Virus record (IMG/VR): IMGVR_UViG_3300044297_000138
Span: 64,001-128,000 of that record
Strand: one strand, 5' to 3'
From: a virus
Lineage: Duplodnaviria > Caudoviricetes
DNA length: 64,000 bases
Shown: piece by piece, positions 1 to 64,000 of the stretch
How positions within the stretch are numbered: the first letter of the stretch is position 1
Layout of the letters: each line of letters starts with the position of its first letter
The notes under the pieces: model-generated
Seen by the model: the letters and a program-made list of their open reading frames with translations, nothing else
What the model was told of the DNA's origin: nothing
The model's database searches: none
Program-made: the position numbers and the translations under genes

Positions 1-452
1 TTACTGGTGGTGTCGATGCAAGCAGAAAAGTGACTTTCATGGCCAAAGCCGCACAATTACCAGGTTCATCAATGGGACAAGTTCCGGTCTATTACTTTGG
101 CCGTGAAATGAAGTTTGTTGGTAACAGAAGTTTCGCTGATTGGACAATCACCATCATCAACGATGAAGATTTTACCATTCGTAACACAGTAGAAAAATGG
201 ATGAATAGTTTGAACAGTCATGCAGGTAACGTTCGTGACCAAAATGCAAAACTACCAAGCAATTATTCCGTTGACGCTGAAGTTATTCAATACGGCAAAA
301 CCGGTAGTGAACTAAAGAAATACAACTTTGTGGGATTGTTCCCTGTTGATTTAACACCAATCGCTCTTGATTGGGGTTCAAATGATACCATTGAAGAATT
401 TGATGTGACATTTGCTTATCAATATTGGACAACAGCAGATACCACAAGCTGA
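1..452 (+). CDS. gp19: Tail tube protein, 5' end truncated by window
   Basis: AAQLPGS...GREMKFVGNRSFADWTITIINDEDF...EEFDVTFAYQYW is typical of T4 gp19; frame is open from the window edge; upstream of portal. Confidence 0.95.
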   Translation, partial: TGGVDASRKVTFMAKAAQLPGSSMGQVPVYYFGREMKFVGNRSFADWTITIINDEDFTIRNTVEKWMNSLNSHAGNVRDQNAKLPSNYSVDAEVIQYGKTGSELKKYNFVGLFPVDLTPIALDWGSNDTIEEFDVTFAYQYWTTADTTS

Positions 453-460
453 TAAATTAT

Positions 461-490
461 GGAGGGCTTCGGCCCTCCTTTATGTTTTTT
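461..490 (+). terminator. Intrinsic terminator with UUCG loop
   Basis: GGAGGGC-TTCG-GCCCTCC followed by T-rich run. Confidence 0.85.
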
Positions 491-517
491 TGACTTTGTA
501 ATTAGATAAAAGAAAAT

Positions 518-2230
518 ATGGCAACACCTAATAAATTTTCACTCTTTGGATTCACGATTTCCCGTGAAGAAAAAGAAGTTCAGGATGTTACACAACAATC
601 CTTTACGCCACCTTCCCAGGAAGACGGCGCATTAACTATTACATCTGCTGCCTATTATGGCACATATGTTGACTTGGATGGTACCGCAAAGAATGAAGTA
701 GAACTCATTTCTCGTTACCGTGAAATGGCTATGCAGCCAGAAATTGAATCAGCAATAGATGACATAGTTAATGAAGCCATTTGTCAAGATGATGACGGCA
801 AAACTATTGATATTGTTTTGGACAATTTAAAACAACCAGAAAAAATCAAGAACGCCATCAAAACGGAATTTCAAAATATTGTTAGATTATTAAATTATAA
901 CAATATGTCACAAGACATTTTCCGTAGATTCTATGTTGATGGTCGTTTGTATTATCACGTTATTATTGATCGTGAATCTCCACAAGAGGGCATCAAAGAA
1001 CTCCGTTATGTGGATCCACGAAAAATTCGTAAAGTCCGTGAAATGAGGAAACAAAAAGATGAAAGAACTGGCGCAGAAATCGTTCAAACAGTCAACGAAT
1101 ATTACATCTACAATGATAAGGTTGTCACTGGTAGTAGTTCTAACTACGGTCCTGTTGGCGTTCGCATCACAACTGATTCTGTTCTTTCTATCGTCTCCGG
1201 TCTTATGGATAGTCGCCGTGCTGTGGTACTTTCTTATCTACACAAGGCAATCAAACCATTAAACCAGTTGCGTATGATTGAAGATGCGACAGTTATCTAT
1301 CGTATCAGCCGTGCGCCAGAACGCCGTATATTCTATATTGATGTTGGTAATTTACCAAAATTAAAGGCCGAACAATATCTACGTGATATTATGGTCAAGT
1401 ATAAAAATAAATTAGTTTACGATGCAAACACAGGTGAGGTCCGTGATGATCGTAAATTTCTTTCCATGATGGAAGATTTCTGGTTACCTCGCCGTGAAGG
1501 CGGTAAAGGCACAGAAATCACCACACTACCAGGTGGACAAAACCTAGGTGAGTTGGAAGATGTTAAGTATTTTGAAAAGAAACTATACAAGTCTTTAAAT
1601 GTTCCTATCTCCAGACTTGAACCTAACCAAGGATTCTCTATTGGCCGTGTGGCAGAAGTTACAAGAGATGAATTGAAGTTCTCAAAGTTTGTTGATAGAC
1701 TAAGAGCCAAGTTCTCAGAAATTTTTGACCAGGCTCTTCGTGTTCAATGTGTATTGAAAGGTATTTGCACAGAAGAAGAATGGAACGAATTTAAAGAATA
1801 TATCTATTTTGATTTCATCAAAGACAATAACTTTACAGAACTCAAAGATGCTGAGTTGATGAAAGAAAGATTAGGTCTTTTGGGTGCAATTGATCCTTAT
1901 ACAGGAAGTTATTTCTCCAAAAAATGGATTCAACGTAATGTGTTACGTTTGACTGATGACCAAATTGATGAAATGAATACCGAAATTGACGATGAGAAAG
2001 AACAAGGCATGGGATTGCCAACAGAGGTAACTAATCAAGTGGCACAACAACAAATGGTTGGCCAAGTTGATGCAGAAAACCAAATTGCAATGCAAGATGC
2101 TATGGGACAAGACCAAGGCGGTTCTAAATCTTCAAGTTCTTCTAAACCAAAATCACAATCCAAACCACAACCAAAGGGTGATTTAAGTTTAGAGAACACA
2201 ACCTTTACCAAATTGAAGCGAATACTATAA
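518..2230 (+). CDS. gp20: Portal vertex protein
   Basis: YRISRAPERRIFYIDVGNLPK and EDFWLPRREGGKGTEITTLPGGQNLG motifs. Confidence 0.98.
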   Translation: MATPNKFSLFGFTISREEKEVQDVTQQSFTPPSQEDGALTITSAAYYGTYVDLDGTAKNEVELISRYREMAMQPEIESAIDDIVNEAICQDDDGKTIDIVLDNLKQPEKIKNAIKTEFQNIVRLLNYNNMSQDIFRRFYVDGRLYYHVIIDRESPQEGIKELRYVDPRKIRKVREMRKQKDERTGAEIVQTVNEYYIYNDKVVTGSSSNYGPVGVRITTDSVLSIVSGLMDSRRAVVLSYLHKAIKPLNQLRMIEDATVIYRISRAPERRIFYIDVGNLPKLKAEQYLRDIMVKYKNKLVYDANTGEVRDDRKFLSMMEDFWLPRREGGKGTEITTLPGGQNLGELEDVKYFEKKLYKSLNVPISRLEPNQGFSIGRVAEVTRDELKFSKFVDRLRAKFSEIFDQALRVQCVLKGICTEEEWNEFKEYIYFDFIKDNNFTELKDAELMKERLGLLGAIDPYTGSYFSKKWIQRNVLRLTDDQIDEMNTEIDDEKEQGMGLPTEVTNQVAQQQMVGQVDAENQIAMQDAMGQDQGGSKSSSSSKPKSQSKPQPKGDLSLENTTFTKLKRIL

Positions 2231-2233
2231 ATA
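2226..2233 (+). promoter_or_regulatory. T4-type late promoter TATAAATA
   Basis: Exact consensus upstream of prohead core genes. Confidence 0.8.
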
Positions 2234-2251
2234 TTTCATTAGGAGAAAATT

Positions 2252-2446
2252 ATGGACCCAAGACAAATCGTAGATTTTGCAGACGAAGATAATGCCAAAG
2301 AAATGCGTGATGCATTTTATGCTACTTTGCAAGACAAAGTAATGGCACATATTGAAGCCAAAAAAATGGAAGTTGCGAAATCTATGTTTAATACTCAGCC
2401 AGATCCAATGGCAACGGCTGTGGATGAACCAGTTACACCACAATAA
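2252..2446 (+). CDS. Small prohead core protein (gp67 position)
   Basis: 64-aa acidic ORF between gp20 and gp21, AGGAG RBS. Confidence 0.65.
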   Translation: MDPRQIVDFADEDNAKEMRDAFYATLQDKVMAHIEAKKMEVAKSMFNTQPDPMATAVDEPVTPQ

Positions 2447-2458
2447 CAGGAATAAAAA

Positions 2459-2986
2459 ATGGCAAATGCATTTACCTATCAAGTCATCAAAGATACCACA
2501 GAACATGCAATTATTAAATTGACAGCTTCTTTTGATGGTACAGGACAAGAATCTAACAATTCTAGAATCGCCGCAAACACTCTCTACGGTGCGTTGGCTA
2601 CCAACGGATATTTGGTGGCAAACAATCAAGGTGGTGCAGCAAATACAGCCTTATCATATTATGGTTTAACATTACATAGACTATGGTATGATTGTGCTGC
2701 TGGCGGAGATGTTCAACTATATTGGCAAGCAACATCACCACTACCATTAATTATTATGAATGGTAACGGTGAATATGATGGTGCTGGCAACTGGACTACA
2801 ATACCAAATAATGCAAAGGGCAACGCAGGTTGCAATGGAAACATTGGTATTGTAACCCGTGGTATGGCTGCAAATGATAGTTATACAATTGTTATGGAAT
2901 TAAGAAAAGAAAATGAGTATTACCAGCGTGGTCAATTTAATGATCCTGCTGCATTTAATTATACTCCATACAATATTCGTCCATAA
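2459..2986 (+). CDS. Hypothetical virion structural protein
   Basis: G/N/A-rich 175-aa ORF in head operon, AGGA RBS. Confidence 0.6.
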   Translation: MANAFTYQVIKDTTEHAIIKLTASFDGTGQESNNSRIAANTLYGALATNGYLVANNQGGAANTALSYYGLTLHRLWYDCAAGGDVQLYWQATSPLPLIIMNGNGEYDGAGNWTTIPNNAKGNAGCNGNIGIVTRGMAANDSYTIVMELRKENEYYQRGQFNDPAAFNYTPYNIRP

Positions 2987-2995
2987 GGAATTAAA

Positions 2996-3640
2996 ATGAA
3001 ACTCATTAAAGAAGTAGTAGAGGATGTAAAATATCTTACCGAAGAAAAAGACGGTAAGAAATCTCTTTTCATTGAGGGTCCTTTCCTTGTTGCCGAAACA
3101 GTAAACAGAAATGGCCGTAAATATCTACGTGAAACTATGCAAAAAGAAGTTTCACGTTACACAGACGAATACATTAATAAAAACCGTGCCTTTGGTGAAC
3201 TGGGACATCCAGACACACCATCCATCAACCTTGACCGTGTCTCTCACTTGAACGTGGGTTTGCGTCAAGAAGGTGATGTTTGGATAGGCAAAGCAAAAAT
3301 TCTTGACACACCTATGGGTAACATTGCAAGAAACCTTATTGAAGGTGGTGGCCAGCTTGGCGTATCATCTAGAGGTATGGGTTCTCTTAAAAGTGTGAAT
3401 GGTATTAACATTGTGCAAGACGACTTTCATCTGGCCACAGCGGCAGATATAGTAGCTGATCCTTCCGCACCTGGTGCTTTCGTACAAGGTATTATGGAAG
3501 GTAAAGAATGGATGCTAGTAGATGGTATTTGGACCGAAGTTCAATATGAAGCAGCTAAGAAACAAATCAAAGAAGCTTCACGTAAAGATATTGAAAGAGT
3601 CAGTTTACAAATATTTGAAAACTTCATCAAAAAACTTTAA
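2996..3640 (+). CDS. gp21: Prohead protease
   Basis: NRAFGELGHP, LGVSSRGMGS, ADIVADPSAPGA motifs. Confidence 0.97.
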   Translation: MKLIKEVVEDVKYLTEEKDGKKSLFIEGPFLVAETVNRNGRKYLRETMQKEVSRYTDEYINKNRAFGELGHPDTPSINLDRVSHLNVGLRQEGDVWIGKAKILDTPMGNIARNLIEGGGQLGVSSRGMGSLKSVNGINIVQDDFHLATAADIVADPSAPGAFVQGIMEGKEWMLVDGIWTEVQYEAAKKQIKEASRKDIERVSLQIFENFIKKL

Positions 3641-3641
3641 T

Positions 3642-3649
3642 TATAAATA
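3642..3649 (+). promoter_or_regulatory. T4-type late promoter TATAAATA
   Basis: Exact consensus before gp22. Confidence 0.8.
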
Positions 3650-3679
3650 TCCAATATAAAAATCAAGGAGATTCTCAAC

Positions 3680-4951
3680 ATGGGAAAGAAAAATCTAGCT
3701 GATGCCGCTAAAGCAGTTCTAATGAACGAAGGTTCAAAAGAAATTTTTGACGCTTCCGTTGCTCGTGGCCACAAAGAAGCCGGTTCAAAGTTACCTACAT
3801 CTGTTGCTTATGGCATGAAAGATGCTGGTGAAGTTGCTGGTGTAGTTGATAAAAAAGATGACCAAGCTGGTGATTATACAAAAGGTGTTCCAACAGCAAC
3901 ACCTCCTGGTGCAACACCACCTGTTGGTTCAGAACCAGCTCACAAGTTGGAAAATCAACCACAAGAAACACAAGGTGCTGAACACGCCGTTGCTCAAGAA
4001 GATCCAACTTCTTATGAAAACATCCGTGATCGCATCAAAGCCAAGTTGGCAAAACAAACAATGCAATCTAATCCTGGCGCTACATTCCAATCCTATGGTG
4101 AAGAAGTAGAAGTTAAGGAAGAAGAAGTTGTTGCCGAAGAAAAAGGCGAAGGACATGAAGATGAGGCTGAAGATAAAGCCCTTATCAAGAAAATGATGAA
4201 GAAAGACAAAATGAAAGAAGATATGGACGCTGACGTTGATGCTCTTCTTTCCGGTGAAAATCTTTCTGAAGAATTCAAAACAAAAGCCACAACCATTTTT
4301 GAATCTGCCGTTGTTGCTCGCACACAAGCTTTAGTAGAAGAAATTGAAGAAGCTATGGTAGAAGAATTTGAATTGGCTGTTGAAGAAGTCAAAAACGAAT
4401 TGGCACAGAAACTAGACGATTACATCAATTACATGGCTGAAGAATGGGTTAAAGATAACCAATTGGCCATTGAAAAAGGTCTACGTGCTGAAATCGTTGA
4501 AGATTTCATTGGCGGTTTGAAAGACTTGTTCATTGAACATTACATTGACATTCCAGAAGAAAAAGTTGACGTTGTTGAAGAATTGACAACCAAAGTAGAA
4601 GAATTGGAATCTGAATTGAATGAACAAATCCAATCATCCGTTGAACTACGCAAAGAATTAAACGAACATAAAAAAATTGAGGCTATACATGCAGTATGTG
4701 AAGGCCTAACGCAGACTCAAGTGGAAAAAATGAAAACACTCGCAGAGGGTGTAGAGTTTACCACAGACGAAGAATACGCAGAAAAACTAGTTACTCTAAG
4801 AACTTCATACTTCACAGAGTCAGTTAAGCCTGCTTCTAGTTCTGCTTTAAACGAAGAAGTTGTTGTTGAAGATGAAAAGAAACCTGTTGTTTCTTCTGAC
4901 CCAACAATCGCTGCTATCGCTTCCGCAATCTCAAAAACTTCGGTAAAATAA
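3680..4951 (+). CDS. gp22: Prohead core scaffold protein
   Basis: Acidic coiled coil, LSEEFKTKATTIFESAV, between gp21 and gp23. Confidence 0.93.
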   Translation: MGKKNLADAAKAVLMNEGSKEIFDASVARGHKEAGSKLPTSVAYGMKDAGEVAGVVDKKDDQAGDYTKGVPTATPPGATPPVGSEPAHKLENQPQETQGAEHAVAQEDPTSYENIRDRIKAKLAKQTMQSNPGATFQSYGEEVEVKEEEVVAEEKGEGHEDEAEDKALIKKMMKKDKMKEDMDADVDALLSGENLSEEFKTKATTIFESAVVARTQALVEEIEEAMVEEFELAVEEVKNELAQKLDDYINYMAEEWVKDNQLAIEKGLRAEIVEDFIGGLKDLFIEHYIDIPEEKVDVVEELTTKVEELESELNEQIQSSVELRKELNEHKKIEAIHAVCEGLTQTQVEKMKTLAEGVEFTTDEEYAEKLVTLRTSYFTESVKPASSSALNEEVVVEDEKKPVVSSDPTIAAIASAISKTSVK

Positions 4952-4993
4952 ATAAAACTTACCGAAACTAGAAACTAATAAGGAGAATTTTAA

Positions 4994-6349
4994 ATGTTTC
5001 TATCTGAAGAACTACAAAATAAATGGCAACCAGTTTTGGAACATCCAGAACTAGAAGCCATTAAGGATCCATACAAGAAGGCCGTCACTGCTGTTATCCT
5101 AGAAAACCAACAGCGTGAAATGACAGCTGCTGCTCAGCAGTTGAACGAAACAACCTACTCTGCTGCTCCTACCAACGTTACAGGTGCTGGTGTTCAAAAC
5201 TTTGACCCTATCCTTATCTCTTTGGTTCGCCGTGCATTGCCTAACCTTATCGCTTATGACGTTGCTGGCGTTCAGCCAATGACAGGCCCAACCGGCTTGA
5301 TCTTCGCAATGCGTGCTAAGTATAATGCACAAGGTACAGCTGGTTCAGGTGATTCTAACGAAGCTTTCTTCAACGAAGCTAACACAATCTTCTCAGGTTT
5401 GGGTTCAGGTACAGGCGCATCATTTGGTTTCGCTGGTAACAACACAACCGACACAGCAACAAGCGCAGTTCGTGACTTGACAGCTAACACCTTCACAACT
5501 GGTGTTGGTATGGCCACAGCTACTGCTGAAGGTTTGGGTGCAGATACCTCTACAGGTATGTTCAACCAAATGGCTTTCTCTATTGAGAAAGTTACTGTTA
5601 CTGCTAAGAGCCGTGCATTGAAGGCTGAATACTCTCTAGAACTTGCTCAAGACTTGAAAGCAATCCATGGTTTGGATGCTGAAACAGAGTTGAGCAACAT
5701 TCTTTCTACAGAGATTCTTGCTGAAATCAACCGTGAAGTTATCCGTACAATCTATACAGTTGCCGTTCCAGGTGCTCAGTATGGTACAACAACAGCTGGC
5801 GTGTTTGACTTAGACACCGACTCTAACGGTCGTTGGTCTGTTGAACGTTTCAAAGGTTTGATTTTCCAAATTGAACGTGATGCAAACGTCATCGCTAAGC
5901 AGACTCGTCGTGGTAAGGGTAACGTTCTGATCGTTTCTTCAGACGTTGCTTCTGCTATGGCTATGGCTGGTGTTCTTCAGTATACACCTGCTCTAAGCGC
6001 TGACTTGCAAGTTGACGATACAGGCAATACATTTGCTGGTATGTTACATGGCCGCATCAAGGTTTACATTGACCCATATTTCGGTGGTTACACTTCTAAC
6101 CAAGAATTGGTAACTATCGGTTATAAGGGTTCTTCACCTTATGATGCCGGTTTGTTCTACTGCCCATACGTTCCTCTACAAATGGTTCGTGCAGTTGACC
6201 AGTACACATTCCAACCAAAAATTGGTTTCAAGACCCGTTATGGTATGGTTGCAAACCCATTTGCAGAAGGTACTGATGTTGGCCAAGGTCGCTTGAGCGC
6301 TCGTGCTAACAAATACTATCGTCTATTCCAAGTTAAGAACTTGATGTAA
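4994..6349 (+). CDS. gp23: Major capsid protein
   Basis: GVQPMTGPTGLIFAMR, SRALKAEYSLELAQDLKAIHGLDAE, FQPKIGFKTRYG. Confidence 0.99.
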   Translation: MFLSEELQNKWQPVLEHPELEAIKDPYKKAVTAVILENQQREMTAAAQQLNETTYSAAPTNVTGAGVQNFDPILISLVRRALPNLIAYDVAGVQPMTGPTGLIFAMRAKYNAQGTAGSGDSNEAFFNEANTIFSGLGSGTGASFGFAGNNTTDTATSAVRDLTANTFTTGVGMATATAEGLGADTSTGMFNQMAFSIEKVTVTAKSRALKAEYSLELAQDLKAIHGLDAETELSNILSTEILAEINREVIRTIYTVAVPGAQYGTTTAGVFDLDTDSNGRWSVERFKGLIFQIERDANVIAKQTRRGKGNVLIVSSDVASAMAMAGVLQYTPALSADLQVDDTGNTFAGMLHGRIKVYIDPYFGGYTSNQELVTIGYKGSSPYDAGLFYCPYVPLQMVRAVDQYTFQPKIGFKTRYGMVANPFAEGTDVGQGRLSARANKYYRLFQVKNLM

Positions 6350-6379
6350 TTGACGAAACCACCGAAAGAGTGGTATTAC

Positions 6380-6407
6380 AGAGGGTGCTTCGGCACCCTC
6401 TTTTTTT
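6380..6407 (+). terminator. Intrinsic terminator with UUCG loop
   Basis: AGAGGGTGC-TTCG-GCACCCTCT + T run after gp23. Confidence 0.9.
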
Positions 6408-6436
6408 GCCTCCTAAATACCTATTAAGGAGATATT

Positions 6437-6949
6437 ATGACTGCTTTCAATAGAACACCACAAAGTACCAGTCCTTTACAACCCACAAAATTCTTGTTGA
6501 CTTTTGCAAGAATACCAAATACACAATTTTTTTGCCAAGAAGTAAATATTCCTGGCGTTTCTTTGGGTGAAGTTGACCGAGTAACTCCATTTTTGGATAT
6601 GTTCTCACCAGGTACAAAACTTACATACCAACCATTGGACGTTTCATTCATAGTTGATGAAGAAATGCAATCATGGAAAGACATGTATAACTGGTTCATT
6701 TCAATTGCAGATCCAGATGGTTACGAAAAGCGTGACCACAACAGAGAGTTACAAAAGAACAGACATTTTTCTGATGCCGTTTTAACTGTATTAAATGGCT
6801 TGAATAATCCAGTTGTTCGTATTCAATATACCAATGTTTTCCCTTTGACAATGAGTGATATTCAATTTGATACCAAACTATCAGCTGATTCTATTATTAC
6901 CTGTTCGGCCACATTCAGATATCAATCGTACATATACTTGCCTGCATAA
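6437..6949 (+). CDS. gp3: Tail completion / sheath stabiliser
   Basis: FFCQEVNIPGVSLG, PGTKLTY, FIVDEEM, FP..MSDIQFD; CTAAATA late motif upstream. Confidence 0.88.
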   Translation: MTAFNRTPQSTSPLQPTKFLLTFARIPNTQFFCQEVNIPGVSLGEVDRVTPFLDMFSPGTKLTYQPLDVSFIVDEEMQSWKDMYNWFISIADPDGYEKRDHNRELQKNRHFSDAVLTVLNGLNNPVVRIQYTNVFPLTMSDIQFDTKLSADSIITCSATFRYQSYIYLPA

Positions 6950-6966
6950 TACTTTTGTGATATAAT
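6938..6966 (+). promoter_or_regulatory. sigma70-type promoter
   Basis: TTGCCT-N17-TATAAT with TG extension, before uvsY. Confidence 0.65.
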
Positions 6967-6993
6967 ATACATTATTTGTTTTTTGAATATAAA

Positions 6994-7428
6994 ATGGAAA
7001 CACTAGAAAATATATTAAGACTTTGGGAGACTGATGCGGTCATGGACCAAACAGAACCATCCAAAGAATTACTTAAAATTCCCACACTACACAGTAAATA
7101 TCTGAACATTCTTACCAAACATAAAATTGCAAGTAAGAAAACTCATTTTGATTATCTCAAGATGAAAAAGACCAAGACAGAATATTTTGGTGGGAAATTA
7201 TCACAAGAAGAATTACAGGAGTATGGTTGGGAACCATTTCAATTTGTATTGAAATCCGACTTGTCTACATACTTAGAAGCAGATAAGGACCTTATTAAAC
7301 TATTGGAGAAAAAGGTCTACCATGATGAATGTATCTCAGTTATTGAATCTATTATGCAAGAATTGAAACAAAGAACATGGCAACTACGTGACTTTATATC
7401 ATGGGAGAAGTTCGTTGCAGGCCAGTGA
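6994..7428 (+). CDS. uvsY: Recombination mediator UvsY
   Basis: IPTLHSKYL, YLEADKDL, RTWQLRDFISWEKF; precedes uvsW. Confidence 0.88.
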   Translation: METLENILRLWETDAVMDQTEPSKELLKIPTLHSKYLNILTKHKIASKKTHFDYLKMKKTKTEYFGGKLSQEELQEYGWEPFQFVLKSDLSTYLEADKDLIKLLEKKVYHDECISVIESIMQELKQRTWQLRDFISWEKFVAGQ

Positions 7429-8923
7429 TTTAGTTGTTACAAAGAAAAATGAAGTATACGCCAAGGTGCAATGTGAAAGACACCTGGCAATGGAACTCTC
7501 CGAATACTTTACATTCTATGTACCAGGTTACCAATTCGTTCCAGCGTTTCGGAATCGCATCTGGGATGGTAAAATAAGACTGTTTAATCTGAACACCAGT
7601 CAAATCTATTTGGGACTGTTGGAGTATCTTAAATCGTTCTGTGATGAACGAGGATACAAATATGAAATAGAAGAACTGGAAGATGAGTTTAGTGTATATC
7701 ACGCAGATAAATTTTTTGCAACTTTAAATCTACATTCACAAGGTAAAGAAATTACGGTGATGGATCACCAGCGTAATGCATTTATACATGCAATGCAAAA
7801 ACGCAGAACCTTATTATTGTCACCAACATCTTCTGGTAAATCACTTATCATTTATCTTTTGTTTCGTCAACTGTATGAATATCAAAATCTAAAAGGTTTG
7901 ATTATTGTACCGACCACATCGTTGGTGGAACAGTTATACTCGGATTTTGCCGATTATGCGAATAACGACACTTTCAATGTACCAGAAAATGTACATCGTA
8001 TTTACCAAGGCAAAGAAAGATATACAAATAAACCATTGACCATATCAACATGGCAATCTCTTTATAAAATGCCGTCAGAATATTTTGAACAGTTTGATTA
8101 TGTGATTGGTGATGAGGCACACAACTTCAAGGCACAATCTTTAACCACTATTATGACTTCCTGTGTCAATTCAAAATATAGAATTGGCTTAACTGGCACT
8201 TTAGACGGAACAAAAACACATAAACTGGTATTAGAAGGACTTTTTGGTACAGTTAAAACAGTCACAACAACCAAAGAACTGATTGATAACAATCAAATAT
8301 CACCATTAAATATTAAATGTTTGGTACTGAAACATCCAGAAGATATTGCAGAACAGGCCAAAGATTGGTCATATCAAGAAGAAATACAATATTTAATTGG
8401 TTGTCAAGATAGAAATCGTTTTATAAGAAACTTAACCATCAGTTTGAACAAAAACACATTGGTGCTATATCAATTGGTTGACAAACATGGTAAATTATTA
8501 TACGACATGATTAAAGAAAAATCAAACGGTCGGCAAGTATTCTTTGTCCATGGTGGCGTTGAAACGGAAGACCGTGAAGAAATACGTTCAATTATGGAGA
8601 AAGAAAATGACGCAATTGTGGTGGCTTCTTACGGGACTTTTAGCACTGGGATTAATATTCGCAATCTTCACAATATTATTTTTGCAAGCCCGTCTAAAAG
8701 CCGTATCAGGAATTTACAAAGTATTGGACGGGGTTTGCGCCAATTTAGCGGCAAAGAACAAGCAACTCTCTACGACATTGCAGATGACCTTAGACACAAA
8801 AAAAGAATGAACTTTACTCTACAACACTTTGTGGAACGAGCTAAGATATATAATGAGGAGAAGTTCCCTTTTAAAATTTACAATATAGGGTTAAAAAATG
8901 GCAGTTCAAATAGTAAGATTTAA
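7388..8923 (+). CDS. uvsW: SF2 DNA helicase UvsW (exact start uncertain)
   Basis: WDGKIRLF, SPTSSGKS, DEAH, QSIGRGLR. Confidence 0.96.
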   Translation: MTLYHGRSSLQASDLVVTKKNEVYAKVQCERHLAMELSEYFTFYVPGYQFVPAFRNRIWDGKIRLFNLNTSQIYLGLLEYLKSFCDERGYKYEIEELEDEFSVYHADKFFATLNLHSQGKEITVMDHQRNAFIHAMQKRRTLLLSPTSSGKSLIIYLLFRQLYEYQNLKGLIIVPTTSLVEQLYSDFADYANNDTFNVPENVHRIYQGKERYTNKPLTISTWQSLYKMPSEYFEQFDYVIGDEAHNFKAQSLTTIMTSCVNSKYRIGLTGTLDGTKTHKLVLEGLFGTVKTVTTTKELIDNNQISPLNIKCLVLKHPEDIAEQAKDWSYQEEIQYLIGCQDRNRFIRNLTISLNKNTLVLYQLVDKHGKLLYDMIKEKSNGRQVFFVHGGVETEDREEIRSIMEKENDAIVVASYGTFSTGINIRNLHNIIFASPSKSRIRNLQSIGRGLRQFSGKEQATLYDIADDLRHKKRMNFTLQHFVERAKIYNEEKFPFKIYNIGLKNGSSNSKI

Positions 8924-9260
8924 AGACGGATTGGATATCATAACTGACGTAAGTTCTGTTGAATCCAATGAAATGGAATTGTCAACACCTATGATGTTCG
9001 AAATAAGGAATCATAACTTGTTGTTGCAACAATGGATTCCATTGGCTTTAATTAAAGAAGATAATGTAAGAATTAATAAGAGTGAGATTCTTTGTGTCAT
9101 GGAACCAAATGATGACTTCAAAGAATATTATGTTAATGCAATCAGTGATTTGAAAAAGGAAATGAAAAACATGAAGAATAAAAAGAACTCTGAGGATAAT
9201 ACCGATGTTATGGAAGCAATAGCTGAATTATCCGTAAATAAAAATATTAATATCCATTAA
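8898..9260 (+). CDS. Conserved hypothetical protein (Sm-like fold suspected)
   Basis: 120-aa ORF between uvsW and gp55. Confidence 0.65.
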   Translation: MAVQIVRFKDGLDIITDVSSVESNEMELSTPMMFEIRNHNLLLQQWIPLALIKEDNVRINKSEILCVMEPNDDFKEYYVNAISDLKKEMKNMKNKKNSEDNTDVMEAIAELSVNKNINIH

Positions 9261-9337
9261 TAATATCATCGGGGCTACACCGTGAACTATATCACATGTC
9301 AAGCCCCCTGTCAATAACTTTTTATGGTACACTTGAA

Positions 9338-9877
9338 ATGACAAAACAAAAACACTACATCAACAACGCAGATTTCCTCAAAGCTCTGGTAGATTACAAA
9401 GAAGAATGTAAAACTGCCGAGAAAACAGGCAAACCAGATCCAAAGATTCCCAATTACATTGGTGAATGTTTTATGAAGATTGCCGAAGGTCTATCCCACA
9501 AACCTAACTTCATCAATTATACCTATCGTGATGAAATGATTGCAGATGGTATTGAAAACTGTTTGATGTATTTCAATAACTTTGATCCTACCAAATCAAA
9601 TAATCCATTTGCATATTTTACACAGATCATCTATTATGCGTTCTTACGCAGGATACAAAAAGAAAAGAAGCAGTTGTATGTGAAATACAAAGCCACAGAA
9701 CAAGCTGGTATTTTGGATGAGTTTGAAATGTTTGAATCTGAAAGTGGTGTGATGAAACAATTTGAATTGTATGATAACATTGCTGAGTTCATTGAAACAT
9801 ATGAAGATGCCAAACAAGCCAAAAAAGAGTCCAAGGCGGTAAAGAAGCCAAAGGGTATTGAAAAATTTATGGAGTAA
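9338..9877 (+). CDS. gp55: Late-transcription sigma factor
   Basis: HYINNADF, IPNYIGECFMKIAEGLSHKPNF, NPFAYFTQIIYYAFLRRI. Confidence 0.97.
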   Translation: MTKQKHYINNADFLKALVDYKEECKTAEKTGKPDPKIPNYIGECFMKIAEGLSHKPNFINYTYRDEMIADGIENCLMYFNNFDPTKSNNPFAYFTQIIYYAFLRRIQKEKKQLYVKYKATEQAGILDEFEMFESESGVMKQFELYDNIAEFIETYEDAKQAKKESKAVKKPKGIEKFME

Positions 9878-9884
9878 TGTTATA

Positions 9885-10346
9885 ATGAAAATTGGTTTTA
9901 ATTGTTCCACTTTTGATTTGTTCCATGCCGGTCATGTAACAATGTTGAGAGAAGAAAAAAGATTTTGTGATTATTTGATTGTGGCAATACAAGTTGATCC
10001 AACAACTGATAGGCCAAACACAAAAAATAAACCTGTAATGAGCATGTATGAAAGGTATATGTGTGTGTCAGCTTGTAAATATGTTGATGAGATAATTGTT
10101 TACCATACTGAAGAAGAATTGTTAAACATACTTAAAACAATACATATTGATATTCGTTTTCTTGGTGATGAATATAAAAGAAAAGATTTTACTGGCAAAC
10201 AATGGTGTTTAGATCGTGGAATTGAATTACATTATCACGAAAGAGAACATCCTTATAGTAGTTCTTCATTGAGAAAGCGTGTTTGGGAAGCTGAAGAAAA
10301 AAGGCTTGATGCCTTAAAACAAGATTATGATGAATGTAAAAAATGA
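9885..10346 (+). CDS. Cytidylyltransferase (glycerol-3-phosphate CTase/TagD-like)
   Basis: FDLFHAGH (HxGH), YVDEI, YSSSSLR. Confidence 0.85.
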   Translation: MKIGFNCSTFDLFHAGHVTMLREEKRFCDYLIVAIQVDPTTDRPNTKNKPVMSMYERYMCVSACKYVDEIIVYHTEEELLNILKTIHIDIRFLGDEYKRKDFTGKQWCLDRGIELHYHEREHPYSSSSLRKRVWEAEEKRLDALKQDYDECKK

Positions 10347-11407
10347 AAATAGCGTTAATAACTGACCAACATTTTGGTGTTCGCAACGATGCATTACATG
10401 TTTTGGATTTTTACGAAAAATTTTATAAAGACGTATTCTTTCCAAGAATCAAAGAAGAAAAAGTCGATGCAGTATTGATGTTAGGTGATACATTTGACCG
10501 TAGAAAATATCTCAACTTCAATACACTTAAACGTGCCAAAGAAATGTTCTTTGATCCTTTGGCTTATATGGGTATTGATGTGCATATTTTGGCTGGTAAC
10601 CATGACACATATTTTAAAAATACCAACGAAGTGAATTCGGTAGATTTATTACTGAAAGAATACAGCAGTTCATTTAATGTGATTGATCATCCAACTGAAA
10701 TCTATGTTGGACCACATAAGATATGCATGATGCCATGGATTTGTGCCGAAAACTATGATGATTCAATGCAAACATTGAAAGAGACTGATGCAACCATTTG
10801 TTGTGGCCATTTTGAAATCGCAGGTTTTGCCATGTATCGTGGTATGCCATCTGAGGAAGGACTAGATCGTGGAATGTTTCGTAAATTCAATTATACTTTT
10901 AGTGGGCACTACCATCATAAGTCTAGTGACGGCGGTATACATTATTTGGGCAATCCATACGAACTTACGTGGCAAGATTACAATGATAGTCGTGGCTTTC
11001 ATATACTTGATTTGGACACCGATAGCCTTGAGTTCGTTGAAAATCCTCACAAGATGTTCTTTAAATTGATTTATGATGACAAGAATGATTCCATAACCGA
11101 TATTACAAATATAGATATGGGACCATATAAAGATACCTATGTCAAAGTGGTTGTAATGAACAAAACCAATCCATATTTGTTTGACAAGTTTATGAATAAT
11201 CTGTATAATGTCAACCCATCAGACATTACGATTGTTGAGGACTTCACCGACATAAACGAAGGTGTTGATGAGGTTGTGGATCAGGCCGAAGATACCTTGA
11301 CAATATTAAACAAGTATGTTGATTCCGTTCAAGAAGAAAACATAGATAATATTAGATTGAAAAATTTGTTGAAACAACTTTATGTGGAAGCAATTAATAT
11401 AGAATGA
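10343..11407 (+). CDS. gp47: Recombination endonuclease, Mre11/SbcD-like
   Basis: TDQHFG, GDTFDRR, GNHD, SGHYH metallophosphoesterase motifs. Confidence 0.96.
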   Translation: MKIALITDQHFGVRNDALHVLDFYEKFYKDVFFPRIKEEKVDAVLMLGDTFDRRKYLNFNTLKRAKEMFFDPLAYMGIDVHILAGNHDTYFKNTNEVNSVDLLLKEYSSSFNVIDHPTEIYVGPHKICMMPWICAENYDDSMQTLKETDATICCGHFEIAGFAMYRGMPSEEGLDRGMFRKFNYTFSGHYHHKSSDGGIHYLGNPYELTWQDYNDSRGFHILDLDTDSLEFVENPHKMFFKLIYDDKNDSITDITNIDMGPYKDTYVKVVVMNKTNPYLFDKFMNNLYNVNPSDITIVEDFTDINEGVDEVVDQAEDTLTILNKYVDSVQEENIDNIRLKNLLKQLYVEAINIE

Positions 11408-13122
11408 TTTTATTCCAAAAAATTCGCTGGAAAAATTTCTTATCAACTGGCGCACACTTCACAGAACTAAACTTCACGAAGTCTCCTAATACTTTGATTG
11501 TAGGCCAAAATGGTGCCGGTAAATCTACTGTATTGGATGCTTTGTGTTTTGGATTATTTGGTAAGCCCTTTCGGAAGATAAATAAACCACAACTGTTAAA
11601 TTCTATCAATGCTCGTGATGCACTTGTTGAGATTGAATTTGAAATTGGTAAAAAGAAATACAAAGTTATTCGTGGTATCAAACCAAATGTGTTTGAAATC
11701 TATTTGAATGGCGTATTGCTGAACCAGGATGCAGCTGCGAAAGATTACCAAGACGTACTAGAGAATCAAATTCTCAAATTAAATTTTAAGTCTTTTACGC
11801 AGGTTGTTATCCTTGGTTCAGCATCTTTTGTTCCTTTCATGCAACTGTCGGCCGCAGACAGAAGAACCATCATTGAAGATTTGTTAGATATTCAAATCTT
11901 TTCCACAATGCATGGTGTTTCCAAAGACATGCTTTCAATTAACAAAGAAAACTTGACCACAACCAAGTATGATATTTCTTTGCTTGAAGAAAAAATTAAG
12001 ATGCAAAAGGAAACAATTGAAGAAAATAAGAAACACAATGATGAAGAAATCACCAAGAAAAATACCGAGATTGGTAATTCACAGAATCAATACAATAAAT
12101 TACAAGAAGATAATAAATTAATACAAAAACATTGTGACCAAATCACACTCAAAATTGGTGATAGAAAACAAAAATTGGAAAAGAAATCAAAAGGTTTGTT
12201 TCAGGTACAAGGCAAAATTCAAACAAATATAAACAGACATACAAAAGATATTGAATTTTATGAAAACAACCATGACTGTCCGACATGTAAACAATCCATT
12301 ACAGAAGAATGGAAACAATCACAACTTGATACAAAAAACACCAAGATTGGTGAACAGAAAAAGAATCTTGAAGAAGTTGAGGATGCAATCAAGGACGTTA
12401 CGAATGAACTTACAGAAGTTTCAAACCTAGTCAATCATGTCAACGGACATACTAGTGAGATTACAAAAAATATGGCTACGATGGCCGCTATATTGGATTA
12501 TATTAGTAAATTACAGGCAGATGTAACCGAACTTTCTAAAAAAGTTGGTAATACAGAGGAAGATAATGTAAAGCTAACAGAACTAAAAACAGAGTTAGCG
12601 AATAAAGAACAATCTTATCAAACATTGATAGTAGATAAACAGTATTTGGAATATGCCGGTACATTGTTAAAAGATGGTGGTATTAAAACCAGAATTATTA
12701 AACAGTATTTGCCGATTATGAACAAATTAATAAACAAGTATTTATCGGCAATGGACTTTTTTGTCAATTTTAATATTGATGAAAACTTTAATGAAACAAT
12801 TAAGAGCCGCTTTCGTGATGAGTTTTCTTATGCAAACTTTTCTGAAGGTGAAAAGATGCGTATTGATTTGGCTTTGTTGTTCACCTGGCGACAAATTGCC
12901 AAAATTAAAAACAGTACCAATACTAATCTATTGATATTAGATGAGGTGTTTGATTCAAGTTTGGATATCGTAGGCACAGAAGAATTTTTAAAATTGATTC
13001 AAGAAATGGGCAAAGACACAAACATCTTTGTTATCAGCCATAAAGGAGATCAACTGTTTGATAAATTCCGTTCTGTAATTAAGTTTGAGAAAAAAGGAAA
13101 CTTTTCAAGGATTGCAAAATGA
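11404..13122 (+). CDS. gp46: Recombination ATPase, Rad50/SbcC-like
   Basis: GQNGAGKS, CPTC zinc hook, FSEGEK, LILDEVFD, SH. Confidence 0.97.
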   Translation: MILFQKIRWKNFLSTGAHFTELNFTKSPNTLIVGQNGAGKSTVLDALCFGLFGKPFRKINKPQLLNSINARDALVEIEFEIGKKKYKVIRGIKPNVFEIYLNGVLLNQDAAAKDYQDVLENQILKLNFKSFTQVVILGSASFVPFMQLSAADRRTIIEDLLDIQIFSTMHGVSKDMLSINKENLTTTKYDISLLEEKIKMQKETIEENKKHNDEEITKKNTEIGNSQNQYNKLQEDNKLIQKHCDQITLKIGDRKQKLEKKSKGLFQVQGKIQTNINRHTKDIEFYENNHDCPTCKQSITEEWKQSQLDTKNTKIGEQKKNLEEVEDAIKDVTNELTEVSNLVNHVNGHTSEITKNMATMAAILDYISKLQADVTELSKKVGNTEEDNVKLTELKTELANKEQSYQTLIVDKQYLEYAGTLLKDGGIKTRIIKQYLPIMNKLINKYLSAMDFFVNFNIDENFNETIKSRFRDEFSYANFSEGEKMRIDLALLFTWRQIAKIKNSTNTNLLILDEVFDSSLDIVGTEEFLKLIQEMGKDTNIFVISHKGDQLFDKFRSVIKFEKKGNFSRIAK

Positions 13123-13727
13123 GTAATGAAAATGATATTGTTTTATACGACACAGGCGAAGCGAGTAAATTAACAAAGGTTGAAAAACAACCATTAAAAA
13201 CATTTGATTTGGTTCCACCAGATTGGCCTACATTACACAGACCAACAATAGAATTTGATTTTGAAAAACCTCCTGTTGATCCTAATGAGTTCGCATCTTC
13301 ACTTGTGGAAACATGTAAGAAGAATAATGGTCTAGGTCTTTCTGCCAATCAATGTGGTTATCCTTACCAAGTGTTTGTAATGGGTAGTGGTGATAATTAT
13401 ATTTCCTGTTTCAATCCAAAATTGATTTCTGCCGAAGGTGAAACACATATGGCTGAAGGGTGTCTTTCTTTTCCATTATTACAACTCAGAATTACAAGAC
13501 CAAAGAAAATAAATGTGGAATACCAGGACTGGAATGGCGAGAAACATACCACAACTTTTGATGGTATAACCGCCAGAGTCTTTCTACATGAGCTTGACCA
13601 CATGAACGGAATAGTGTATACTAGCCGTGTAAAACCTCTTGCATTACAATCTGGTATTAAAAAACTGGAAAAAATTAAGCGCAAGTATTTTAATCCTAAT
13701 ATGATGAAAAAAATTGTGAATGGCTAA
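13119..13727 (+). CDS. def: Peptide deformylase
   Basis: GLGLSANQ, EGCLS, HELDH motifs. Confidence 0.95.
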   Translation: MSNENDIVLYDTGEASKLTKVEKQPLKTFDLVPPDWPTLHRPTIEFDFEKPPVDPNEFASSLVETCKKNNGLGLSANQCGYPYQVFVMGSGDNYISCFNPKLISAEGETHMAEGCLSFPLLQLRITRPKKINVEYQDWNGEKHTTTFDGITARVFLHELDHMNGIVYTSRVKPLALQSGIKKLEKIKRKYFNPNMMKKIVNG

Positions 13728-15051
13728 AAAATTACAAATAATTAATACTGTTTTTGGTGAAGAAGAACAGGTTGTAAATTCCAAAGAAGTTCCAAGTATT
13801 GATGAACAATGGAAAATTTATCAAAGTTCTAAAGACTTTGCTAACATTGAACATATTGACACCGAACAATTAAAACATGATTTGATTACCGATTTAACAA
13901 TTAAATCGCAAATGGATGTTCGTGAGTATACTTTGTACCAAAAATGGTGTGAAGTTAAAGAGAAGTTTCCAACCAATAAAAATACTTTGGTTGGTGTGCC
14001 AACTTTGATAAACACAAAACACGAAGAACTCATTTCTAAATTTAAATCAAATATTTGGGTGCCTAACGATCCGGATGATTTTGCAAAATTGAAACCAAAA
14101 ATGAAGTTATGTAATGATTCTTCATCAAAAGATTATAATGCAGAAAATTGGAATATTTTGCGTACCTTTTCTTCCACAATGAAGAACAATTCAAACATTG
14201 GCCGCAATCTATATTACATCGTGATTGATGAAGTAACAGAAAAAAATCTAGGTGTTATTTGTATTTCATCCGACTTTTTGGATTTAACACCAAGAGATAA
14301 GTATATTGGTTGGCCTAAAGATATTAAGACCACCGGTAATATGATTAATCATACTGCCATTGGTTCAACGATTGTGCCACTACAACCTCTTGGTTTTAAT
14401 TACATGGGTGGCAAATTATTGGCATTGTTATGCCTTTCAGATACAGTTCAAAACGATTGGAGAAATCAGTATGGAGATGTTCTTGTTGGCGTTACTACTA
14501 CTTCTTTATATGGTAATACAAAGTCCAATGGGTTATCTCAGTATGACGGATTGGAACACTGGAACAAAATGGGATTTAGTTCGGGTTCAGTTGCTTTTGA
14601 TCCTGATAGAACTATACTTAATCGTATCTATAATTGGGTAAAAGAAAATCACACCAAACATTATTTTGAATGGTGGGAAGCCAAGAAGCCCAATGGTCTA
14701 CCTTACAAACGTGACCATAAAAACCGAACATTGCATTTTGCATATAGCAAGATGAAGATACCAAAAGATTTGGTAAAATGTGCCCACCAACGTGGCATTT
14801 ATTTTTCGCCTCTGTATAACAATACATGCGAATTTTTACGCAAAGAGATTACGGCAGATCAACTGGTAAAGTCTTTCGATACCAGTGAAGAAACTTTGGC
14901 AAATATTTGGAAAACAAAGTATGCCAAAGGCCGTATTTCCATGTTGAAGAAAAAGAACAATGTATCGTATGAATCACTATTCTACGATGATCTTATCTTC
15001 ATGTCATGGGAAGAAACTAAAGCAAAATACCTACCACAAGTTGGTCGGTAA
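13720..15051 (+). CDS. DUF4338/DruA-like protein
   Basis: IVPLQPLGFNYMGGKLLA, TTTSLYG, SQYDGL; paralogue of 39153-40259. Confidence 0.65.
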   Translation: MAKKLQIINTVFGEEEQVVNSKEVPSIDEQWKIYQSSKDFANIEHIDTEQLKHDLITDLTIKSQMDVREYTLYQKWCEVKEKFPTNKNTLVGVPTLINTKHEELISKFKSNIWVPNDPDDFAKLKPKMKLCNDSSSKDYNAENWNILRTFSSTMKNNSNIGRNLYYIVIDEVTEKNLGVICISSDFLDLTPRDKYIGWPKDIKTTGNMINHTAIGSTIVPLQPLGFNYMGGKLLALLCLSDTVQNDWRNQYGDVLVGVTTTSLYGNTKSNGLSQYDGLEHWNKMGFSSGSVAFDPDRTILNRIYNWVKENHTKHYFEWWEAKKPNGLPYKRDHKNRTLHFAYSKMKIPKDLVKCAHQRGIYFSPLYNNTCEFLRKEITADQLVKSFDTSEETLANIWKTKYAKGRISMLKKKNNVSYESLFYDDLIFMSWEETKAKYLPQVGR

Positions 15052-15055
15052 TTGC

Positions 15056-15084
15056 TTGACACATATACTATATAATAGTATAAT
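15056..15084 (+). promoter_or_regulatory. Consensus sigma70 promoter
   Basis: TTGACA-N17-TATAAT, exact. Confidence 0.9.
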
Positions 15085-15138
15085 GCACCTACTTGCAAAA
15101 GCAGGTTTACTTTATTAACTTATCATTAGGAGTTTGAT

Positions 15139-15405
15139 ATGAAATTGTCAGCTAAACAACGTATCCTTAATTTCTTGAGCAAGAAACAAGGTTACAACAC
15201 TTTGTCCGTTGCACAGGCTCGTGCTCGTTTCGGCGTTCAAAACGTCAGCGCTCGCATTGAGGAACTTCGCCAAGAAGGTCATTGCATCTACACAAACACC
15301 AAGCGCCGTGCTGACGGCAGCAAGGTTAGTGTTTATCGCCTAGGCACACCTACCAGATCCATGGTTCGTGCTGCTATCAAAGGTGGTTTCAGCTTTAATG
15401 CCTAA
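15139..15405 (+). CDS. Small winged-helix/HTH DNA-binding protein
   Basis: LSVAQARARFGVQNVSARIEELRQEGH...YRL pattern; basic; AGGAG RBS. Confidence 0.7.
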   Translation: MKLSAKQRILNFLSKKQGYNTLSVAQARARFGVQNVSARIEELRQEGHCIYTNTKRRADGSKVSVYRLGTPTRSMVRAAIKGGFSFNA

Positions 15406-15419
15406 TCATTAGGCCTTCA

Positions 15420-15451
15420 GGGAGACGCCGTAATTGGCTCTCCCTTTTTTT
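15420..15451 (+). terminator. Intrinsic terminator
   Basis: GGGAGA-C-GCC...GGC-TCTCCC + T7. Confidence 0.8.
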
Positions 15452-15466
15452 GTTTTTGGAGAGAAA

Positions 15467-16285
15467 ATGGAAATTAAAATTTCAAAAGAAGAATTATCCA
15501 AAAAAAGTATTTTTGTGGCCACACCCATGTATGGCGGCATGAATCACGGATTATATGCTAAAGCTTGTTTAGACCTACAGGCTCTCTGTGTCCACTATGG
15601 CGTACAAGTTAAATTTTCATTTCTTTTCAATGAATCTTTAATTACCCGTGCCAGAAACTATCTTGTTGATGAATTTTTGAATCGTTCAGACTGCACACAT
15701 ATGTTGTTTATTGATTCAGACATTCACTTTGATCCTAAAGATGTAATCGCACTTTTGGCTTTGGACAGAGATGTGATAGGTGGTCCCTATCCAAAGAAAG
15801 CAATCAAGTGGCGTTCTGTTAGAAAAGCCATGGAAAAGAATCCAGACATTGATGTTGGTGTTTTGGAAAAAGTAACTGGTGATTATGTTTTTAATCCAGT
15901 TAAGGGCACCGCACAATTTTCCGTTACTGAACCTTTGGAAGTTTTGGAAATTGGAACAGGTTACATGATGATTAAGAGAGAAGTTTTCCCTGTAATGGAG
16001 AAGGCATATCCTCAACTTCGTTATCGTCCTGACCACGTTGGCCAAGCACACTTCGATGGTTCTCGTTACATTCATGCGTTCTTTGATACTATCATTGACA
16101 CAGCAGATTCAGCTACTGGTGGTGGTTCTGATCGTTATTTGAGTGAAGATTATATGTTCTGCCAGTTGTGGAGAAAAGCTGGTGGTAAAATCTGGCTATG
16201 TCCTTGGATGAAAACACAACACATTGGTACATATCATTTTACTGGTGATATGCCTGCTGTTGCCAATTTCGTTGGAGAGATGTAA
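15467..16285 (+). CDS. GT-A fold glycosyltransferase-like protein
   Basis: VATPMYGG, ESLITRARN, LFIDSD (DxD), YLSEDYMFC. Confidence 0.75.
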   Translation: MEIKISKEELSKKSIFVATPMYGGMNHGLYAKACLDLQALCVHYGVQVKFSFLFNESLITRARNYLVDEFLNRSDCTHMLFIDSDIHFDPKDVIALLALDRDVIGGPYPKKAIKWRSVRKAMEKNPDIDVGVLEKVTGDYVFNPVKGTAQFSVTEPLEVLEIGTGYMMIKREVFPVMEKAYPQLRYRPDHVGQAHFDGSRYIHAFFDTIIDTADSATGGGSDRYLSEDYMFCQLWRKAGGKIWLCPWMKTQHIGTYHFTGDMPAVANFVGEM

Positions 16286-16286
16286 A

Positions 16287-16676
16287 ATGGCCATGTATGA
16301 AGAATATGATACTATTCAATTACCTAAAAATATTGAAGATCAAATAGAGAAAACAAAGTTATCTCTTATATCAGAACCTCTTGGTCGTAAATTTGATGGC
16401 GGCAAACTAGAATATGGTTTGCTTCCACCATATGCACTACAAGAAACTGTTAAAGTTTTAACTTTTGGTGCTCAGAAATATGAACGTAACAATTGGATTC
16501 ATGTAGACGATGGTATTCGCCGATACTTTGATGCACTACAACGACATGTATGGGCATGGAAAATGGGTGAAAACATTGATCCAGAATCAGGTCTACATCA
16601 TTTGGCACACGCCATGTGTTGTTTGATGTTCTTGTATGAAAGAGAAGTAATTTATAATGAAAAGGATGTGAAATGA
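16287..16676 (+). CDS. DUF5664-type dATP/dGTP diphosphohydrolase domain protein
   Basis: GRKFDGGK..YGLLP, VLTFGAQKY..NNW, DPESGLHHLAHAMCCLMFL. Confidence 0.8.
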   Translation: MAMYEEYDTIQLPKNIEDQIEKTKLSLISEPLGRKFDGGKLEYGLLPPYALQETVKVLTFGAQKYERNNWIHVDDGIRRYFDALQRHVWAWKMGENIDPESGLHHLAHAMCCLMFLYEREVIYNEKDVK

Positions 16677-17347
16677 AACTATCAAATGAAACGCTAAACG
16701 TATTGAAAAACTTTGCTGGTATTAATTCCGGTATTGAATTCAAACAAGGAAATAAAATTTCCACAATCTCATCTACTAAAACTGTGTTGGCAAAAGCCAC
16801 ACTCAAAGATGAATTCCCACAAGACTTTTGTATCTATGACTTGAATCAGTTTTTATCTGTTCATTCATTGAGTAAAGATACTGAGTTGGACTTTGATTCT
16901 CAAAATGTTATTTTTAAAGCAGGCCGTTCAAAGACCAAATATCGCATGACGGCAAAAAACATGATTGTTTCTCCTCCGGACAAAGAGTTGAAACTACCAT
17001 CTATTGACGCTGAGTTCAAGTTGACACAAGATGATTTATCACAAGCATTGAAGAACGCTTCTGTTTTACAATCACCTAACCTTGCATTTGAATCTGATGG
17101 CGAAACAGTTTCTGTTACCGTATTTAATGCAAAGGATGATTCTGCACACACCAACACAACCATTATTCATAGTGATGGTCAGTATAGGAAATTTAAAGCA
17201 GTATTCTTGGTTGAAAACTTTAAGATGATTCCCGACACTTATAATGTTGAAGTTTCGTCTGCTGGACTTTCATCGTTTAAGAATGAAGCCGGAGATATGC
17301 AATATTTTATTGCCATTGAATCTAAAGATTCCAAGTTCGGAGAATAA
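16673..17347 (+). CDS. gp45: Sliding clamp
   Basis: MKLSNETLNVLKNFAGIN, FCIYDLNQFL, YFIAIE. Confidence 0.95.
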   Translation: MKLSNETLNVLKNFAGINSGIEFKQGNKISTISSTKTVLAKATLKDEFPQDFCIYDLNQFLSVHSLSKDTELDFDSQNVIFKAGRSKTKYRMTAKNMIVSPPDKELKLPSIDAEFKLTQDDLSQALKNASVLQSPNLAFESDGETVSVTVFNAKDDSAHTNTTIIHSDGQYRKFKAVFLVENFKMIPDTYNVEVSSAGLSSFKNEAGDMQYFIAIESKDSKFGE

Positions 17348-17348
17348 T

Positions 17349-17543
17349 ATGTTGTTATATTTTACTGATGCCATCAATAACAAAAGTGTGGCCGTAAATC
17401 CTGACCATATTATTGCCGTATTTGTTGGACCTGAAAACACCGAACTTGCAGGTAAAACAATCATCAATATTCCATCAGGCACTTTGGCTGTTGTTGAAGA
17501 ATTTATGGGTGTTGTTGGTAGAATCAACGGAGAATTGAAATGA
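17349..17543 (+). CDS. Hypothetical protein
   Basis: 64-aa ORF, GGAG RBS, coupled to neighbours. Confidence 0.65.
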   Translation: MLLYFTDAINNKSVAVNPDHIIAVFVGPENTELAGKTIINIPSGTLAVVEEFMGVVGRINGELK

Positions 17544-17815
17544 CTAAAGTGAATACATTGTTTGGTTCATTTGATGATGAACAGTTGAAAAAACTTAAAG
17601 GTTATATTGATGAAGTTGTTTTGCACATGAATAGAAACAAAGCCAACAATGAAGCCATTAAAGATATCATTGATGCCGCAACTGACGAATTGAAAGTTCC
17701 TAAGAAAATCGTCAAACGCATGGCAAAAACACAATTCAACAATTCTTTCCAAACAGAAGTTGCTGAATCAAAAGAGTTTGAGGCCTTATTTGAATCCATG
17801 CAGGATATCAAATGA
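17540..17815 (+). CDS. T4 DsbA-like dsDNA-binding protein
   Basis: EAIKDIIDAATDELKVPKKIVKRMAK...EFEALFE pattern. Confidence 0.65.
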   Translation: MTKVNTLFGSFDDEQLKKLKGYIDEVVLHMNRNKANNEAIKDIIDAATDELKVPKKIVKRMAKTQFNNSFQTEVAESKEFEALFESMQDIK

Positions 17816-18165
17816 ATGACCTGGTAGGACGTAGAACCTTCGCCAAGACCCTAGGCCTTGCTGGCTTAGTGGTTGCAGGCGTATCTGCATACAGGGAAGT
17901 CAAGGAACGGATCGTCTACAAACAAGATGAACTTCCAACCAAGGAATTGGAACAACAACTTGAAAATAAACCTGTGTTGCAACTACAAGCGACATACGGA
18001 GAAGAAGTTCCACCATCAAGAATTTATGGCACAAATGCCATGTATATTATTAATACTGGTCCAATTTATAAACCAGGAACAGAAAAACGTGTTCAGGTAA
18101 ACATTGTACCAGGTCCTGATGGTAAACTTTACGTCAAAGAGAATGACACTTGGCGTAAAATCTGA
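17812..18165 (+). CDS. Hypothetical protein with twin-arginine-like signal
   Basis: GRRTFAK followed by hydrophobic stretch. Confidence 0.6.
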   Translation: MNDLVGRRTFAKTLGLAGLVVAGVSAYREVKERIVYKQDELPTKELEQQLENKPVLQLQATYGEEVPPSRIYGTNAMYIINTGPIYKPGTEKRVQVNIVPGPDGKLYVKENDTWRKI

Positions 18166-18197
18166 TATAATTATGTTTTTTATTATGGAGTTTTTGA

Positions 18198-19130
18198 ATG
18201 AGCGAACACATCTTGTGGGTGGAGAAGTATCGTCCACATAAAATTGAAGATTGTATTCTTCCTGATGCACTAAAAAATACCTTTCAGGAATATGTAAATC
18301 GTAAAGAAATCCCTAACCTATTGTTTGCAGGCTCTGCTGGTGTCGGTAAGACAACCGTGGCTCGAGCTCTTTGTGAAGAAGTTGGTTGTGATTACATTGT
18401 TATCAACGGTTCAGAAGAAAACGGCGTTGATACCATTCGTATCAAGATTCGTAACTATGCTTCATCTATGTCGCTTATGGGTGGACGCAAAGTTGTTATT
18501 CTAGACGAAGCAGATTATCTAACACCTAACGCACAAGCTATCCTACGTGCAGGTATTGAAGAATTCTCCAACAATTGTTCTTTCATATTCACCTGTAACT
18601 TTAAAAACAGGATAATTGATCCTATTCATTCTCGGTGTACAGTTATTGACTTTAAGCCCAATGGTTCTAAAGCCAAAATGGCTACACAATTCTTCAAACG
18701 AGTTGAAAACATTCTTGCAGAAGAAAATATTGAGTATGACAAAGAAGTTGTGGCAGCTGTTATCACCAAACACTTCCCAGACAATCGTAGAATTCTAAAT
18801 GAGTTGCAACGTTATGGTGTGAGTGGTAAGATTGACCGTGGTATTTTGGCTGCGGTTTCTGACATTAAGATGACTGAGTTAATTTCCTCACTCAAGGATA
18901 AAGACTTTGCATCTTGCCGTAAATGGGTTACAAATAACCTAGATAACGACCAGACAAGAATCTTCCGCAACATCTATGATGGTCTCTATGAACAACTAAA
19001 AGCCAATTCTGTTCCACAGTTGGTTCTTATTCTTGCCAAGTATCAATATCAGGCCGCCTTTGTGGCAGACCATGAAATCAATTTGATTGCCTGCTTGACA
19101 GAAATTATGATTGAATGTGAATTCAAATGA
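18198..19130 (+). CDS. gp44: Clamp loader large subunit
   Basis: LWVEKYRP, GSAGVGKTT, ILDEAD, SRC. Confidence 0.97.
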   Translation: MSEHILWVEKYRPHKIEDCILPDALKNTFQEYVNRKEIPNLLFAGSAGVGKTTVARALCEEVGCDYIVINGSEENGVDTIRIKIRNYASSMSLMGGRKVVILDEADYLTPNAQAILRAGIEEFSNNCSFIFTCNFKNRIIDPIHSRCTVIDFKPNGSKAKMATQFFKRVENILAEENIEYDKEVVAAVITKHFPDNRRILNELQRYGVSGKIDRGILAAVSDIKMTELISSLKDKDFASCRKWVTNNLDNDQTRIFRNIYDGLYEQLKANSVPQLVLILAKYQYQAAFVADHEINLIACLTEIMIECEFK

Positions 19131-19501
19131 GTCCGTTTGATTATGTAGACCTGGTTCTCCATAAAAAGAAACAAGATGGAGACCTTGATTTTGTAGATTA
19201 CGCACCATTTATTGTCAATCGGTCACTTTCATATCATTTGGATTGTGTATTATATGCACAAGAAATGAATCTTTGGCCTGCATTGGACAAAGATATGCAA
19301 TACCAGTATCTTCTAAATAGTATCAGGCCTATGAAACGGAAGTTTGCTCCGTGGCAAAAGTCTAAAGTGGAAGAGAATATTGATTGTATCAAAACATATT
19401 TTGGTTATTCAAATCAAAAAGCCAAAGAGGCTTTGCATATTCTTTCTGATGAACAAATCGCTGAAATAAAAAGAAAAACAGATAAAGGCGGAGTGAAATG
19501 A
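19127..19501 (+). CDS. gp62: Clamp loader small subunit
   Basis: YAPFIVNRSLS, YFGYSNQKAKEAL; follows gp44. Confidence 0.92.
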   Translation: MSPFDYVDLVLHKKKQDGDLDFVDYAPFIVNRSLSYHLDCVLYAQEMNLWPALDKDMQYQYLLNSIRPMKRKFAPWQKSKVEENIDCIKTYFGYSNQKAKEALHILSDEQIAEIKRKTDKGGVK

Positions 19502-19905
19502 TTGACATTAAAGATTTGGTAGAAGTGACATTGAAAGAACAAGATGATTTCTTAAAAGTTCGTGAAACATTAACACGTATTGGTGTCGCTTCCAAAAAAG
19601 ATAAAACACTATACCAATCTTGCCACATTCTCCACAAACGTGGACAATACTATGTGGTACACTTTAAAGAACTATTTGCACTAGACGGAAAGCCAACGGA
19701 CATTACTGATAATGACTTGGCTCGTAGAAATGCAATCGTTAATTTATTAGAAGATTGGGGTCTGTTAAAAGTGGTAAACAAAGAACAGACACAGAAACCA
19801 GAACCAATCTTTCTTTCTCAGGTGAAGATACTTTCACACAAAGAAAAACATGAATGGCAATTGGTACCAAAATATAATATTGGTAAAAAACCACAAAATA
19901 CTTAA
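19498..19905 (+). CDS. regA: Translational repressor RegA
   Basis: DDFLKVRETLTRIGVAS, LYQSCHILHKRGQYYVVHFKELF. Confidence 0.97.
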   Translation: MIDIKDLVEVTLKEQDDFLKVRETLTRIGVASKKDKTLYQSCHILHKRGQYYVVHFKELFALDGKPTDITDNDLARRNAIVNLLEDWGLLKVVNKEQTQKPEPIFLSQVKILSHKEKHEWQLVPKYNIGKKPQNT

Positions 19906-19926
19906 TTTATTGACTAAATAAGTATG

Positions 19927-20038
19927 TCCCATCGGGATGGGAACCAGCAGTCCGAGGTAAGGCTGGTTATAAATTCCTCGGGTCAACGCCTTTTAGGGTT
20001 GGCAAATTTTAATTAACTCGCTTTTTAAGGAGAAACAA
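19927..20038 (+). promoter_or_regulatory. Structured hsp20 5' UTR with ROSE-like SD-occluding hairpin
   Basis: Three upstream stems incl. a pseudoknot; CTCGCTT pairs with AAGGAG leaving a bulged G. Confidence 0.6.
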
Positions 20039-20491
20039 ATGACTTATCTTACCCCTATGCTCGACTTCCGTAAATTGGATCCATTTGCTGTCGGCTTTGA
20101 TGAAATGTTCAAAGACCTACAAGAAATGACACAAAATACTGCGAAGCAATTTACTGCATATCCTCCATACAACATCCGTCAAGTCAAAGACAACAAGTAT
20201 GTCATTGAAATGGCCGTTGCTGGTTTTGCAAAATCTGACATTGAAGTTACATTAGAAGGTAACACTTTAGTAATTAAAGGTTCTGCAAAAGAATTAGATG
20301 GAGAAGAAGGCACATTCTTACACAAAGGAATTGCCAACCGTAACTTTAGCCGTGAATTCAAATTGGCCGACAAGATTGAAATCAAAGACGCCGAATTGGT
20401 AAATGGTATGTTAAAGGTTTGGTTGGAAAATATGGTCAAAGCCCAAGACCTAATCAAGAAGATTGCTGTCAAGGAAAAGAAAGATGAATAA
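20039..20491 (+). CDS. hsp20: Small heat-shock protein (Hsp20/IbpA family)
   Basis: YPPYNI, IEMAVAGF, LHKGIANRNFSREFKL, AELVNGML. Confidence 0.95.
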   Translation: MTYLTPMLDFRKLDPFAVGFDEMFKDLQEMTQNTAKQFTAYPPYNIRQVKDNKYVIEMAVAGFAKSDIEVTLEGNTLVIKGSAKELDGEEGTFLHKGIANRNFSREFKLADKIEIKDAELVNGMLKVWLENMVKAQDLIKKIAVKEKKDE

Positions 20492-20552
20492 TTGGTGGCC
20501 CGTATCCGATGAGGAATGGGAACGCTTAAATCATCCAGAAAAATTCCGTTAA
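20484..20552 (+). CDS. 22-aa micro-ORF MNNWWPVSDEEWERLNHPEKFR
   Basis: ATG overlaps end of hsp20, stop lies just before terminator. Confidence 0.45.
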   Translation: MNNWWPVSDEEWERLNHPEKFR

Positions 20553-20554
20553 TC

Positions 20555-20585
20555 AAAGGGGCTCTTGACAGAGCCCTTTCTTTTT
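20555..20585 (+). terminator. Intrinsic terminator overlapping a sigma70 promoter
   Basis: GGGCTC-TTGACA-GAGCCC + TTTCTTTTT. Confidence 0.75.
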
Positions 20586-20593
20586 GATATAAT
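20565..20593 (+). promoter_or_regulatory. Consensus sigma70 promoter
   Basis: TTGACA-N17-TATAAT, exact. Confidence 0.85.
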
Positions 20594-20599
20594 TCCATT

Positions 20600-20788
20600 A
20601 TGAAAACCGAAAAACCAATTAAAGTTCGTGTGATATCTTCCAAGGAAGAATTTTACACCTTTAAAAGTTGGCCTACAAAAACAATTGAAGGCATTACTTT
20701 TATTGGTGTGAATAAGTTCGTACCTACGCAAGACAAAACACAAGTCATGTATTGGTTGCGTAAGGATTCTTTAGAATATCTGAATTAA
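20600..20788 (+). CDS. Hypothetical protein (probably leaderless mRNA)
   Basis: ATG follows the -10 box after a 6-nt gap. Confidence 0.6.
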   Translation: MKTEKPIKVRVISSKEEFYTFKSWPTKTIEGITFIGVNKFVPTQDKTQVMYWLRKDSLEYLN

Positions 20789-20791
20789 TTT

Positions 20792-20868
20792 GCGCCTGTA
20801 GCTCAGTTGGTCAGAGCAGGGGACTCATAATCCCTTGGTCCTAGGTTCAAGTCCTAGTGGGCGCACCA
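20792..20868 (+). tRNA. tRNA(CAT), most likely Ile2 (lysidine type)
   Basis: Cloverleaf, loop CTCATAA, CCA end; arms resemble bacterial Ile2 tRNA. Confidence 0.85.
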
Positions 20869-20955
20869 TCTATCAACGACATAGAAAAAATCAATTAGAT
20901 TTTAAATTAAAATAGTGATATACTATCATACATAATTTTATTTAAGGAGAAATCT

Positions 20956-21093
20956 ATGAAGCAATATATGTGTGAAGTTTGTGGTCATATTCACGATGAA
21001 GAAACTATGGGTAAGTTGGAAAATTTGCCAAAGTATGCTAATTGTCCTGAATGTGGTGTTGATGTGAGAGAAGCATATAAAGAAGTTCAATGA
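20956..21093 (+). CDS. Rubredoxin-like protein (45 aa, below ORF-track cutoff)
   Basis: MKQYMCEVCGHIHDE...LP...CPECGV; AAGGAG RBS. Confidence 0.85.
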   Translation: MKQYMCEVCGHIHDEETMGKLENLPKYANCPECGVDVREAYKEVQ

Positions 21094-21521
21094 AAGAAAA
21101 ATTTCGTAATGCATATATGAAAACGGCCGAGACATTCGCAGAATTGTCCTCGGCTCGTAGACTTCATGTCGGTGCGATTATTGTAAAAGATGACCGCATT
21201 ATAAGTATTGGTTATAATGGTATGCCTTCTGGTTGGGACAACAATTGTGAAAACGATTTTGGATTGGATTTTAATGGTAACCGGACTCTAGTAACAAAAC
21301 CCGAGGTGTTACATGCTGAAACTAATGCAATCGCTAAGTTGGCAAGATCAAACGAATCTGGCCTTGGTTCTACTATGTTTATCACTCATGCTCCTTGTCT
21401 GGACTGTGCAAAACTGGTATATCAGTCTGGTATCAATACCGTTTACTATCGGAACAGTTATCGTGATGAAAATGGCATACAATTCTTGGAAAAAGCGGGA
21501 GTAACAATAGAAAAGATTTGA
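21090..21521 (+). CDS. cd: dCMP deaminase
   Basis: SIGYNG, HAETNA, PCLDC. Confidence 0.93.
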   Translation: MKEKFRNAYMKTAETFAELSSARRLHVGAIIVKDDRIISIGYNGMPSGWDNNCENDFGLDFNGNRTLVTKPEVLHAETNAIAKLARSNESGLGSTMFITHAPCLDCAKLVYQSGINTVYYRNSYRDENGIQFLEKAGVTIEKI

Positions 21522-21549
21522 CCGCTAAATAGGTCCAGGAGGGTGATCT

Positions 21550-22059
21550 ATGAATTTGAAGGTAATCAACTGTCCAGACAAGAACTTTAAACCTTACATA
21601 GAAAAGGCCGCTCTCTTTTACGCCAAGGAGTTGATTCCCAATACCAAAATTAGGAATAATTGCTTCACCACCATAAGATTTGATGGTAATTTGGAAGAAT
21701 ACGGATACGCATCCGTTGAAGATTACAACACCAGAAAACAAGCCAGAGAGTTCTTGATAGAAATACACCCTGGAATTGGTGCCAGAAAGATCCTGGAGAC
21801 TTTGGCACACGAAATGGTGCATGTCAAACAATATATACACAACGAAACCAACGATGACCTATCGGTCTGGCATGGTAAAAAATATAACTCCGATAAAATG
21901 GACTACTGGAGTCACCCATGGGAAATAGATGCCCATGGCCGTGAAACTGGCCTCTTAACTAAGTTTGCTATAAGTGAATGTTTATGGGAAGTTTTTGAAG
22001 AATTTAGGAATCCGAATCTACCAATAGTTTCTATTCCTATTAAGTGGAAGAAAATATGA
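21550..22059 (+). CDS. Zincin-like metallopeptidase domain protein
   Basis: LAHEMVHVKQY (HExxH) and PWEIDA; GCTAAATA late motif upstream. Confidence 0.7.
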   Translation: MNLKVINCPDKNFKPYIEKAALFYAKELIPNTKIRNNCFTTIRFDGNLEEYGYASVEDYNTRKQAREFLIEIHPGIGARKILETLAHEMVHVKQYIHNETNDDLSVWHGKKYNSDKMDYWSHPWEIDAHGRETGLLTKFAISECLWEVFEEFRNPNLPIVSIPIKWKKI

Positions 22060-22562
22060 GCCATGTTCATTGGGAACATAAAACATACGGTGCAGAAAAA
22101 ATTGAAGTTTTCCAGTGGGGTGAAGGTGCTACCTGTAAAATAGGAAAATATTGTTCTATTGCAGACAAAGTAAAAGTTTTTTTAGGTGGTGACCATAAAA
22201 TAAATTGGACTAGCACTTTTCCACATAGAGAACAAACAGGAACAAAAGGCGACATTATTATTGGCAACGATGTTTGGTTGAGTCACGGTGTTACCATCAT
22301 GTCCGGTGTTACAATAGGTGATGGTGCGATTGTTGCAGCCAATTCACATGTGGTTAAAAATGTTGAACCTTACACCATCGTTGGTGGAAATCCCGCAAAG
22401 TATATAAGACATAGATTTAGTGGCAACATAATAGATTTACTATTGCAATTAAAATGGTGGGATTTACCGGACGATGCGGTAAAAAGAATAGAAGATGTTT
22501 TATGTTCTGAACCGAACCAAGAAAAATTACTTGAGTTGGTAAAAGAACACAGAAGTATTTAA
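22056..22562 (+). CDS. Hexapeptide-repeat O-acetyltransferase (CatB/Vat-like)
   Basis: IGKYCSIA, IGNDVWL, GVTIGDGAIVAA, GGNPAK, LKWWD. Confidence 0.88.
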   Translation: MSHVHWEHKTYGAEKIEVFQWGEGATCKIGKYCSIADKVKVFLGGDHKINWTSTFPHREQTGTKGDIIIGNDVWLSHGVTIMSGVTIGDGAIVAANSHVVKNVEPYTIVGGNPAKYIRHRFSGNIIDLLLQLKWWDLPDDAVKRIEDVLCSEPNQEKLLELVKEHRSI

Positions 22563-22582
22563 AAATATTTTTACGAAATCGC

Positions 22583-22611
22583 TTGCCAACGGCAGCAAAT
22601 GCCTATATAAT
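22583..22611 (+). promoter_or_regulatory. sigma70 promoter of leader/attenuator
   Basis: TTGCCA-N17-TATAAT. Confidence 0.8.
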
Positions 22612-22643
22612 ACAAACATATTGAAATTTTTACGAAAGAAAAA

Positions 22644-22748
22644 ATGTTATCCATACATAGATCGACACTAAAGGCCTGTGAGTATCGCACACCATTTATT
22701 GGTAGCGATAATCAGTCATGGCTAAAGGGGTCTTGTATAGGAGCTTAA
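22644..22748 (+). CDS. Putative attenuator leader peptide, 34 aa: MLSIHRSTLKACEYRTPFIGSDNQSWLKGSCIGA
   Basis: Between promoter and terminator; 19 amino acids; codons 29-31 form the antiterminator arm; RBS weak (GAAAG). Confidence 0.65.
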   Translation: MLSIHRSTLKACEYRTPFIGSDNQSWLKGSCIGA

Positions 22749-22781
22749 TACAAAAGTAGTAAAAGAAACTTCAAACACAAG

Positions 22782-22810
22782 ACCCAGACCCTCAAAAGTC
22801 TGGGTTTTTT
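22782..22810 (+). terminator. Intrinsic terminator (attenuator) upstream of tRNA array
   Basis: ACCCAGAC-8nt-GTCTGGGT + T run; 5' arm overlaps ACAAGACCC, which is complementary to GGGTCTTGT at 22728-22736. Confidence 0.8.
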
Positions 22811-22837
22811 GTTTGGTGTGTCATAAAAACAACACCA

Positions 22838-22866
22838 TTGACAAAGCAATCTGGCTTTGTTATAAT
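22838..22866 (+). promoter_or_regulatory. Consensus sigma70 promoter with palindromic spacer
   Basis: TTGACA-N17-TATAAT; ACAAAGC-N6-GCTTTGT inverted repeat. Confidence 0.85.
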
Positions 22867-22873
22867 AGAAAAT

Positions 22874-22885
22874 CGTTCTTTAAAA
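22874..22885 (+). promoter_or_regulatory. boxA-like antitermination element
   Basis: CGTTCTTTAAAA resembles rrn/lambda boxA (GCTCTTTAACA), just after the promoter. Confidence 0.55.
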
Positions 22886-22903
22886 ATTTGTAGAGTCATT
22901 TGT

Positions 22904-22979
22904 ACCCTCTTAGCCAAGCTGGTAAGGCATCGGATTTTGATTCCGACATGCGGTGGTTCAAGTCCATCAGGGGGTGCCA
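22904..22979 (+). tRNA. tRNA-Gln(TTG)
   Basis: Cloverleaf, loop TTTTGAT, CCA. Confidence 0.92.
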
Positions 22980-23057
22980 TACAAAAACACATCAGTATCG
23001 AAAAGGTACGTGCGACTGAAAAGCCGGGGTTTGTGAGCTTGGTGTGTTTCTATATGG
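22977..23057 (+). ncRNA. Unknown structured RNA closed by an 18-bp stem
   Basis: CCATACAAAAACACATCA / TGGTGTGTTTCTATATGG (16 of 18 pair). Confidence 0.5.
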
Positions 23058-23064
23058 TTTTAAT

Positions 23065-23156
23065 GGAAGTGTGGCAGAGTCCGGTTTATTGCACCTGTCT
23101 TGAAAACAGACGATCTGTAAAAGGGTCCGTGAGTTCGAATCTCACCGCTTCCGCCA
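23065..23156 (+). tRNA. tRNA-Ser(TGA)
   Basis: Long variable arm, loop CTTGAAA, GCCA end. Confidence 0.92.
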
Positions 23157-23159
23157 ATA

Positions 23160-23254
23160 TGTTGAGCTGGGAATTTGGCCTTCGATGTATCTAATAAGAA
23201 ACTAGCAAAACTATTAGAGTTGGCATCCTTCCTTGCTAGTTAATCAGCTCAACA
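23160..23254 (+). ncRNA. Unknown structured RNA with potential pseudoknot
   Basis: 10-bp closing stem, 9-bp inner stem, crossing 7-bp stem. Confidence 0.5.
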
Positions 23255-23264
23255 AAATATTTAT

Positions 23265-23354
23265 GGAGAGTGGGCAGGATGGTAATGCAGCGGATTGCTA
23301 ATCCGTAGACTTACGAAAGTAGGTCACAGGGTTCGACTCCCTGACTCTCCGCCA
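23265..23354 (+). tRNA. tRNA-Ser(GCT)
   Basis: Long variable arm, loop TTGCTAA, GCCA end. Confidence 0.92.
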
Positions 23355-23422
23355 AGTTGTGTTGCAACTGATTTGAGGAACTCCCGTACACCTCAAAGAG
23401 AATGACAAAAAAACGGGGCCAT

Positions 23423-23514
23423 GCCAGCGAGACTTGGTAGTCAGAGAGGTCTTATAAGCCTTTTAGCGCCAGATTAGCGTTCTTGAGTGAGTTCGATTCT
23501 CACCGCTGGTACCA
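23423..23514 (+). tRNA. Atypical tRNA with TAT anticodon (nominally Ile) and long variable arm
   Basis: Acceptor GCCAGCG/CGCTGGT-A-CCA, 4-nt D loop, loop CTTATAA, T arm GTGAG-TTCGATT-CTCAC. Confidence 0.8.
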
Positions 23515-23519
23515 ATCAT

Positions 23520-23595
23520 GTAGGTGTGACCCGAAAGGCTAGGGAACGGATTGCAAATCCGTTTTATGCAGGTTCGATTCCTGTCACCTACTCCA
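23520..23595 (+). tRNA. tRNA-Cys(GCA)
   Basis: Loop TTGCAAA, U73-CCA. Confidence 0.92.
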
Positions 23596-23690
23596 TAATA
23601 CTTGATTGATTTTATGGAGAACTAAAGTGTTACTTGCCAAAATTATTAATTGTGATACAATAGAGTTTCTTTCATTGAATGAGGTATCAA

Positions 23691-23912
23691 ATGATTACTG
23701 AAAAGCAAATCAAAAAATTGAAAAAATTTGGTTATAAAGTTTTTGGAGTTGTTGGTCATAAAGAAGGAACACATTGCTTTGATTATTATGGGTATGAAGT
23801 ACCTAAAATTCGGAGCATTTGTCCCGCTTATGTTGCACACAAAGGAGAAATGAAAGCGTGGGAAGCAGTTTTGAAATTTCATCAAGAAGAAGTTGAAGGT
23901 GTTTTAATTTAA
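23691..23912 (+). CDS. Hypothetical protein inside tRNA array
   Basis: GAGGT RBS; TTGCCA-N16-TACAAT promoter at 23634-23661. Confidence 0.6.
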   Translation: MITEKQIKKLKKFGYKVFGVVGHKEGTHCFDYYGYEVPKIRSICPAYVAHKGEMKAWEAVLKFHQEEVEGVLI

Positions 23913-23922
23913 AAATTTGTGT

Positions 23923-23997
23923 GCTCGGTTCGTCTATCGGTTAGGACGCTGGCCTTTCACGCCGGAAAGACGAGTTCGATTCTCGTACCGAGTACCA
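23923..23997 (+). tRNA. tRNA-Glu(TTC)
   Basis: Loop CTTTCAC, CCA. Confidence 0.92.
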
Positions 23998-24210
23998 TAT
24001 TAAATTGCATTGGGTTACCAATTCCAATAGGTGACTGTCAGGGATAGATTCAGCAGCCGTGCTGACCTTGACACAATCACATGAAGCCTGACGATGGTGT
24101 TGGAAGTAATTGGTTCGTAATGTGGACATAACCTTATCGGCGGACGAAGCCGTGAGAAGTCTCCTGGAGTGGAGAAACGGTTGTGACACCCCAATGTAAT
24201 TTAGTATGGT
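23994..24210 (+). ncRNA. Unknown ~215-nt multi-stem RNA
   Basis: 21-bp uninterrupted closing stem (2 GU) plus internal hairpins. Confidence 0.65.
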
Positions 24211-24213
24211 ATT

Positions 24214-24333
24214 ATTTGTTTTGCTGATGTAAGCTCAGAGGTACGATCAAACGTTATGTAACTATGTAAATAAACGGTAATTCTTGCAAGTAAGTCCGTT
24301 GAGCATAGCATATAGTGCGTCAGCAAAACAAAT
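24214..24333 (+). ncRNA. Unknown ~120-nt structured RNA
   Basis: 18-bp closing stem ATTTGTTTTGCTGATGTA / TGCGTCAGCAAAACAAAT. Confidence 0.55.
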
Positions 24334-24341
24334 GGTATTAT

Positions 24342-24416
24342 GCAGGTGTAACTCAGAGGCAGAGTATCTGGCTTTTAACCAGAGAGTCGAGATTTCAAAA
24401 TTCTCCACCTGTACCA
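24342..24416 (+). tRNA. tRNA-Lys(TTT)
   Basis: Loop CTTTTAA; T stem ends in a T.T mismatch instead of G-C. Confidence 0.88.
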
Positions 24417-24425
24417 GTAGAATTT

Positions 24426-24510
24426 GGAGGTGCCGCCGTAATGGTATGGCAGGAGACTGTAAATCTTCCGGCTTGCGCCACAGTAGGTTCGATCCCTACC
24501 ACCTCCACCA
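24426..24510 (+). tRNA. tRNA-Tyr(GTA)
   Basis: Loop CTGTAAA, variable arm, CCA. Confidence 0.92.
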
Positions 24511-24515
24511 AATTT

Positions 24516-24590
24516 GGTCCGTAAGTGTTCATGGACGCACGTAAGCTTGTCACGCTTAAAGAAGGGGCTCGATACCCCTACGGACCGCCA
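24516..24590 (+). tRNA. tRNA-Asp(GTC)
   Basis: Loop TTGTCAC, G73-CCA; atypical T loop CTCGATA. Confidence 0.85.
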
Positions 24591-24603
24591 TATATAATTT
24601 TAT

Positions 24604-24678
24604 TCCCCGTTAGCTCAGCGGCAGAGCAGTTGACTGTTAATCAATTGGTCCCTGGTTCGATCCCAGGATGGGGAGCCA
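24604..24678 (+). tRNA. tRNA-Asn(GTT)
   Basis: Loop CTGTTAA, CCA. Confidence 0.95.
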
Positions 24679-24684
24679 AATATT

Positions 24685-24761
24685 CGGAGTGTAGCACAGC
24701 CTGGTAGTGCGCTTGCTTTGGGAGCAAGAGGTCCAAGGTTCGAATCCTTGTACTCCGACCA
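24685..24761 (+). tRNA. tRNA-Pro(TGG)
   Basis: Loop TTTGGGA, CGG acceptor, CCA. Confidence 0.95.
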
Positions 24762-24766
24762 TCTTT

Positions 24767-24842
24767 GGGCCAGTAGCTCATCTGGGAGAGCATCTGCTTT
24801 GCAAGCAGAGGGTAGCGGGTTCAAGTCCTGTCTGGTCCACCA
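24767..24842 (+). tRNA. tRNA-Ala(TGC)
   Basis: Loop TTTGCAA, G3.U70, CCA. Confidence 0.95.
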
Positions 24843-24847
24843 AAACG

Positions 24848-25110
24848 TGCCGTCTAGTCAACGGCTACTCCGACCCGGAGGACGAGAAGTGGTGTGATGG
24901 CCACGGGTGGTTCTGAGATTTGGAATATAAGTCTCACAGTAGAAATACTGCGGTCTAACCAAACCGGCGCTGGCAATGCGATAACGGCCCCTGTCGGGGA
25001 GCGGGTGGAAGGTGCGTGTGATGGTGGTGTGGTATGAGTGCCTAAAAGGCGTCCTCAGAGTCCATTAACTGCTTGATGCGCTATAATTACCGCCGAGGGG
25101 TGCCAGAGCA
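24848..25110 (+). ncRNA. Unknown ~260-nt GC-rich multi-domain RNA
   Basis: At least 8 stems incl. a GAAA tetraloop hairpin and long-range pairings; no ORF; between tRNA-Ala and tRNA-Met. Confidence 0.7.
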
Positions 25111-25113
25111 TTT

Positions 25114-25188
25114 GGTGATATAGCATAGAAGGATATGCACGGGTTTCATACGCCTGCAAGGTTGGATCGTTACCAACTATCACCACCA
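25114..25188 (+). tRNA. tRNA-Met(CAT), elongator type
   Basis: Loop TTCATAC, paired 1-72; atypical T loop ATCGTTA. Confidence 0.8.
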
Positions 25189-25194
25189 AATTTT

Positions 25195-25270
25195 CGGTCC
25201 TTGGTGAAACTGGAGATCATCTGAGTCTACGAAATTCAAGTTGGGGGCTCGAATCCCTCAGGACCGGCCA
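25195..25270 (+). tRNA. tRNA-Arg(ACG)
   Basis: Loop CTACGAA; T loop CTCGAAT. Confidence 0.88.
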
Positions 25271-25275
25271 AATTT

Positions 25276-25350
25276 ACCGAGTTAGCTCAGCGGTAGAGCA
25301 GCGTCTTGATAAGGCGTTGGCCAGTGGTTCAATCCCACTACTCGGTACCA
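25276..25350 (+). tRNA. tRNA-Ile(GAT)
   Basis: Loop TTGATAA, CCA. Confidence 0.93.
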
Positions 25351-25352
25351 TT

Positions 25353-25427
25353 ATCTCGCTGGTGTCAACGGCAGCATGACGGTCTCCAAAACCGTGGGAC
25401 GGGGTTCGAATCCCTGGCGGGATGCCA
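25353..25427 (+). tRNA. tRNA-Trp(CCA)
   Basis: Loop CTCCAAA, G73-CCA. Confidence 0.93.
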
Positions 25428-25448
25428 TTTTTTATAAAGGTGATTGAT

Positions 25449-25925
25449 ATGAAAAAATTCAATGTAGAAGAAGTCAAAACATTCCTTGCAACACAAGGAC
25501 CTGATACCCGTGTATACTTGGGTGCCGACTCCGAAAGAATTAGAGTTAACGGCGTATGGTATGCTGACTATGCATTGGCTGTTGTTGTTCATATTGATGG
25601 CCGCCACGGTTGTAAAATTTTCGGTTATGTTGACCGTGAATTGGATTACGACCATAAGAAAAGTAAACCTGCTATGCGTCTGATGACAGAAGTATATAAG
25701 GTTTCAGAATTGTTTCAAGAATTGCAACATTCACTAGAAGATTTCCATGTTGAAGTTCACTTGGACTTAAATAAGGATGAAGAATTCGGTTCTTCTTGTG
25801 TTGTGCAACAAGCGATTGGTTACATCAAAGGTACATGTAACATGACACCTATGGTTAAACCAGACGCACCTGCCGCTTCTTTCTGTGCAGACCGACTGAA
25901 ACGGATTTTAGCGGAACAAGAATGA
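25449..25925 (+). CDS. RNase H-like YkuK (DUF458) family protein
   Basis: VYLGADS, VVVHIDG..GCKIF, RLMTEV, EVHLDLN, AASFCAD. Confidence 0.75.
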   Translation: MKKFNVEEVKTFLATQGPDTRVYLGADSERIRVNGVWYADYALAVVVHIDGRHGCKIFGYVDRELDYDHKKSKPAMRLMTEVYKVSELFQELQHSLEDFHVEVHLDLNKDEEFGSSCVVQQAIGYIKGTCNMTPMVKPDAPAASFCADRLKRILAEQE

Positions 25926-25926
25926 T

Positions 25927-26001
25927 GCAGGAATTAGTTTAGTGGCAAAACCACGGGTTGTGATTCCGTTATCAAGAGTTCGATTCTCTTATTCCTGCCC
26001 A
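25927..26001 (+). tRNA. tRNA-His(GTG)
   Basis: G-1:C73, loop TTGTGAT. Confidence 0.92.
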
Positions 26002-26003
26002 AT

Positions 26004-26079
26004 GCTTCGTTAACTCAGTTGGTAGAGTGCCTCCCTTACAAGGAGGATGTCGGCAGTTCGAACCTGTCACGAAGCACCA
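26004..26079 (+). tRNA. tRNA-Val(TAC)
   Basis: Loop CTTACAA, CCA. Confidence 0.94.
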
Positions 26080-26084
26080 ATATT

Positions 26085-26160
26085 GCAGCTCTAGCTGATG
26101 TGGTCATAGCGGCGGTCTGAAGAACCGTTGAACCAGGTTCGATTCCTGGGGGTTGCACCA
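26085..26160 (+). tRNA. tRNA-Phe(GAA)
   Basis: Loop CTGAAGA, CCA. Confidence 0.9.
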
Positions 26161-26161
26161 A

Positions 26162-26235
26162 GCTCTCATAGTATAATGGTATTACACACCCTTGGTAAGG
26201 GTGAAACACAAGTTCAATTCTTGTTGAGAGCACCA
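26162..26235 (+). tRNA. tRNA-Thr(GGT)
   Basis: Loop TTGGTAA, CCA. Confidence 0.9.
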
Positions 26236-26423
26236 GATTGTTTTAATCTAGTCATTTTCTTTTTAATGTAAGCTGTTCTGGCAACATCATGTTCACATAT
26301 TTCAGCCAACAAAGCAATAATATAACCTAAATCATAGGCTAGTTTTTGTCCAGAAGTTTTGTGCTGGTTGCCAGAATTCTGGAGTTGTTCTATAATATAG
26401 TCTGTAAGTTGTTTTTTATTCAT
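26214..26423 (-). CDS. Hypothetical protein antisense within tRNA array
   Basis: 69-aa ORF fills an AT-rich gap; TAAATA motif immediately upstream on minus strand. Confidence 0.45.
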   Translation of the reverse strand: MNKKQLTDYIIEQLQNSGNQHKTSGQKLAYDLGYIIALLAEICEHDVARTAYIKKKMTRLKQSGALNKN

Positions 26424-26437
26424 AGAAATATTTATTT

Positions 26438-26514
26438 GCCCCGGTGACGGAATTGGTATACGTGTTGGTCTTAGAAGCCAAATTTTGAGAGTTCGAGTCT
26501 CTCCTGGGGCACCA
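26438..26514 (+). tRNA. tRNA-Leu(TAG) with short variable loop
   Basis: Loop CTTAGAA, Leu-type D arm, A73, only 5-nt variable region. Confidence 0.88.
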
Positions 26515-26519
26515 AATTA

Positions 26520-26594
26520 CTGGCCATAGTATAATGGATAATACAGCTGCCTTCTAAGCAGTCAATCGGGGTTCGATTCCCTGTGGCCGGACCA
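26520..26594 (+). tRNA. tRNA-Arg(TCT)
   Basis: Loop CTTCTAA, CCA. Confidence 0.92.
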
Positions 26595-26597
26595 AAT

Positions 26598-26682
26598 GCG
26601 ACTATGGTGAAATAGGTAGACACAGGAGACTTAAAATCTCCCGACTTCGGTCGTGCTGGTTCGATTCCGGCTAGTCGCACCA
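26598..26682 (+). tRNA. tRNA-Leu(TAA)
   Basis: Loop CTTAAAA, variable arm with UUCG loop. Confidence 0.94.
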
Positions 26683-26690
26683 AAAAGTTA

Positions 26691-26719
26691 TTGACATTGA
26701 TAGAAAGATCATATATAAT
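26691..26719 (+). promoter_or_regulatory. Consensus sigma70 promoter
   Basis: TTGACA-N17-TATAAT, exact, before tRNA-Gly(GCC). Confidence 0.85.
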
Positions 26720-26729
26720 ATAAATGTAA

Positions 26730-26804
26730 GCGGGATTGGTGCTAGTGGTAACACGGGACCTTGCCAAGGTTCAGTTGCGAGTTCGATCCTCGCATCCCGC
26801 TCCA
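26730..26804 (+). tRNA. tRNA-Gly(GCC)
   Basis: Loop TTGCCAA, GCG acceptor, U73-CCA. Confidence 0.93.
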
Positions 26805-26809
26805 AATGA

Positions 26810-26884
26810 GCTCCGTTAGTTCTAGTGGTAAAACATCGGTTTTGTAATCCGAGGTCGGGTGTTCGATTCACCCCCGGAGCACCA
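26810..26884 (+). tRNA. tRNA-Thr(TGT)
   Basis: Loop TTTGTAA; mismatches at 7-66 and 31-39. Confidence 0.85.
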
Positions 26885-26892
26885 GATAATGC

Positions 26893-26921
26893 TTGACTCT
26901 ACAATTTTTTTGTGATATAAT
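26893..26921 (+). promoter_or_regulatory. sigma70 promoter
   Basis: TTGACT-N17-TATAAT with TG extension. Confidence 0.8.
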
Positions 26922-26941
26922 TTGTTTTATTAAATATTAAT

Positions 26942-27014
26942 GCGGGTATTCTCCTGGGAGAGAATTTAGCCTTCCAAGCTAACAGAATCGGTTCGAATCC
27001 GGTTACCCGCTCCA
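26942..27014 (+). tRNA. tRNA-Gly(TCC)
   Basis: Loop CTTCCAA, U73-CCA. Confidence 0.9.
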
Positions 27015-27021
27015 GTTTTAT

Positions 27022-27088
27022 GCGGTATGGTATTAACTGTCTGAGGGTCCACCTTAGAAGTGTTGTGAGAATCAATAATACCGCTCCA
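27022..27088 (+). ncRNA. D-armless tRNA-Gly(TCC)-like RNA
   Basis: Acceptor GCGGTAT/ATACCGC-T-CCA, anticodon arm CTGAG-GGTCCAC-CTTAG, T-like arm TGTTG-TGAGAAT-CAATA, no D stem. Confidence 0.65.
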
Positions 27089-27094
27089 TTCAAT

Positions 27095-27169
27095 CGCAGG
27101 GTGGAGAAGTAGTAACTCATCAGGCTCATACCCTGAAGATCGGCGGTGCGAATCCGTCCCCTGCAACCA
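27095..27169 (+). tRNA. Initiator tRNA-fMet(CAT)
   Basis: C1.A72 mismatch, loop CTCATAC; only two G-C pairs at base of anticodon stem. Confidence 0.88.
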
Positions 27170-27182
27170 ATTTGAGGTAATT

Positions 27183-27422
27183 ATGAGACCATTGCATAAT
27201 AAAGTTATTGTTGAAAGAATTCCTGGTGAAACTACCACATCATCAGGAATTGTCTTACAAAGATCCGATGAGGTAGACAAAGCAAAAGTTATTGCGATTG
27301 GTCCAGATGTTGAAGAGGTTTCTGTCGGTGATACTGTCCTATTAGATTGGAACAGAGCAGTCAAGGCAGGAGACAATTTTGTTATTACAGTAGACAATAT
27401 CGTTTTAATTTACGGAGAGTAA
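27183..27422 (+). CDS. groES: Co-chaperonin GroES-like protein
   Basis: MRPLHNKVIVER, TTSSGIVL, AKVIAIGP, VSVGDTVL. Confidence 0.9.
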   Translation: MRPLHNKVIVERIPGETTTSSGIVLQRSDEVDKAKVIAIGPDVEEVSVGDTVLLDWNRAVKAGDNFVITVDNIVLIYGE

Positions 27423-27423
27423 T

Positions 27424-27600
27424 ATGTCTGATGGTGGAAAAGGTTCCAGTCCAAGACCATATAGTGTAGATCAAAAAACATATTCTGATAATTGGGACAG
27501 AATTTTTAAGAAAAAAACTCCACAAGAAATAGACGATGACCGAGCCGAGCAAGAGGCTTTTGAGTTTATAAAAAAATTTAATGAAACATCAAAAAAGTAG
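27424..27600 (+). CDS. Small hypothetical protein MSDGGKGSSPRPYSVDQKTYSDNWDRIF (58 aa)
   Basis: GGAG RBS, open frame filling the gap; below ORF-track cutoff. Confidence 0.7.
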   Translation: MSDGGKGSSPRPYSVDQKTYSDNWDRIFKKKTPQEIDDDRAEQEAFEFIKKFNETSKK

Positions 27601-27633
27601 TTAAAAAAATCTAAAGATTGGATACATATTGCT

Positions 27634-28071
27634 ATGAAGAAACTTGTAAATATCCAATCTTTAGATCATCCACTTGCACAATATTTAAAGGATGATCCGG
27701 TTCGTCCTGACATTCCACATGATGTGAGAGTGGGGTCTAATTCAACCGTGTTTGCGTTACAAGATGATGATAAATTATCCGCAATGGTATGTGTAAAATA
27801 CCAAGATAATGTTCCATCAAATATAAGTGAATTGATGGATGAACCTAAAAGTCCAAAAGTGGCAGTATTTTATACCATTTGGAGTTATATGGCTGGCGCA
27901 GGCCGTGATATGATTATGGAAACAAGAAAATGGATTGAGGGCAACAATCCTGAAATAGAAGAATTTGTTACCTATAGTCCAAAAACGGAAATGGCCAAGA
28001 GGTTTCACCTGAAAAACGGTGCATCAGTTTACCGTGAAAATGAAGATTCGGTAAACTACAAGTATGATTAA
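27634..28071 (+). CDS. Hypothetical protein, GNAT-like features
   Basis: DDPVRP, FYTIWSY..GAGR, TYSPKTEMAKRFHLKNGA. Confidence 0.55.
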   Translation: MKKLVNIQSLDHPLAQYLKDDPVRPDIPHDVRVGSNSTVFALQDDDKLSAMVCVKYQDNVPSNISELMDEPKSPKVAVFYTIWSYMAGAGRDMIMETRKWIEGNNPEIEEFVTYSPKTEMAKRFHLKNGASVYRENEDSVNYKYD

Positions 28072-28550
28072 TGTTTGGTCAGCATATACATGCTTATGCC
28101 ATAAACAAAAGACATAAAAACGCAGAATACAATAAACACCAAAGCTTTGTCCAAAATTGCAACGTGACCTTGCGCTTTTGCTCTTTTTAGTGCTGCTTCT
28201 CTTTCTGTTCTTTCTTTAATCATTCTAATACGTTCACGTTGCATTTCATCCCAAACATCTTTATTACCACTCCAAATAAGCATATCTCTTAGTTCTTTTT
28301 CAGCCTCTCTCAAAGCTTTGCTTTGTAAGGCTATTTGTAGACTCAAGGATCTTATTTGTCCGTCTGTAAGTTCTGATATTCCGGCTTTAATTTTATTGTG
28401 TGCGATATGCACTTTATCGCCGTGTTCAAAAAAGTTCGCAAATTGGCCGTAAAGATTTTTAACATCTTTACCTAATGCAACTGCTTGTTTTATACCACTT
28501 ACAGCCTGTTGAGCAGCTGTAAACGCCAAACCAATTGTAATTGGATCCAT
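28068..28550 (-). CDS. Hypothetical coiled-coil protein with C-terminal TM helix
   Basis: MDPITIG start; hydrophobic C-terminus. Confidence 0.7.
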   Translation of the reverse strand: MDPITIGLAFTAAQQAVSGIKQAVALGKDVKNLYGQFANFFEHGDKVHIAHNKIKAGISELTDGQIRSLSLQIALQSKALREAEKELRDMLIWSGNKDVWDEMQRERIRMIKERTEREAALKRAKAQGHVAILDKALVFIVFCVFMSFVYGISMYMLTKH

Positions 28551-28552
28551 TT

Positions 28553-28735
28553 TTAAGTTCCAGATTTACAAATGTACGGGTATAATCTATTTGAACAATC
28601 TTTAATTTTCCATTCCAGGCAAGTAACCTTTCTATTGTAAACATCACCCGACCAGACCCATCGGACACACTCAAGTATAACTGGTTCCTTTGGGTCTTGT
28701 GCGGTTAATATTGTGAACAATAGAATGTCCAACAT
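28553..28735 (-). CDS. Small secreted Cys-containing protein
   Basis: Hydrophobic N-terminus, 4 Cys, coupled to neighbours. Confidence 0.6.
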   Translation of the reverse strand: MLDILLFTILTAQDPKEPVILECVRWVWSGDVYNRKVTCLEWKIKDCSNRLYPYICKSGT

Positions 28736-29298
28736 TATTTTGCCAGAGGGTTGTCAATTGCCTTTTGAATTTTATTGTCAACATCACGATTCATTTTTTC
28801 TAGTTTAGATTCATTATCACGTTTCATCTTGTCCATTTCATCACGAATTTTATCCAATCTTTCAACTACATCCTTACGGATAGATTTCATATCTTGGTCT
28901 GTTTCACGATTGGCTTGCTTAACATAACGTTCAACACTTTCAGTTACACCCTCGTTTCTACGAATATCATTCTTTAGGTCTGTTTTGATATCACGGGTGT
29001 AATCTGCTGTCTTGGCACTATTCTGTTCAATAACAGCCAATCTCTTGTCAAACTCAGATAAATCCGGTGCAACATATTCGGCAATCTTTTTCTTCATGCC
29101 TTGATAGTCTTTGTAAACTTCAAATGCACCGTATAAACCGCCTAGTGTTGATGAGATAAGTGTAAATGCAACCATCAATTTGGCTGGTGTGAATTCATAA
29201 CCACCGATACTGATGACAGTATCTTTAGAAGCATACTTTTTAACAGCAGCTTCTGCTTCATCAATTTTTTTGTTTACGTCTTTAATTTCTTCTGACAT
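28735..29298 (-). CDS. Membrane-anchored coiled-coil protein
   Basis: Single TM segment then heptad-rich region ending DNPLAK. Confidence 0.7.
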   Translation of the reverse strand: MSEEIKDVNKKIDEAEAAVKKYASKDTVISIGGYEFTPAKLMVAFTLISSTLGGLYGAFEVYKDYQGMKKKIAEYVAPDLSEFDKRLAVIEQNSAKTADYTRDIKTDLKNDIRRNEGVTESVERYVKQANRETDQDMKSIRKDVVERLDKIRDEMDKMKRDNESKLEKMNRDVDNKIQKAIDNPLAK

Positions 29299-29299
29299 T

Positions 29300-31273
29300 T
29301 TAGTTTCCTATTTTGTATTGTGAATTTACCATATCTTGCCATTTTGTTTCATTCGCACCACTCAATCGGCGTTGAATTCTTTGATTGTCAACGACTGGTT
29401 TTTCATACTGTTTGGCCATAAGTATAGCATTGATATCAGGTACTATTGCATTTCTATATGCATCAAAACCTGGTACATAATTCATTGCGCCAACAACTAA
29501 ACCTTGTGTAGCAACTTGCGATTCAATTGTTTTGGCTCCTTGTGATTCTTTTGCAATTTCTTTTTGAACCTTTGCAACAGCGGCCTTCATATCAGATTTA
29601 CTACCACCTGATCCACCACCAGAACGACCACCTGATGGTTCCATTTTCTTTTCAACAGTATCAGCAACTTTTTGTTCAGTCTTAGTTTGTTCTTGTTTTT
29701 GTTCTTGTTGTGCAGCAACCTGCGTAGGAGGTGGTGCAGATTGGTTTGTTGCTTGTTGTGTAACAGTTTGTGTTGCCGCAGGTTGTGTATTAACAACAGA
29801 AACCGGAGAAGCAGGAGAAACAGATGTTGCGGATGTGGCTGAAGTTGTTGCTGGCGGAGTTATTGCGTTGTTTACGTTTGTATCTGCCACAAGCTGAACT
29901 GTTCCAGTGGAAGTAGTTGTCGGTGTGTTAGATGTTGTGGTTGAAGTTGTTGTAGTGTTTGTTGTTGATGATGGTGATGTTACCACACTTTGTTGTTGTA
30001 ATACTTGTTGTGTTGCATAAGCTGTAGAATAGTTTGGACATTGACGGTCATACAAACCACTTATTGAACATTGTTGATTAAAGTAAGCTTGTGCATAACC
30101 TGGACAACCTCTATCGTATAATGGATTTGCTGTGCATTGTTGATTATAATATGCCTGAGCATAACCAGGACAACCACTATCATACAAAGCATTTATACTA
30201 CATTGTTGATTGAAATAAGCTTGTGTATATCCCGTACATCCTCTATCATATAAAGGATTAATACTACATTGTTGGTCATAATATGCCTGAGCATAACCAG
30301 GACAATCTCTATTGTATAGTGGATTTATGGAACATTGTTGGTCAAAATATGCTTGAACGTATCCTACACAATCACTTGCATATAAAGGATTAACAGAACA
30401 TTGTTGGTCGTGATATGCTACTGCGTAACCAGGACAATCTGGTGCATATAAAGGATTAGCAGAACATTGTTGGTCGTGATAGGCCTGAGCATAACCAGGA
30501 CATGATGGTGAAGAAAGTGGATTTGATAAACACAAATCATATCCACCGGTTGTTCCCCAAGAAACTGGATTAGTTGTTGGAATATTAAATCCTTGTCCAT
30601 GATAATATTGGAAGTATTCACCATTGGCCAAATTGCCTGTCATACCAGCAGTAACTGTATGTCCTGCACTAACAAAAGCAGAACCATAACGAACATTCAT
30701 TCCACCATTAGAATTGATATTCACTTCAAAACTATTTGAATTATTTGTTCCATATTCTTTGGTACCATACCAACCATATGTTGCTGAGTTTGAATTTTTT
30801 AGAACCCAAGTTGATTGACCGGTAGTATCAATCAAATCCGTCCATAATGGTGCAATCATGTAATTATATCTAGTATCTCTTAGAGTTGACAGGTTCTGTC
30901 CACCACAACATCCTGCACCAGGAATGTTACCTGAAGTAAAACTTACGATACCATTAGAATACATCCAAGAATTGCTGAATGTTTGTCCCCAAAATGGAAA
31001 ATTAAATTCCAATGGAACGTTCGCTGAACTATCATCACCTAGATATAAGTGTTGAGCGCCAGTTGTGTTAGCAATATTTTGTAATGGTAACGCTGCTGAT
31101 CCTGTGGCCACATTAACAGTTAAACCAGTTTGTCCAATAGGAATAGCAACAATTCCTCCAGTTCCATTATTAACTGAAGTATATTGATAATTATTATTAA
31201 AGGTTACTTGTGCTTCAGAACTGGTTATACCAAAAGCCAGTATTGCTGACAGCAACACCGAAATAAGTTTCAT
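29300..31273 (-). CDS. Secreted protein: nidogen(NIDO)-like domain + 8 Cys-rich repeats + Thr/Ser/Gln linker
   Basis: Signal peptide; DDSSANVPLEFNFPFWG..SNGIVSF..IAPLWTDL. Confidence 0.7.
   Translation of the reverse strand: MKLISVLLSAILAFGITSSEAQVTFNNNYQYTSVNNGTGGIVAIPIGQTGLTVNVATGSAALPLQNIANTTGAQHLYLGDDSSANVPLEFNFPFWGQTFSNSWMYSNGIVSFTSGNIPGAGCCGGQNLSTLRDTRYNYMIAPLWTDLIDTTGQSTWVLKNSNSATYGWYGTKEYGTNNSNSFEVNINSNGGMNVRYGSAFVSAGHTVTAGMTGNLANGEYFQYYHGQGFNIPTTNPVSWGTTGGYDLCLSNPLSSPSCPGYAQAYHDQQCSANPLYAPDCPGYAVAYHDQQCSVNPLYASDCVGYVQAYFDQQCSINPLYNRDCPGYAQAYYDQQCSINPLYDRGCTGYTQAYFNQQCSINALYDSGCPGYAQAYYNQQCTANPLYDRGCPGYAQAYFNQQCSISGLYDRQCPNYSTAYATQQVLQQQSVVTSPSSTTNTTTTSTTTSNTPTTTSTGTVQLVADTNVNNAITPPATTSATSATSVSPASPVSVVNTQPAATQTVTQQATNQSAPPPTQVAAQQEQKQEQTKTEQKVADTVEKKMEPSGGRSGGGSGGSKSDMKAAVAKVQKEIAKESQGAKTIESQVATQGLVVGAMNYVPGFDAYRNAIVPDINAILMAKQYEKPVVDNQRIQRRLSGANETKWQDMVNSQYKIGN
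30005..30532 (-). repeat. 8 x 66-bp coding tandem repeat (CSxNPLYxxxCPGYAQAYxxQQ)
   Basis: Visible in translation; 2 Cys per 22-aa unit. Confidence 0.92.
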
Positions 31274-31749
31274 TTAGAATCTTCTTTAACTTTTGTTGGA
31301 ATTTTATCTGGGTTTTCTTCCCAATATGCCTTGGCATCTACACCAATTTTACCATCAACTGGACATGGTGTTCCTGCACTCATCATGGCATCAAACACTC
31401 TACGATCTTGGCATAATGTGGCCACAGCGGCAACTTTCATTCCCATATCGTATAGGTTTTTGGCAAGTTTAATACGTTCACAATTCATGTCTCTTGCGGT
31501 GGTACCGAAAGACATACCAAAAATTTGTGTTTGGACTGCACCAGACGCACCAACAACGCACAAATCGTTATTGATGGATGTAATTGCGGGTGCGATAGCA
31601 GAAGGTGGAGGAGTGTGTACGGTTGTTTCGGATTTTGTGTAACTGGTGCTATTACTGTTACTATTTGAAGTCGAATCAGTTACAATGGTCTGTGCCATTG
31701 ATGATGTAGCCATGACAAAAAGCACCATTCCGGTGATCTTTTTGAACAT
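31270..31749 (-). CDS. Secreted hypothetical protein
   Basis: Signal peptide, PPPSAIAP, 4 Cys. Confidence 0.7.
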   Translation of the reverse strand: MFKKITGMVLFVMATSSMAQTIVTDSTSNSNSNSTSYTKSETTVHTPPPSAIAPAITSINNDLCVVGASGAVQTQIFGMSFGTTARDMNCERIKLAKNLYDMGMKVAAVATLCQDRRVFDAMMSAGTPCPVDGKIGVDAKAYWEENPDKIPTKVKEDSK

Positions 31750-31767
31750 ATTTTTCCCTTTTAGGTA

Positions 31768-31796
31768 TTGACAAAGATTATCATTTACTGTATAAT
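31768..31796 (+). promoter_or_regulatory. Consensus sigma70 promoter for polymerase operon
   Basis: TTGACA-N17-TATAAT, exact. Confidence 0.85.
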
Positions 31797-31806
31797 GTGA
31801 TATAAG

Positions 31807-31814
31807 TATTTATA
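31807..31814 (-). promoter_or_regulatory. T4-type late promoter driving the minus-strand operon
   Basis: TATTTATA = TATAAATA on minus strand, about 60 nt before ATG at 31749. Confidence 0.7.
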
Positions 31815-31839
31815 CCTTGTAAAAAAGAAAGAGGATATT

Positions 31840-32148
31840 ATGGATGTAAAAATATTTAAACTGGTAACCGGTGAAGAAATCATGGGTGAGGTCATCGGTG
31901 ATGGTGGAAAATTTACCGTTAAAAACCCAGTTTTGGTTGCTGTAATGCGTGGAAAAGATGGAGTACCTAATGTGGGATTCGCACCTTTCCCAACATATTC
32001 GGAAGAAGTTAAGAATAAAACAATTGACTTTAGATTAGAACATGTAGTATACTCCTATACTCCAGCTGAAGATTTCAAACAGAATTATGATTCTATTTTT
32101 GGTCTTGGCCTAGTTCTCCCTGGCCAAAAGAAGATTATTACAGGATAA
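31840..32148 (+). CDS. Conserved hypothetical (Sm-like) protein preceding gp43
   Basis: KIFKLVTGEEIMGE, VKNP, YDSIFGLGLVLP. Confidence 0.7.
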   Translation: MDVKIFKLVTGEEIMGEVIGDGGKFTVKNPVLVAVMRGKDGVPNVGFAPFPTYSEEVKNKTIDFRLEHVVYSYTPAEDFKQNYDSIFGLGLVLPGQKKIITG

Positions 32149-33449
32149 TGACAAAAAACTTTTATACAAATGTCCAATCTGTCGGCGGTAAAATTCTATA
32201 CCGTGGTGTACGTGGCGGTAAAAAAGTCAAAATAAAAATTGACTATGAACCGAAGTTGTACTTGCCGGCCACAAAAGTTGCGACACACAAATCACTTGAA
32301 GGCAAACCTTTAGTTGAAAAGAAGTTTGATTCTATTTTTGAAGCAAGAGATTACATCAAAAAATTTCAAGATGTTTCTGGTGCACCAAAAATCTATGGTC
32401 AAACTAGATACGAGTATGCATTTATTGCCGAACAACATACAGATATGGTTGAGTGGGACCAAGATAAGATTGATGTTGGCATCATTGATATTGAGGTTGG
32501 ATCAGAAAATGGATTCCCTGATCCATATCTAGCCAATGAACCAATCACAGCTATCGCCTGGAAAACACTTGGTGGTCACATGCATGTTTGGGGTTGTGGT
32601 GAATTTAATAATGAAACTCCTGATGCAGTTACCTATCACAAATGTAGAGATGAATGGTCTCTTTGTAAATCATTTATCACCGCATGGTCAACCAGAACAC
32701 CAGATGTATTGACCGGTTGGAACACCAAGTTCTTTGATGTGCCTTATCTTGTCAATCGTTTTCGCAAAATCCTTGGTGAAGATGAAGCCAAGAAAATGTC
32801 GCCTTGGAACTTTATCTCTGAACGCAAGACTGTTATTAATGGTCGTGCAATGACAGCATATGGTTTCCTTGGTGTTGAACAACTTGATTATATTGAACTA
32901 TACAAATGGTATGCACCGGGTGGTAAGTCACAAGAATCATATCGTTTGGATAATATTGCAAACGTAGAAATCGGTGAAAGTAAAATCTCATACGATGAAT
33001 ATGATAACCTGCATCAACTCTACCGATTAAACTTTCAAAAATTCATTGAGTATAACATCAAAGACGTTTTGCTGATTGAAAAGATGGAAGATAAACTAAA
33101 GTTGATTGAACTTGGCCTAACTCTGGCCTATGATACGAAATGCAACTATGAAGATATCTTTGCACAGACTCGTATGTGGGATTCAATGACATATTCCTAC
33201 CTGTACAATCAAGGCATCATTGTTCCACCAAGAGAAGTGCAAGACAAAGATTCTGCATTTGAAGGTGCTTATGTTAAAGAAGTTCAGGTTGGTAAACACG
33301 ATTGGGTTGCCTCGTTTGACTTGAATAGTCTCTACCCACATTTGATGATGCAATATTCCATTTCGCCTGAAAATCTGGTGGAAAGAAGTTATATTGATGA
33401 AAGAAAACGCAAAGTATTAGAGGAATTGAAGCTTAGAAATACTAAATAA
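32148..33449 (+). CDS. gp43: DNA polymerase family B, N-terminal half (exonuclease + motif A)
   Basis: DIEV, TGWNTKFFDVPYL, YNIKDV, SFDLNSLYP; stops shortly after motif A. Confidence 0.95.
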   Translation: MTKNFYTNVQSVGGKILYRGVRGGKKVKIKIDYEPKLYLPATKVATHKSLEGKPLVEKKFDSIFEARDYIKKFQDVSGAPKIYGQTRYEYAFIAEQHTDMVEWDQDKIDVGIIDIEVGSENGFPDPYLANEPITAIAWKTLGGHMHVWGCGEFNNETPDAVTYHKCRDEWSLCKSFITAWSTRTPDVLTGWNTKFFDVPYLVNRFRKILGEDEAKKMSPWNFISERKTVINGRAMTAYGFLGVEQLDYIELYKWYAPGGKSQESYRLDNIANVEIGESKISYDEYDNLHQLYRLNFQKFIEYNIKDVLLIEKMEDKLKLIELGLTLAYDTKCNYEDIFAQTRMWDSMTYSYLYNQGIIVPPREVQDKDSAFEGAYVKEVQVGKHDWVASFDLNSLYPHLMMQYSISPENLVERSYIDERKRKVLEELKLRNTK

Positions 33450-33478
33450 GTAGATGAGGTTACTTATTTGGAGAATCT

Positions 33479-34012
33479 ATGAAATACAATATCACTAAGG
33501 ACAAACTCTACGAATTGTTTATTACCAAAAATATGAGGCGCAATGAGGTTGCCGATTATTTTGGATGTTCTGAGGCAAACATCAAAAAATACCTACAAAA
33601 ATTTGACATAAAGAAGCCTTTTGTGTTAGAATGTAAAAACAAAGAACGCAAGGCCAAGGTCAAGTGTTTACATTGTGGTGAAGAATATGAAACACAACAG
33701 TTTAGAACTGAAAGTGAAAAATATGATTCAAAGTATTGTAGTTATTCGTGTGCTCAAAAGAGTAGGTATTTGGGTGAAGAACATAAGCGTAGAATCAGGA
33801 ATGAAATTGCTGCAAGACGCAGAGCCAGAATCCGTAATCAAACACCAGATTTGACTAAGGAAGAAAAGCAGAAATTGCAGGAATATTATTTGATTTGTCC
33901 AAAAGGACATGAAGTAGACCACATACAAGCAATTGCAAAAGGTGGTTTACATCATCCGGATAATTTACAAATATTGACTATGACAGAAAACAGAAAGAAG
34001 TGGTGCAAATGA
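33479..34012 (+). mobile_element. HNH homing endonuclease with N-terminal HTH and zinc finger
   Basis: CLHC..YCSYSC; HEVDHIQAIAKGGLHHPDNLQILTMTENRKK; ACTAAATA late motif at 33441. Confidence 0.88.
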
Positions 34013-34278
34013 ATGAACGAATCAAACAGATGGCAACAGAAGTTGGCATTAGTGTTGAATACCTAAACAACACAAAGCAGTGGGAGTTAATTGAAGCATT
34101 AGCCGAACGAATTGTAGACGATTGTATTGAAGTTTGTAAAAGCCGTGTGGGTAATAGTGATTACAATACAGGTAGATTACATTGTGTCAGTGATATACGA
34201 GAACGCTTTGAATTCGGTATGAGCACAGAAGATAAAAAGACCCTAATCAAAGAACTATTGGGAGTGAAGAATGACTAA
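34009..34278 (+). CDS. Hypothetical protein (MNERIK...AERIVDDC type)
   Basis: Coupled ORF within polymerase insert. Confidence 0.65.
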   Translation: MNERIKQMATEVGISVEYLNNTKQWELIEALAERIVDDCIEVCKSRVGNSDYNTGRLHCVSDIRERFEFGMSTEDKKTLIKELLGVKND

Positions 34279-34477
34279 ACTATTAGAAAGCCTTGCTGTA
34301 CAAAGTCTTGTAGAACACGATGGCGAGTTGATTTTCAGCAAAGAACTCTATGCGGCACTGGTCGTCAAAGAATGTATTGATATCATTGATTCTACACACG
34401 GTAGCAAGAAACTACTTCGTCCAGAACCGTATCAACAGATTGTAGATAATATTCAAGAACATTTTGGTGTTGAATGA
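34271..34477 (+). CDS. Hypothetical protein, similar to preceding ORF
   Basis: YAALVVKECIDI...IQEHFGVE; GGAG RBS. Confidence 0.65.
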   Translation: MTKLLESLAVQSLVEHDGELIFSKELYAALVVKECIDIIDSTHGSKKLLRPEPYQQIVDNIQEHFGVE

Positions 34478-34746
34478 TGCGTGATTCAGATGTAAAAAGA
34501 GAGATTGAACGAATGATACAACATCGTTCAAACACTAACAATCCTATTGATTTTCCTATCTCGCCAGCAAATATGCGAGCCAGATGTGAAGCATTGATTA
34601 CAGCGATGGTCGGAGCAGATTTGGCATCTAAATGGTGGAACGGACCCAACCAAGCATTTGAAGGGCACACACCCGAGGAGATTTATAGTGTGGCACCTTC
34701 GGCGGTGTATGCTTATCTAATGAAGTCAGCAGAAGGAGAATGGTAA
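34474..34746 (+). CDS. Xre/MbcA/ParS toxin-binding domain (DUF2384)-like protein
   Basis: ASKWWNGPNQAFEGHTPEEI resembles W..pn.al.G.tP..l. Confidence 0.55.
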   Translation: MMRDSDVKREIERMIQHRSNTNNPIDFPISPANMRARCEALITAMVGADLASKWWNGPNQAFEGHTPEEIYSVAPSAVYAYLMKSAEGEW

Positions 34747-35057
34747 TGATTGACTACTATGAAGCACTGAAAGAAATGCACCAAGGTAATGTGGTCAAAT
34801 ATGTTGGTACTGTGAATGGCAATGTAATGAGCAACAATGGTGCCAGTTTCTGTATGTGTCGTGGTTGTATCTTTCTATTTGATAATGGAGTAATCAAATG
34901 GGACAAGTTAGGCTACATGGTTTACGATCCAGATTTTCGTTATGAACTAACCGGCGAAACTGTAAATCCGAGGGCGTGGAAACCAGAAAAGAAAACGGAC
35001 CGTAAAGAGATTAAATCCAAGTTAGGTTATAGTAGAATAGGATTGGATAATGTTTAG
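34740..35057 (+). CDS. Hypothetical protein
   Basis: AAGGAG RBS; overlaps start of polymerase C-half. Confidence 0.65.
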   Translation: MVMIDYYEALKEMHQGNVVKYVGTVNGNVMSNNGASFCMCRGCIFLFDNGVIKWDKLGYMVYDPDFRYELTGETVNPRAWKPEKKTDRKEIKSKLGYSRIGLDNV

Positions 35058-36429
35058 AGATGTAAAAGAAATGACAATTGAAGAACTTGAGAGAGAACTT
35101 CATGCACTTGAGTTGTTTCAGAATGAAATTGGTAAAGTTGGTGTAAACTCAATGTTATCTAAGAGTGTTGACACATCATTTTTGCAACCAATGCAATGCA
35201 CAATAACACCCAATGGTCAACTATTCAGGATTGACCGACAAGGTTTCTTACCTAAGATGATGGAAGAAATGTATGAGGATCGTAAGAAGTTTAAGAAGAT
35301 GATGTTGAAAGCACAACAGGAGTATGAGAATGAAAAAGATGAATCCAAAAAATATGATATTGAAAAACGAATCGCCAGATACAACAACCTACAGCTCGCC
35401 AAGAAAGTTTCTCTCAATTCTGCTTATGGTGCTCTTGGTTCTCAGTATTTCAGATTTTATGATTTGCGTATGGCTCTTGGTGTTACTACTGCTGGCCAAC
35501 TATCTATTCGGTGGATAGAAGCCAAGATAAATGATTACTTGAACAAACTATTGAAAACGAATGAAGATTATGTTATCGCCTCAGACACAGATTCAATTTA
35601 TCTCAAGCTTGGTCCACTTGTTGACAAAGTGTATGGTGCAGGACAAGATAAATCTGTCTCTACAAGAATTGACAAACAAAAGGTTATTGATTTCATGGAT
35701 CGTGTATGCGAAGATAAAATACAACCGTATATTGATAAAAGTTATCAAGAGCTTGCTAATTATGTTAATGCGTATGCACAGAAAATGCAAATGAAGCGAG
35801 AAGGCCTATCAGACAAAGGTGTATGGACTGCCAAGAAAAGATACATTCTAAATGTATATAATAACGAAGGTGTTCAGTATGCCGAACCTCATATGAAAGT
35901 GATGGGTCTAGAAATGGTGAAGTCATCTACACCATCGGCAATCCGTGAAAAGATGAAAGAAACAATTCAGTTGATGATGACTGGCACAGAAGAAGAGGTG
36001 CAACAGTTTATTGCCAAGTTTAGAGAAGAATTTAAATCATTGCCACCCGAAGAAATTTCTTTTCCAAGAGGTCTGAATGGGCTAAATACTTATTCCGATT
36101 CGGTGACTTTATATAAAAAAGGAACTCCAATTCATGTTCGTGGTGCAATCGTCTACAATCACCACCTCAAACAACTTGGTTTAGAAAAGAAATACCAAAA
36201 GATTCAAGAAGGTGAAAAGTTAAAGTTTACCTATTTGAAAATGCCAAATCATTTCAAAGAAGATGTAATTTCGTTTCCTGCCAGAATTCCCAAAGAATTT
36301 GGGCTTGACGAATATATTGATTATGACTTACAATTTGATAAGGCGTTTCTAGAACCCATCAGGATTATTTTGGATTGTATGAATTGGAAAGCCGAAAAAT
36401 CAAATTCATTAGAAGATTTTTTTAGTTGA
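35050..36429 (+). CDS. gp43: DNA polymerase family B, C-terminal half (fingers, motifs B and C, thumb)
   Basis: QLAKKVSLNSAYGALG, ASDTDSIY, AKKRY, clamp-binding tail SLEDFF. Confidence 0.95.
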   Translation: MFRDVKEMTIEELERELHALELFQNEIGKVGVNSMLSKSVDTSFLQPMQCTITPNGQLFRIDRQGFLPKMMEEMYEDRKKFKKMMLKAQQEYENEKDESKKYDIEKRIARYNNLQLAKKVSLNSAYGALGSQYFRFYDLRMALGVTTAGQLSIRWIEAKINDYLNKLLKTNEDYVIASDTDSIYLKLGPLVDKVYGAGQDKSVSTRIDKQKVIDFMDRVCEDKIQPYIDKSYQELANYVNAYAQKMQMKREGLSDKGVWTAKKRYILNVYNNEGVQYAEPHMKVMGLEMVKSSTPSAIREKMKETIQLMMTGTEEEVQQFIAKFREEFKSLPPEEISFPRGLNGLNTYSDSVTLYKKGTPIHVRGAIVYNHHLKQLGLEKKYQKIQEGEKLKFTYLKMPNHFKEDVISFPARIPKEFGLDEYIDYDLQFDKAFLEPIRIILDCMNWKAEKSNSLEDFFS

Positions 36430-36439
36430 AGGATAAAAC

Positions 36440-37495
36440 ATGAGTATACTTGATAAGATTAAAAAGAATAGTTCAATCAAAGATTCGGCTATTCTATCCA
36501 AATCAAAATTTTTCACGCAAAAGGATATGATTCCCACATCCGTACCAGCAGTTAATGTTGCTTTGTCTGGTAAGTTGGATGGAGGTCTAACTCCCGGTCT
36601 TACAATGTGGGCAGGTCCATCCAAACATTTTAAGACTGCATTTTCTTTACTGATGGCCAAATCTTATATGGACAAATATGAAGATGCTGCATTACTTTTC
36701 TATGATTCCGAATTTGGTACGCCTCAGTCTTATTTTGATTCCTTTGGTATTGACACAGACAGGGTGCTCCATACTCCTATTACAGACATTGAACAGTTGA
36801 AGTTTGATATTATGAATCAACTCACCAATCTTGAACGTGGTGAACATCTAATTATTGTTGTTGATTCAATTGGTAACCTTGCATCCAAAAAAGAAGTTGA
36901 AGATGCATTGGATCAAAAGTCTGTTGCTGACATGAGCCGTGCCAAACAAGTTAAGTCTTTGTTCCGTATGGTTACACCTCACCTATCATTGAAAGACATT
37001 CCAATGGTTGTTGTGAATCACACCTATAAAGAAATCGGTATGTTCCCCAAAGATATCGTTGGTGGTGGTACAGGTTCTTATTATTCTGCCGATAATATTT
37101 TCATTCTTGGCCGTCAACAAGAAAAAGATGGAACCGAAATCACAGGATACAACTTCATCATTAACGTGGAAAAGTCCCGTTATGTAAAAGAGAAATCTAA
37201 GATTCCAGTTAATGTATCTTTTGACGGTGGTATTAACAAGTGGTCTGGCTTATTGGACATTGCACTTGAATCTGGCCATGTTATCAAACCAAGTAATGGT
37301 TGGTACAGCAAAGTGAATATTGAATCTGGTGAAGTGGAAGAAAAGAAATATCGTGAAAAGGATACTAATAGTTCTGAATTCTGGATTCCTGTTTTGAAAC
37401 AACAATCTTTCCGTGATTATGTGGAAAGCAAATATCGTGTAGCTGCATCAGAAATCTTACAAGATTCGGATATTGAAGAAACATTTGAGAGTTAA
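36440..37495 (+). CDS. uvsX: RecA-like recombinase UvsX
   Basis: AGPSKHFKT, FYDSEFG, DSIGNLASKKE. Confidence 0.96.
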   Translation: MSILDKIKKNSSIKDSAILSKSKFFTQKDMIPTSVPAVNVALSGKLDGGLTPGLTMWAGPSKHFKTAFSLLMAKSYMDKYEDAALLFYDSEFGTPQSYFDSFGIDTDRVLHTPITDIEQLKFDIMNQLTNLERGEHLIIVVDSIGNLASKKEVEDALDQKSVADMSRAKQVKSLFRMVTPHLSLKDIPMVVVNHTYKEIGMFPKDIVGGGTGSYYSADNIFILGRQQEKDGTEITGYNFIINVEKSRYVKEKSKIPVNVSFDGGINKWSGLLDIALESGHVIKPSNGWYSKVNIESGEVEEKKYREKDTNSSEFWIPVLKQQSFRDYVESKYRVAASEILQDSDIEETFES

Positions 37496-37497
37496 TA

Positions 37498-37821
37498 ATG
37501 ATAGAAGGTATTGATTACTGTTTCATCTATCCTAAAAATGATGGTACAGCAGTTCATATAAAATTTTTAGACGGACCTTATAAAGATACCGTTTTCAAAT
37601 ATGGCAAGGTAAAATTCAAGGAAGAAAACGACCAGGTCTATTTACTTTTTGCTTATGATGTGTTAGAATCACCAGTTAAGAAACCACGAAAATTGGAAAA
37701 AGATGGTGATTTTAAAAACTACATTGGTGACCTGTTGGTTGAACTAATGTCAGAAAACATGGAACAGGATATTATTGATGAAACTGGAACAAGCGATTCT
37801 GAAGAATCTAATTTACAATGA
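37498..37821 (+). CDS. Conserved hypothetical protein (between uvsX and gp41)
   Basis: GPYKDTVFKYGKV, FKNYIGDLLVEL. Confidence 0.65.
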   Translation: MIEGIDYCFIYPKNDGTAVHIKFLDGPYKDTVFKYGKVKFKEENDQVYLLFAYDVLESPVKKPRKLEKDGDFKNYIGDLLVELMSENMEQDIIDETGTSDSEESNLQ

Positions 37822-39169
37822 TGAATACTTACGCAAGGTACTCCCTTTTATTAAAGCCGATTACTTCACGGATAGGACCGATAGAACAATCTTCAATGAG
37901 ATTTCAAAATTCGTTGAGGCTTACAATTCTACACCGACGATTGAAGCAATTGAATTGGCCATCAAAGAAAGGCGAAATCTCTCAAATGATGAAGTGGAGA
38001 AGTGCGAAACTTGTTTACAAGAGATTGTCAAAATTAAAGAAGAACAATCCAAGATTGACTGGTTGGTTGATAAGACAGAAAAGTTCTGCCAAGAGAAGGC
38101 CATATACAATGCAGTATTGGGGTCTATTTCAATCCTCGATGGGAAGGACAAAACCCAAGATAAAGGGTCCATACCTAAGTTACTTTCCGATGCCCTCGCA
38201 GTAAGTTTTGACAACTCGGTTGGACATGATTACCTGGAGAATAGTGATGAACGCTTTGAATTTTATCATAGAAAAGAAGAAAGAATTCCTTTTGACTTGG
38301 ACTACTTCAATAAGATTACTAAAGGTGGTCTTCCTATTAAAACTCTTAATATCGCTCTTGCTGGTACCGGTGTTGGTAAGTCTCTCTTTATGTGTCACGT
38401 TGCCGCTGGTTGTATGGTACAAGGCAAAAATGTATTGTATATCACTATGGAAATGGCTGAAGAAAAGATTGCAGAAAGAATAGATGCCAATCTTTTAAAT
38501 GTAAGTGTGGATGATTTGGTCAGCCTGCCAAAAGAAATGTATGACAAGAAGATAGAAAAACTCCGTGCAAAAACTGTAGGCAAACTTATCATCAAAGAGT
38601 ATCCAACAGCGGCTGCTTCCGTAACACACTTTAGGACCCTGTTGAATGAACTCAATCTCAAGAAAAGTTTTGTTCCTGATATTATCTTTGTGGATTACCT
38701 CAATATTTGTTGTAGTTCTCGTATTAAAGCCGGAGCTAATGTCAACTCTTATACCTATGTCAAGGCTATTGCCGAAGAATTGCGAGGTCTTGCCGTTGAA
38801 TTCGGAGTTCCAATTGTTTCTGCTACACAAACAACAAGGTCAGGTTATACAAGTTCCGACCCAGGACTGGAGGACACAAGTGAGTCTTTTGGTTTGCCAG
38901 CAACCGCCGACCTGATGTTTGCATTGATTTCTTCCGAGGAATTGGAAGAACTTGGACAAATCATGGTCAAGCAATTGAAGAATCGTTACTCTGATCCAAC
39001 AATGTATAAACGATTTACTATTGGTGTTGACCGTTCTAAAATGAAACTGTATGATGTGGAACAATCAGCACAAGATGGATTGGCTGATGCAGGTATTACA
39101 GATAAACCACTTAATACTTTTGGCAATCGTGAAATGAAGAAAGATAAATTTGATGGATTTAAAGTTTGA
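37778..39169 (+). CDS. gp41: Replicative DnaB-like helicase
   Basis: LAGTGVGKSL, IIKEYPT, DYLNIC, SESFGLPATAD, KQLKNRY. Confidence 0.97.
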   Translation: MKLEQAILKNLIYNDEYLRKVLPFIKADYFTDRTDRTIFNEISKFVEAYNSTPTIEAIELAIKERRNLSNDEVEKCETCLQEIVKIKEEQSKIDWLVDKTEKFCQEKAIYNAVLGSISILDGKDKTQDKGSIPKLLSDALAVSFDNSVGHDYLENSDERFEFYHRKEERIPFDLDYFNKITKGGLPIKTLNIALAGTGVGKSLFMCHVAAGCMVQGKNVLYITMEMAEEKIAERIDANLLNVSVDDLVSLPKEMYDKKIEKLRAKTVGKLIIKEYPTAAASVTHFRTLLNELNLKKSFVPDIIFVDYLNICCSSRIKAGANVNSYTYVKAIAEELRGLAVEFGVPIVSATQTTRSGYTSSDPGLEDTSESFGLPATADLMFALISSEELEELGQIMVKQLKNRYSDPTMYKRFTIGVDRSKMKLYDVEQSAQDGLADAGITDKPLNTFGNREMKKDKFDGFKV

Positions 39170-40259
39170 GGATGCTCTATACTGCGCCAAAGTATTTGAA
39201 GATTATTTTGGCCGGTTTGATAGAGTTGATGACTACATGCGTGACCAAAAATTGGCCTCTTTGGCTGATTTGCCGTCCAATCCATTGTTTCCAATAGAAG
39301 ATGATTTGTTTTCTGATTTCACCATGCATCCAAAAGATATGGATTTTGAGGTGTGTGAAGTACCACAGGACACATGGGAAACATTACTAAACATCACTTC
39401 ATCACATATTAATATATCACCCGTTGGCCGGCAAATACGTTTGGCCGTCATTGAAAAGAATACCAACAAGTATGTTGGATTCTTGCGTTTGGGTTCTCCA
39501 GTTATCAATATGAAACCGAGAAATGAAATGCTCGGCCAAGTATTCACACAGAAGCCAGAATGGGCAACCAGATTTAATGATTCTGCAATGATGGGTTTTG
39601 TAATTGTTCCATCGCAACCTTTCGGTTACAATTATCTTGGTGGAAAGTTACTTGCAGGTATCTGTACCTCACATGAAGTCAGAGAGATTGTCAATAAGAA
39701 GTATGGAATGAACCTGTGTTTGTTTGAAACAACCAGTCTCTATGGTAGTTCCAAAACTGTCTCACAATATGATGGTATGAAACCTTACATTCGTTTTAAA
39801 GGTCTGACTGAATCCGATTTCATTCCCATGATGCACGGTAAACCTTATGAGGACCTAAGAAACTTTGTGGAAAGTAAAGTTGGTGAAATTGTTGAAGCTG
39901 ATGCTTCCAGCAAGAAGTTAAAGACTACAATGAGGATTATAGCTTTAACCAAAGCAGCTCTTAAAGGTACTACTGAAGGGGAGGCATTCATGGAAACGAT
40001 TGAACAAGCGAAAGGGTTGACAGAAAAGAAAAGATATTATGTAAGTGACTATGGTTTTAGTAACATAGTTGACTATATCAACTGTAAAACTGATAAATTA
40101 TCACCTGGTGAAAATTATGAGAAACATTATTTGAAGAATTTGATTGAATGGTGGCGAAATAAAGCTTGCAATCGGTATGAAACTTTGTATAATGAAGGCC
40201 GTTTGAGAAGCGAACTGGAAGTCTGGACTTCAGGAAAGAATATTCAAATCATTAGATAA
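39153..40259 (+). CDS. DUF4338/DruA-like protein, second copy
   Basis: IVPSQPFGYNYLGGKLLA, ETTSLYG, SQYDGMKP. Confidence 0.65.
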   Translation: MDLKFEDALYCAKVFEDYFGRFDRVDDYMRDQKLASLADLPSNPLFPIEDDLFSDFTMHPKDMDFEVCEVPQDTWETLLNITSSHINISPVGRQIRLAVIEKNTNKYVGFLRLGSPVINMKPRNEMLGQVFTQKPEWATRFNDSAMMGFVIVPSQPFGYNYLGGKLLAGICTSHEVREIVNKKYGMNLCLFETTSLYGSSKTVSQYDGMKPYIRFKGLTESDFIPMMHGKPYEDLRNFVESKVGEIVEADASSKKLKTTMRIIALTKAALKGTTEGEAFMETIEQAKGLTEKKRYYVSDYGFSNIVDYINCKTDKLSPGENYEKHYLKNLIEWWRNKACNRYETLYNEGRLRSELEVWTSGKNIQIIR

Positions 40260-40280
40260 ATATTCTTATTTGGGGTCAAA

Positions 40281-41027
40281 ATGGCACAACAAGGTTTTGA
40301 ATATGAAAAGAACGCAGCTAAAATTTTAAAGCCTTTGGGTCTTGTTCCAAAGTCTTTTGTGCCTGCTGGTGCCGGTCACGATCAACCAGATTTGATGTTG
40401 GAACACAAAGGTAAAAAATCAGGATGCGAATTGAAAATTACTGCTGCTTCAGCAGGATCTTTGGTATTAAAGTTTGATGCAAAAAATAAAAGAAATCCTT
40501 GGTTTTTTAATAAAATTTCCGAAGATGATGCAGAAAAAATGTTTATTAAAAACTTAGCTGAAGAAGTTGGTGTTTTTGATTTGATTAAAAAGAAATGGAA
40601 AGATATCCCTTTCAAAAGAGAAAAAGATGACTTATTACCATTACAGACCAAAGGCATGAGTAAAAAACAAATCTACGAAAGAGATAGAGATACCTTTCCT
40701 GATATCAAAGGTGAAATACCTGCTTCTAAAATTGAAGAATATTATAACAAAAAGGATACTTATTATGTGAATGTTGGTACTCATGGTTTTTATTTGATGG
40801 GTACATCCAATCCGTTGAAACTAAACGATGTTCCAAGATTTGGCACATCAGCAAAAGCCATTTACAGAATAAGAGTTCAATATAAAGGCAGTGATAATTA
40901 TCAATTTACTTTTGAAATGCAATTTTCAATTCCCGCTAATAAAAAATCACCCTATAATATTGCACCAGTAAATGGTAAAACAGTTAACATTATTAAAAAT
41001 GAAATGAATTTAGGATGCTTCGCATGA
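40281..41027 (+). CDS. PD-(D/E)xK nuclease-like hypothetical protein
   Basis: GFEYEK...PDL...CELK; GATAAATA late motif upstream. Confidence 0.5.
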   Translation: MAQQGFEYEKNAAKILKPLGLVPKSFVPAGAGHDQPDLMLEHKGKKSGCELKITAASAGSLVLKFDAKNKRNPWFFNKISEDDAEKMFIKNLAEEVGVFDLIKKKWKDIPFKREKDDLLPLQTKGMSKKQIYERDRDTFPDIKGEIPASKIEEYYNKKDTYYVNVGTHGFYLMGTSNPLKLNDVPRFGTSAKAIYRIRVQYKGSDNYQFTFEMQFSIPANKKSPYNIAPVNGKTVNIIKNEMNLGCFA

Positions 41028-41293
41028 AAAATCAACTAGATACATTTGATGATGATTTTGGTTTCTCAGCCATCTCGGCTAAAGAATATGAAGCTAAAAT
41101 TACACAAGCAGCCGAACAAGCTTCTGCACCAGTAGAAGATTATAAACAAAGACTCCAAAAATTAGAATCTATGATTGTTCCTTTCTTAGAAAAATTAAAA
41201 GAGACTGGTGATAAAGAATACATATATTGGCCAAACCGTAAACCTAAAATAGAAAAACAAATAGAGGCAATTCTAAAACTGACTAGAGGATGA
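41024..41293 (+). CDS. Conserved hypothetical protein
   Basis: DDDFGFSA...KEYIYWPNR. Confidence 0.7.
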   Translation: MKNQLDTFDDDFGFSAISAKEYEAKITQAAEQASAPVEDYKQRLQKLESMIVPFLEKLKETGDKEYIYWPNRKPKIEKQIEAILKLTRG

Positions 41294-41294
41294 T

Positions 41295-42005
41295 ATGAGT
41301 GCAACTGTGATTATGCCAACTACGGGTTCTCCGGAGTTGGAAGATGCTGTGGATAGTGTATTGAAACAAAGTTATGAAACTAAATGTTATGTTGTGGCTG
41401 ATGGGGTTCAATCACATTCAAAAACAAGAATCATTACAGATAATTTCTTGAGCAGAAAAAATCTGGAAAAATGTTTTTTACCAATTAATGTAGGCGCTAA
41501 TGGTTTTTATGGCCACCGTGTGTATGCTGCATTTACACACCTAATTGATACCGATTACGTTCTTTACCTGGATCAAGACTGTTGGTTTGAACCAGACCAT
41601 GTAGAAAAGTGTATCAAAACCATAGAAGAAAATGACCTGGACTGGTCTTATTCACTCCGCAAGATATGTGATAAAGATGGAAATTATATCTGTAATGATG
41701 ATTGTGAATCACTTGGTAAGTGGCAAACATATCATGGGGTGAATCACATAGATACTAATTGTTATTGCATAAAAACATCGGTTGCGATAAAATTAGCACA
41801 AGTATGGCATGGTGGCTGGGGACAAGACAGAGTTTTCTTATCTGTTCTTGCACAACACTTTCCTAAATTTGATTGTACCGGTTATTATACAGTCAACTAT
41901 CGTGTTGATGGAAATCCAGGTTCTGTAAATGCAGAATTCTTCCATCATGGTAATGAAGTGATGAAACAAAAATATAATGGAGTTTTCCCATGGCAAAAAA
42001 TTTAA
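41295..42005 (+). CDS. Glycosyltransferase family 2-like
   Basis: VIMPT, VVADG, LYLDQD, WGQDR. Confidence 0.85.
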   Translation: MSATVIMPTTGSPELEDAVDSVLKQSYETKCYVVADGVQSHSKTRIITDNFLSRKNLEKCFLPINVGANGFYGHRVYAAFTHLIDTDYVLYLDQDCWFEPDHVEKCIKTIEENDLDWSYSLRKICDKDGNYICNDDCESLGKWQTYHGVNHIDTNCYCIKTSVAIKLAQVWHGGWGQDRVFLSVLAQHFPKFDCTGYYTVNYRVDGNPGSVNAEFFHHGNEVMKQKYNGVFPWQKI

Positions 42006-42832
42006 TCATTGGTGGTTTTACCAATTACGAAATCAATCAACTAAAACCTTGGGTTTTATCAGCCAAAGAAGTTGCAGGTGATAACGATGTTGTTTTATTG
42101 GTTGGCAAAACAAGTGAAGAAACAGTAAAGTGGTTGAAAAATCAAGGTGTGATTGTTGCACCAATGGCACAATCACAGAATGTTCCAATTCATGTTCTCC
42201 GGTTTCTTTCCATCTACGAATATCTAAGAAACAATTGGGCTAGATATCAGTTCGTTGTTACAACTGATGTTAAAGATGTATACTTCCAAGACGATCCATT
42301 TAAAATGATAGAAGAATGTAAATGGTGTAAACTTCTTATTGCATCTGAAGAACTAAAATACAAAGATGAACCATGGGGTGATGACAACCTCAAACAAGCA
42401 TATGGACCATATGTTTACGAACAATTCAAAAACAATACCATCTATAATGTAGGAACTTTTGGTGGTGTTTCTGAATATGTCAAAGACATGGTATTCAATA
42501 TCTTCACTAATGCAATCAACAGACCAATAGGCATTTGTGACCAAGCAGTATTCAATGTATTGATTGGAACACAACCATACAAAGACATTTGTTATCCAAC
42601 AAACGATTGGGCTTGTGAAGCAGGTACTGTTGCTGATCCAGCCAAAATTTATAATTTTAGAACTAATCTATTAGGTTATGAACCCATCTTTAAAGATGGT
42701 GTCGTAATGACACACGATAACTATGTTTATCCTATCGTGCATCAATATGACCGTGTTCCAGAATGGAAAAAATTCGTGGCCGAAAAATATGGCCAAGAAG
42801 ATGAATCTAAATTTTTTACATATAAGATTTAA
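41990..42832 (+). CDS. GT-A fold glycosyltransferase-like protein
   Basis: TTDVKDVYFQ, NVGTFGG, DQAVFN, IVHQYDR. Confidence 0.7.
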   Translation: MAKNLIIGGFTNYEINQLKPWVLSAKEVAGDNDVVLLVGKTSEETVKWLKNQGVIVAPMAQSQNVPIHVLRFLSIYEYLRNNWARYQFVVTTDVKDVYFQDDPFKMIEECKWCKLLIASEELKYKDEPWGDDNLKQAYGPYVYEQFKNNTIYNVGTFGGVSEYVKDMVFNIFTNAINRPIGICDQAVFNVLIGTQPYKDICYPTNDWACEAGTVADPAKIYNFRTNLLGYEPIFKDGVVMTHDNYVYPIVHQYDRVPEWKKFVAEKYGQEDESKFFTYKI

Positions 42833-42834
42833 TT

Positions 42835-43407
42835 ATGAGTGACGTTATTACTATTAATACAGAAAACAATTCTTGGCAAACTTTTCCACAACAAGACTTT
42901 ATTTGTTCAGGTAAAGGTTTAGGTGAATTATCCAGAAAATTTATGGATCCAAAAATGTTGGAAATTGGTTGTGATGTTGGTGATACTGCCGAATTTATGT
43001 TGCGTTCACATCCAATGTTGCATTTAACATCAATTGATCCGTATGAAAATTATGTGGATTGGAACGGTAGACCTCTAAATGAAAGAGAAGAAGTATACAA
43101 CAATGTTATGGAAAGATTGAAACATTGGCCTGATAGATTTGAACTGATTAGAATGACTTCCGACTCTGCTGCACAAATTTTTAAAGAAGAAGAATTTGAT
43201 ATCATCTTTATTGATGGTTTACACACATATGAGCAACTATCTAAAGATTGTGAAAACTATTATTCTAAAGTTAAACCTGGTGGAATATTTTCTGGCCATG
43301 ATTACAATTCAATTGAAGGTGTACGCCGAGCTGTGGATGAATTCTCTTCCAAACTTGGTAAAAAAATTGAAATCACAGAAAATGATGTGTGGTACTGGTA
43401 TAAATGA
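42835..43407 (+). CDS. Class I SAM-dependent methyltransferase (Methyltransf_24-like)
   Basis: LEIGCDVG, SIDPY, DIIFIDGLHTY, KPGGIFSGHDY. Confidence 0.88.
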   Translation: MSDVITINTENNSWQTFPQQDFICSGKGLGELSRKFMDPKMLEIGCDVGDTAEFMLRSHPMLHLTSIDPYENYVDWNGRPLNEREEVYNNVMERLKHWPDRFELIRMTSDSAAQIFKEEEFDIIFIDGLHTYEQLSKDCENYYSKVKPGGIFSGHDYNSIEGVRRAVDEFSSKLGKKIEITENDVWYWYK

Positions 43408-44093
43408 AAACTTGTATAGTAATGTCTGGACAATACAGAACTTTTGACCAGACAAGTGATAATATCAAAAAATTTATCAATATGAATTCGGCAGATGTTT
43501 ATTGTCATCTGTGGTCAACTGACGAAAGAGAAATTACTTATTTGGTTGACAAATTGAAGCCGAAGAAATATCTATCTGAAAATAATTTGAAATATGTTGA
43601 TACATTTGAATCAATTGAACAAAGAATATTACATAATAACCCAAAAGTACCAAATCAAGATCGGCTAGCGGGTAACGCTTCAATGAATTATGGTCGTAAA
43701 ATTGCATTTGATATGGTTCCAAAGGAAGAATACGATACTGTTATTTATTGTAGATATGATATAGGATTTGAACAGTTATTTAACTTCTCTAATGTAAATA
43801 AGATTATTGTTCCTTTTGCTGAATCATATAATTTAATATCAGATATATTTGCGATTATGCCAATGAAAATGGCCAATAGTTATTTTTTATATGACGATTA
43901 TGAAAGATTACATTCAACACCATGGGAACCAGAATTTCTGTATTGGTTGAGAAATGTTAAAAAATATCCAGAACAAGATGTTCAAACACATATACATACT
44001 AGATATTGTCCTCATTTAATGTTAATGCGTAACATTATTATGAACGGACACGATTTTGAAATAGTTAATATTCCAGTATTTTTACAAAGATGA
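43404..44093 (+). CDS. Putative glycan-biosynthesis protein
   Basis: CIVMSGQYR, DVYCHLW, YDTVIYCRYD; paralogue of next ORF. Confidence 0.6.
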   Translation: MKTCIVMSGQYRTFDQTSDNIKKFINMNSADVYCHLWSTDEREITYLVDKLKPKKYLSENNLKYVDTFESIEQRILHNNPKVPNQDRLAGNASMNYGRKIAFDMVPKEEYDTVIYCRYDIGFEQLFNFSNVNKIIVPFAESYNLISDIFAIMPMKMANSYFLYDDYERLHSTPWEPEFLYWLRNVKKYPEQDVQTHIHTRYCPHLMLMRNIIMNGHDFEIVNIPVFLQR

Positions 44094-44779
44094 AGATAGC
44101 ATTATGTTTTTCTGGTCAAGCCAGGTCATTTGAAAAAGGTTATGATTATTACAAAAAGAATCTACTAACACAATATGATGTGGATGTTTATATTCATTCA
44201 TGGAAATTTGAAGATAGTAATAAACTAGTTGATCTCTACAAACCAAAAGATTATCTGTTTGAAGATAAACTAATGGGTAATTATGATGTTTTATATACAA
44301 GAACACCCAATGCACAAAAATGGCCGCCAAGGTTTACATATAGTGCATTGTATTCAATGAAAGAATCATCAAAGTTAATTGATGGAAAATATGATTGGGT
44401 AATTAAAACAAGAACCGATTATGCATTGAATGTTGTTATTCCTTTTAGTGAATTAAATAATAACAAACTGTATATACCAAATTGCAGAATGGTACCAGAA
44501 AGAGATTTTGGTAATGACCAATTTGCTTTTAGTTCACAAGAAAACATGTTAAAATATATGTCAACGTTTGATTATGTTGATGAATACTATGAATCTGGTG
44601 TTGTGTTCATTGGAGAAGATTTAATGCAAGCCAATTTAAGAAAATATGGTTTGATTGGTGAGAATCTAGTATATGTAAATATGAATAATCCTTTTCCTCC
44701 TGGACCACATAACGGAACTTGGCACTCTTTAATTCGTGATGATTATGCAAGTTGGACCGAAACTAATACAAAAACTTAA
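44090..44779 (+). CDS. Putative glycan-biosynthesis protein
   Basis: IALCFSGQAR, DVYIHSW, YDWVIKTRTD, NDQFAF. Confidence 0.6.
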   Translation: MKIALCFSGQARSFEKGYDYYKKNLLTQYDVDVYIHSWKFEDSNKLVDLYKPKDYLFEDKLMGNYDVLYTRTPNAQKWPPRFTYSALYSMKESSKLIDGKYDWVIKTRTDYALNVVIPFSELNNNKLYIPNCRMVPERDFGNDQFAFSSQENMLKYMSTFDYVDEYYESGVVFIGEDLMQANLRKYGLIGENLVYVNMNNPFPPGPHNGTWHSLIRDDYASWTETNTKT

Positions 44780-45500
44780 AGGACATTCAGGTTCAGAGGT
44801 GAGTTTGAAAGAATGGCCAGGTGGCAGTCTATATGTTGAAAAAGTTGGAAACACAGAACGCAACTTGGAAAGAATGACTGCATTACATCAAATGGGTTAT
44901 CGTGTTCCGAAGATATACTATTCGGAAACAGATTATTTGTTGATGGAATATATTCATGGATTAGATATGAAGAACTATTTACTTCATAATAATGTCCAAC
45001 AACTATACAACTTTATAGTTGAAACAATAGATGATTTCTCTAACGATTCTGTAATGGTAGACTATACGCAAGTATACCACAAAAAACTTTCTTGGATGGA
45101 TGGTTGCAAAGAATTACCATTTACCAAAAAAGAATTGATTTCAAAATTACCAAAATCGTTGCCTAGATCCACCTATCATGGTGATTTCACACTAGAAAAC
45201 ATACTATACACTAATCCAGGATTCTGTATGATTGATCCTGTGACGATAGAATATGATTCTTATGTGTTTGATATTGCAAAACTTAGGCAAGACCTGGAAT
45301 GTAAATGGTTTCTACGTAATACCGATATGAAACTGGATACGAAATTGGAGATTCTTAATTCAAAATTAAGAAAGATGTATGAAGAATATATTAATGATTA
45401 TCTTTTGATTTTGATGTTACTTAGAGTGTATCTACATACTAAACCAGGTGATTCGGATCACCTATTCATTATGAAAGAGATTTACAGATTATGGAAATAA
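44745..45500 (+). CDS. APH/choline kinase-like phosphotransferase
   Basis: GHSG, MEYI, HGDFTLENIL, IDP, DIAKL. Confidence 0.8.
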   Translation: MQVGPKLIQKLKGHSGSEVSLKEWPGGSLYVEKVGNTERNLERMTALHQMGYRVPKIYYSETDYLLMEYIHGLDMKNYLLHNNVQQLYNFIVETIDDFSNDSVMVDYTQVYHKKLSWMDGCKELPFTKKELISKLPKSLPRSTYHGDFTLENILYTNPGFCMIDPVTIEYDSYVFDIAKLRQDLECKWFLRNTDMKLDTKLEILNSKLRKMYEEYINDYLLILMLLRVYLHTKPGDSDHLFIMKEIYRLWK

Positions 45501-46519
45501 TTGTACCTGCAGCTGGTCTTTCCACCAGATTCCCAAATATGAAACCGAAATATCTTTTGTATGATTACAAAGGTGATATGATGTTGATGAATGCTTTGAG
45601 AACCTTTCGTGAAAGAGGTTATAAAATGCACATTGGTATTTTGAAAGAACACGAAGAAACATACAATGTTATTCAACAAATTCAACATGAATGGCCGGAT
45701 AATATTAATTTTGTTGTTATTGATAAACCGACCAGAGGACCTGCCGATACAGTATATCAAATAATAAAATCAGCTGGATTACACATATCCGAAATTTTCA
45801 TCAAAGACTGTGACAGTTTTTTTGAACATGATATTACCGAAGGTGATAATTATGTTTGTATCTCCAAAATTTCACAACATGAAATCCTAAAGAAACTTGC
45901 ATCAAAAAGCTTTACAATTGCTAACGAAAATGGTATAATAACGGATATCGTTGAAAAAGAAGTGGTATCAGACACCTTCTGTGTTGGTGGTTATAAGTTC
46001 TCATCTGCAATGATGTATAAGAGTGCATTTGAACAGTTGAACACCGATAGAGAAGTTTTTGTTTCCGATGTGATTGGCCGTTGTATAAACAACTTGCAAG
46101 TTTTTACCAACAAACTAGTAACAGATTATGTTGATGTTGGTACCGCAAATGATTGGTTTGAATTCAATGATAAACCTGTAATCTTCTGTGATATTGATGG
46201 TACAATCATTGTTGCACAATCTAGATTGGATTTGGAAAATAAAAACAATCCGATTGCGTTACAAAAAAATATAGACAGACTATTGAAAATGCAAGAAAAC
46301 GGAGCACAATTCATATTCACTTCAGCAAGAGATAACAAATACAACTCTTTGACCAGAGAAATGTTATATAAATTGGGTTTTAAGAGTTTCAATTTAATTT
46401 GTGGATTACAAAACAGCAAGAGAATATTGATTAATGATTTTAATGAAGCCAATCCACACCCAAGAGCCGTTGCAATCAACCTTTACAGAAATGACGATAG
46501 ATTGAGTGATTTCCTATGA
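45491..46519 (+). CDS. Sugar nucleotidyltransferase fused to HAD-like domain
   Basis: PAAGLSTRF..KPK; DVGT; FCDIDGT. Confidence 0.82.
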   Translation: MEIIVPAAGLSTRFPNMKPKYLLYDYKGDMMLMNALRTFRERGYKMHIGILKEHEETYNVIQQIQHEWPDNINFVVIDKPTRGPADTVYQIIKSAGLHISEIFIKDCDSFFEHDITEGDNYVCISKISQHEILKKLASKSFTIANENGIITDIVEKEVVSDTFCVGGYKFSSAMMYKSAFEQLNTDREVFVSDVIGRCINNLQVFTNKLVTDYVDVGTANDWFEFNDKPVIFCDIDGTIIVAQSRLDLENKNNPIALQKNIDRLLKMQENGAQFIFTSARDNKYNSLTREMLYKLGFKSFNLICGLQNSKRILINDFNEANPHPRAVAINLYRNDDRLSDFL

Positions 46520-47211
46520 TTATACCAGATAAAAACCTATTCATTGTTACCTCAGCACTAAAACCTTTAGGTGGTGCATTTAGTGATGGCGAAAGATTCC
46601 AACAAACTGTTGATGGAATTAGGTCTATAAGAAAGGTTCTTCCGGATGCAATTATTGTGACTTCTGATGTGTCGGTCCGACCTCTATCGGAAATGGAAAG
46701 AAATGGGATTGCAAAACTATCAAATATATTTGTTGATATGTCACAAGATCAAGTTGTTATGGATTTATCTAACAAAGGAATGAAAAGTCTTGCTGAGAAT
46801 GTATTGTTATTCAATACTATTCAAACGTTAAGAAATTCACCAGAAACAGCACAAATGATGAGTTCTGTAAAAAGAATTTTTAAATTTTCGGCCAGAACTA
46901 TATTAGAAGATAGTTTTGACGCATCCGAATATGATGCCTTATTTGGTAAATTTGTTTTTAAAAAACGGATTCCTACATGGATGAATCCTCCTGTAATCTC
47001 AGACATTCTAATTACTAGGATGTTTTCTCTGTGTCCGTCTTTAATTGATACATATTTGAGTGTGGTTGGTCAAAATATACAAGCCATACAACAAGGATTT
47101 GATACCGAACATGCACATTTTCACAACATTCCAAAACAACATTTAGTTGAGTTTGATAAACTACATTGTCACGGATGGCTGGCTGGAAATGGTAAAATTG
47201 AGTATTATTGA
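46516..47211 (+). CDS. Hypothetical protein (possible glycosyltransferase)
   Basis: FIVTSA, ERFQQT, RIFKFSAR; ends glycan cluster. Confidence 0.55.
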   Translation: MIIPDKNLFIVTSALKPLGGAFSDGERFQQTVDGIRSIRKVLPDAIIVTSDVSVRPLSEMERNGIAKLSNIFVDMSQDQVVMDLSNKGMKSLAENVLLFNTIQTLRNSPETAQMMSSVKRIFKFSARTILEDSFDASEYDALFGKFVFKKRIPTWMNPPVISDILITRMFSLCPSLIDTYLSVVGQNIQAIQQGFDTEHAHFHNIPKQHLVEFDKLHCHGWLAGNGKIEYY

Positions 47212-47266
47212 CGCTATATATCGTTTCCAACATTTGTTTGGTTCTAGACCATACATTTAAATCTTA

Positions 47267-47274
47267 TATAAATA
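47267..47274 (+). promoter_or_regulatory. T4-type late promoter TATAAATA
   Basis: Exact consensus before ATG at 47316. Confidence 0.8.
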
Positions 47275-47315
47275 TACCGCTGGCAACCAAAGTGTGTTGC
47301 ATCCTAGAGGTACTA

Positions 47316-48518
47316 ATGTTAACTTTCAAGAGTTTTTTAAAAGAACAAACTGATCCTGAAGAAGGCGCAAGCCGCCAAATAAAACATCTAACACATGTTG
47401 AGGATCGTCCTTTGCAAAAGGGAGAATCTGGATTTAAACATGCCATCGGTTCACTAACGTCTGCGGCTGATCACATTGCAAAAGGTAAAAAGACTTCCGA
47501 ACTCACAACAAAATATGATGGTTCACCAGCTATTGTTTATGGTCATCATCCAAAGAATGGTAAATTTTTTGTTGCTTCAAAGTCAGCTTTCAATAAAACA
47601 CCAAAAATAAATTACACACCACAAGATATAGAAAAGAATCATGGCCATGCACCAGGTCTGGTTAGCAAATTAAAAGACGCATTAGAAAACTTACCAAAAA
47701 TTGCACCAAAAGAAGGTGTCTATCAGGGTGATATGATGTTTGGAAGTAGTAAGGGTGATAAAATTAAAGAAAAAGATGGCGGTCAGTCTTTTCATCCAAA
47801 TCCATCAGGACTAACTTATACTGCCCACGGTGATGAAGCAAATAAAGTTAAAAAAGCCAAAATTGGTGTTGTTACACATCTTTCATATCATGGTGATGAT
47901 GCATCAAATTTAAATGCATCACATGAAGTTAATCACGAAAAATTTCAACAACACCCGGATGTTTATTCTGTAGATCCAAGAATGGACACAAGTAAAGTTC
48001 ATTTCAGTCCAAAAGAAAAAAAAGAATTTGATAAACATATCAGAGCTGCACAAGCTTTACATGACACACACGGTAGTGACATGTATGCAGGCACAAGAGA
48101 TCACCAAGGTGTTGGTGGTCATTTGGAAACATATATGAATCATACGGTTAGAACCGGTGAAGAACCAAACCATGAAAACTTTAAAAATTGGCTTGAAACT
48201 AAGACAAACAAAGACATTGACAAACTAAAAGTTGAAAAGAACAAACAAACAAAACAAAAAGCTTTGTCTGATGAATTAGGTAAAGTCGAAAGAAACAAAA
48301 AACATTATAACAATCTTTTCAAATTACACAAGCATTTACAGAGCGCCAAGAATGTTTTAATAGGTGTATTAAATCAGCACCAAGAATTTCAACACAAACA
48401 CGCAGGTGAAGATGCTAATCCAGAAGGTTATGTTTTTCATCACAACAACGATTCAGATAAACTTGTAAATCGTGCTGAATTTTCTCGTAGAAATTTTGCT
48501 GGTATAAGGAACATTTAA
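47316..48518 (+). CDS. DUF6267-like protein with RNA/DNA-ligase-type motifs; putative internal head protein
   Basis: TTKYDGSP (KxDG), YQGDMM, PEGYVF, KLVNR; N-terminal MLTFKSFLKE. Confidence 0.6.
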   Translation: MLTFKSFLKEQTDPEEGASRQIKHLTHVEDRPLQKGESGFKHAIGSLTSAADHIAKGKKTSELTTKYDGSPAIVYGHHPKNGKFFVASKSAFNKTPKINYTPQDIEKNHGHAPGLVSKLKDALENLPKIAPKEGVYQGDMMFGSSKGDKIKEKDGGQSFHPNPSGLTYTAHGDEANKVKKAKIGVVTHLSYHGDDASNLNASHEVNHEKFQQHPDVYSVDPRMDTSKVHFSPKEKKEFDKHIRAAQALHDTHGSDMYAGTRDHQGVGGHLETYMNHTVRTGEEPNHENFKNWLETKTNKDIDKLKVEKNKQTKQKALSDELGKVERNKKHYNNLFKLHKHLQSAKNVLIGVLNQHQEFQHKHAGEDANPEGYVFHHNNDSDKLVNRAEFSRRNFAGIRNI

Positions 48519-48519
48519 A

Positions 48520-49494
48520 ATGCCAATGTCTTTTAAAGGATTTTTAATTGTTGAAGGTCGTGGCAAAATGACAGCTTCTGGTTCAGCTGGCGCCGAACAT
48601 GTAAAAAAATATGTCAATCCATTTATTGGTTCTAAAGATTATACACATACATTAGCTGCTGAACATGATGATTTGCCAGCAGGTTCACATGTTAAATTGA
48701 AATCGGTGTCAAATATAAACGGAAAATATCATGTTAATGCCGAAGATCAAACCGGTAATGAACATACAATTCCAATTTCAAAATTATTTAAACCAGGTGA
48801 AGCTCCTGCCAATAAAGGTCACGATTACGAAAGTAAATTTGTGGAAAGAATGAAAAAACACGATATTATGCCATCACATTTGTCTGGCGCAGGTTCTACA
48901 GCAGGAACAGATTTTGCTATTGAAAATAAAAAGAAGGGTGTTTTTCATCCGGCCACAGTTAATGGAAATTTGTTAAACGGCGAAACTAAAGATGGTGTTA
49001 CAGCCGCAATGGGACAACTAACAATACATTACACAAAAGAAAAAGGTTGGCACATTGGAGATAAAGCAAGAAACAACCGACCTTTATATGCAAAACAAAT
49101 TGAAAAATCTGGAATTTTGAAACATATGAATCAACATTTTTCCGATCCAGAAAAATCCGAAACTACAGCATCAGGTCGTGCAAAAACAGTAGAAATCAAA
49201 CACCCTAATTTGGATCCAGCCGAATCTTATTTACAAGATCATCATGTTCATGTATTACAGGTTGGTGGTCATGGAACATATAGTGTCGGAAAATCCGATG
49301 CAACTGGACACGGATTGCCAAGAATAAGCGGCAAAGGTGTTTGGAGAATTCGTGAAAAACAAAAAGGTAATAAATTTGCTAGAACTGTTGCTTTTCATCC
49401 TGACGGTAAAAAAGGATTAAATAAGAGTAATGTTGATTTAGATAATGACGAACACCTTTTTGCATTTAAGAAAACTATAGGACACAAAGATTAA
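48520..49494 (+). CDS. Hypothetical protein, possible PD-(D/E)xK fold
   Basis: GHDYES...TDF...GETK; N-terminal MSFKGFLIVE. Confidence 0.5.
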   Translation: MPMSFKGFLIVEGRGKMTASGSAGAEHVKKYVNPFIGSKDYTHTLAAEHDDLPAGSHVKLKSVSNINGKYHVNAEDQTGNEHTIPISKLFKPGEAPANKGHDYESKFVERMKKHDIMPSHLSGAGSTAGTDFAIENKKKGVFHPATVNGNLLNGETKDGVTAAMGQLTIHYTKEKGWHIGDKARNNRPLYAKQIEKSGILKHMNQHFSDPEKSETTASGRAKTVEIKHPNLDPAESYLQDHHVHVLQVGGHGTYSVGKSDATGHGLPRISGKGVWRIREKQKGNKFARTVAFHPDGKKGLNKSNVDLDNDEHLFAFKKTIGHKD

Positions 49495-51351
49495 ATGAAA
49501 TCGTTTTTAGAAAGACTGCAAGACGAATCTAAAACACAAAAGCCAGTTGTTATGGCTTTTGGTAGAATGAATCCACCAACTACAGGACATGAAAAGTTGG
49601 TGAATAAAGTTCATCAGTTGGCCAAAGATTACAATGCAGATCACAAAGTTGTCATATCACATTCTATTGATGCAAAGAAAAATCCATTGGATCCAAAGAC
49701 CAAATTAAAACATGCAAAACGTTTTTTCCCTGGTACAAACATTGAAACATCCGATAAAGAGCATCCAACTTTCTTGCAACATGCCGCCAAACTATTTCAA
49801 CAAGGACACGATCATTTAATTATGGTGGCTGGTTCGGATAGAGTTAAAGAATATGAACAAAAACTAAAACAATATAATGGAACTGCACAAGGTTCACTAT
49901 ATAACTTCAAAAAGATAGAAGTCAAATCTGCCGGACAACGTGATCCTGATGCAGAAGGAACCGAAGGTATGTCAGCATCTAAAATGCGTGAACATGCTCA
50001 AAATAATGATTTTAATAGTTTCAAACAAGGAATTCCTTCTCATGTTCCAGAAAAACATGCCAGGGAATTATTCCGTGATGTTAGAAGTGGCATGGGTTTA
50101 AATGAAAATACCAACCGTGGTATGTTTAAGGCTGTTTTTGTTACTGGTGGTCCAGGTTCAGGTAAAGATATCATTCTGAGAGAAGCCATTGCTGAACAAA
50201 AATCTATTGAAATAAATCTATTACAAGCCTTTCAATATCTAGCCGATAAACAAAAATTGTCCGAAAAGACTGATGATTACCGTAGAAATGCGATTCGTAA
50301 TCGTAAACCATTGATTATTAATGGTCCAGCAGATAAACAAAATGAGATGTTTTGGGTTAAGGAAGAGTTGGAAGAACTAGGATACGACACGATGATGATT
50401 TTTGTTGAATCTTCCGATGAAGTTAGCAAAATAAGAAATGAAAAATTAACAAAGATGATTGCAGAATCCACCAGAAAAGTAAAGTGGAAACAAGCACAAG
50501 AAAGTAAAGAACAATACCAAAACTCCTTTGAACAATTTATCAGTTTGAACAATAGTGGTTCTTTGGAAGAAATAGAAGAAGATATCACAGATATATACCT
50601 AAAAATCAATAATTTTATTGAAGTTAAAATACTGAACGAAGAAGCTTACGTATGGTTAGAAAACCACGGTAAGCTAAATAATATCATTAACCATTCTTTT
50701 GTTGAGGAAGAAAATCATGTTAAAAAAGATTCTAGATTTATTCAAAGGCTCAAAGAAAGCAGAGGAAAGCCATCCTCTGGACTTCACGGAAAGAACAGCA
50801 GCGGTCCAAGACTCTACTCAGCCGGAGGTCCAGCAGCCAGTGGTCCAGGAGATATCCCAGCCGACAACCGAGCAAGTGACTCAGGAACAGACGATATCAA
50901 GTGGAACAGAAACGCCAAGCGAGGAAGTTACATCTTTAGAACCTACACAGAAGCCAAAGAAGGGACGCTCAAAAAATTCCCAGAGCCAAAAGAAAGCAAC
51001 TTCAGCAAAGACAAAGAAAAAGTAAAGAATAAGAAAAACAGATTTGTTGACTCACCAACAGTTAATCAAAGAGTGAGAAACCAATCTGGAATAGGATCTG
51101 AATTTGACACTCGCCAACAGGGAACAGTATACCCTATGTCTGGATTAGGCGATGTTACTTACAGAGAAGAAAAGAATTTTAATAAATTTAGAAAAGTTAT
51201 TAATGAATATAATGGCTTCCAAAATGACCAGGAATCTGGTTTTGGTGGTACATTAGGTGGATCTGATAATAAAGAACCCATTGAGAATCCAAAAGACAAA
51301 GTAGGATATACCTACGACATAATAAAAAGAAAAAAGGCAGGCAAAAAATGA
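49495..51351 (+). CDS. HxGH nucleotidyltransferase + P-loop kinase-like fusion
   Basis: FGRMNPPTTGH, VAGSDRV, SASKMR; GGPGSGKD. Confidence 0.75.
   Translation: MKSFLERLQDESKTQKPVVMAFGRMNPPTTGHEKLVNKVHQLAKDYNADHKVVISHSIDAKKNPLDPKTKLKHAKRFFPGTNIETSDKEHPTFLQHAAKLFQQGHDHLIMVAGSDRVKEYEQKLKQYNGTAQGSLYNFKKIEVKSAGQRDPDAEGTEGMSASKMREHAQNNDFNSFKQGIPSHVPEKHARELFRDVRSGMGLNENTNRGMFKAVFVTGGPGSGKDIILREAIAEQKSIEINLLQAFQYLADKQKLSEKTDDYRRNAIRNRKPLIINGPADKQNEMFWVKEELEELGYDTMMIFVESSDEVSKIRNEKLTKMIAESTRKVKWKQAQESKEQYQNSFEQFISLNNSGSLEEIEEDITDIYLKINNFIEVKILNEEAYVWLENHGKLNNIINHSFVEEENHVKKDSRFIQRLKESRGKPSSGLHGKNSSGPRLYSAGGPAASGPGDIPADNRASDSGTDDIKWNRNAKRGSYIFRTYTEAKEGTLKKFPEPKESNFSKDKEKVKNKKNRFVDSPTVNQRVRNQSGIGSEFDTRQQGTVYPMSGLGDVTYREEKNFNKFRKVINEYNGFQNDQESGFGGTLGGSDNKEPIENPKDKVGYTYDIIKRKKAGKK
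50717..51025 (+). CDS. Overprinted 102-aa protein nested out of frame in 49495-51351
   Basis: GCTAAATA at 50673-50680, GAGGA RBS at 50704-50708, MLKKILDLFKG...basic tail. Confidence 0.6.
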   Translation: MLKKILDLFKGSKKAEESHPLDFTERTAAVQDSTQPEVQQPVVQEISQPTTEQVTQEQTISSGTETPSEEVTSLEPTQKPKKGRSKNSQSQKKATSAKTKKK

Positions 51352-52649
51352 TTAATCTTAACAAAAAAGATTCTGTTGCAGATTCAATAAAATCTATTTT
51401 AGAGAAAAAAGAGCTTTCTCCTAAACAGAAACAAATTGCTAAAATGTCTCCACCAGCAGATAAGATTGATGCAGGCGATTTAGCTAAGCTTCGTTCTGGT
51501 CAGAAACCAGTCAAAGAAGCAGCCAAAATGAAAGAAGAAGTGACAGACACACTAAAAGGTCGTGAAAAGAAATCTGCCGATCCTTATTTGTCTAAAAAAG
51601 TTAAGATTGCTGGTGATGTAAAAGAAGAAGTTGAACAAATTGAAGAAAAAGAAAAGTGGATTCAAAAGGCTATCAAAAAACCAGGTGCTTTACATAAACA
51701 ACTACATGTTCCTGCTGACAAAAAGATTCCTGCCGAAAAACTAAAGTCAGCTGCCGAAAAGGGTGGTAAACTAGGTAAGCGTGCCAACTTGGCCATGACT
51801 TTGAAAAAATTCAAAGAAGAAAACGAAGAACATTCAATCTATGACCAGATGATTCAGGAAGTTCTTTCTAAAGACGCAAAAGCTGGTGATTGGATTCACG
51901 ATTTCGTTCACTCTGATAATCCAAAGTTTGCTGGTAAGTCCAAAGAGAAGCGTAAGCAAATGGCTCTTGCTGCTTACTACGCAAAGCAACGTAATGAAGA
52001 AGTTGAACATGATATTTGTCCAGAATGTATGCAGGATCCATGCGTATGTGGTGGAAACCATGTTGAAGAATCGGTTGAACAGATTGATGAATTGTCAAAA
52101 TCAACTTTAGGTTCTTATGTGAAAAGTGCGGCAAGAGATGTTGGTGCTTCTCGTAAACTTTCCGCCGACTTCCAGAATCAGGCAGATAAGGCTAGAAAAC
52201 CTAGTTCAAAAGCAGCATCATCTAGTCTTTCCAAAAAATTCATGGCCACAGCCCAAAAGCGACATGCAGGTATTGGCAAAGCAGTCGAGCGTTTGACCAA
52301 AGAAGAATCTGAACAAGTAGAAGAAAACGCATTTGATTGGAAGAAACCAAAACCACCAGAATCAAAAGGTGGTTCAGGTGTTAAAGCTGGTCGTGCATAT
52401 GGTGGTGCTGCACAAAAGAGCAAACCAGAGCATGACGAACCAGAAGATAAAAAAAAAGTAACTGAATCTAAAAGACCAGAAACCGATAATGTTCCATTTG
52501 AAGGACCATACAATTCAACATCCAATCCGGTTATAACAGATAAATCTGGTGCAAAACATACACCAATGTCTAGAGTCAAACACTTGGCCAAACAAGCGAT
52601 GAAAAAAGTTAAAACTGAAATGCTTGGCAAAACAGGTACTTCTGAATAA
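51348..52649 (+). CDS. Modular putative internal head protein
   Basis: Basic modules separated by EEVEQIEE / ESVEQIDE linkers. Confidence 0.6.
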   Translation: MINLNKKDSVADSIKSILEKKELSPKQKQIAKMSPPADKIDAGDLAKLRSGQKPVKEAAKMKEEVTDTLKGREKKSADPYLSKKVKIAGDVKEEVEQIEEKEKWIQKAIKKPGALHKQLHVPADKKIPAEKLKSAAEKGGKLGKRANLAMTLKKFKEENEEHSIYDQMIQEVLSKDAKAGDWIHDFVHSDNPKFAGKSKEKRKQMALAAYYAKQRNEEVEHDICPECMQDPCVCGGNHVEESVEQIDELSKSTLGSYVKSAARDVGASRKLSADFQNQADKARKPSSKAASSSLSKKFMATAQKRHAGIGKAVERLTKEESEQVEENAFDWKKPKPPESKGGSGVKAGRAYGGAAQKSKPEHDEPEDKKKVTESKRPETDNVPFEGPYNSTSNPVITDKSGAKHTPMSRVKHLAKQAMKKVKTEMLGKTGTSE

Positions 52650-52658
52650 GGTATAGAA

Positions 52659-53777
52659 ATGACTAAAAAAGCAAAAATAGTCAAAGATGCAGTAAAAGGA
52701 TGTGGGTGCGAAAAACCCACATTCGGTACTGATCCTAGAGATCCTTGGTCTGCAAAGGCAAACATTACCGAAAGTGCTTTACTGAATAGATATTTAAAAT
52801 CTAGAGGTATCAATCCAGAATTTGCTTCTAAGGATACAAAAGTTGCACACTCAAAAACAAATGCATTTAAAGTTTGGGCAACTGCACATTTGAACGATCC
52901 AGTTAAAGAATCTATGTCGGATGAACATACACCGACAGAAAAAAGATTACATACTCTAAAAAGAGCTATGCACTATAATAAAGAAATTCGTGTTGCGGAT
53001 GGTCATAAACAACTACACTCTGAATCCGTAGATAAAGAAGATGTGATTGCTTTTGATATTCCTCTGTTAATTCGTATGTTTGAATATGCTCGTGAAGATG
53101 CAAAGACAGATATGGATTTACATAAGGTTGTGGAAAAATTAATTAAAATCCGCAAAAAAGGCACCTTGACGATGAAAGACTATAAGTTCGTTACTTCAAT
53201 TCGTGAAGAGGTGCAAAGTGCTGGTGTTCAGTTGAATGAATTGTCACCAGAACTTCTAAATCGTTACAGAGACAAAGCTGGAGAATCAGCCAAAGAATTG
53301 GCCAATAAAGGCGAATATAAAAAGTCTAATAAACGTTGGATGGGTCACATGAAGTCTACCGGAAAACAGATTGAAAAGATGTTCAATAAAGAAGATGTTT
53401 TCCATGGATCAACCGCAGCCACACAAATGCCTTTTGACGGCGCAAACAATCCGGACGATGTTATTCCTGCAAAACGCAAAAATGTGAAAGAAATGTCAAA
53501 ATCAGCAAGGATCATCAAATCCATTTACAAACGTAAGAATGTAAAAGAAGAATTGTATGACCATGAAAAAGAAGATAAATCTGTTGCAACCTACGGTAAA
53601 AAACCCAAGTTCCAAAAACCTGGTGTTGATAGTGAAACAAAAGAATCACCACAAGCCGCAGCAGTTTTAAGTGGTGGAAAGACTATGACAGGTGCTTCAA
53701 GAGACACCATTGAAATTGATCCTATGATGAAAACCAAAAAACAAGCAATTTTCGGCTCACAGAAACCAATTAAATAA
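52659..53777 (+). CDS. Modular putative internal head protein
   Basis: DIPLLIRMFEYARED module; VKE/LNE linkers. Confidence 0.55.
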   Translation: MTKKAKIVKDAVKGCGCEKPTFGTDPRDPWSAKANITESALLNRYLKSRGINPEFASKDTKVAHSKTNAFKVWATAHLNDPVKESMSDEHTPTEKRLHTLKRAMHYNKEIRVADGHKQLHSESVDKEDVIAFDIPLLIRMFEYAREDAKTDMDLHKVVEKLIKIRKKGTLTMKDYKFVTSIREEVQSAGVQLNELSPELLNRYRDKAGESAKELANKGEYKKSNKRWMGHMKSTGKQIEKMFNKEDVFHGSTAATQMPFDGANNPDDVIPAKRKNVKEMSKSARIIKSIYKRKNVKEELYDHEKEDKSVATYGKKPKFQKPGVDSETKESPQAAAVLSGGKTMTGASRDTIEIDPMMKTKKQAIFGSQKPIK

Positions 53778-53812
53778 ATACAACATAACCCTCGGTTAAA
53801 AGGAGAATAAGA

Positions 53813-54178
53813 ATGTCATCTTGGGGAAACAACGATAATTCAGCTAACGCTCCATATTGGGCAGTTAGTTCCGCAATAGCACACAGTACAGCTGCAGTTA
53901 AAGTATCTGCACCAACAGCATCTAATGTTGCTATTTTGTATGCAAATACCACTTCCGGCGCATATATTGCCGGAGAAACTATTGGTCTTTTTGCTATTGA
54001 TGCGGCCGAACAAGCCAATAATCAACAACAACATGCCATTCCACATACCGGTTGGGTTTATAAAACCACTGGTTCTGGTGGACGTGCAGGTAGAACACAA
54101 TATGAAGTTCTTGTTGCCTTAGCACAAGTTAAAGGTGATGGCGATAACGGACTGATTGCAAATACTGCCAATCCATAA
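53813..54178 (+). CDS. Putative virion structural protein
   Basis: MSSWGNND, HTGWV, GGRAGRTQYEVLVAL; TAAATA upstream, AAGGAG RBS. Confidence 0.65.
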   Translation: MSSWGNNDNSANAPYWAVSSAIAHSTAAVKVSAPTASNVAILYANTTSGAYIAGETIGLFAIDAAEQANNQQQHAIPHTGWVYKTTGSGGRAGRTQYEVLVALAQVKGDGDNGLIANTANP

Positions 54179-54208
54179 TTAAAACAGGAGTTATAACTCC
54201 GATATACA

Positions 54209-54595
54209 ATGTTTGATGATTTGAATGATGAAAATTTCGTGATGTATGCGGTGAAACATTATAATTCACCACAATGCATTATGTCAGAATTTGAGGGAGA
54301 TATCAAGCGTACCAAGTATCTGAAAAGATTGTTTAGAAGATACAAAGTGACGAAATCACTAAAGGAACGCTTGATATTGAACCACATTATTCTATTGAAC
54401 AATGTTTTTGGTCCAGAGGTCACAGCAAGAATATTGTTCTATAAAATAGATGAACGTGACTACGATATACTAAAGACATTTTTAGAATATCTCAATATTA
54501 TGCCAGAAGCAGTATATGGTATCAGAGGTAAAAATTTTTATTCTTCCGAGATACCATTAAATTCAGATATCGCAGAGGTATTATTAAAGATATGA
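54209..54595 (+). CDS. Conserved T4-like phage hypothetical protein
   Basis: YAVKHYNSPQC, KYLKRLF, ERLILNHII..NVFG. Confidence 0.75.
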   Translation: MFDDLNDENFVMYAVKHYNSPQCIMSEFEGDIKRTKYLKRLFRRYKVTKSLKERLILNHIILLNNVFGPEVTARILFYKIDERDYDILKTFLEYLNIMPEAVYGIRGKNFYSSEIPLNSDIAEVLLKI

Positions 54596-55458
54596 AAACA
54601 TTTAAAGAATATATCAACGAAGTCAAGAAGCCAACAGGACAATTAAAAGATGCTTGCTGGTCAGGTTATACTGCTGTCGGCATGAAAGAAAAGAATGGTC
54701 GCAAAGTTCCTAATTGCGTACCTGAAGAAGTTGAAATTCAAGAAGAATTCAAAAAAGGTGACAGAGTAAGACACAATGATGGCACATTAGGTACCGTAAC
54801 TAGAGAACCAGATGAGCAAGGCCTAGTTCAATGGAAACATGCGGGAAATAAACACCGTGTAAGTAGTAAAAATGTTTTGAAATCTGCTGCCGATGAAAAA
54901 TTTCGTTGGCGCCAGCAAAAAGAAGAAGTTGAACAGATTGATGAAATCAGTCAAAAAACTTTATCATCATATACAGCCAAAGCTTACAAAGATTATTCAG
55001 ACAGATTAAAAGGCTGGACTAAAAAAGGTCCAGAAAACATGGCAAAAGCCGATAAAAGATTTAAAGGCTTAACTGCTGCTGCAAAAAGAGGACCAAAGAC
55101 ACATCAAGTTCCTCCTGGAAAAGAACCAGTAGATAAATCTGGACGTCCATACTGGGGTGAAGAAACAGAACAGTTGGATGAAAAGTCAGCAGCATGGCAA
55201 CGTAAAGAAGGTAAGAATCCTTCAGGCGGTCTAAATGCAAAAGGTGTGGCATCTTATCGCAGAGAAAATCCAGGTTCAAAATTAAAGACAGCTGTTACAA
55301 CAAAACCATCCAAATTAAAACCAGGTTCTAAAGCAGCAAACCGCCGTAAGTCTTTCTGTGCAAGAATGGGTGGAATGAAGAAACGCCTAACATCAGCCAA
55401 AACTGCTCGTGATCCAAATTCACGCATCAATAAGTCACTAAGAAAGTGGAACTGCTGA
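54592..55458 (+). CDS. Modular putative internal head protein (DUF6321-like C-terminus)
   Basis: MKTFKEYINE; CWSGY..VPNCV; AWQRKEGKNPSGGLN..RRKSFCARM..LRKWNC. Confidence 0.7.
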   Translation: MKTFKEYINEVKKPTGQLKDACWSGYTAVGMKEKNGRKVPNCVPEEVEIQEEFKKGDRVRHNDGTLGTVTREPDEQGLVQWKHAGNKHRVSSKNVLKSAADEKFRWRQQKEEVEQIDEISQKTLSSYTAKAYKDYSDRLKGWTKKGPENMAKADKRFKGLTAAAKRGPKTHQVPPGKEPVDKSGRPYWGEETEQLDEKSAAWQRKEGKNPSGGLNAKGVASYRRENPGSKLKTAVTTKPSKLKPGSKAANRRKSFCARMGGMKKRLTSAKTARDPNSRINKSLRKWNC

Positions 55459-55637
55459 TGAAAACCTTTAGACAGTTTAATGAAGATGGCATGGCCGCAG
55501 CACCAACAAATAGTGTTTCTGGTGTAGCTGGTTCTGGTGATTCCAGATTACCTGCATCACAAAGAGAACCTGGTGTTTCCAAAAAAAGAACTCCAATAAT
55601 CGTGAGGTTGGCTAGAAGAAAACTGCCAAATATGTAA
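55458..55637 (+). CDS. Small putative internal head protein
   Basis: MKTFRQFNED..APTN..EPGV. Confidence 0.6.
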   Translation: MKTFRQFNEDGMAAAPTNSVSGVAGSGDSRLPASQREPGVSKKRTPIIVRLARRKLPNM

Positions 55638-56072
55638 ATGTGGATATTAAAATGGTTACCTGATTGGATTTTTTATGGTATCTTGTTCATAGGTATCATA
55701 GGTTATATTGCCACATATCTTCTACGATTCATTCCACTCCCCGCAGTCTACATGTATAAGACACCAATACAGTTGGTGTCTATTGCTCTTATTGTCATCG
55801 GTGTTTTTATGTCCGGCGCAATTCATAACGAAGCTGCATGGATAGAACGTGTCAGAGAATTGGAAGCAAAAATTGTTGAAGCTGAATCCAGGTCTGCGGA
55901 AGAAAATGTTAAGATTGTAGAAAAAGTTGTAACAAAGATTCAAGTTATCCGAGATAGAACTGATGTTGGCATCAAATACATTGACAGAGAAGTTGTTAAG
56001 TATGATAATACATGTGTGATACCAAAAGAATTTGTTAAAGCACATAATGATGCGGCGGAGCCACCAAAATGA
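55638..56072 (+). CDS. Inner-membrane spanin (Rz-like)
   Basis: N-terminal TMs, coiled coil, C-terminal C.IP..FV..HN.AA. Confidence 0.7.
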   Translation: MWILKWLPDWIFYGILFIGIIGYIATYLLRFIPLPAVYMYKTPIQLVSIALIVIGVFMSGAIHNEAAWIERVRELEAKIVEAESRSAEENVKIVEKVVTKIQVIRDRTDVGIKYIDREVVKYDNTCVIPKEFVKAHNDAAEPPK

Positions 56073-56332
56073 AATATTATTTGTTGATTCTTACACTCTG
56101 CTTAGTTGGTTGTTCAACTACTGTTCCTGTAACTGCTAAATTCCCAGATGTACCAAACAAACTTTTAGAACAATGTCCTAATTTGCAAAAAGTTAATGAA
56201 GAAGCAAAATTGAGTGATGTTGCAAAAACCGTAACTGTAAATTATTCCACTTACTATGATTGTGCTGTGAAACATGATGCGATGATTGAATGGTATCAGA
56301 TTCAAAAGAAAATCTATGAAAGTGTAAAATAA
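56069..56332 (+). CDS. Outer-membrane spanin lipoprotein (Rz1-like)
   Basis: Lipobox LVGC, Pro-rich, CP.L..NY..Y..C. Confidence 0.75.
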   Translation: MKYYLLILTLCLVGCSTTVPVTAKFPDVPNKLLEQCPNLQKVNEEAKLSDVAKTVTVNYSTYYDCAVKHDAMIEWYQIQKKIYESVK

Positions 56333-56955
56333 TGGAATTGACAAAAGAACAACTAAAACAATTACTGCCAAAAAATCCATATATTGATTACTGGTATAAT
56401 GCATTATCACAACTATTGCCTGATTATGAAATCAATAATGCAAAACGTATTGCGGCTTTTATTGCTCAATGTTCACATGAGTCTGGTGGTTTTACAGCAT
56501 TAGAAGAAAATTTAAATTACAAAGCTGCAACACTACGTAAAATATTTCCAAAGTATTTTCCAACAGATGAGATTGCAAATCAATATGCTAGTATGCCAAA
56601 CAAACAACAAGCTATTGCCAACAAGGTATATGCCAACCGCATGGGTAATGGTGATGAATCATCTGGTGACGGATTCAAATATAAAGGTCGTGGTCTAATC
56701 CAATTGACGGGTAAAGATAACTATACATTCTTTGCTGGTTCACTCGGTATTTCCGTAGAAGAAGCAGCAGAATACATGCACACATTTGAGGGTGCCGCAC
56801 AATCTGCTTGCTGGTTTTGGGAAACAAACAATCTAAACCAATGGGCTGATAAGGGTGATATTCTTACACTAACAAAACGAATTAATGGTGGAACAATTGG
56901 TCTGGAAGATCGTATTAAACACTATGAACATGCATTACATGTTTTGGGAGCATAA
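56332..56955 (+). CDS. Endolysin, glycoside hydrolase family 19
   Basis: AAFIAQCSHES, EENLNY, YKGRGLIQLTGKDNY, TKRINGG..GLEDR. Confidence 0.93.
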   Translation: MELTKEQLKQLLPKNPYIDYWYNALSQLLPDYEINNAKRIAAFIAQCSHESGGFTALEENLNYKAATLRKIFPKYFPTDEIANQYASMPNKQQAIANKVYANRMGNGDESSGDGFKYKGRGLIQLTGKDNYTFFAGSLGISVEEAAEYMHTFEGAAQSACWFWETNNLNQWADKGDILTLTKRINGGTIGLEDRIKHYEHALHVLGA

Positions 56956-56957
56956 AG

Positions 56958-57239
56958 ATGCACGATTTAAAAATGATGAAATGGTTAGTGATATTGATTA
57001 TGTTACCGGTTGGCCTTGCTTTTTTTGGTGGTGATAAGTTTCGTTATCCTTGCCAAGATCCAGCTAATTGGGATAAAGACATTTGTAAACCACCAATCTG
57101 TGATGTGACAAGAACTTGTCCGGAACATGTATTTAAAGGACAGCGTGATCCTAGATTAGGTCCACCAAAAGATGGTGTAAATGGACCATTGCCATCAGCA
57201 TCACCTGCACCAGCACAAGGAGTTAACTGTGGAAAATAA
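56958..57239 (+). CDS. Exported Cys-rich hypothetical protein
   Basis: Signal-like N-terminus; FRYPCQDPANW..C.PP.C...TCP. Confidence 0.65.
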   Translation: MHDLKMMKWLVILIMLPVGLAFFGGDKFRYPCQDPANWDKDICKPPICDVTRTCPEHVFKGQRDPRLGPPKDGVNGPLPSASPAPAQGVNCGK

Positions 57240-57705
57240 TATACCATTTTTATATACAGAAGAACAGTTGATGGCTCGACTGAAATTCTTTATTGGTGTT
57301 TGCCTTGCATTGACACTAACAGGAATCGTATTCGTTGTATTATATTCTATCATCTTTGTTACACAACCACTTAATGCAATTTCACCTATTGACCAAAAAT
57401 TCTTTGAGTTGATTATTCCTATCGCCACATTCTTGACTGGTACTTTATCTGGTATCATGTTGGCTGGCAATAAGAAAGAAGATCAAGAAGCAATGTTGGC
57501 TGCACAAAAAATGGCACAAGATAACTTTGCTGAAACCAAAAAAGCAATGACTGCACCTCCACCAGTTCAAAAAGTTGAACCTGTGTTTGCACCAGCAACA
57601 GGTACACAACCTCAAGTGCAACAACCACCATTGGTTACCACACAAGTAGTTACTGGATTCGGCGGCAAACCCGCACCAGCACCAGCACCACAACCGGAGA
57701 TTTAA
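57229..57705 (+). CDS. Two-TM membrane protein (holin candidate)
   Basis: GTG start with AGGAG RBS; two hydrophobic helices; Pro-rich tail. Confidence 0.6.
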   Translation: MENNIPFLYTEEQLMARLKFFIGVCLALTLTGIVFVVLYSIIFVTQPLNAISPIDQKFFELIIPIATFLTGTLSGIMLAGNKKEDQEAMLAAQKMAQDNFAETKKAMTAPPPVQKVEPVFAPATGTQPQVQQPPLVTTQVVTGFGGKPAPAPAPQPEI

Positions 57706-57942
57706 ATGTTACAAGGTCTATTCAGCGATAGTCACAATGGCACATTAAGTAGTAAAAGGGTTATTACATTTCTATCCTTTTTATTATGTGCATGGGGTTT
57801 TGTTGCAGATACTATGGGACATAAAGTAAATGCTGACCTATTCAATTCATTAATGTATATTGTTGTTGCAGGTTTAGGGTTTACTGCTTCCGAGAAATTT
57901 ACAACAATAAATAAAGAAACAAAATCTAAGGGGTTACTATGA
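57706..57942 (+). CDS. Two-TM membrane protein (holin candidate)
   Basis: SSKRVITFL..., GLGFTASEKF. Confidence 0.6.
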   Translation: MLQGLFSDSHNGTLSSKRVITFLSFLLCAWGFVADTMGHKVNADLFNSLMYIVVAGLGFTASEKFTTINKETKSKGLL

Positions 57943-58148
57943 AAATGTATGCAATATTTTTAGCCGTTGCGATGGCATTTGGTTCAGTTTCTGTTTACGC
58001 TGAGGCAGAAAAAACAAAAGTTTGTGTTGATGTTAAAGATAAAGATGGTAAACCAGTTAAAGATGCCAAAGGTAATGTCAAACAAAACTGCAAGGAAATG
58101 AAAGTCCATAAAAAATTAGAGGGCACAGAAGTTCCTCCAAAGAAATAA
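57939..58148 (+). CDS. Small secreted Lys-rich protein
   Basis: Signal peptide, 2 Cys. Confidence 0.6.
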   Translation: MKMYAIFLAVAMAFGSVSVYAEAEKTKVCVDVKDKDGKPVKDAKGNVKQNCKEMKVHKKLEGTEVPPKK

Positions 58149-58155
58149 TAAAAAA

Positions 58156-58461
58156 ATGGCAACTACCACCGAAAGATTAGGCATTGTTGAAACTAAGGTA
58201 GAAAACCTTAGTGAAAAATTGGATGATATTAAAGTTGATGTTAAAGAAATGCACGATTGTTTAGATAGAACCCGTGATGAATTAAAAGATCAACTATCAA
58301 GGATGTATGACACATCATGTTCTCAACATGCCGAAATGGCCAAAAAAATTGGCGAACTGGAAAAAATCCGAGAAAAAACTATGTGGATGGTTGCCGGTGC
58401 CGTTGCCATGGCTGGTATATTTTCGGGTCACCTGGACAAGTTGCTTGCATTTTTACATTAA
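58156..58461 (+). CDS. Coiled-coil protein with C-terminal TM
   Basis: Heptad pattern then WMVAGAVAMAGIF. Confidence 0.6.
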   Translation: MATTTERLGIVETKVENLSEKLDDIKVDVKEMHDCLDRTRDELKDQLSRMYDTSCSQHAEMAKKIGELEKIREKTMWMVAGAVAMAGIFSGHLDKLLAFLH

Positions 58462-58473
58462 TTAGTATATAAT
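58445..58473 (+). promoter_or_regulatory. sigma70 promoter for primase operon
   Basis: TTGCAT-N17-TATAAT. Confidence 0.6.
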
Positions 58474-58503
58474 TGAGTTTCTTGTAAACATTTTGTCTTT
58501 GTT

Positions 58504-59529
58504 ATGTCCGTTTTTATTGATAGAACCTTTCTGCTAAGGGTGTCCCCTAAGCTTCAAAAATTCACACAGAAAAAATCTGATCTTTATAATTTCAGATGCC
58601 CTATCTGTGGCGATTCTTCCAAAAATAAGACTAAAGCTCGTGGTTATATCTACGAGAAAAAAAATAACTATTTCTTTATGTGTCACAATTGTGGTGCATC
58701 CATGTCTTTTTACAATTTCCTGGATAAAGTTGATCCACACCTACTTAAAGAATATGCACTTGAAAGATACAAAAATGGTGAAGATGGAAAAGCAAACTAT
58801 ACAAAGCCTACATTTGAGATTGCTAAAGGCACTCCCACATTTAAATCCAAATTATCTTTACCGTCCATACAATCGTTGCCAACTGGCCATTTTGCAAAAG
58901 AATATGTGGAAAACAGGAAAATTCCCGAAACTCATTTTTCATCGTTATATTTTGCCGAAGATTTTAAAAAGTTTGTTGAAAGCCTCGGCATTGAAAAAGA
59001 CGGATTAAAAGAGGATGATCCACGATTGGTTATTCCTTTTTATGATGAAGAAAAAAATCTTGTGGCATTTCAAGGACGTGCTCTCGGTGAATCTAAACTG
59101 AGATATATTACCGTAAAAATTGATAAAGACAATCACAAAGTTTTTGGTATGGACCGTGTGAGTGTTGACATGGATGATGAAGATAAAATGGTCTATGTCA
59201 CAGAAGGACCTATTGACTCACTTTTTTTGGATAATGCCATAGCAACAGCAGATGCAAATCTGAGGACAGCAGCTAAACACATTGATAAATCAAAGTTAGT
59301 ATTGATTTATGACAATGAACCACGCAATAAAGATATTTGCCGACAAATGGAACAGGCAATAGAGGAACATTTCAATATTGTTATATGGCCTGAAATGATT
59401 GAAGAAAAAGATATCAACGAAATGGTCTTGGCTGGTTTCTCACCTGACGAAATCCAAGATATCATAAGTAAAAATACATATCAAAATTTAAGAGCAAAAA
59501 TTGAATTTGTAAATTGGAGAAAAACATGA
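58504..59529 (+). CDS. gp61: DNA primase
   Basis: FRCPICGDS, CHNCG, FQGR, TEGPIDSLF, DNEPRN, KDINEM. Confidence 0.96.
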   Translation: MSVFIDRTFLLRVSPKLQKFTQKKSDLYNFRCPICGDSSKNKTKARGYIYEKKNNYFFMCHNCGASMSFYNFLDKVDPHLLKEYALERYKNGEDGKANYTKPTFEIAKGTPTFKSKLSLPSIQSLPTGHFAKEYVENRKIPETHFSSLYFAEDFKKFVESLGIEKDGLKEDDPRLVIPFYDEEKNLVAFQGRALGESKLRYITVKIDKDNHKVFGMDRVSVDMDDEDKMVYVTEGPIDSLFLDNAIATADANLRTAAKHIDKSKLVLIYDNEPRNKDICRQMEQAIEEHFNIVIWPEMIEEKDINEMVLAGFSPDEIQDIISKNTYQNLRAKIEFVNWRKT

Positions 59530-60221
59530 AAGTAACATTAATTAATTATTCACAAGGCCCCTTTGAAAACATTCTCGGTGTGGATGTACCATCTAAAACG
59601 AATCTTTTAGATCAAATCGCATACTGTGCCAGAGTATCAAATCCTGCTAACCAAAACAACACGGAAACATCAGAAAAACTGGTCCGTTATCTGATTAAGA
59701 ACCAACACTGGTCTCCGTTGGAGATGGTTTCCGTCTGTGTGGAAATTGAAACTACCCGTGATATTGCTCGACAGATTTTGCGTCACCGTTCCTTCTCTTT
59801 CCAAGAATTCAGTCAGCGTTATGCTGATGCATCACAATTAGGTTTTGAATTGCGTGAACCTCGTTTGCAAGATACAAAGAATCGTCAAAATAGTGTTGAA
59901 TTGAATACTGATGATGAGGATGACAGATTTATATTTTCTGAATGGAATCTTAGACAACAAGAAGTGATTGATTTAGTAGAAGAACACTATAATTGGGCTT
60001 TAGAAGCTGGTATAGCCAAAGAACAAGCAAGATCCATTTTACCTGAAGGTAATACTGGTTCTCGCATGTATATGAATGGAACTTTGCGTTCTTGGGTTCA
60101 CTATATACAACTCCGTTCAGCAAATGGAACACAAAAAGAACACCGTGAAGTTGCATTGGCCTGTGCTGATGCGATTGAACCTATTTTCCCAATGATTAAA
60201 GAATTTATAACACAAGAATAA
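59526..60221 (+). CDS. thyX: Flavin-dependent thymidylate synthase
   Basis: HWSPLEM, RQILRHRSFSFQEFSQRY, TQKEHR. Confidence 0.96.
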   Translation: MKVTLINYSQGPFENILGVDVPSKTNLLDQIAYCARVSNPANQNNTETSEKLVRYLIKNQHWSPLEMVSVCVEIETTRDIARQILRHRSFSFQEFSQRYADASQLGFELREPRLQDTKNRQNSVELNTDDEDDRFIFSEWNLRQQEVIDLVEEHYNWALEAGIAKEQARSILPEGNTGSRMYMNGTLRSWVHYIQLRSANGTQKEHREVALACADAIEPIFPMIKEFITQE

Positions 60222-60230
60222 GGATAAAAT

Positions 60231-62042
60231 ATGCAACATCTAGGAATCAAAATAGATTTAGAAAAAGATAAACTATTTGATGAATTGGGAATTAAAAGAT
60301 TAAAAGAATCTTATATGAGAGATGATGAGGAAAGTCCTCAACAAAGATTTGCATATGTTTCAAAACAATTTGGTACAGATAAAGATCATGCACAAAGACT
60401 TTATGAATATTCTAGCAAACATTGGTTATCGTATTCTACACCGATTCTATCTTTTGGTCGTAGCAAGCGTGGTTTACCAATTTCTTGTTTCTTAAATTAT
60501 ATTGAAGATACTGCGGAGGGTTTAGTTGATAATCTTTCAGAAACTAATTGGCTTTCTATGCTTGGTGGCGGTGTTGGGATTGGTTTTGGTATTCGTTCGG
60601 CGGATGATAAATCTACTGGCGTTATGCCGCACCTCAAAATTTACGATGCATCTAGTTTGGCGTATCGCCAAGGTAGCACTCGCCGTGGGTCTTATGCTGC
60701 CTATCTTGATATTTCCCATCCTGATATTATTCCCTTCCTTGAGATGAGAAAACCGACAGGCGACCAAAATGTTCGTTGCCTGAATCTACATCACGGCATT
60801 AATATCACCGATGACTTCATGCAGATTATTGAAAACTGCATGATTGATAAGGATGCGAGCGATGATTGGAAACTTATTGATCCGGCTTCAAATGAAATTC
60901 GTGAAGTTGTATCAGCAAGAATGTTGTGGGAAAAAATTCTAGATTTACGTATGCATACGGGTGAACCATATCTACATTTTATTGATACGAGCAATCGTTT
61001 TCTTCCTGAGTGGTTAAAAGAAAAAAATTTAAAGATACATCAATCAAACTTGTGTTCTGAAATTATTCTTCCTACAAATGAAGAAAGAACCGCTGTATGT
61101 TGTTTATCATCCTTAAATCTGGAGTATTATGATGAATGGAAAGAAAATTCTGTCTTTCTCCGTGACGTTGCTGAAATGCTTGATAATGTACTTAATTATT
61201 TTATTGATAATGCTCCAGCAGCCATCGAAAGAGCTAAATATTCTGCTATGCGTGAACGCAGCATTGGTATTGGTGCTTTGGGATTTCATGCTTATCTGCA
61301 AAGAAAAGGCGTGGCGTTTGAAGGAGTGATGGCCAAAGTTTTAAACAATTCAATGTTCAAAAATATTAGAGAAGGACTTGACGATGCTAACTTGGTTCTT
61401 GGAAAAATTAGGGGTGAAGCTCCAGATGCTGTTGGCTACGGTAAACGTTTTAGTCATCTTATGGCTATTGCTCCAAATGCTTCTTCGTCTATCATTATGG
61501 GAAACACTAGCCCTAGTATTGAACCTTATCGTGCTAATGCTTATCGCCAGGATACGTTATCTGGCTCATTTTTGAATAAGAACAAATATCTAGATAAAGT
61601 GATTATGAATCATCTTTCTCCGGACGGTTCACCATTGACACCAAAAGGTGAAGAATTTTATGCTGAAATTTGGTCATCAATTATTGCAAATGATGGATCG
61701 GTTCAACATTTGGATTGGATGGATGAAAACACAAAAGCAGTATACAAAACATCCATGGAAATTGACCAGCGTTGGGTAATTGAACATGCATCCGACCGTC
61801 AACAATATATTGACCAAGCGCAATCACTAAATCTATTTTTCCGTCCAGATGTAAATATTAAATATCTACATGCAATTCATTTTATGGCATGGAAAAAAGG
61901 ACTTAAAACTCTTTATTACTGCCGTAGTGAAAAATTAGCCAAGGCAGATAAAGTGGCCAAAAAAATTGAAAGACAAGTTATCAAAGAACTTGATATGACA
62001 CAGATTGCACAAGGTAACGACTGCATTGCCTGTGAAGGTTAA
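60231..62042 (+). CDS. nrdA: Class I ribonucleotide reductase alpha subunit (no ATP cone)
   Basis: PISCF, SNLCSEI, AIAPNASSS, KTLYYCRS, C-terminal CIACEG. Confidence 0.96.
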   Translation: MQHLGIKIDLEKDKLFDELGIKRLKESYMRDDEESPQQRFAYVSKQFGTDKDHAQRLYEYSSKHWLSYSTPILSFGRSKRGLPISCFLNYIEDTAEGLVDNLSETNWLSMLGGGVGIGFGIRSADDKSTGVMPHLKIYDASSLAYRQGSTRRGSYAAYLDISHPDIIPFLEMRKPTGDQNVRCLNLHHGINITDDFMQIIENCMIDKDASDDWKLIDPASNEIREVVSARMLWEKILDLRMHTGEPYLHFIDTSNRFLPEWLKEKNLKIHQSNLCSEIILPTNEERTAVCCLSSLNLEYYDEWKENSVFLRDVAEMLDNVLNYFIDNAPAAIERAKYSAMRERSIGIGALGFHAYLQRKGVAFEGVMAKVLNNSMFKNIREGLDDANLVLGKIRGEAPDAVGYGKRFSHLMAIAPNASSSIIMGNTSPSIEPYRANAYRQDTLSGSFLNKNKYLDKVIMNHLSPDGSPLTPKGEEFYAEIWSSIIANDGSVQHLDWMDENTKAVYKTSMEIDQRWVIEHASDRQQYIDQAQSLNLFFRPDVNIKYLHAIHFMAWKKGLKTLYYCRSEKLAKADKVAKKIERQVIKELDMTQIAQGNDCIACEG

Positions 62043-62044
62043 TA

Positions 62045-62749
62045 ATGACAGCACTACTTTATACTCTTATAGTTACACACATTACGATTGTTTGTGTAAC
62101 CATATTTTTACATAGAGGTCAAGCACATAAAGGATTGATTTTTAATCCTATATTAGAACACTTTATGAGGTTCTGGTTGTGGTTGACTACCGGCATGGTT
62201 ACGAAACAATGGGTTGCAATTCACCGTAAACATCATCGTTATAGTGATTTAAATGGTGATCCTCATAGCCCACATGTATATGGTTTTTGGAAAGTATTAT
62301 TCAAAGGAGCATTACTGTACCATGAAGCATCAAAAGATAAAGACATGGTTAATACATATGGCGTTGGTACTCCTTCTGATTGGATTGAGCACAACATATA
62401 CAGTAATCACTCCAGACTTGGCATTGGCCTTCTCTTTTTGTTCAACACGTTAATATTTGGATGGTTGGGTATATTGATTTGGTTGATACAAATGATTTGG
62501 ATTCCATTTTGGGCCGCAGGTGTTATAAATGGTGTTGGACATTTTTTTGGATATAGAAATGGAGAAACAAAAGATTCTTCCAAAAACATTTTTCCTTGGG
62601 GTATAATCATTGGTGGAGAATGTCTACATAACAATCATCATCTAGATCCAGCAAATCCAAAATTGAGTCGCCGCTGGTTTGAATTTGATATTGGCTGGTT
62701 TTATATAAAAGTTTTAGAAAAAGTTGGATTATTAAAAATTAGGAGTTAA
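62045..62749 (+). CDS. Membrane fatty-acid (delta-9-type) desaturase
   Basis: His boxes HRGQAH, HRKHH, HNNHH; DPHSP; WFEFDIGW. Confidence 0.9.
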   Translation: MTALLYTLIVTHITIVCVTIFLHRGQAHKGLIFNPILEHFMRFWLWLTTGMVTKQWVAIHRKHHRYSDLNGDPHSPHVYGFWKVLFKGALLYHEASKDKDMVNTYGVGTPSDWIEHNIYSNHSRLGIGLLFLFNTLIFGWLGILIWLIQMIWIPFWAAGVINGVGHFFGYRNGETKDSSKNIFPWGIIIGGECLHNNHHLDPANPKLSRRWFEFDIGWFYIKVLEKVGLLKIRS

Positions 62750-62750
62750 A

Positions 62751-63188
62751 ATGAAAAAATTAATTTCAATATTATTATTTTTACCATTAATAGTATTAGC
62801 ACAACAACAAAAGGATGGTGTCACATACGATGCAACTATAACAAGAGTCATCGATGGTGATACCGTAGCATTTCAAGCCAACTGGTTGCCTGAACCTCTT
62901 AAAAAGGAGTTGTCAATCAGAGTCTTTGGCGTCGATACTCCAGAAAAAGGATTTAGAGCAAAATGTCCTCAAGAAGATGCTAGAGGACAAGCCGCAACTA
63001 ATTTTACCAAAAGTGCAGTTGCAAAAGCTAAGAAACGACAAATCATTATCATGGACTGGGACAAATATGGTGGTCGTGTCTTGGGTGATGTATTACTAGA
63101 TGGTTATAGTCTAAGACATATGTTAATGGCGAATGGTTTTGCTAGGGAATATTATGGTGAAGCAAAAACATCTTGGTGTATTCAATAA
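62751..63188 (+). CDS. Thermonuclease (SNase-like), exported
   Basis: RVIDGDT, RVFGVDTPE, DKYGGRVLG; signal peptide. Confidence 0.9.
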   Translation: MKKLISILLFLPLIVLAQQQKDGVTYDATITRVIDGDTVAFQANWLPEPLKKELSIRVFGVDTPEKGFRAKCPQEDARGQAATNFTKSAVAKAKKRQIIIMDWDKYGGRVLGDVLLDGYSLRHMLMANGFAREYYGEAKTSWCIQ

Positions 63189-63199
63189 AAGGATAATAA

Positions 63200-63451
63200 A
63201 TGAAAAGAGTAATAAGATTTACAGCTTCATGGTGTCAACCATGTAAAACATTAGCAAAGAATTTGGAAACAGTAAACAACGTGAAAAGCATTCCAATTGA
63301 AGTTATTGATATTGATGTTAATCCAGAACTTGCCATGGAATATGGCATTAGAAGTGTGCCAACTTTAATAATGAAAGAAGAAAACGTAGAAGTTAAAAGA
63401 TTTAGTGGTGTTCGTTCTCTTAAAGAATTAGAAGGATGGATCAATGATTAA
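63200..63451 (+). CDS. Thioredoxin
   Basis: WCQPC, YGIRSVPTL. Confidence 0.93.
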   Translation: MKRVIRFTASWCQPCKTLAKNLETVNNVKSIPIEVIDIDVNPELAMEYGIRSVPTLIMKEENVEVKRFSGVRSLKELEGWIND

Positions 63452-64000
63452 AAAAGCAGAATCAAAATTAACTGACGAAAGAAATTCGTTTAAACCATTC
63501 AATTATCCTTGGGCATATGATGCTTGGTTGAAACACGAACAAATTCATTGGTTACATACCGAAGTTCCAATGCTTGAGGATATGAAAGATTGGAAGAAGA
63601 AACTGACGGCTGAAGAAAAACAATTCTTAACTCATATTTTTCGTTTCTTTACACAAGGTGATATTGATGTTGCCGGTGGTTATGTTAAAAATTATCTTCC
63701 GTATTTTCCACAACCAGAAATTCGTATGATGTTGATGGGTTTTGCTGCTCGTGAAGCACTACACATTGCTGCTTATTCACACTTGATTGAAACCCTTGGT
63801 TTACCCGAGACTACATACAATCAATTTCTTGAATATCAAGAAATGAAAGACAAACACGACTATGTGTTAGACATTGCAAGTAAAAACGGAACAAAAGAGA
63901 ATACTGCACGCCATATCGCCGTGTTCAGTGCTTTTACTGAAGGTATGCAGTTATTCTCCTCTTTTATTATGTTGTTGAATTTCCCACGCCACGGTAAAAT
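63444..64000 (+). CDS. nrdB: Ribonucleotide reductase beta subunit, 3' end truncated by window
   Basis: FKPFNYPWAY, HWLHTEV, FRFFTQGDIDV, REALHIAAYS, FTEGMQLFSSF. Confidence 0.95.
   Translation, partial: MIKKAESKLTDERNSFKPFNYPWAYDAWLKHEQIHWLHTEVPMLEDMKDWKKKLTAEEKQFLTHIFRFFTQGDIDVAGGYVKNYLPYFPQPEIRMMLMGFAAREALHIAAYSHLIETLGLPETTYNQFLEYQEMKDKHDYVLDIASKNGTKENTARHIAVFSAFTEGMQLFSSFIMLLNFPRHGK

Follow-up and report, generated by a model that had tools for sequence, protein, structure and literature searches.

A short open reading frame (ORF) whose codons sample nearly every amino acid stands, with its own promoter and intrinsic terminator, ahead of a large tRNA array in a T4-like phage, and it is probably part of a trp-type, ribosome-mediated attenuator controlling how much transcription from the promoter P1 continues into the tRNA genes. 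The basis for this reading comes from the sequence and its comparison with relatives: the ORF, two mutually exclusive helices, their covariation, the composition of the leader and its position before the tRNAs. Translation of the leader, the direction of the response, its dynamic range and its natural trigger are the parts of the attenuator model that we infer.

The window analysed here is a stretch of 64,000 nucleotides (bases 64001-128000) from an IMG/VR phage record with a length of 174.5 kb. The phage is T4-like in its capsid, portal and replication genes, and its nearest cultured capsids are those of Methylophilales phage Melnitz, Pelagibacter phage Mosig and cyanomyoviruses (~64% identity). 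DNA of the phage is present in freshwater metagenomes from several studies. Searches with ARAGORN and Rfam identified 28 tRNA genes in the window, 27 of which form one array that opens with a tRNA-Gln gene starting at 22904. The features discussed below are the following.

22583..22611, + strand: promoter P1, TTGCCA-N17-TATAAT; 11/12 match to the sigma-70 consensus, both hexamers kept in relatives
22634..22638, + strand: weak Shine-Dalgarno-like GAAAG in an A-rich 5' UTR; predicted anti-Shine-Dalgarno pairing of -0.9 kcal/mol
22644..22748, + strand: leader ORF with ATG start, 34 codons, 19 amino acids (no Val), 24/26 phage decoding classes
22649..22663, + strand: candidate region 1, codons ~3-7, which pairs with arm 2 in the full-length minimum-free-energy fold; tentative
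22673..22723, + strand: hairpin H1 inside the ORF, a predicted fold; core TATCGC (22683-22688)/GCGATA (22705-22710), inner ACCA/TGGT
22727..22736, + strand: arm 2, antiterminator 5' arm, GGGGTCTTGT; codons 29-31 and the last base of codon 28
22777..22786, + strand: arm 3, antiterminator 3' arm; its ACCC(A) also belongs to the terminator 5' arm
22782..22815, + strand: intrinsic terminator, ACCCAGAC/GTCTGGGT, from the terminator scan; G+C-rich stem, 8-nt loop, T-run at 22805-22810, then GTTTG
22838..22866, + strand: promoter P2, TTGACA-N17-TATAAT with TG extended -10; 12/12 match, found in most relatives and absent in at least eight
22873..22895, + strand: boxA-like element, TCGTTCTTTAAAAATTTGTAGAG; past the decision point of the attenuator, nearly invariant, also in relatives that lack P2
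22904..27169, + strand: tRNA array, 27 genes for all 20 amino acids (ARAGORN and Rfam); the presumed regulated genes

The leader and its competing helices

Most of this layout had been proposed in a preliminary description made from the letters of the window, and its elements were recovered here: the promoter P1, the unlisted 34-codon ORF with its ATG start and, by a terminator scan, the terminator (there placed at 22782-22810). The transcription start of P1 is predicted near 22618. The description had also warned that the ribosome-binding site (GAAAG) is weak, and the warning is justified, as predicted pairing with the anti-Shine-Dalgarno sequence of the 16S rRNA upstream of the leader start amounts to -0.9 kcal/mol against a gene median of -4.15 kcal/mol.

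The sequence likewise bears out the count that had been given for codons 1-26, namely 25 different codons encoding 19 amino acids, with Val alone absent. Measured against windows of the phage's own proteins, 19 amino acids in 34 codons has a probability of p = 0.012, and the same number is reached by 10 of the 739 short ORFs of the genome, the leader among them. A stronger signal emerges from the decoding classes defined by the phage's own anticodon set. The leader covers 24 of these 26 classes (p ~1e-4, null mean 16.9), in agreement with the proposal that it samples separate boxes for Leu, Arg, Ser, Ile and Gly. Codon diversity had been suggested for comparison with random expectation, and with 29 different codons within the 34-codon leader it exceeds that expectation (p = 0.004). 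Almost every amino acid is represented by one or two codons; Leu, Ser, Arg, Ile and Gly each appear with codons from both boxes. The regulatory codons are not clustered, there being no runs for any single amino acid. Taken alone, the diversity of the leader in the present window is merely suggestive; the relatives settle the question. An Rfam search (cmscan, E <= 1) of positions 20000-28000 returned tRNAs and chance matches only, none of them within 22583-22900, and six leader peptides gave no family match in Pfam or PHROGs.

At its 3' end the leader overlaps the RNA switch. Within arm 2, GGGTCTTGT (22728-22736) is the exact reverse complement of ACAAGACCC (22777-22785), and the latter runs into the 5' arm of the terminator, just as the preliminary description had it. 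This arrangement recurs in all 59 sequences analysed: the duplex of arms 2 and 3 is found in 59/59, with energies from -11 to -25 kcal/mol, and in 59/59 arm 3 has 6-11 nt in common with the terminator 5' arm, while the end of arm 2 lies anywhere from 5 nt after to 18 nt before the stop codon. The trp/his attenuator geometry that had been proposed for the window thus held in every relative analysed, and the arms covary. Pairs of arms change together between subfamilies (GGGGTTTTTGAAGA/TTTTCAAAAACCTC, GGGGGTTGTGGA/TCCACAACCCC and GAGGTTTGTG/CACAAACCTC), and one position of the duplex occurs as U-G, C-G and U-A pairs, the relative L082 carrying a double change. In a plain MAFFT alignment, 88% of the cells of the arm 2:arm 3 helix pair, versus 26-64% in slid controls; changes on both sides occur at six pairs, and 0 of 500 shuffles reach the observed values. 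For the terminator 97% of the cells pair, and 45 cells are altered on both sides.

Folding predictions agree with a switch between these two helices. Naked transcripts ending at the terminator loop adopt the antiterminator fold in 53/59 sequences, and the full-length RNA adopts the terminator fold in 57/59 relatives. In the present phage the full-length RNA is more stable with the terminator (-54.6 kcal/mol) than with the antiterminator (-46.9 kcal/mol), and therefore antitermination rests on kinetics. Judging from the geometry, a ribosome at the end of the leader would mask arm 2, which occupies codons 29-31 of 34.

Two further helices may take part. For H1, 84% of the cells pair, versus 17-54% in slid controls, with little covariation that does not exceed shuffles, and insertions of 3n nucleotides lengthen its stem in a complementary manner. 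In the predicted fold, H1 accounts for the nucleotide-invariant GAGTATCGCACA block. Region 1, represented in relatives by CATAAACCC opposite GGGTTT.., pairs with arm 2 in 85% of cells, above slid controls, and its column-based covariation with arm 2 is not above shuffles. The covariation counts for H1 and for region 1:arm 2 are conservative, as MAFFT sets divergent subfamilies out of register. H1, region 1:arm 2 and arm 2:arm 3 were all scored on supplied structures; RNAalifold, run on 40 full modules, predicted the terminator alone. The models leave room for H1 as a pause hairpin and for region 1:arm 2 as an anti-antiterminator. In an untranslated RNA the predicted thermodynamics favour arm 2:arm 3, and region 1:arm 2 could form first during transcription. 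A consensus pause site (G-10/Y-1/G+1) past H1, judged by eye, fits the main family and fails in the present window, and it was dropped.

Conservation and composition in related phages

We gathered 160 related IMG/VR loci via two neighbouring proteins, and a combination of BLASTN and an nhmmer profile located the module of P1, ORF and terminator in 82 of these first 160 (64 distinct). A pattern lying wholly outside the ORF (arm 3 and the 3' arm of the terminator) retrieved 112 stretches. Altogether more than 100 related IMG/VR contigs conserve the whole module, i.e. P1, a short ORF and an intrinsic terminator, and in all retrieved relatives it is located immediately upstream of the first tRNA of the array. 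The preliminary description had named a conserved short ORF with covarying stems before the arrays of relatives as the feature to look for, and this is what the comparison revealed. Among cultured phages, a DNA search of INPHARED with the region gave matches to tRNA-Gln only, and tblastn with a leader peptide gave no credible match, so that no cultured relative with the element was found.

The ORF behaves as a coding feature in these comparisons, and its translation is suggested by several signs. The leader frame is open in every relative, and the other five frames of the same DNA contain on average 1-3.5 stops. Within the ORF 10 of 13 gap events are multiples of three, versus 6 of 21 in the non-coding part, and the exceptions inside the ORF sum to multiples of three. 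Start codons come in three arrangements: a GTG or ATG ~31 nt past the -10 box, sometimes with AGGAAG; an ATG 6-7 nt past the -10 box, giving a leaderless mRNA, in frame throughout a whole sub-lineage; and a TTG. Mean column identity in the peptide alignment is 30%. Part of the peptide conservation is an RNA constraint, given that several conserved motifs coincide with the helices H1, region 1 and arm 2.

The all-amino-acid content is, on the evidence of the aligned leaders, a selected trait of the family and not the quirk of a single sequence. We compared 77 distinct leaders, which are 30-47 codons long (median 35): the full set of 20 amino acids is present in 47 of them, 19 amino acids in a further 20 and 17-18 in the remaining 10. 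Windows of the phage's proteins at these lengths reach 20 amino acids with a probability of 0.0002-0.007 per sequence, typically ~0.001. Combining 13 subfamily representatives by Fisher's method yields p = 2e-19, a value that overstates the case because it assumes independence. Under a stricter null, in which conserved columns were fixed and the rest randomised, the divergent lineages each give p values of 0.001-0.04. Several leaders fit all 20 amino acids into 31-32 residues. The positions of His, Val, Trp, Cys and internal Met in the peptide alignment differ from one subfamily to another, and this shifting of rare residues fits selection for presence and not for position. Averaged over the same DNA, the leader frame encodes 19.5 amino acids versus 15.7-17.5 in the other frames, and the median leader of the family covers 24/26 decoding classes. 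At elongation positions Met is the usual gap, absent in 49 of the 77 leaders, and therefore the initiator normally supplies it.

The relation of the leader to the array behind it is a looser one. The idea that the amino acids of the leader strictly match the tRNAs of the array was considered and fails, for example in L169 and L175. The count drops to 17-18 amino acids in a few lineages. An anecdotal figure from the 30-codon subfamily is that a Gln codon in the leader accompanies a tRNA-Gln in the array in 4/5 cases. Three distant relatives with 4-7 tRNAs (L138, ~4810-4940; L141, ~1335-1470; L140, ~5150-5290) keep the geometry of ORF, arms and terminator, and their leaders are 21-25 codons long with 11-17 amino acids. 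The first of them has a 21-codon Leu-rich leader ahead of a Leu/Pro/Thr/Met array; L141 adds to this a Trp codon in the leader and a tRNA-Trp gene; L140 has a 25-codon leader ahead of seven tRNAs. The shorter and less diverse leaders of relatives with smaller arrays hint at co-evolution of leader and array.

Two observations concern the surroundings of the module. Between the phrog_10499 gene and P1 the present phage carries a Vat/xenobiotic-type hexapeptide acetyltransferase gene (22044-22562), with 44% identity to streptogramin acetyltransferases annotated in Streptococcus phages and 51% to an uncultured phage of 735 kb. In relatives P1 comes directly after the phrog_10499 gene, and the acetyltransferase gene therefore has the look of an insertion confined to the present phage. 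In five more distant relatives (L119, L145, L148, L150 and L151, ~4520-4640) the site of the module is taken by a promoter followed by a conserved structured RNA of ~75 nt (ATGCGGTCGGGG...CCACCGCTCCA), which is tRNA-like and not called by ARAGORN, and a Lys-rich ORF of 54-57 residues lies between this RNA and the first tRNA.

From the proposed switch into the tRNA array

The attenuator could operate as follows. Transcripts from the early promoter P1, starting at ~22618, would carry the 34-codon leader, the last codons of which contain arm 2. A ribosome that keeps abreast of the polymerase would be positioned at or close to arm 2 or the stop codon as arm 3 emerges; arm 3 would then pair with arm 4 and transcription would end at ~22810, giving an RNA of ~195 nt. 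If instead the ribosome lags more than ~4 codons upstream of arm 2, this arm would stay free to pair with arm 3, no terminator would form, and the polymerase would continue over the boxA-like element into the tRNA genes. Nearly every amino acid is sampled by the leader, as are the two boxes of each split family, and a shortage of almost any charged tRNA should therefore delay the ribosome. Any such shortage would then slow the ribosome and probably raise tRNA transcription, and the element would act as a homeostat for overall decoding capacity. According to the preliminary description, a stall at almost any earlier codon would permit read-through. This would apply along most of the leader, except at the codons within ~4 of arm 2, where the geometry leaves a stall unreported, the arm being already covered by the ribosome.

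A caveat raised at the outset was that a second promoter might bypass the terminator. P2 is indeed a perfect promoter, and in the present phage it begins 28 nt beyond the T-run, so that it could bypass the switch and supply most of the transcription of the array. The caveat loses force in the wider family, where at least eight relatives lack P2. In six of these (L110, L099, L095, L105, L098 and L103) the first tRNA lies within ~10 nt of the T-run, and in L090 and L053 ~45 nt without a promoter separate the two. In relatives that lack P2 the transcripts from P1 must pass the terminator to reach the first tRNAs, and therefore a constitutive terminator would make no sense there.

The boxA-like element follows P2 in the window, follows the attenuator where P2 is absent, and recurs after internal promoters of the arrays (nhmmer profile positions 258-344 in relatives). 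An rrn-type boxA is recognised as a sequence near TGCTCTTTAACAA at the start of an untranslated operon, and we compared the candidate element by sequence: it agrees at 14-15 of 18 positions with the boxA region of E. coli rrnB (PMC2176067). The candidate element probably recruits Nus factors and so protects the untranslated array from Rho. Its location downstream of the switch implies that attenuation would be decided before a Nus-type antitermination complex could load.

A single metatranscriptome contig touches on transcription of the region. It is 191 nt long and 97% identical, and it covers 22648-22834, beginning just within the ORF and ending 24 nt past the T-run; the gene upstream is uncovered in the same run. 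The contig is a weak hint of transcription and of read-through across the terminator, metatranscriptome contigs being unable to show the ends or levels of RNAs and uncovered stretches carrying no meaning. Most contig matches represent conserved tRNA from other organisms.

Alternative readings, known attenuators and significance

Other explanations of the module have to be weighed against a switch that reads the charged-tRNA pool. The element might be a general sensor of transcription-translation coupling or ribosome availability, with host shut-off, ribosome-targeting toxins or temperature as possible inputs, and the composition of the leader would then be secondary. Indeed, the geometry demands just a lagging ribosome, there are no codon runs that would amplify any one amino acid, and leader content tracks array content only loosely. 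Nonetheless, such a sensor leaves unexplained why leaders of 30-40 codons retain 19-20 amino acids from lineage to lineage even as the residues shift, and why they sample the two decoding boxes of each of Leu, Ser, Arg, Ile and Gly; we consider it unlikely. It looks improbable, too, that the ORF is an independent small-protein gene whose peptide, for instance an early phage micro-protein, is the product, with arm 2:arm 3 merely stabilising or tuning the mRNA. This would suit the conserved ORF with its own promoter and terminator and its conserved residues (EYRT, D..SW and G.C), as well as the presence of P2, which frees the array from the leader in the present phage. The mean column identity of just 30%, the lack of a family match in Pfam or PHROGs for six leaders and the coincidence of the conserved residues with RNA helices speak against it, however; a role as a protein leaves the presence of all 20 amino acids in a 31-residue peptide unexplained, and where relatives lack P2 the first tRNAs would be silenced by a constitutive terminator.

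The third codon positions that are invariant in GAGTATCGCACA and TCATGG, the compact predicted fold and the weak Shine-Dalgarno site could also be read as signs of a structured non-coding or dual-function small RNA of ~195 nt, made up of region 1:arm 2, H1 and the terminator, in which the open frame is incidental. We think this very improbable: indels come in threes inside the ORF only, the frame is open in all relatives with stops in the other frames, a whole sub-lineage has in-frame leaderless ATG starts, the completeness in amino acids is left unexplained, and there is no Rfam match at E <= 1. Finally, the terminator might be a plain insulator, halting early transcription from upstream and leaving P2 to fire undisturbed, with the ORF and the complementarity of the arms as by-products. 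A consensus P2 lies 28 nt past the terminator, and two distant relatives (L128 and L130) have a terminator and P2 with no leader. Against this stand a dedicated, conserved P1 only ~190 nt upstream of the terminator, the covariation of the antiterminator and the relatives that do without P2, which make insulation the least probable of the explanations considered here.

If the module is read as an attenuator, its sequence places it structurally in the trp/his class, from which it departs by its unclustered codons and its control of tRNA genes. With the trpL, hisL, leuL and pheL attenuators it has in common a short ORF close to the promoter, an intrinsic terminator and an antiterminator, one strand of which also belongs to the terminator. 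In those attenuators the position of the ribosome picks the helix, as is proposed for the phage element; the phage leader may also possess a region 1:arm 2 helix and an internal hairpin. Those leaders carry a codon run for one amino acid, whereas the phage leader has nearly every amino acid one to two times. Moreover, the enterobacterial leaders control biosynthetic genes, while the phage element precedes phage tRNA genes, has a second promoter past the terminator in most members and matches no Rfam leader family. Multivalent attenuators also exist, in which the ilvGMEDA leader responds to Ile, Leu and Val and the thr leader to Thr and Ile. These resemble the phage element in that one leader serves more than one amino acid, but they sense two or three amino acids, with clustered codons and a biosynthetic operon as output, whereas the phage leader has 19-20, as single codons.

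T-box riboswitches share with the element the sensing of tRNA charging (proposed here) and a terminator/antiterminator switch ahead of genes for the decoding apparatus. However, a T-box lacks an ORF and makes direct contact with a single uncharged tRNA, whereas in the phage element the ribosome would be the reader and all tRNAs would be sampled; Rfam gave no T-box match at E <= 1 in 20000-28000. A further likeness is to the pyrBI and pyrE attenuators and to drug-stalled leaders, in which read-through is set by the distance between ribosome and polymerase or by stalling in the leader, as in the drug-induced attenuator of mef/mel (PMC4335068). The inputs of pyrBI/pyrE and mef/mel are UTP or antibiotics, and their leaders are not compositionally complete. 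Full-text literature searches turned up no report of tRNA genes controlled by a leader peptide, nor of a leader in which all amino acids occur.

Both the reason for the large tRNA sets of phages and the way in which they are regulated are open problems; codon bias, the replenishment of a degraded host pool and the evasion of defences that cleave tRNAs are among the reasons put forward. Tentatively, and at somewhat less than even confidence, we suggest that the 'pangram' leader is a phage homeostat for the whole decoding apparatus, which has the ribosome probe every charged tRNA in a single passage, answers a shortage with extra transcription of the phage's own complete tRNA set and serves as the sensor arm of a counter-defence. 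The shortages sensed in this way might arise from starvation, a mismatch in codon demand, host anticodon nucleases or other tRNA-depleting defences. No regulatory logic would have been described for phage tRNA arrays before a conserved switch of this kind, in which one leader reads all amino acids; such a switch would extend classical attenuation from one amino acid to the whole pool and would provide a compact, portable sensor of global translational capacity. Natural controls are offered by the leader of the present phage, which has no Val, and that of its relative L082, which has Val.

Some of the tRNA genes in these phages have features of their own. Upstream of the module, at 20556-20868, a terminator hairpin overlaps a 12/12 promoter (20556-20593) and is followed by a 62-codon ORF (20600-20788), and a lone tRNA-Met (20792-20868) begins 3 nt past this ORF. 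Within the array, positions 23423-23514 encode a 92-nt tRNA-Ile (anticodon TAT) with a long extra arm, which three relatives (L006, L018 and L099) keep and for which the best Rfam score is a weak one to tRNA-Sec (34.8 bits). Stop-codon anticodons occur in the arrays of two relatives, at L018:6928-7002 (CTA, amber; labelled 'Pyl' by ARAGORN) and near position 3160 of L078 (labelled 'tRNA-Stop' by ARAGORN).

Follow-up and report, generated by a model that had tools for sequence, protein, structure and literature searches.

We report that the gap between two tRNA genes in the tRNA array of an uncultured phage is occupied by a real RNA gene, whose product belongs to a conserved, multiply pseudoknotted RNA family that is absent from Rfam 15. 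The carriers of this family are uncultured freshwater (lake) phages, both T4-like and jumbo, in which the RNA is embedded in tRNA operons and independent of them. As an explanation of the whole, we suggest, with moderate confidence, a stable, compact, trans-acting noncoding RNA with tRNA-linked maturation, encoded by a single-copy accessory gene.

Locus, carriers and known RNA families

The window (the whole stretch of DNA analyzed, 64,000 nt, taken from a 174.5-kb IMG/VR virus record at bases 64001-128000) carries 28 tRNA genes on the + strand between positions 20792 and 27169 (ARAGORN, Rfam). The RNA gene is delimited by two of them:

24767..24842, + strand: tRNA-Ala(UGC), CCA-encoded (ARAGORN, Rfam); its 3' end is the 5' boundary of the RNA
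24843..25113, + strand: whole RNA gene, long form, 271 nt; the entire gap from tRNA-Ala to tRNA-Met
25114..25188, + strand: tRNA-Met(CAU) (ARAGORN, Rfam); adjoins the 3' end of the RNA

A reading of the sequence alone, made before any search (the sequence-only reading), had singled out a GC-rich stretch devoid of ORFs within the tRNA array, and this description is confirmed for the gap 24843-25113, which has a G+C content of 0.54-0.56 vs 0.34-0.40 in the coding flanks and 0.379 in the genome. The only ORFs to be found there are short ones that also span the tRNAs. No conserved ORF was detected in the RNA family: anchored frames remain free of stops in no more than 4 of 99 relatives. As a further coding check, the lengths of family members are scattered across all three residues modulo 3.

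The genome in the window encodes T4-type replication proteins (sliding clamp, clamp loader, family B polymerase and UvsX), and its closest cultured relatives are cyanomyoviruses, with a polymerase identity of only 45-47%. We note separately that the family B DNA polymerase is encoded in two pieces, an N-terminal one (32148-33449, 433 aa, covering positions 6-438 of the 856-position profile) and a C-terminal one (35050-36429, 459 aa, PF00136), which lie about 1.6 kb apart with two ORFs without a known family in between. In the tRNA array itself, the tRNA-Ile(UAU) gene at 23423-23514 is, at 92 nt, unusually long for its species (ARAGORN), and an RNase H-like ORF is found at 25422-25925, between tRNA-Trp and tRNA-His (167 aa, PF04308/phrog_11311). 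Whether or not the RNA is present, this ORF is conserved (86-95% identity) across 331 IMG/VR stretches, and its product is a candidate array-associated nuclease.

The same RNase H-like ORF served as the query to collect 80 related IMG/VR loci. The RNA was detected by blastn in about half of these, where it always occupies an inter-tRNA gap, of 193-269 nt, between differing tRNA pairs. An alignment of 24 sequences (A1) yielded a consensus fold and a covariance model (R1), which matches the window copy at 24843-25114 with 181 bits (E about 1e-59). More members were gathered through two IMG/VR pattern scans, one for an invariant 17-mer of the 3' domain (24993-25009 in the window) and the other for a 5'-domain pattern meant to escape ascertainment through that 17-mer. 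R1 or nhmmer identified one copy per locus in about 157 IMG/VR loci, plus 31 further variants, and 100 distinct sequences (A3) formed the basis of the pairing and covariation counts. Among the carriers are T4-like genomes of about 160-177 kb as well as contigs of jumbo phages that measure 212-347 kb, and the public runs in which the stretch occurs are metagenomes of freshwater, aquatic and riverine origin. The median length of the family is 206 nt; the window copy reaches 271 nt because two length-variable places, a lineage-specific insert and the extension distal to helix P8, are expanded in it. The invariant 17-mer at 24993-25009 and AAUUACCGCC could serve as a pair of sites for PCR screening for carriers.

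Searches against known RNA families returned nothing for this gene. At the gathering score, cmscan with all 4227 Rfam 15 models reported no family at 24843-25113 and only tRNAs in the flanking array. With the threshold relaxed to E<=10, it yielded no meaningful family for the RNA within 24780-25180, and it was also silent for a canonical 203-nt relative (L115:2320-2535) and a divergent one (L084:7000-7215). The Rfam classes without a match include GOLLD, ROOL, raiA, HEARO, OLE, RNase P, tmRNA, SRP, 6S, 5S, T-box, cobalamin, group I and II introns and the self-cleaving ribozymes, in agreement with the earlier remark that no RNase P, tmRNA, SRP or group I core could be seen in the sequence. ARAGORN detected no tmRNA, and the sole Rfam trace of one is a 9.5-bit match over the end of tRNA-Ala. 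A group I intron in a tRNA gene was also considered and rejected, both flanking tRNAs being complete and no Rfam intron model matching.

It is extremely improbable, in our view, that the RNA is a known type in highly diverged form (RNase P RNA, tmRNA, group I, T-box, 5S, cobalamin or a GOLLD/ROOL fragment). Look-alike strings can be picked out by eye, such as GGGUGGUA (T-box-like), GGGAAGCGGGUGGAA (cobalamin-like), GAAGUGA, CCGAA and an ...CCAGAGCAU end (5S-like), but none of the 4227 Rfam models matches any of three family members at E<=10, no tmRNA is predicted by ARAGORN, and the flanks are complete tRNAs, with nothing interrupted. The T-box, cobalamin and 5S look-alikes were rejected in their own right: cmscan is silent on them, and the strings take part here in pairings foreign to those classes.

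Nucleotide searches gave a similar picture. Neither the window copy nor a canonical member has a blastn match among GenBank phages, and a megablast search with 12 kb of sequence returned tRNAs as the only matches. A scan of 185,579 cellular genomes for the invariant 17-mer produced at least 120 matches; among the 120 cellular matches listed, the motif stands alone, with no CM or nhmmer match, and these are chance matches. We found no published description of the RNA family. A catalogue of structured-RNA candidates that shares our source (IMG/VR) and our type of evidence, covariation in intergenic regions of viruses, comprises motifs of 29-151 nt with a mean of 67, and could contain at most fragments of this RNA (PMC10690425).

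Covariation, fold and tertiary contacts

The case for the fold rests on the relatives, because single-sequence folding supports neither side: the minimum free energy (MFE) fold of the window copy is no better than that of shuffled sequences (z = -0.9 on the + strand and -1.0 on the - strand). Across the 100 sequences of A3, 97.1% of the cells for the 53 proposed pairs are paired, and 36 of these pairs show compensatory change. The covariation score is 0.451, compared with 0.043-0.097 when partners are slid by 1-3 columns, and the observed value was reached by none of 500 shuffles. The sequence-only reading had raised the possibility of an undescribed structured RNA class, naming a cmscan search against Rfam and a covariance model built from homologues as ways of checking it; the lack of an Rfam family, together with this strong covariation, supports the proposal. 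The fold consists of eight helices, a P1/P3 kissing loop and a 3-bp pseudoknot (PK1), arranged in the window as follows:

24849-53 / 24861-65, + strand: P1 hairpin (span 24849..24865); 5/5 pairs covary
24868-72 / 24876-80, + strand: P2 hairpin with triloop ACC at 24873-75; 3/5 stem pairs covary
24881..24888, + strand: J2/3 junction GAYGAGAA; unpaired purines near-invariant in 100 sequences
24889-93 / 24900-04, + strand: P3 hairpin (span 24889..24904); 6/6 pairs changed on both sides
24905..24911, + strand: GGGUGGU strand; PK1 via 24906-08, tentative PK2 via 24909-11
24912..24950, + strand: lineage-specific insert, 39 nt; hairpins 24914-36 and 24937-50 (GAAA loop) in the MFE fold
24951-54 / 24963-66, + strand: P4 hairpin; 4/5 pairs covary; conserved loop with ACC at 24958-60
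24968-70 / 24978-80, + strand: P5 hairpin, 3 bp; loop UGGCAAU near-invariant
24987-92 / 25096-25101, + strand: P6, long-range helix; 6/6 pairs covary
24995-96 / 25094-95, + strand: P6b; CG to UA swap in extra members
25001-08 / 25087-93, + strand: P7; 5' strand (GCGG, bulged G, UGG) in the most conserved part of the RNA
25011-16 / 25077-82, + strand: P8; 5/6 pairs covary
25017-21, + strand: K-turn-like bulge (UGU + GA), opposite GA at 25075-76
25022..25074, + strand: variable distal extension past the K-turn-like motif; 53 nt here, 2-71 nt in the family
25075..25101, + strand: 3' strands of the K-turn-like GA, P8, a conserved AUAA, P7, P6b and P6
25102..25113, + strand: single-stranded 3' tail, conserved, YGCAGAGCAU-like

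Several of these helices had been noticed by eye. The stems GCCGT/ACGGC (P1), CTCCG/CGGAG (P2), GTGGT/GCCAC (P3), CCCCT/AGGGG (P6) and GCGT/ATGC (part of P8) are all borne out by compensatory changes. The pairing GGTT/AACC survives in a qualified form, as it matches a probable second pseudoknot, PK2, that we regard as tentative. The stems TGAGATTT/AAGTCTCA and CAGTA-GAAA-TACTG do form in the MFE fold, within the lineage-specific insert of 30-60 nt that follows the GGUGGU strand in only 14 of the 100 members. The proposed long-range helix TGGCA/TGCCA, on the other hand, must be abandoned: TGGCA is the near-invariant loop of P5, and its supposed partner reads TGCAG in most members.

In PK1, the P2 triloop (ACC, 24873-75) pairs with GGU at 24906-08, and all three pairs covary, the partner sets encountered being ACC/GGU, ACA/UGU, AUC/GAU and GUC/GAC. 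PK2 would join GGU at 24909-11 to ACC at 24958-60 in the P4 loop; its strands are invariant except in the lineage of L084, where GG and CC are swapped on both sides. The kissing loop brings together the P1 loop (GUCA, 24857-60) and the P3 loop (UGAU, 24895-98) with a covariation score of 0.526, against at most 0.194 in slid controls. Its pairs vary as GC 56/AU 26/GU 10, UA 78/CG 15 and CG 60/UG 20/GC 13, and in one sub-lineage the kiss extends to 5 bp (UAACG/CGUUA). The closing pair of P3, moreover, changes together with position 24957 of the P4 loop, and the pair that closes the P5 loop alternates between CG (74) and UA (26). Covariation thus shows a globular body held together by the P1/P3 kiss and the GGUGGU strand.

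In the 3' domain, the GCGG/CCGC pairing of P7 is replaced by GUGG/CCAC, GAGG/CCUC or GUUG/CAAC in other members, and the bulged G of this helix co-changes with an A of the conserved CUAUAAUUA run. A kink-turn signature, P8-NNN-GA...GA-P8', is present at the level of sequence in 68 of the 100 members, including the window copy. By the same comparative evidence, P6, P6b, P7 and P8 form one long compound helix that presents invariant unpaired nucleotides. A weak helix (P0) may pair 25108-09 with 24847-48 (90% of cells paired, with one pair covarying), and the 4-nt leader carries an invariant C.

Position in the tRNA array and release of the RNA

The RNA always lies on the strand of the neighboring tRNAs, and in 106 of 131 family members it starts 0-3 nt past an upstream same-strand tRNA. 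These two features make its release by tRNA processing probable. The downstream junction is looser, with a tRNA within 10 nt in 74 of 141 members and no tRNA within 60 nt in 62 of 141, and hence RNase P cannot always be the source of the 3' end. Where no tRNA precedes it, the RNA starts 1-2 nt past a stop codon, a situation seen with at least 8 unrelated ORF families. We posit that the RNA would be transcribed within the tRNA polycistron and excised by the enzymes that mature the flanking tRNAs, its 5' end being generated by 3'-end processing of the upstream CCA-encoded tRNA and its 3' end by RNase P cleavage ahead of the downstream tRNA. From this arrangement we infer maturation by tRNA punctuation.

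There is a hint that the RNA is transcribed. Contigs from the metatranscriptome libraries of one study, which are assembled contigs possibly including DNA and whose summed core depth mixes relatives and is no measure of expression, cover 24872-24955, 25054-25142 and 25048-25231 with at most 3 mismatches. The latter two extend into tRNA-Met and tRNA-Arg, which is what one would expect of a precursor, and short-form relatives are also represented among the contigs of the same RNA-library study.

The nearest parallels in setting are rnaC (species 1, 139 nt) and rnaD (species 2, 119 nt) of T4, two stable non-tRNA RNAs that lie inside the T4 tRNA cluster after tRNA-Arg, on the tRNA strand and 1-6 nt from their neighbors. 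The RNA described here shares this same-strand placement a few nucleotides from tRNAs. The T4 RNAs are freed by tRNA-processing enzymes, and they have gone unexplained for decades. They differ from our RNA in that they have no homology to it: with filters off, the best R1 score in the rnaC/rnaD region (NC_000866, 69000-75000) was 3.6 bits, which is noise. Furthermore, the 3' end of rnaC consists of a T arm and an acceptor resembling those of a tRNA, both of which our RNA lacks, and, compared with either T4 RNA, ours is one larger, pseudoknotted unit.

A second way to account for the 5' junction is that the RNA is a ribozyme and cleaves itself at its 5' edge, freeing the upstream tRNA or mRNA with a defined 3' end. 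Functionally, the RNA would then be a far larger counterpart to the HDV-like theta ribozymes of gut phages, pseudoknotted RNAs whose 5' edge likewise abuts directly on the 3' end of a phage tRNA, so that phages do place such elements immediately behind tRNAs (PMC10879173). The hard 5' boundary behind both tRNAs and unrelated ORF families, the comparatively loose 3' boundary, and a multiply pseudoknotted fold with many invariant unpaired bases, including the leader C, are all in keeping with this possibility, and the tight junction behind ORF stop codons fits 5' cleavage equally well. We nonetheless deem it unlikely. Theta ribozymes are minimal HDV folds, whereas this RNA is far larger and has another topology: the covariation-supported map contains no HDV-like nested double pseudoknot (P1/P1.1/P2/P3/P4), a fold in which the 5'-terminal strand pairs, as P1, with a segment past P3 and J4/2 holds a catalytic C. 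Here the 5' end pairs with the 3' tail by at most 2 bp, and each pseudoknot joins the loop of a local hairpin to a strand. Rfam self-cleavers give no match. Tight junctions are to be expected anyway in dense arrays, where tRNA-tRNA spacers measure 2-10 nt, and CCA-encoded tRNAs require no special 3' cutter. Finally, the RNA-library contigs bridge the 3' junction, and none of them indicates a cut at the 5' junction.

The arrays also contain other elements that deserve mention. Another conserved element that is not a tRNA, about 115-125 nt long, lies in the gap between tRNA-Glu and tRNA-Lys (23998-24341 in the window); it occurs in 59 Glu-Lys gaps of related loci, and in some jumbo phages (L087 and L163) it is located directly behind the RNA copy. 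At least 12 more families of inter-tRNA inserts of 110-400 nt are present in these arrays, examples being Tyr-Asp (about 203 nt), Cys-Glu (about 122), Gln-Ser (about 178) and Thr-Leu (about 210). In two otherwise similar arrays, ARAGORN predicts a tRNA-Pyl of the CUA type (L018) and a "Stop" suppressor tRNA (L078), which are possible suppressor tRNAs in relatives. In three loci (L074, L058 and L059), a conserved 28-nt spacer separates the RNA from tRNA-Asn and carries the extended -10-like TGTGATATATAAT, which suggests an internal promoter within the array.

Distribution, action in trans and implications

The RNA is found between more than 30 distinct flanking tRNA pairs, and an individual site can be filled or empty: the Arg(ACG)/Ile(GAU) site holds the RNA in 26 relatives and is an empty 5-nt spacer in the window. 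Whole-record searches of three genomes that are 95-100% complete (332, 343 and 176 kb) identified exactly one copy in each, two close relatives that are 98-100% complete have no copy, and the RNA is absent from 35 of the 80 related loci. Single copies and absence from complete relatives together define the RNA as a single-copy accessory gene. Not one of the 248 ORFs of the genome analyzed here is shared by the three genomes with the RNA and missing from both genomes without it, and in this comparison of five genomes a dedicated phage protein partner is unlikely.

This patchy distribution might instead reflect a selfish or neutral passenger, of little benefit to the phage and spread from one inter-tRNA site to another by recombination or endonuclease-driven gene conversion, a reading to which we assign a slim chance. 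It would readily explain the diversity of flanking tRNA pairs, the Arg/Ile site that is full in some relatives and empty here, and the absence from complete close relatives; at least 12 other conserved non-tRNA inserts populate the same arrays, and the T4 tRNA cluster itself contains a homing endonuclease, SegB. It does not sit well, however, with a 200-nt tertiary fold under purifying selection across T4-like and jumbo phages. These carrier genomes have only 38 of 248 ORFs in common, and the retention of the fold across phages with so few common genes argues that the RNA itself is functional. Moreover, no endonuclease gene travels with the RNA.

Ten loci are particularly informative in that the RNA is present without any tRNA in the locus and with unrelated neighbors, which points to action in trans rather than in cis. 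No conserved protein neighbor was found in these tRNA-less loci, and scans around their RNA copies revealed no promoter or terminator of their own, only promoters downstream. In two of the loci, a perfect sigma-70 promoter is located 3' of the RNA, which implies that the RNA ends a transcription unit and does not lead one. The location inside an operon and a fold of aptamer-like complexity might suggest that the RNA controls the neighboring tRNAs or genes in cis, as a riboswitch, attenuator or processing signal, but the placement of these promoters speaks against it. So does the diversity of downstream neighbors, which range from various tRNA species to an SH3 protein, an AAA ATPase and a tail-fiber-like protein, and no terminator/anti-terminator alternative is seen in the RNA. 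We therefore hold cis-regulation to be highly improbable.

A trans-acting globular RNA is hence, we infer, the most likely reading, and a ribozyme the less likely one. Under our proposal, the released RNA would work in trans while the phage infects its host. It could be an RNA-only device, or it could bind a host factor, which, given the genomic position of the gene, would probably be one of tRNA metabolism or translation. The GOLLD and ROOL RNAs offer a point of reference, as they are ornate, pseudoknotted RNAs of phages and prophages, often encoded near tRNA islands, that have no known protein partner and form homo-oligomeric nanocages (PMC12286853). The sequence-only reading had drawn this same comparison. 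It stands as regards the tRNA-island setting and the ornate pseudoknotted fold, and fails as regards sequence and structure, for which there is no match in Rfam; GOLLD and ROOL are also roughly two to four times the size of a typical member of our family. It is unlikely, in our estimation, that the RNA is a large new catalytic or RNA-only machine acting on tRNAs or the translation apparatus. Such a machine might be, for example, a new class of 5'-edge-cutting ribozyme or a device for the protein-free capture of host tRNA-directed factors, such as defense nucleases.

We note that this RNA, apparently independent of any phage protein, occurs in two groups of abundant lake phages that differ greatly from each other, and that its presence or absence among near-identical phage genomes supplies natural knock-outs. 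With a length of about 200 nt, at least three tertiary contacts and deep covariation, it is tractable for structure determination and for ribozyme and binding assays. Solving the role of the RNA could reveal what purposes phage tRNA arrays serve in addition to decoding.
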